A stretch of DNA of 32,000 nucleotides from Vibrio vulnificus CMCP6. Lineage in GTDB: Bacteria > Pseudomonadota > Gammaproteobacteria > Enterobacterales > Vibrionaceae. Location: assembly GCF_000039765.1 (NCBI RefSeq), contig NC_004459.3, positions 1,680,001-1,712,000 of the forward strand. The letters run 5' to 3'. Shown one piece after another: positions 1 to 32,000 of the stretch. The stretch's first letter is position 1; the number at the start of each line of letters is the position of its first letter. A program made the translations under genes and the position numbers. The notes below the pieces were generated by a model. That model searched no databases. It had not been told where the DNA came from and was given only the letters and a program-made list of their open reading frames with translations.

Positions 1-1
1 G

Positions 2-2032
2 CGTTGGTCTGCTGCAGAAGAGAATAAGGGTGATATGGAAGATACAGATTACCATGTAACGACTTCACAATATGCACGTGAAGCCGAAGATGAAGCAGAT
101 CGTAAAGAAGAAGAAGCTCGTCGCCGTAAGAAGAAGACCAAATCTTCTGCTAAAGCGAGCGAAAATGACGAACGTGGCGGTCCACGTGTACAACGTGGTG
201 GAAAGGGTGGCCGTAAAGGCAAACTTTCTAAGCCTAAGTCAATGCAACACGGTTTTGATAAGAGCGCAGTTGTTGCGAAATCAGACGTTGTGATTGGTGA
301 GACGATCGTTGTTTCTGAACTTGCGAACAAAATGTCGGTTAAAGCGACCGAAGTTATCAAGATCATGATGAAGATGGGCGCTATGGCAACCATCAACCAA
401 GTTATTGACCAAGAAACAGCGCAGCTTGTTGCTGAGGAAATGGGTCACAAAGTTGTTCTACGCAAAGAAAACGAGCTTGAAGAAGCGGTACTTTCTGATC
501 GTGACAACATGTTTGAAGCGGTACCTCGTGCTCCTGTCGTAACCATCATGGGCCACGTAGACCACGGTAAAACGTCAACGCTTGACTACATTCGTCGTAC
601 TCACGTTGCCTCTGGTGAAGCGGGCGGTATTACGCAGCACATCGGTGCATACCACGTTGAAACTGAGAACGGCATGATCACCTTCCTGGATACTCCTGGA
701 CACGCGGCGTTTACCGCAATGCGTGCTCGTGGTGCTCAAGCGACGGATATCGTTGTTCTTGTTGTTGCGGCAGACGATGGTGTAATGCCACAAACTGTAG
801 AAGCAATTCAGCACGCGAAAGCGGCTGGTGTTCCACTGATTGTTGCAGTGAACAAGATCGATAAAGAAGAAGCAAACCCAGACAACGTTAAGAACGAGCT
901 ATCTCAGTACAACGTAATGCCTGAAGAGTGGGGCGGTGAGAACATGTTTGTTCACATCTCTGCGAAACAAGGTACTAACATTGATCAACTACTTGAGACA
1001 ATCCTTCTTCAAGCTGAAGTTCTAGAACTAACAGCAGTGAAAGACGGTATGGCTTCTGGTGTGGTTGTTGAATCTCGCCTTGATAAAGGTCGTGGTCCGG
1101 TTGCAACTGTACTTGTTCAATCTGGTACGCTACGCAAAGGTGATATCGTTCTATGTGGCCAAGAGTATGGCCGTGTACGTGCGATGCGTGACGAAATCGG
1201 TAACGAAGTTAACGAAGCTGGCCCATCAATCCCTGTAGAGATCCTAGGTCTTTCTGGCGTTCCAGCTGCGGGTGATGAAGCGACTGTTGTTCGTGATGAG
1301 CGTAAAGCACGTGAAGTAGCTAACTACCGTGCAGGTAAGTTCCGCGAAGTGAAACTGGCTCGTCAGCAGAAGTCTAAACTAGAGAACATGTTCTCTAACA
1401 TGGCGGCTGGTGATGTTGCAGAACTTAACATCGTACTGAAAGCTGACGTACAAGGCTCTGTTGAAGCTATCGCAGACTCACTAACAAAACTTTCAACTGA
1501 AGAAGTGAAAGTGAACATTGTGGGCTCTGGTGTTGGTGGTATCACAGAAACTGACGCAGTACTTGCTGAAGCGTCTAACGCAATCATCCTGGGCTTTAAC
1601 GTTCGTGCTGATGCCTCTGCGCGTCGAGCTATCGAAGCGGCAAGCATTGATCTACGTTACTACTCAATCATTTACCAATTGATCGACGAAGTGAAACAAG
1701 CGATGAGCGGTATGCTTGCGCCTGAATTCAAACAAGAGATCATTGGTCTTGCTGAAGTTCGTGACGTGTTTAAGTCACCTAAGCTGGGCGCAATCGCAGG
1801 CTGTATGGTTACTGAAGGTCTGATCAAGCGTAACGCACCTATCCGTGTACTTCGTGATAACGTTGTAATCTACGAAGGTGAGCTTGAGTCACTACGTCGC
1901 TTTAAAGACGACGTTGCAGAAGTTAAGAATGGCTACGAGTGTGGTATCGGCGTTAAGAACTACAATGATGTTCGCGTTGGTGACCAAATCGAAGTATTCG
2001 AAACAATTGAGATCAAGCGTACGATCGATTAA
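2..2032 (+). CDS. infB: Translation initiation factor IF-2, C-terminal ~675 aa (5' end outside window)
   Basis: The frame is open from nt 2, with no stop upstream of the Met at 35, so the true start is upstream of the window. GTPase motifs [13 protein letters not shown] and NKID are present in the translation. It is followed by rbfA-truB-rpsO-pnp, as in the conserved operon. Confidence 0.97.
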
Positions 2033-2040
2033 TTGACTAA

Positions 2041-2108
2041 AATTGCCGATAACTGGCAATTGTAGGTTGTTGAATACGCCATGGGGGGTTGGGATATCCA
2101 CCCCCCAT
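2041..2108 (+). promoter_or_regulatory. Two stem-loops in the infB-rbfA spacer
   Basis: AATTGCC-n7-GGCAATT at 2041-2061. ATGGGGGGT-n10-ACCCCCCAT at 2081-2108, followed by TCTTTCT. They are read directly from the sequence. The function (attenuator or processing site) is inferred only. Confidence 0.4.
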
Positions 2109-2131
2109 TCTTTCTATATAAGAGAAAAGAT

Positions 2132-2527
2132 ATGTCAAAAGATTTTAGCCGCACGCAGCGTGTTTCACAGCAGCTGCAAAAAGAACTTGCGATGATCCTG
2201 CAACGTGAAGTTCGTGATTCTCGTTTGGGTATGGTGACGATTTCCGATGTGGAAGTGTCACGTGACCTCGCTTATGCGAAAGTCTTTGTTACCTTCCTAT
2301 GTGTTGGCGAACAAACACCTGAATCTTGTCTAGCCGCGCTACGTGAGCATGAAGTACATATTCGTATGATGCTAGGTAAACGCATCCGTCTTCGTTTGAC
2401 GCCTGAAGTTCGCTTCTATTACGACAACACTTTGGTTGAAGGTATGCGCATGTCAAACCTTGTCACCGAAGTGGTCAACAAAGACAAAATCAAGCAAAAA
2501 GATGCAGGTCGTGAGGACGAAGAGTAA
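2132..2527 (+). CDS. rbfA: Ribosome-binding factor A
   Basis: The translation from ATG 2132 ([23 protein letters not shown]...) is typical of RbfA. The tracked ORF start at 2081 lies inside the upstream hairpin and is rejected. The stop overlaps the truB start (TAATG). Confidence 0.93.
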
Positions 2528-3471
2528 TGGCTCGTCGTCGTAAAGGTCGCCCGATTGATGGTGTTATCTTATTAGATAAACCAACAGGAATGTCATCTAA
2601 CGATGCTTTGCAAAAAGTAAAACGTCTTTACTTCGCTGAAAAAGCCGGCCATACAGGCGCGCTTGACCCTTTGGCGACGGGTATGTTGCCAATCTGCCTT
2701 GGTGAAGCGACAAAGTTTTCTCAGTTCTTGCTCGACTCAGATAAACGCTATCGAGTGATTGCCAAGCTAGGTGAGCGCACCGACACTTCAGATTCTGACG
2801 GCGACGTAGTGGAAACGCGCCCTGTTAACGTGACGCTTGAGACCCTAGAAGCGTGTATTGAGAAATTCCGTGGCGAATCTGATCAAGTCCCCTCGATGTT
2901 CTCAGCATTGAAATATCAAGGTAAGCCTTTATATGAATATGCACGTAAAGGCATTGAGGTGCCACGTGAGTCTCGTAAGATAACCGTCTATGAGATCACT
3001 CTTCACCGCTTTGAAGGTGAGGAAGTGGAAATGGAAGTGCATTGCTCAAAAGGTACTTACATTCGCACAATCGTCGACGATCTAGGTGAAATGCTTGGCT
3101 GTGGTGCCCACGTAACCATGCTACGTCGTACAGGTGTTGCAAAATACCCTTATGAAAACATGGTGACCTTAGAGCAGCTTAATGAATTGGTTGATAACGC
3201 CAATCGTGATGGTGTTGCACCACGTGAGGTGTTGGATCCACTGCTGATGCCGATGGATACCGCAGTTGAAGATTTGCCAGAAGTGAATCTGATCGCGGAT
3301 CTAGCCGATATGGTGATGCATGGCCAAGCTGTTCAAGTCTTGGGTGCGCCTACAGAAGGCCAACTCAGACTGACCATGGGTGAAGAAAGACGCTTTATCG
3401 GTGTCGGTGAAATGAATCGCGATGGGAAAATTGCACCAAAACGTTTGGTGGTTTTTCGCGACGAAGAGTAG
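2527..3471 (+). CDS. truB: tRNA pseudouridine-55 synthase
   Basis: 314 aa with the [23 protein letters not shown] catalytic-Asp motif. The length and the position after rbfA fit TruB. Confidence 0.95.
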
Positions 3472-3497
3472 CGAAACAGAGCATAAATAAAAATACC

Positions 3498-3508
3498 GGC
3501 ACAGAGGC
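3498..3508. repeat. Left copy of the 11-bp target-site duplication GGCACAGAGGC
   Basis: An identical 11-mer directly abuts the outer end of each IS inverted repeat (3498-3508 and 4939-4949). Confidence 0.9.
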
Positions 3509-3526
3509 TAATGCCGATCAGTTAAG
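3509..3526. repeat. IS left inverted repeat (IRL)
   Basis: TAATGCCGATCAGTTAAG. The reverse complement of the right end is TAATGCCAGTCAGTTAAG. Part of a local hairpin, CCGATCA-n13-TGATCGG (3514-3540). Confidence 0.88.
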
Positions 3527-3602
3527 AGATAAATGATCGGTTGAACGATCCTGCAGATGGCTTATAAAGGCTCTAAGTTTCTAAAACTTTGAGCCTTTTA
3601 TT

Positions 3603-4925
3603 TTGCAATTAACTACAGCCCTAACACTCGCCAATCGTTATGCCCCCAATACTGAACAACTTGGAAAACTCAGTGACATTCTTTGCCCTGATTTCATCAA
3701 CCAATGCTTAGAAGCTTCTGGTGTGGCCACTATTCGTAAACGTCGTATCCCTCTCGACATGGCCGTTTGGGCGGTCGTTGCTATGTCGCTTTACCGACAA
3801 GAGCCTTTGTGGTCAATTGTCTCCAAAGCGCAATTAATGTTGCCCGGGAAGCGAAGTCTGGTTGCCCCTAGTGCTATCGTTCAAGCGAGACAACGGCTCG
3901 GGGCTGATGCAATGAAAGAAGTATTTCATCAAAGCCAGAGCTTATGGAATGAAACAGCTGACCATCCGACTTGGTGTGGATTAAAACTCCTCGCTGTCGA
4001 TGGCGTGGTATGGCGAACGCCAGACACTAAGGAAAACCGTGATGCGTTTCAATCTGCGTCAAATCAGAATGGTGAAGGTAGCTTTCCTCAGGTGCGTATG
4101 GTTTGCCAGATGGAGTTGACCAGTCACATGCTGGTCGCCAGTGCTTTCGCGAGTTACAAAACCAATGAGATGATATTGGCGGAACAGTTGATTGAAACAA
4201 CACCAGACTACAGCCTCACAATGTTCGACAGAGGTTTTTACTCTCTTAGCCTTCTTCATCGTTGGGCAAATACAGGTAATGAAAGGCATTGGCTAATGCC
4301 AATGCGCAAGAATACCCAATTTACTGAAGTTAGAAAGCTGGGTCGCAATGATCGGATTGTCGAACTCAAGACAACGCCTCAAGCGAGAAAGAAGTCCCTG
4401 TCACTACCTGAAACCATCGAAGTTCGCCTGATAAAGAAAACTATCAAAGGGAAAGAAGTGAGTATCTTGACCTCGATGACTGATCATCGTCGTTATCCGC
4501 CAGCGGAAATAGCAGAGCTTTACAGTCATAGATGGGAAATCGAAGTGGGATATCGTGAAATGAAGTCTTCACTTCTGAACAACGAGTTCACACTGAGAAG
4601 CAAGAAGCCAGAGATGGTAAAACAAGAACTATGGGGCTTATTACTTAGCTATAACATTATTAGATATCAGATGGTTAACATGGCTAAAGCTGTGCCAGGC
4701 ATCTACCCCAACCAACTGAGCTTCACAACGTGTGCTCACTCTATCATTCACGTAATTTTGGGGTTCTGGTTGGAGTCAGCGGGAACAATCCCTAAGCGCA
4801 TTACTCACTTGCAAGAGGAGGCGATACACCATGTCTTGTCCATTAAACGAGAAGAGCGGATATATCCGAGAGCAATAAAACCAAAGGCAAAGAAATACCC
4901 CAATAAAAAAAGCCAGTCAGCTTAA
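3603..4925 (+). CDS. IS4-family DDE transposase (InsG-like), TTG start as tracked
   Basis: The translation aligns by eye along its whole length with my recollection of E. coli IS4 InsG. Shared stretches include [49 protein letters not shown] and [16 protein letters not shown], the last being the Y-2-R-3-E-6-K signature. Candidate DDE residues lie in LLAVDG, MFDRGF and RWEIE. Confidence 0.92.
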
Positions 4926-4938
4926 CTGACTGGCATTA
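4921..4938. repeat. IS right inverted repeat (IRR)
   Basis: CTTAACTGACTGGCATTA. It forms half of a perfect hairpin, GCCAGTCAG-CTTAA-CTGACTGGC (4912-4934). Confidence 0.88.
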
Positions 4939-4949
4939 GGCACAGAGGC
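4939..4949. repeat. Right copy of the 11-bp target-site duplication GGCACAGAGGC
   Basis: See the left copy. Removing the IS and one repeat copy reconstructs AAAATACCGGC-ACAGAG-GCCGGTATTTTT, a canonical terminator. Confidence 0.9.
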
Positions 4950-4962
4950 CGGTATTTTTGTA

Positions 4963-4991
4963 TTGCTCAAAGGGAGAATATTCCCTATAAT
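4963..4991 (+). promoter_or_regulatory. Candidate rpsO sigma-70 promoter
   Basis: TTGCTC (4963-4968), a 17-nt spacer, then TATAAT (4986-4991), about 75 nt upstream of the rpsO ATG. Sequence match only. Confidence 0.55.
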
Positions 4992-5064
4992 TCGCGCTCC
5001 TCGTGTCGGCTGAATCAGAGATTGGCTGGCACAAATATTAACCTACTCTTATTAGGAGAGAATT

Positions 5065-5334
5065 ATGTCTCTGAATGCAGAAACTAAAGCAGCAATCGTT
5101 GCTGATTACGCACGTGGCGAAGGCGACACTGGTTCACCAGAAGTACAAGTAGCACTACTAACTGCTTCTATCAACCACCTACAAGGTCACTTCCAAGCGC
5201 ACAAAGGCGATCACCACAGCCGTCGTGGTCTTCTACGCATGGTTTCTCGTCGTCGTAAGCTTCTAGACTACCTAAAAGGTAAAGATCTAGCTCGCTACCA
5301 AGACCTAATCAAACGTCTAGGCCTACGTCGCTAA
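5065..5334 (+). CDS. rpsO: 30S ribosomal protein S15
   Basis: 89 aa, [43 protein letters not shown]... A GGAGAG RBS lies upstream. Confidence 0.97.
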
Positions 5335-5361
5335 TTAGTGACTGCATAGCACAGTTTGTCG

Positions 5362-5388
5362 AAAAAGGGGCTATATGCCCCTTTTTTG
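5362..5388 (+). terminator. rpsO intrinsic terminator
   Basis: AAAAAGGGGC-TATAT-GCCCCTTTTTT hairpin with a U-tract, 28 nt after the rpsO stop. Confidence 0.85.
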
Positions 5389-5620
5389 TATCTGCAAATC
5401 ACCATCACCTTCATCGCTTTTTTCTCTCTTTACCGTTTTTGTTTCTTCATTTTATATTGTTTCTTCTGACATTAGCGTTCCGCCAATTTCCTAACTGACT
5501 CGCAGAGCGGAAACCTCACAGTGCAAAACGCTCAGAATCTTATTGTTGATGTTTTACACACCAATATGTTGTGTGCAAAATTTCGGCAATTCTGTAATGC
5601 CGTCAATGAGATACAAGATC

Positions 5621-8600
5621 ATGTCAAAACCTGCAGCCACGATAGGTCATAATCATCTTTGTCCCAAAAAGACTGGGAAGATTCCTCACGTTGGAGGGCC
5701 GATCACGACAGGTTCAAGTAATGTCATGATCAACGGTGTGCCAGCAGCAAGAAAGGGAGATTCCATGGTTTGTGTGGGGCCTCCTGATAGCATAAAACAA
5801 GGCTCATCTTCCGTATTCATTAATGGTAAGCCAGCGGCTCGAATGTTTGACGCTACCAATCATGGCGGTGTCATTATTGGCGGTAGCCCTAATGTGTTTA
5901 TTGGTGATGCTGGGTGCTATCCTGACTCACAAGACTCTGCAGTTGCAAGTAGCGACTCTCGTCCGCAAAGCAATGAAGATAAACAAGTAGCGCCACCAAC
6001 AAAGCAAAGTAATTCTCTCTCAAACGAGCCTCAAGCTTCACCCTCATCTACGTCACATACGCCAGCGAATGGTTCCTCGACATCATCGGCTGTAGATAGC
6101 AATACCGTATATCCGGGTCTGTCGACAGATCAGAATCGTGAGCCGAAAACATTTTCCATTGTTCCTATTCGTTATGCGATTGATATGGAAAGGCAGACGC
6201 CTGAATCGGTACTAGGCCGCGGGCCTCTGTCAATATCGACACCCTACGTGCTACGTCAGTTGCGCGATGGATGGCTTTATATTTATGACGACCTCACTCA
6301 AGAGATAACGGAGTATAAAGTAGAAGGCGCATCACTTACTGGCGATGCAAACATCTATCTCGAAGGCACAACCCTGCATATCGCTTTCTCATTAATACAA
6401 TGGACAAAGCGTATTGTTGATACCCTCAAACAAGATTCGAGTTTAAGACATCGATGGATGCGTCGAGTGGTTTGTATTGAAGGAGAACAGTGGCATGTTG
6501 GTGATGAATTGACGCTCGAACATGTTTCGGATATGGATACGTGTCCACACGATTTTATAATGAGCTCGGTTTCATTACGAGAGCCGCCTAAAGTAGATTC
6601 AGGAGATGAGGTAGAGAGTAACCCGACAGCAGACGCTATTATGAGTCAGCTCGTAACCAGCAAACCCACTTTTTCCGCAGGTGAGTGGCTAGGAAATGCT
6701 CAGGGGGACGTAACATTAGTTGTGGCGTTGGATGATGTGCTTTCTGATGTACTTGATCTCACTATCCCATTAAATGTGCCAATTATTGAAAACCTTTCAA
6801 TAACGAAAGATGAAGACGAATTTCATAAGCTTGAGATGGCACGTATCGCGCGAAGTTTGGCGCGAGTGCAAGTGCCTGAATCGAAGTGGAGTTCAAACAT
6901 CAATAAATCAACCTATCCTTATTTTGAAGCTGATTTACATGCCTATTTTAAGGAGCGCGAGGCGGATGTTACTGAATTAGTCGCAAAGCAACAAAAACAA
7001 AGTTATGTGAGCCTGAATACTAAGGAGCACTCTACACACGGCTCCAAAGGGCTAAAAATATTACGAGAACGCTGGGACTATGTGCCAGATGAACTTGATC
7101 ATAAGCTCTGGTTTGAAAGACGAAAATACGTCGATGAAGTCAATTGGAAAAAACTGGATCGATTCAGTAACGAGATGGAATCCAAGTTGGGAGAGGCAGA
7201 GACGAAGATCGACCTCTATATGCGTGAGTTATACTCAGGCTTACAGGGGGCTGACGTCGTTGACCCTATGCGTTATGGCATAGATATCTACACACAAGAG
7301 GGTATGAATCACTACATTGTCCTCACCCATGAAATCTTTACCACCATGCAACTAGCGGTGCAAAACCGTGAACGAGAACTTAAAAAGTTAAATGAGTTTT
7401 TAGCGGGACGAAATATTCTCTCCTTTGCCCCCTATGGCGGCAGTGAATCCCTTAGCTTTGCGGTAACGCGAGAGCTGGATAATACCGAATCAATAAATCT
7501 AGTTCCCCACTATACCAATATCGTTGGGGCATTTGATAAATTAAAAGATCTGATGCAACACGGTACAGGACGCGATGCGATATGGGTGCGAGAACTAACC
7601 GAAGAAGCTCGTGCAGTACTCGATATATTGGGCAAAACTTTGAAAGGAGAGCTGAGTGACTATTTGAACCATTTGTTGCTCTATATCTATCCTGATCGTT
7701 TATCGAGTCCTCCCCTGCTGTTTGAAATAAAAAGGGCCATTTGGTGGTGTCGGATCAAACAGGAAGTACCGAGATTTAATGATGACTATATCAATGGAAC
7801 GCAACGATTTCGGAAAGAGTTTAAGCAGTTGGTTAAAGAACTCTCTGATGAATATTACAAACTCGACAAGCACACAATATGGCCGGTCCGAAAATACAAC
7901 CAGTATAAAAAACTGAGAACATCGTTACTTGAAAAATTGGTGGAACATCCGGACTTGATCTCTATTCGTGCCGACGAAAGTTTTCGCCAAAGTCGCAAGG
8001 CCTTACACGCGCGTTATATGCAGTTGGTTGGAGGAAAGTTTACACAAGCGAGCACTGCTTATAGCTCAGTTGGTGGTAACGCGGCATTAACGGTACTGCT
8101 CAATAGTATTAACTTAAATATGCTTAGTGGAACGCTAGGTGATACTGGAAAAGGCTCTGATGTACATAGCAAAGCACTTCAAGATGTTGGAATTGGACTG
8201 ATGTGGCTAATTTCCGCTTCTGGAGATCTCACAAAAAATCTTGTTGGGTCGTATTTGTCTAAGTCAATATCTGATATGAAGACAAAAACAGTCATGGAAA
8301 TTGCCTCTGCAAAAAGTATAAAGATTAGAGGGATAAGTGCCAATCGGATTTTTGTTTCTGCTCTTGTTACAGGGGCGATGTTTGGTGCTATAGCGTCGGC
8401 TTGGGAAATATACAAAAATAATCGTTTATTTCTACAATCAAACAATATATATGAGAAGGGGCTTTTACTACTTATTTCTTCTTCATATCTAGCTCAATTT
8501 GGTGTTTATATGGCAGTTTATATACGTGCTTCTATTTTAAACATAGCAGTTGGAAATTTACTTTTACCGTGGATGGTGACTGTCGGTGGATGGGTTGCAA

Positions 8601-9163
8601 TAAGCACTGTATTTATTCAAATTTTATATGAAATCAGCAAAAAAAATGAAATTGAAAAGTGGCTATCTGAATCTACGTGGGGAAAGAGTAATGCTAAATG
8701 GAGCAAGGAGAAAGAGCTATTAGAGTACAAAAAAATAGCGTTGAAACCAATAGTAGAAATCAAAGAACAAGCTAGCGTGTTCCCTTATGGGATGGAAAAA
8801 ACAACACCAAGTAGTGAAGGTTATTATCATGCGTCAACTACCAAAATGGCTGTTAATAGCCCGTTGTGTCGCTATGTATGCCGATTTTACGTTCCAGATC
8901 CAGAGCAAGGCATTGTTCTGACCATATTAAATAATGCGATTTTTATTCAAAAAAGTGGAAAATGGGAGCAGGAAGAAGGCCAATATTTCTATGAGATAGC
9001 GATGGAAAGTCGTACTGGTTTACGAGTAAATGTGACTTATGCTAGTGATGAAAGTGATATATGTTATCTAGTTTCAGGAAAAGGGGAAGGGCAATGTTCA
9101 GTTTCTTTCAATGATGGACGAGAAGTGAATGGTGATACATATCAAATTATAGGGCGTAAATAA
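5621..9163 (+). CDS. Orphan T6SS effector: PAAR domain, S/T/P/Q-rich linker, MIX-motif region and C-terminal multi-TM (VasX/Tme-like, presumed membrane-disrupting) module
   Basis: The start is chosen at ATG 5621 (MSKPAATIGH..., a typical PAAR N-terminus) rather than the tracked 5543. There are two literal PAAR motifs (5741-5752 and 5831-5842). The MIX motifs are SIVPIR (6155-6172), LRDGWLYIY (6260-6286) and IAFSLIQWT (6380-6406). About five long hydrophobic helices lie between ~8080 and 8640. The stop overlaps the start of the next gene (TAATG at 9161-9165). Confidence 0.85.
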   Translation: MSKPAATIGHNHLCPKKTGKIPHVGGPITTGSSNVMINGVPAARKGDSMVCVGPPDSIKQGSSSVFINGKPAARMFDATNHGGVIIGGSPNVFIGDAGCYPDSQDSAVASSDSRPQSNEDKQVAPPTKQSNSLSNEPQASPSSTSHTPANGSSTSSAVDSNTVYPGLSTDQNREPKTFSIVPIRYAIDMERQTPESVLGRGPLSISTPYVLRQLRDGWLYIYDDLTQEITEYKVEGASLTGDANIYLEGTTLHIAFSLIQWTKRIVDTLKQDSSLRHRWMRRVVCIEGEQWHVGDELTLEHVSDMDTCPHDFIMSSVSLREPPKVDSGDEVESNPTADAIMSQLVTSKPTFSAGEWLGNAQGDVTLVVALDDVLSDVLDLTIPLNVPIIENLSITKDEDEFHKLEMARIARSLARVQVPESKWSSNINKSTYPYFEADLHAYFKEREADVTELVAKQQKQSYVSLNTKEHSTHGSKGLKILRERWDYVPDELDHKLWFERRKYVDEVNWKKLDRFSNEMESKLGEAETKIDLYMRELYSGLQGADVVDPMRYGIDIYTQEGMNHYIVLTHEIFTTMQLAVQNRERELKKLNEFLAGRNILSFAPYGGSESLSFAVTRELDNTESINLVPHYTNIVGAFDKLKDLMQHGTGRDAIWVRELTEEARAVLDILGKTLKGELSDYLNHLLLYIYPDRLSSPPLLFEIKRAIWWCRIKQEVPRFNDDYINGTQRFRKEFKQLVKELSDEYYKLDKHTIWPVRKYNQYKKLRTSLLEKLVEHPDLISIRADESFRQSRKALHARYMQLVGGKFTQASTAYSSVGGNAALTVLLNSINLNMLSGTLGDTGKGSDVHSKALQDVGIGLMWLISASGDLTKNLVGSYLSKSISDMKTKTVMEIASAKSIKIRGISANRIFVSALVTGAMFGAIASAWEIYKNNRLFLQSNNIYEKGLLLLISSSYLAQFGVYMAVYIRASILNIAVGNLLLPWMVTVGGWVAISTVFIQILYEISKKNEIEKWLSESTWGKSNAKWSKEKELLEYKKIALKPIVEIKEQASVFPYGMEKTTPSSEGYYHASTTKMAVNSPLCRYVCRFYVPDPEQGIVLTILNNAIFIQKSGKWEQEEGQYFYEIAMESRTGLRVNVTYASDESDICYLVSGKGEGQCSVSFNDGREVNGDTYQIIGRK

Positions 9164-16580: not shown

Positions 16581-17912
16581 ATGAATACGTCTATTTATCG
16601 CCAATTTTGGCGCTATACCATACCGACCATTGCCGCCATGCTTGTGAACGGCTTATATCAAGTGGTGGATGGTATTTTTATTGGCCATTACGTTGGTGCC
16701 GCAGGGCTTGCGGGGATTAATGTGGCGTGGCCACTGATTGGCTCTATTTTGGGTATCGGTTTAATGGTGGGAGTAGGGACGGGCGCGCTGGCTTCTATCC
16801 GACTTGGTGAGAAGCAACCGCAAAAAGCGCAAGCCGTGTTGTCGACGGGCTTGGTACTGTTGCTGCTGATGAGCCCTGTGGTGTCGATTTTGCTCTGGTG
16901 TTTTGCGGATGACTTTCTGCGTTTGCAAGGCGCGCAAGGAGAGGTGTTCCAACTCGGCTTACAGTATCTCGACGTATTGGTGTTTTCTTGCTTGTTCACC
17001 TTGGGCTCGATCGCAATGCCGATTTTGCTGCGCAATGATGGTAGTCCCAATTTGGCGACGATGCTGATGGTGTTGGGGGCGATCACCAATATCGTTCTCG
17101 ACTACCTGTTTATCGGTCTATTGCAGTGGCAGTTAACGGGGGCGGCAATCGCCACAGCATTGGCTCAAATGGTGGTACTACTGGTGGGGCTCAGTTACTT
17201 TTTTTCACGCAAAGCCAAACTGCGTTTGTCGAAGCACAATTTCTCGTTTCAATGGCGTTTGTTGCCACAAATTTTCGCTATTGGGACATCAAGCTTCTTT
17301 ATGTACGCCTATGGCTCCATGATGGTGGCGCTGCACAATAGCTTGTTGCTGAGCTATGGTAGCCCAGTGTTGGTGGGGGCTTATGCGATCCTTGGTTACA
17401 TCATAGTTGTCTATTATTTGATTGCAGAAGGAATTGCCAATGGTATGCAGCCATTAGCGAGTTTCTATCATGGCGCTGGACACAGTGACAATATCAAAAA
17501 GTTACTCAAAATTGCGATGAGCTCTGCGGTGCTGACGGGCATGGTGTTTATTGGTTTATTGAATCTATTCCCTGAGCAAGTGGTGGCGGTATTTAATGCG
17601 AACGACGCTGAACTGACTCAGCACACCATTACGGGGATACGACTCCATATGTTTGCCATGTTCTTAGATGGCTTTCTGGTGGTGACAGCGGCCTACTATC
17701 AATCGGTGAACCGTGGTGGAAAGGCGTTATTCGTCAGTATTGGCAACATGATGGTGCAACTGCCGTTTCTCTTCATTATGCCTAAATTGCTCGGTATTAC
17801 TGGGGTTTGGCTGGCTTTCCCATTGTCAAATATTGCACTGACCTTAGTGGTGGCGGTTATGCTATGGCGCGATATCAAGCGAATGCCTAAAAATCAGTGG
17901 GTTGAAGCGTAG
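16581..17912 (+). CDS. MATE-family multidrug/toxin efflux transporter
   Basis: About 443 aa with 12 hydrophobic segments. The N-terminus, FWRYTIPTIAAMLVNGLYQVVDGIFIGHYVG, is typical of MATE proteins. ATG 16581 is preferred to the adjacent tracked TTG at 16578. Confidence 0.88.
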   Translation: MNTSIYRQFWRYTIPTIAAMLVNGLYQVVDGIFIGHYVGAAGLAGINVAWPLIGSILGIGLMVGVGTGALASIRLGEKQPQKAQAVLSTGLVLLLLMSPVVSILLWCFADDFLRLQGAQGEVFQLGLQYLDVLVFSCLFTLGSIAMPILLRNDGSPNLATMLMVLGAITNIVLDYLFIGLLQWQLTGAAIATALAQMVVLLVGLSYFFSRKAKLRLSKHNFSFQWRLLPQIFAIGTSSFFMYAYGSMMVALHNSLLLSYGSPVLVGAYAILGYIIVVYYLIAEGIANGMQPLASFYHGAGHSDNIKKLLKIAMSSAVLTGMVFIGLLNLFPEQVVAVFNANDAELTQHTITGIRLHMFAMFLDGFLVVTAAYYQSVNRGGKALFVSIGNMMVQLPFLFIMPKLLGITGVWLAFPLSNIALTLVVAVMLWRDIKRMPKNQWVEA

Positions 17913-17957
17913 GTATATGGAAGAACATCGAAGAGTAGGAAAATAGAACGGTAAGAT

Positions 17958-17990
17958 AACAAAGAGGGTGCAAGCCCTCTTTGTTGTTTT
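17958..17990. terminator. Bidirectional terminator between the convergent MATE and ubiV genes
   Basis: AACAAAGAGGG-TGCAAG-CCCTCTTTGTT, with a T-run on the + strand and an A-rich 5' flank (a U-run on the - strand). Confidence 0.75.
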
Positions 17991-18002
17991 AACGGGATAA
18001 AG

Positions 18003-18881
18003 CTAGAGATTTTTCACCTCTAGGCCTGCAATTTGGTGCCAGTAGCCATTGCATTGACGGTCTTCGATTTGACGCGGCTGTGCGCCTTGTTCGTTGGCGC
18101 GAAATTGATCGACGGTCGTAAATGTCTCTAACCCTAATGGGCTGACACGCACCACATCCACCAATCCTTGCATGGCAGGGAGATCATTAATCAGGTTGTA
18201 GCAGTAACCGGATTGCGTCTGGATGCCATTGAGATTGAATACCGCTTGGCCTTCTTGGCTGTGCACTTGAATGCCCGTTGGGTATTTGATGCAGCAGGTT
18301 TCACAATCGTCTTTGGCTTTGTTTTCTGCACGGGCGGTAAAGCAGCGTGCGGAATAGGCGAGCGGCAAATAGCCATGGCTAAAGACTTCTACGTCAAATT
18401 GGTTGCGAATGCCCACTTCATCGCATTGGGTTAATACGTTTTGCAGCCATTCACGAGACAGCTCGACAGGCATGCACCAACGAATCATCCCTTGTTTAAG
18501 GAACAATTTAAGCGTGTGCGCATTGTATGTGTTGACTGCTGGGCCTACAACAAAGGGAACACGCTTTTCAAACGCCAACTGAATAGCCGATACGTCGTTC
18601 GCTTCAATGGCAAAGTCACCATTGTCGATGTACTTTTTCATCACGTTGACTTCGCTTGGGGCTTCGAGCAGTGCCATGGTAGAAAGCACCACTTGCTTGC
18701 CTGCACTGGAAAGCTCTTTCGCCAACTCAAACCAGTGCGCGGGTTTCATTTCACGGCGTTTAGAGCAGACCGATTCCCCCAAATAGATGATGTCGGCAGA
18801 GCTGTTTTTCGCTTGATGGTAAAAGTCTTCAACGTTCTGTTTGGGCCAGAAGTAAAGTAGCGGACCGAGTGAGTATTTCAT
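18003..18881 (-). CDS. ubiV: U32-family protein UbiV (YhbV), O2-independent ubiquinone biosynthesis
   Basis: The start is chosen at ATG 18881 ([15 protein letters not shown]...), preceded by an AAGGAAA RBS, giving 292 aa like E. coli YhbV. The tracked start at 18974 overlaps ubiU and is rejected. It lies 17 nt downstream of ubiU. Confidence 0.88.
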
Positions 18882-18898
18882 CTTGTTTCCTTGAATCC

Positions 18899-19912
18899 TT
18901 ATTGCCATTGACGATGATAAGCGCCGAGCGTGGTTTGTGTCCCTTCGGAGACATTCGCCAGTGCGGCATTCCAAGCCTCTTCCACTTGGTAGGCTTGCGG
19001 ATTCGCTTGGTAACGATCAATCGCCGCACGCCAAGTTCGAGTCACTTGCTCGACATAGGCAGGGCTACGCTGACGGCCTTCGATTTTTACCGAGGCGACA
19101 TTGGCGGCAAACAGTTCAGGCAGCAACGACAGCGTGTTGAGACTGGTTGGCTCTTCTAGTGCGTGGTAGCGTTTGGATTCCCCCTCTATGTGGGTATCAA
19201 AGCGGCCTTTACAGAGAGTCGGATAGCCTGCGTTCTCACCATGACCGTATTTGTCGATCAAAATGTTGTTGAGACGTGACTCTAACCCCGTTGGTGTTTC
19301 TTGCCAGCGCACATATTTGGCGGGTGAGCAAGCGCCGACGGTATTGGGAGACTCTCCCGTTAAATAGGAAGACAAGTAGCAGCGGCCTTCTGACATGATG
19401 CACAAGCTACCAAAGGCAAAAACCTCCAACTCTACCCCTTGTGGGATATTACGTGACAGTTGCTTCACTTGATGAATCGACAATACGCGCGGTAGTACAA
19501 CGCGTTTAACATTGAAATTCTGCTGATAAAACTCGACCGCTGCGACATTGGTGGCCGAGGCTTGAACCGATAAATGCAGTTCAAGGTGAGGGTATTTTCG
19601 TGCTGCATACTCTAACACAGCGATGTCGGCAACGATCAGAGCATCGATACCCAATGCCGCCGCCATATCGACCGCATTTGTCCAACGCTCAAAGCCATCT
19701 GGATGCGCAAACGTGTTCAAGGCGACGTGAATTTTTTTCTGGTGATCGTGGACGTATTGAACCGCTTTCTCGAGTTTTTTCCCGCTGAAGTTCAGTCCAG
19801 CGAAATGACGGGCATTTGTATCATCTTTAAAGCCGATATACACCGCATCGGCACCGCAGTCGATGGCGGTTTTCAGAGCAGGAAGATTACCTGCTGGACA
19901 AAGGAGTTCCAT
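18899..19912 (-). CDS. ubiU: U32-family protein UbiU (YhbU), O2-independent ubiquinone biosynthesis
   Basis: 337 aa, [28 protein letters not shown]..., the typical peptidase-U32 N-terminus. It is paired with ubiV and close to ubiT-yhbS, as in E. coli. Confidence 0.88.
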
Positions 19913-20038
19913 ATGCTCACTACAAATTGAGACGAAAAGGGTGTGGGCATTTTATGAAGGAATATGAATAGCAGAATTGATGTAAGTTAGGTTTGGCGCA
20001 ATAAATTGAGATTTACCTCTTTTGGAGAGGGGAGAAGG

Positions 20039-22078
20039 TCAGTTTTTATGGCGACGATTTTGTGCAAATAGTTCTTCTATCTCATGTTTAGGCTGGGGGC
20101 GATGGAAATGGAACCCCTGGATCGAGTGACAACGCAAATTCGACAGGAGTGCCGCTTGTTGATGAGTTTCTACCCCTTCGGCCACGACGGTGAGATTGAG
20201 AGATTTGCCGAGATTAATGATGTTTTCAATCACCGTGACCTGCTTCGGTAAAACGTCAATGTCATTGATAAACGCGCGGTCGATCTTCAGTTCATCAATC
20301 GGGAAGCGGGCTAAATACGCCAGTGAGGAATAACCGGTACCAAAGTCATCGATGGAGAGTGAGAAGCCCAGTTTCTTAATCGCGTTGAGCATCTGAATGG
20401 TGTGGTCACTGTCACTCATTACCGCACTTTCAGTCAGCTCGAAAGTGATGCAGTTAGGGTCTAACTCCGTGGTTCTCAGGAGTTTTTCCATAAAGTCGAT
20501 CAACTGAGGGTTGCCAAATTGCTCTGGCGATAAGTTAATCGCAACGCGACCAGGCAGAATTCCTTGGAGTTTCCAGCGTTTGACCGTGTTGAATACATCC
20601 CGCATGACCACACGACCTAAGTGCTCAATCAGGCCTGCTTTTTCAGCGACAGGAATGAAGGCCGCAGGGCTAATGTATCCTTCGACAGGGTGCTTCCAGC
20701 GTACTAACGCTTCGGCGCCATTAATGCTGAAGTCACGCGCATTAACTTTCGGCTGGTACCACACTTCAAGGCCATTTTGCTGTAGCGCTTTTTGCAGTTC
20801 GATCTCCAACCAAAGGCGCATACGCGCTTCTTTGTTCATCTGGTCATTAAACTTGATGAGACGGTTACGGCCGCGATCTTTGGCTTCGTACATCGCGGTA
20901 TCGGCATTTTGCAGCAGCACACGTGCATCTTGGCCATCTTCAGGATAACGAACACTGCCGATAGAACAGGCAAGGCGCTTGCTGAAATGGTGTAAATCAA
21001 ATGGCTGATTAATTAAGGAGATGATGCGCTCAGAGAGCAACTCGGCCATGCGGTTGTTTTCCGGCTCAGGCAAGATGACGCCAAACTCATCGCCCCCGAG
21101 ATGACCAATCACCGAGTGTTGTGGCAACAGTCGTTTCAGACGAGCTGCCACTTCAAGAATCACTTTGTCACCAATGTGGTGGCCCAGCGAGTCATTGATG
21201 TTTTTGAAGTTATCGATATCGAGATAAAACAACAACAAGGGGGTTTGGCTCTTAATCAACTGCTCCAGACGTTTGGTAAAACCGAAGCGGTTGTAGAGCT
21301 TCGTCAGGGAATCGATATGAATATCATCGCTGTTTTTCACCGAAAGATGTTTTGGCGTTTCATCAGCGTCTTGGATCAAGATGATTTGAGATTGGTTGCC
21401 CAGCACGGTGGTGAAATCTGCATGCAACTGAACGCGGCGCTCAAAGCCACAACGTGCACTGGTCATACAGACAAACGCTTTTTCGGAAAGCAGTGAGCAG
21501 AGTTTATGGCTAAACACCATCTTGCTCTTCTCATCCATAAATAATCGACTGAGCTCTTCGCCAAGCAAGTCATGCTGCGAATTGAAACCAAGCAGCCTAG
21601 CCGCAGCGGGGTTTGCTGAGAGAATGGTGTCTTCTTCCACCAGCAGTAAACCATCGGGCAGTAGTTGCGTTAAACGAGAAAACTTGGTTTCTGACTCTTC
21701 TAGGGATTTGACGAGAATGTGTTTTTCAGAGGTATCAATCGCTTGAAAAAGAAGGTGAGAAATCTGTTCACCATCTTCCACAGGGGACAAACTAAAATGC
21801 AAACTGGTTTCAAGATCGGTTTCATCGAGGGTGATTTCGGCCTCAATACTTTCACCGAGCAGAGCTCGGTCGTAGTAAGGCTTTAGCTTTTGGTAAAAGT
21901 TGTCACCTAAAATTTGTGCATCATTCATCCCTATTAGCTCTTCCTGAGCTAACCCCGCAACGTCGCAATAACGTTCATTCACCAAGCAATAGTTATGTTG
22001 CTTATCAAGAATAGCGAAGAAAAAAGGGCTATTAGAAGTCAGTTTATTAAACCAATGGTGCATTTGCTTGGAAGGCAT
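20039..22078 (-). CDS. Cytoplasmic PAS-PAS-GGDEF-EAL c-di-GMP turnover protein
   Basis: ATG 22078 is preferred to the adjacent tracked TTG at 22081. Motifs present: LGGDEFGVIL, EALVRW, DDFGTGYSS, EGVET and QGFHF. Two PAS-like regions lie in the N-terminal 240 aa. No RxxD I-site is present. Confidence 0.9.
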   Translation of the reverse strand: MPSKQMHHWFNKLTSNSPFFFAILDKQHNYCLVNERYCDVAGLAQEELIGMNDAQILGDNFYQKLKPYYDRALLGESIEAEITLDETDLETSLHFSLSPVEDGEQISHLLFQAIDTSEKHILVKSLEESETKFSRLTQLLPDGLLLVEEDTILSANPAAARLLGFNSQHDLLGEELSRLFMDEKSKMVFSHKLCSLLSEKAFVCMTSARCGFERRVQLHADFTTVLGNQSQIILIQDADETPKHLSVKNSDDIHIDSLTKLYNRFGFTKRLEQLIKSQTPLLLFYLDIDNFKNINDSLGHHIGDKVILEVAARLKRLLPQHSVIGHLGGDEFGVILPEPENNRMAELLSERIISLINQPFDLHHFSKRLACSIGSVRYPEDGQDARVLLQNADTAMYEAKDRGRNRLIKFNDQMNKEARMRLWLEIELQKALQQNGLEVWYQPKVNARDFSINGAEALVRWKHPVEGYISPAAFIPVAEKAGLIEHLGRVVMRDVFNTVKRWKLQGILPGRVAINLSPEQFGNPQLIDFMEKLLRTTELDPNCITFELTESAVMSDSDHTIQMLNAIKKLGFSLSIDDFGTGYSSLAYLARFPIDELKIDRAFINDIDVLPKQVTVIENIINLGKSLNLTVVAEGVETHQQAALLSNLRCHSIQGFHFHRPQPKHEIEELFAQNRRHKN

Positions 22079-22345
22079 CAAAGTACTACCCGTCTCCAGA
22101 GAGCGTAATTAATCGTCCATGTCATGAAATCGCTGAAACGCAATCACTATAACTGTGATAATAGCGTTATTAAAGGCTTTATCAGTACAAGTGTGACAAT
22201 ATTTCATTCAAGGTCAAAAAAACGTCGCTGATTGTTATTATTTTAAACAACGCGATATGAAATCGTTTTTTGACGCACAACAGTAATTCATCACATGCTA
22301 TCAACTAAGATAGTCGCATTTATGACAAAGTAACGGAAAATAAGC

Positions 22346-22873
22346 GTGATAAACAAGATTCGCAGTCAACTAGTTCAAAATGCCGCATCAATTTTGCGAT
22401 CTCCAGTCCAGTTATTGCCTCAAATTGTACATAAAAAAGTCTTGCTTGAAGGGCTCAAATTGGTCTTCAAAGAAGCTTTAGAAGATGGCGATTTTGAATT
22501 TTTGGAAGATAAGTGGTTGAAGGTAGAGGTGAAAGATCTCAAGCTGCATTGGTTCATAAGTTATCAAAATGATCAACTTGTTATTGCCGAACAACCTGTT
22601 TCGGAAGATGTGTGCTTCTCAGGCAATTTAAATGACTTAGTGCTGATTGCTGGCAGAAAAGAAGATCCGGATACGCTATTTTTCCAACGTCGTTTGACGA
22701 TTGAAGGCGACACCGAGCTTGGCCTAGAGGTTAAAAACCTAATGGACAGCGTTGATTTGGAGCAATTGCCAAAAGCCATGCAGTTGGCGCTAAATCAGTT
22801 AGCAGATTTTGTTCATAAAGGAGTACAATCGCCTCAAACACAAATTGGGGTAACAAATGCTTATTCGAACTGA
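22346..22873 (+). CDS. ubiT: SCP2-domain ubiquinone-biosynthesis accessory factor UbiT (YhbT), GTG start
   Basis: 175 aa. It aligns by eye along its whole length with my recollection of E. coli YhbT, for example DPDTLFFQRRLTIEGDTELGLEVKNLMDSVDLEQLPKA. Confidence 0.85.
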   Translation: MINKIRSQLVQNAASILRSPVQLLPQIVHKKVLLEGLKLVFKEALEDGDFEFLEDKWLKVEVKDLKLHWFISYQNDQLVIAEQPVSEDVCFSGNLNDLVLIAGRKEDPDTLFFQRRLTIEGDTELGLEVKNLMDSVDLEQLPKAMQLALNQLADFVHKGVQSPQTQIGVTNAYSN

Positions 22874-23360
22874 AGCACCGGCCGATATATTGGTTATCGA
22901 TAGTCTGCTAAAACAGGTATTTCCAACAGACGCGGAAGCCAACTTGGTCATGACACTAAGAGAGAATGGTCGTCTGACACTGTCGTTGGTGGCTTGTACT
23001 GACGAAGGGGAAGTGGTTGGCCATGTCATGTTTACGCCGATGACGTTGAATGGCGAAGAAAATGGCTGGCAGGGGCTTGCGCCACTGGCGGTCAAAGCGG
23101 AATATCAAAAGCAAGGCATCGCCGCATCGTTAGTCAAAGAAGGCTTAACTTCGCTGTTGGAGTTTGGTTATCCAGCGTGTTTTGTCTTGGGTGACCCTCA
23201 GTACTATCAGCGTTTTGGTTTTACTGCCGCCAGCGAGATGGGCTTTGAGTGCCAATGGCCAGTGCCAGAAGGTGCGTTTCAAGCGTTTGCCATGGCGGCG
23301 GGTGAGTTTGATGCCAAACAAGGGCGAGTGGAATACGCGCCAGAGTTCGCTGCTCTTTGA
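22857..23360 (+). CDS. yhbS: GNAT-family N-acetyltransferase (YhbS-like)
   Basis: 167 aa, MLIRTEAPADILVIDSLLKQVFPTDAEANLV...LAPLAVKAEYQKQGIA, resembling E. coli YhbS. It overlaps the ubiT 3' end by 17 nt, consistent with an operon. Confidence 0.82.
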   Translation: MLIRTEAPADILVIDSLLKQVFPTDAEANLVMTLRENGRLTLSLVACTDEGEVVGHVMFTPMTLNGEENGWQGLAPLAVKAEYQKQGIAASLVKEGLTSLLEFGYPACFVLGDPQYYQRFGFTAASEMGFECQWPVPEGAFQAFAMAAGEFDAKQGRVEYAPEFAAL

Positions 23361-23501
23361 TGGAATCGGCTTTGTTGCTGATTCAATGAATGATCCTTAA
23401 CTTAGGTGCTCTATCCTAAGTTGAGGTGAATTCCCCAATCTCGTTATTACTTTCTTGGGCTTTTTTGTTAGTATGCCGCGGTATCTTTGAGTAACGAAAC
23501 G

Positions 23502-23903
23502 ATGACTGAAAACGAAAAGTTGTATTTACAGGAAATGGGTATTTCGCTTTGGCAATTGCATCATCCAGAACGGATGATGGGCTATGAAATGCCAACCTTT
23601 TCCCTGCCTGAAGAGTGCCAGTTACTGTTGATCGCACCGAGTTGCCCCATTTCGCAAACGGCACTATTTTTTGAAAAAGTGCTTAAAAGCATGCAACTTG
23701 AATTGTCTCAAGCAAGGCACATTACCCCAGAGCAATTAAGCACGCTCGAACCACATTCTTTGCAATGGGTTTGGTTTGCGGGCTGTCCTGTTCAACCTCT
23801 TCCTATGGTAGCTAAAGTGCTCCAATCGCCAGAGTTGGCTCAAATTGATGGTCATAATGAGCATCGTCGTGCGCTGTGGCAACAGATCCGTTCTTATGAG
23901 TAA
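23502..23903 (+). CDS. holD: DNA polymerase III psi subunit
   Basis: ATG 23502 (MTENEKLYLQEMGISLWQL...) is preferred to the tracked TTG at 23487. The C-terminal RRALWQQIRSYE matches the HolD pattern. It is followed by rimI, as in E. coli. Confidence 0.82.
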   Translation: MTENEKLYLQEMGISLWQLHHPERMMGYEMPTFSLPEECQLLLIAPSCPISQTALFFEKVLKSMQLELSQARHITPEQLSTLEPHSLQWVWFAGCPVQPLPMVAKVLQSPELAQIDGHNEHRRALWQQIRSYE

Positions 23904-23909
23904 TCCAAT

Positions 23910-24362
23910 ATGAGTTGTATGATCGTTCCTATGTCTCAGGAGCACCTTGAGGCTGTTTACCATATTGAAGGTCGTGCACATTCGCACCCTTGGGCAGAGA
24001 GCTTGGTGAAGGATCTCTCCAGTCGCGGTGCGATGCATCGTGTATTGCTGGTGGATGGCGAAGTAGTCGGCTATTTCTATGCACAAAACATCGTTGGCGA
24101 GCTCACCTTACTTAACATCGCAGTGTGCCCCAAACAACAAGGCAAAGGCTATGGCCGCCAGTTGTTAGACGCATTTATTGATGAAGGTGAAGCGGCAAAC
24201 GCGGAAAGTGCGTGGTTAGAAGTGCGTGAGAGCAATGTGAACGCCATTCATCTCTATCAAGAGATGGGTTTTAACGAAGTGGATCGTCGCCGCAATTACT
24301 ATCCTACTCAGTCAGGGAAGGAAGACGCGATCATTATGAGTTACTTATTTGGTTGCTTTTAA
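23910..24362 (+). CDS. rimI: Ribosomal-protein-S18-alanine N-acetyltransferase
   Basis: 150 aa. YHIEGRAHSHPW, LLNIAVCPKQQGKGYGRQLL and RRNYYPTQSGKEDAIIM match RimI. Confidence 0.88.
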   Translation: MSCMIVPMSQEHLEAVYHIEGRAHSHPWAESLVKDLSSRGAMHRVLLVDGEVVGYFYAQNIVGELTLLNIAVCPKQQGKGYGRQLLDAFIDEGEAANAESAWLEVRESNVNAIHLYQEMGFNEVDRRRNYYPTQSGKEDAIIMSYLFGCF

Positions 24363-26397
24363 CTTTGCTTGAATGACTCTCTTGGTGCTGACGGCTTTCA
24401 CGTAATTTCTGCGTGATCATCTCCACAGGGAGCGGCTTGCCAAAGAGATACCCCTGAAATTGTTCACAACCGAGTTCGACCAATGTGTTGAACTCTTCTT
24501 CTGTTTCTACCCCTTCGGCAATGACTTCTAAACTTAAGCGCTCAGCAATCATAATGATCGTTGAAACAATGGCTTGGTCGCTTTGATCAAGATGCAACTG
24601 AGTGACAAAGGAGCGGTCAATTTTCAGTACGTCCACCGCTAGATGTTTGAGATAGCGGAGTGAGGAATAACCGGTGCCAAAGTCATCGATCGAGATTTTG
24701 AGATCCAGTTCTTTTAGCTCTGCCATTTTATTGATCGCGCTTTCGACGTTTTCCAATAGCAAGCTCTCAGTGATCTCCAATTCAATATGCTCACCCGTGA
24801 TATTGGCTTGTTTTAATGCATGAGTGATGTGTTCGACAAAGGCATTTTTAGAGAACTGCAATGGGCTAATGTTGATGGCAAGTCGATGGAACGTTTCAGG
24901 CAAAACTTGTTCTTTTTTCCACTGAGCGTATTGAAAACACGCTTGCTCAATAATCCAATCACCAATTTGCAGAATTTGCCCCGTTTCCTCTGCTATGGGC
25001 ATAAAGACTCCGGGAGGAAGCACGCCTTTTTCTGGATGGTTCCAACGGATGAGGGCTTCCACTCCGATAATTTGTTGCTGTGCGTTGACCTGAGGTTGGT
25101 AGTAAAGCTCAAGTTGCCCTTTGTGCAGTGCTTCATGCAGCCCTTTCTCTATCTCCAAAAAAGACTCCACTTGCGCCTGCATTTCTGGTTCATAAAACAT
25201 GTATTTATTGCGTCCGGCGACTTTGGCGCGATAGAGCGCCGTATCGGCCTGACGGAGCACATCAATGCTCGAGATGCCTTTGTCTGCAAACGTGGAAATA
25301 CCAATACTGACCGTGCAATACAGTTGGTGATCGTCAATGGAATAAGGGTTTGAGATCAAGGTGAGCAACTGCTTCGCTTTGTTGGCGGCATCTTCTTTAT
25401 TGAGTTTCGGGATCAAAATGGCGAACTCATCCCCACCAATGCGTGCGGCAATTTCTCCGGGTTGTAGCCATGCTTCTAGGCGTTTCGCAATGGTGCGCAT
25501 TAAGTTGTCACCAATGGTATGCCCTAGGGAGTCGTTAATGGTTTTGAAACGGTCGAGGTCGAGATAAAACAGTACTCCTGGGTATTGCTCGCTTTGTGAC
25601 TCTTTAAGGGTTTCATTGAGGCTTTTTAGCAGCAAGCTGCGGTTGGCTAAGCCTGTTAGGGTATCGAAGTAAGCCAATTGGTTGAGCTGACTTTCTGCTG
25701 CCGCGCGCGCTTGCCAGAGATTGTGAAATGAAAGCGCGAGTCGACCCAGTTCATCATTGTTGTTACCGGGAGGCAGTTCCAAGGCATTTTTTCGATTTTG
25801 CAGCGAATTCACCCAATTAATCAGCGTGATAATGGGCTTTGATAGCTTAAAGTAAAAGAAAAACAACAAGATAGAGGTGAGTAATATATTGCGAAACAGA
25901 TCGAACAAGACAATTCGAGTTGATTTCTTAATAAAGGCATCGGCGATGCTAGAGCCATCAACCGAGAAACTCAATTCACCAACAATTGCATTGGCGTTGG
26001 GTTGATGCAGTTCTGTTTTGTAAAACGGTTGAGCGGGGGTCAGTATTTTAGACAACAGCTGAGTCGTTAGGCTCTGAGAATCAATTTCACGGTGCTTTTG
26101 GGTCAGCACGTCTCCAAAATCGTCGACGATTTTTACTCGGTAGATGGCATTGTCCATCATTAGGGTCGAGGCAACCTGCTCGGCGAGCAGATGATTCAGA
26201 TGATATGCGGCTTGGCTGGCATTGGAATAGTTTTGCAGCAGCTTAAACTGGTAGTGCTCTTCAATACGGCGTTGCTCTTGGTGCAGATCAGCCAAAATGT
26301 GGTACAAGCTGAAACACAGTCCCAATACAACGGAAACCAGAAAAACGGTTCTGGCTTGCTTGAAAGCTAATGAATGCACTTTTTTGTTTCTAAGCAT
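24334..26397 (-). CDS. Membrane-bound sensor GGDEF-EAL protein (2 TM, periplasmic loop, HAMP-like linker)
   Basis: 687 aa. The TM segments are TVFLVSVVLGLCFSLYHIL and ILLTSILLFFFYFKL. Motifs present: RIGGDEFAILIP, EALIRW, DDFGTGYSS, EGVETEEE and QGYLFGKP. The 3' end overlaps the rimI 3' end by 29 nt, convergently. Confidence 0.9.
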   Translation of the reverse strand: MLRNKKVHSLAFKQARTVFLVSVVLGLCFSLYHILADLHQEQRRIEEHYQFKLLQNYSNASQAAYHLNHLLAEQVASTLMMDNAIYRVKIVDDFGDVLTQKHREIDSQSLTTQLLSKILTPAQPFYKTELHQPNANAIVGELSFSVDGSSIADAFIKKSTRIVLFDLFRNILLTSILLFFFYFKLSKPIITLINWVNSLQNRKNALELPPGNNNDELGRLALSFHNLWQARAAAESQLNQLAYFDTLTGLANRSLLLKSLNETLKESQSEQYPGVLFYLDLDRFKTINDSLGHTIGDNLMRTIAKRLEAWLQPGEIAARIGGDEFAILIPKLNKEDAANKAKQLLTLISNPYSIDDHQLYCTVSIGISTFADKGISSIDVLRQADTALYRAKVAGRNKYMFYEPEMQAQVESFLEIEKGLHEALHKGQLELYYQPQVNAQQQIIGVEALIRWNHPEKGVLPPGVFMPIAEETGQILQIGDWIIEQACFQYAQWKKEQVLPETFHRLAINISPLQFSKNAFVEHITHALKQANITGEHIELEITESLLLENVESAINKMAELKELDLKISIDDFGTGYSSLRYLKHLAVDVLKIDRSFVTQLHLDQSDQAIVSTIIMIAERLSLEVIAEGVETEEEFNTLVELGCEQFQGYLFGKPLPVEMITQKLRESRQHQESHSSKVKSNQISNS

Positions 26398-26683
26398 ACT
26401 GATGACCGCAGTGAATTACTCTTTTAGTTATAGACGATATTTACCGTTTGGTTAATTCTCAACCTGAAATTAAGAATCAGTGCTGTTTCTCTAAGTTTGT
26501 GTCGAGTGTGCTGTATTATCATTGAGACAGAATGCAAACATCTCGGCTTTTTCGACGAGGAAATGGGATCACTTTGTATGCTTAATGATACTCGAGTAAA
26601 TATTTATTGAGACGTAATGCGAAATCTTGAAAGGAATTCGAGAGCATTACAACGTCAGTAGTGGGGATGTAGGATGGTGAACC

Positions 26684-32000: not shown

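Follow-up and report, generated by a model that had tools for sequence, protein, structure and literature searches.

A putative PAAR-fused VasX-type effector and its TsiV2-like immunity array between rpsO and pnp of Vibrio vulnificus CMCP6

The 32-kb window, by which we mean the whole stretch of DNA analysed, is located on V. vulnificus chromosome I and carries an island between rpsO and pnp. On comparison with an empty V. vulnificus site (L091), near-identity stops at 5390, directly after the rpsO terminator hairpin, which places at 5391..5620 (+) both the left end of the island and the promoter region ahead of the effector gene. This segment contains two weak sigma-70-like sites. The published SmcR site gave no confirmation upstream of the effector, the best consensus match there (16/22, at 5543) not being distinctive, as 51 sites score 16 across the whole window and five more score higher. 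The effector gene (5621..9163, +) is translated without interruption into 1180 aa, arranged in the order PAAR, linker, MIX, helical scaffold, hydrophobic region and beta-rich C-terminal domain, and every motif quoted in the original prediction lies at the position claimed for it. The ATG at 5621 is preferred over an upstream TTG at 5543 because it is the identical start in public V. vulnificus records and because the alignment to solved PAAR proteins begins at effector residue 3–5. An upstream VgrG and DUF4123 context is usual, though not universal, in the VasX/BTH_I2691 family. It is absent here, where rpsO lies upstream and four paralogous membrane-protein genes lie downstream, in line with the earlier statement that no adaptor is adjacent. 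Neither T6SS structural genes nor a VgrG gene are found within the 32-kb window.

The N-terminal PAAR domain (5621..5911, +; aa 1–97) holds both of the PAAR motifs that had been reported (aa 41–44 and 71–74), and Pfam PAAR_motif (PF05488) matches aa 18–86 with 83.9 bits (E 9e-24) against a gathering score of 27. With the NCBIfam equivalog model built for free-standing T6SS PAAR proteins the score is 56.6, below its cutoff of 124, as expected in a fused domain. Solved PAAR proteins are readily matched (8GRA, 2.2e-20; 9RCE, 5.7e-20), and the His/Cys positions HxC-P, PH-GGPI and vC-GPP agree with 8GRA_J and 9RCE_c in the alignment. The domain is followed by a low-complexity Ser/Thr/Pro/Gln/Asn-rich linker (5912..6145, +; aa 98–175), delimited from composition and the AF2 model. 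Over aa 98–178 (81 aa, against the ~80 aa anticipated) these five residues account for 58% of positions, and the AF2 model gives a pLDDT below 30 with no predicted secondary structure.

The MIX domain (6146..6520, +; aa 176 to about 300) contains SIVPIR (aa 179–184, nt 6155–6172), LRDGWLYIY (aa 214–222, nt 6260–6286) and IAFSLIQWT (aa 254–262, nt 6380–6406), in order and near the N-terminus. All three match the consensus quoted in the original prediction, shhPhR, hRxGhhYhh and hhF/YSxxxWS/T, which reportedly goes back to Salomon et al. in 2014. The claim of a complete tripartite MIX is further borne out by Pfam VasX_N (PF20249), the MIX domain model, which matches aa 178–284 with 58.2 bits (E 1.3e-15; gathering score 27). 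The PAAR and MIX/VasX-N models, which had been suggested for an HMM search, therefore both exceed their curated cutoffs, and with Pfam scores above the gathering score the motif matches are not due to chance. The alpha-helical scaffold region that follows (6521..8200, +; aa about 301–860) is helical in the predicted structure and aligns with VasX aa 152–639. Inside it, VVALDDVLSDVLDL (aa 367–380, nt 6719–6760) had been likened to the conserved motif that follows MIX in VasX-like toxins, and indeed the columns V368, L370, D372, D379 and L380 of this VVALDD...DL motif are invariant in 32 family members.

The hypervariable hydrophobic region (8201..8638, +; aa 861–1006), a putative membrane-inserting domain, was delimited from hydropathy, AF2 helices and allelic diversity. 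About five hydrophobic helices had been proposed for 8080–8640. Five long helices are present in the AF2 secondary structure (aa 820–841, 847–882, 907–939, 943–971 and 977–1006, equivalent to nt 8078–8638), but only the last three exceed a Kyte–Doolittle value of 1.6 (aa 910–928, 948–966 and 970–1002); the helix at 821–839 reaches 1.22, and all segments of the 847–882 helix stay below 1.2. The number of strongly hydrophobic helices is thus three, within aa 907–1006. The description of the ~170-aa C-terminal region as being of unknown function needs correction, since family members have a beta-rich, Ig-like domain as its counterpart (PMC12909789; bioRxiv 10.1101/2025.04.30.651342). Predicted strands and the VasX alignment delimit a beta-rich C-terminal domain at 8750..9160 (+; aa 1044–1180), and the AF2 models predict 10–11 beta strands in the last ~140 aa. 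The equivalent domain in Ptx2 and Tke5 is an Ig-like sandwich (same sources); for the effector, the models indicate a fold that we describe as beta-rich and no further.

Family homology extends well beyond MIX. BLASTP against V. cholerae VasX gives colinear matches over aa 180–743 (1e-33) and aa 907–1169 (7e-13) at about 23–24% identity. The NCBIfam model BTH_I2691 (NF041559) matches aa 250–1039 (E 1.7e-26) with 93.1 bits, and because this lies below the curated cutoff of 150 the effector scores as a divergent BTH_I2691 relative and not as a core member. Outside the PAAR region, the only significant neighbours among solved structures are Ptx2 of P. aeruginosa (9QPV) and Tke5 of P. putida (9R8G). 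The effector family profile matches their MIX regions at 9.7e-17 and 2.1e-8, respectively, with weak sequence similarity elsewhere and, for 9QPV, an additional colinear stretch across the hydrophobic region. The order of secondary structure (beta MIX, long helical region, beta-rich C-terminus) is likewise the same in Tke5 and Ptx2, in which the scaffold encloses the hydrophobic domain. In Foldseek, Ptx2 is the sole significant match of the full-length AF2 model (pLDDT 49.5) at E 4.7e-7, with TM-scores of only 0.23–0.27. A model of aa 801–1180 has a higher pLDDT (64.9), and its search against the PDB gave no significant match (best E 0.067), plausibly because AlphaFold extends the hydrophobic helices, unlike the cryo-EM conformation. 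Such a discrepancy between AlphaFold3 and cryo-EM is described by the Ptx2 authors (bioRxiv 10.1101/2025.04.30.651342).

Directly 3′ of the effector lies an array of four paralogous genes, the first starting within an overlap with the effector stop codon: copy 1 (9163..9903, +; 246 aa), copy 2 (9953..10705, +; 250 aa), which is 71% identical to copy 1, copy 3 (10732..11496, +; 254 aa), a mosaic, copy 4-like in its 5′ half and copy 1-like in its 3′ half, in which an Ala-Gly repeat is expanded, and copy 4 (11546..12301, +; 251 aa). A truncated fifth gene of another allele type remains at 12329..12481 (+); it resembles the start of the first immunity gene in strain L081, with which ~90 nt align at about 96% identity. 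Copy 1 matches V. cholerae TsiV2 in BLASTP (4e-14, 30% identity), and hydropathy predicts three hydrophobic segments in each copy. The Pfam and NCBIfam versions used for the profile scan gave no match for the four proteins; their identity is based on the TsiV2 BLASTP match and on newer, precomputed matches of Pfam TsiV2 (PF27447) to the orthologous genes of other strains, which together identify the ‘array copies’ of the original prediction as TsiV2-type immunity homologs. The exact copy 1 sequence is held under the CMCP6-series accession AAO10119.2, and 139 V. vulnificus records carry the identical protein.

Both V. cholerae VasX and the effector possess the three MIX motifs and a VALxDxLxDxxDL motif and are colinear from the helical scaffold through the hydrophobic region to the C-terminal domain, and at both loci a gene for a homologous membrane immunity protein lies directly 3′ of the toxin. 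The V. vulnificus protein differs by its additional N-terminal PAAR and ~80-aa linker. Its locus lacks the upstream VgrG and DUF4123 (VasW) genes of VgrG2-VasW-VasX-TsiV2, has four immunity copies and a remnant where V. cholerae has a single immunity gene, and sits within a housekeeping operon (rpsO-pnp) whereas VasX lies within an auxiliary T6SS cluster.

The island varies among V. vulnificus strains, which may carry an empty site, an immunity-only array (as in the effector-less strain L092), a split effector, or 2–5 immunity copies; such variation is typical of an effector–immunity island. An exact-peptide search of genome contigs recovered no relative, and V. vulnificus was absent among the 80 loci kept from a second contig scan; the representative genome of the species thus appears to be without the effector gene. 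Among 48 effector alleles, diversity peaks in the hydrophobic region (aa 861–1000). PAAR and MIX, in contrast, are under strong purifying selection, with dN/dS of 0.05 for PAAR (against the L081, L084 and L089 alleles) and of 0.06–0.15 for MIX (four allele comparisons), where diversity is near zero. Against the L081 allele, the hydrophobic region has a dN of 0.47 and a dS of 1.19, compared with a dS of 0.05–0.31 in other parts of the gene. As dS is likewise strongly raised, positive selection was set aside as the reason for this hypervariability, and recombinational exchange of old allelic cassettes fits better. Together, the hypervariability of the hydrophobic region and the divergence and mosaicism among the immunity copies suggest allele-specific recognition between toxin and immunity protein.

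The analysis shows which domains the effector contains, to which families it and the immunity proteins are homologous, where the island is located and how it varies in the population. The original observation is confirmed as real and its interpretation is supported; the locus very probably represents an orphan T6SS effector–immunity island, of which the effector would be a specialised PAAR-fused, membrane-depolarising toxin of the VasX/BTH_I2691 family. We infer its secretion, toxicity and target compartment, and the function of the immunity genes, as follows. The PAAR cone, covalently joined to the toxin, would seat on the tip of a VgrG trimer whose gene lies at another locus, such that an adjacent DUF4123 adaptor would not be needed. 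By analogy with family members, sheath contraction would deliver the toxin to the periplasm of an adjacent Gram-negative bacterium. VasX, Tke5 and Ptx2 depolarise membranes (PMC13133200, PMC12909789, bioRxiv 10.1101/2025.04.30.651342), and on their example the hydrophobic helices (aa about 907–1006) may be kept within the helical scaffold while the protein is soluble and then be released into the inner membrane, where they would form an ion-conducting channel and collapse the membrane potential. Membrane binding is probably aided by the beta-rich C-terminal domain, as in Tke5. We propose that the four TsiV2-like proteins, in the inner membrane, shield the producer and its kin, and the array may protect against several of the alleles that circulate in the species.

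The original prediction had placed the toxin in the ‘VasX or Tme mould’, and of these only VasX, with homology along the length of the protein, is retained. It is very hard to credit that the C-terminal part is instead a colicin Ia-like pore-forming or Tme-family domain joined to MIX, even though a resemblance between BTH_I2691 and colicin Ia was pointed out in older reviews (cited in PMC13348674) and Tme domains may be fused with PAAR or MIX (PMC7046647). Up to E 0.1 the Pfam scan gave no colicin family, and neither of the fold searches (run on low-confidence models) gave a colicin. VasX homology spans the hydrophobic region as well as the C-terminal domain, and the folds of Ptx2 are described by its authors as unique (bioRxiv 10.1101/2025.04.30.651342). 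The Tme domain is defined by another C-terminal motif, a DxxK followed by a transmembrane helix (Fridman et al. 2020), and was set apart from VasX by those who described it (PMC7046647). A VasX-type module is accordingly the reading retained. That such a toxin would act mainly on eukaryotic cells of a host or of grazers is improbable. Enrichment of the orthologue group among clinical isolates has been reported (PMC13348674), and VasX was first found as required in Dictyostelium killing (PMC6267618, PMC13133200), but conflict between bacteria of one species is indicated by the four intact immunity genes that immediately follow the effector, by the immunity-only arrays of strains without an effector and by the allele-matched variation of toxin and immunity. 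The Vibrionaceae MIX survey, too, assigns an effector to the antibacterial class when an immunity gene lies downstream of it (PMC6267618).

For an antibacterial VasX-type toxin, the role left to MIX beside a fused PAAR is a further matter. Tke5 and Ptx2, with the same domain order, are cargo effectors loaded via MIX-binding Tap3 or Tap6, whereas the V. vulnificus effector has its own PAAR and no adjacent adaptor. A census covered 80 related loci. Of the 74 unfused relatives, 52 were accompanied by DUF4123 or VgrG and 22 had no adjacent adaptor, while none of the four PAAR-fused relatives was so accompanied; three adaptor matches that were inspected were all DUF4123. As the fused forms are confined to one clade, the census amounts in effect to one evolutionary event, and within this limit it fits the idea that the PAAR fusion takes the place of an adjacent adaptor. 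The PAAR might, alternatively, serve attachment only, with MIX still binding a DUF4123 chaperone (Tap) from another part of the genome that would stabilise the hydrophobic toxin ahead of loading. We regard this as unlikely: MIX is intact and under the purifying selection described above, and it is the adaptor-binding surface in Tke5 and Ptx2 (PMC12909789; bioRxiv 10.1101/2025.04.30.651342), but no adaptor gene adjoins the effector at any of five PAAR-fused loci. Rather tentatively, MIX may in this clade serve a purpose different from the recruitment of a Tap adaptor encoded next to it; it could, for instance, mask the hydrophobic region or make direct contact with VgrG or with the baseplate. 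Should the genome prove to be without a DUF4123 partner, the lineage would constitute a natural experiment separating adaptor binding by MIX from such a second role.

The combination of PAAR, MIX and a VasX-type part is already published for a V. vulnificus orthologue. The group OG0003626/OG0000002 (VV1_1702/VV1_1704; mBio 2026, PMC13348674) was read in the same way as here, and shares the species, the N-terminal PAAR, a MIX_IV, the BTH_I2691 C-terminal part and serial putative immunity copies; the two seem to belong to one gene family, with no substantive difference. Its MIX is assigned to clan IV (PMC13348674), and that of Tke5 to clan II (PMC13133200). The hypervariable hydrophobic region, the insertion site, the empty and immunity-only variants and the adaptor census are additional to that report. 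PAAR-BTH_I2691 architectures are catalogued in Commun Biol 2026, fusions of BTH_I2691 with PAAR, LysM, VgrG and DUF4123 in PMC13133200, and PAAR-BTH_I2691 architectures are listed in CDART. The V. proteolyticus protein vpr01s_06_01360 shares an N-terminal PAAR-MIX fusion (PMC5666596), but is a different protein, of MIX clan II. Our literature search found neither experimental work on the CMCP6 effector protein nor a functional study of other PAAR-MIX or PAAR-BTH_I2691 fusions. The practical value of the locus is modest, in that it offers a clean, well-bounded VasX-type toxin with its own PAAR and not a new kind of system. In view of the clinical-isolate enrichment (PMC13348674), knowledge of its function would tell interbacterial competition from host damage as the cause of that association. 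The allelic forms of the effector and the several immunity copies, along with strains that have an empty site or the immunity array alone, also form a natural panel suited to tests of allele-specific immunity, to asking whether a fused PAAR makes MIX dispensable, and to locating toxin–immunity recognition, for which the variation indicates the hydrophobic region.

The effector gene (5621-9163, +) lies on Vibrio vulnificus chromosome I in the gene order infB, rbfA, truB, IS4-family transposase, S15 leader, rpsO, effector, four tandem paralogs (9163-12301, +; 246-254 aa each), a truncated remnant of a fifth, pnp, and a gene for a TPR-repeat lipoprotein that is probably nlpI, given its position by pnp. 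An SmcR binding site is said to lie upstream of the effector gene. Matching to the SmcR consensus fails to single out this site; the best upstream candidate scores 16/22 (5540-5565), and 56 sites in the window score at least 16/22. The transposase gene (3603-4925, +; NCBIfam transpos_IS4_1, 300 bits) stands between truB and the S15 leader/rpsO and is missing at the same position in the 12 other V. vulnificus rpsO-pnp loci compared (L081-L092), and the S15 leader downstream of it (5002-5121; Rfam RF00114) is intact. Elsewhere in the window, two GGDEF-EAL proteins, one of them with PAS domains, are encoded at 20039-22081 (-) and 24334-26397 (-). A diguanylate cyclase, VV1_1733, has been grouped with the effector among clinically enriched genes (mBio 2026, PMC13348674).

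The original prediction described the effector as a fusion of PAAR, a Ser/Thr/Pro/Gln/Asn-rich linker, MIX and about five hydrophobic helices, and all of the motifs that it quoted are present in the translation of 5621-9163, in the places given for them. Profile searches support both named domains, with Pfam PAAR_motif at 83.9 bits and VasX_N at 58.2 bits (curated cutoff of 27 in each case), and the linker holds at 58% of the five residues over aa 98-178. The helices are borne out in number, with five long ones predicted at aa 820-1006, but strong hydrophobicity is confined to three. As the N-terminus aligns residue-for-residue with solved PAAR proteins (8GRA, 2.2e-20; 9RCE, 5.7e-20), ATG 5621 is favoured as the start codon. 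A V. vulnificus protein in public records is 100% identical to the effector, and alleles at 89-99% identity number in the dozens there.

The effector is colinear with V. cholerae VasX (BLASTP 1e-33 for aa 180-743 and 7e-13 for aa 907-1169), and the first of the genes downstream encodes a homologue of TsiV2, the VasX immunity protein (4e-14); in other strains, the equivalent genes have precomputed matches to Pfam TsiV2 (PF27447). When a family profile made from 32 relatives is run against solved structures, it matches Ptx2 (9QPV) at 9.7e-17 and Tke5 (9R8G) at 2.1e-8; for Ptx2 there is in addition a weaker colinear match over the hydrophobic region. Ptx2 is also the sole significant Foldseek match of the full-length effector model, itself of low confidence. 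NCBIfam BTH_I2691 scores 93.1 bits (E 1.7e-26), below its curated cutoff of 150, which places the effector in the VasX superfamily as a divergent member. Tke5 (PMC12909789) and Ptx2 (bioRxiv 10.1101/2025.04.30.651342) have the same domain plan as that predicted for the effector, i.e. a beta-containing MIX, a long helical region, hydrophobic helices and a beta-rich C-terminal domain. The last ~140 aa of the effector are likewise predicted to be beta-rich, and since the domain order matches, the C-terminal region, originally assigned no function, corresponds instead to the Ig-like C-terminal domain of the VasX family, which in Tke5 binds model membranes (PMC12909789).

By extension from the VasX family, the PAAR domain would seat the effector on a VgrG spike encoded elsewhere, and the effector would be fired into the periplasm of a neighbouring cell. 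Released from the scaffold, its hydrophobic helices would then enter the inner membrane and form an ion channel, collapsing the membrane potential, as has been reported for VasX, Tke5 and Ptx2 (PMC13133200, PMC12909789, bioRxiv 10.1101/2025.04.30.651342); the TsiV2-like membrane proteins would neutralise the effector.

The PAAR, MIX and VasX-type reading is correct but already known, because a comparative genomics study (mBio 2026, PMC13348674) describes the orthologue group of this effector (VV1_1702, accompanied by VV1_1704 in serial copies) and reports PAAR at the N-terminus, MIX_IV, a C-terminal part of BTH_I2691 type, putative immunity genes and enrichment in clinical isolates, and because PAAR fusions have been reported: PAAR-MIX fusions in V. 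proteolyticus in 2017 (PMC5666596), and BTH_I2691 proteins fused to PAAR, LysM, VgrG or DUF4123 in the Tke5 paper (PMC13133200). The exact sequence of the first immunity copy is found under a CMCP6-series accession, and the literature searched yielded no functional study of the effector. What this analysis adds is small: variants of the insertion site, the hypervariability of the hydrophobic region, an adaptor census, and the observation that MIX is under purifying selection even though PAAR is fused.

Among 48 full-length effector alleles, diversity peaks in the hydrophobic region, aa 861-1000 (8201-8620). Against the allele of L081, another V. vulnificus strain, this region gives a dN of 0.47 and a dS of 1.19, whereas dS is 0.05-0.31 in the rest of the gene; dN/dS for PAAR and MIX is about 0.05-0.07 in three informative allele comparisons. 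This hypervariable region looks more like an old cassette that has been exchanged than like the outcome of recent positive selection alone. The first immunity gene varies along with the effector (54% identity between this strain and L081). The four immunity copies are nucleotide mosaics of each other: the 5' half of copy 3, which carries an expanded Ala-Gly repeat (AGAGAGAGAGAG), equals copy 4 and its 3' half copy 1, and all four share an identical central stretch of 71 nt or more, a pattern that points to recombination or gene conversion inside the array. Over its first ~90 nt, the truncated fifth copy (12329-12481, +; a 50-codon ORF) shares about 96% identity with the 5' end of the first immunity gene in L081, which has a different island allele; this suggests that a cassette was replaced in the past. 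Variation of this kind in effector and immunity genes is what a polymorphic toxin locus usually shows when cassettes are exchanged and immunity genes accumulate, and it suggests that specificity resides in the membrane-inserting region.

Site variants were found by rpsO look-up across V. vulnificus assemblies. In L091 the site is empty and pnp directly follows rpsO, whereas island-bearing strains hold two to five immunity copies. The effector of L087 is split into ORFs of 764 and 407 aa, and L092 is an immunity-only strain, as five immunity genes are kept and the effector is reduced to a 79-aa PAAR stub. Left of the island, the window is near-identical to the empty site up to 5390. Right of it, island-bearing strains have a pnp leader (about 12590-12805) that is a clearly diverged allele of L091 9327-9588. 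The island may have moved with flanking leader sequence via homologous recombination.

The proposal that PAAR fusion replaces an adjacent adaptor fits a census of 80 related loci, in which iterative searches, started from VasW, VgrG2, TsiV2 and the effector PAAR domain, served to sort the neighbours (three adaptor matches, checked by Pfam, are DUF4123). An adjacent DUF4123 gene is present in 52 of the 74 unfused relatives with enough upstream sequence, nearly always in the order VgrG-adaptor-effector-immunity, and in none of the four PAAR-fused relatives (Photobacterium sanctipauli, V. variabilis and two V. maritimus), which likewise have no VgrG gene nearby. One limit on this fit is that the PAAR-fused forms are mutually closest relatives and therefore represent effectively one evolutionary event. 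Unrelated metabolic genes surround the intact fused locus (L001). In L002, L003 and L004 (V. variabilis, V. maritimus), the draft assemblies show the fused orthologue fragmented over several ORFs, reflecting either pseudogenes or sequencing frameshifts. A second limit is that 22 unfused relatives have no adjacent adaptor either; six of these were Pfam-scanned, and three of the six have LysM N-terminal extensions. These VasX-like effectors, of up to 1421 aa, occur in Moritella (L018), Photobacterium galatheae (L029) and V. proteolyticus (L052), each without an adjacent DUF4123 gene. Its species and architecture suggest that the last is the MIX IV-LysM-MIX V effector for which T6SS1 secretion has been reported in V. 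proteolyticus (PMC5666596). The effector of a further related locus, L056, is similar in length (1431 aa) to these LysM-extended relatives.
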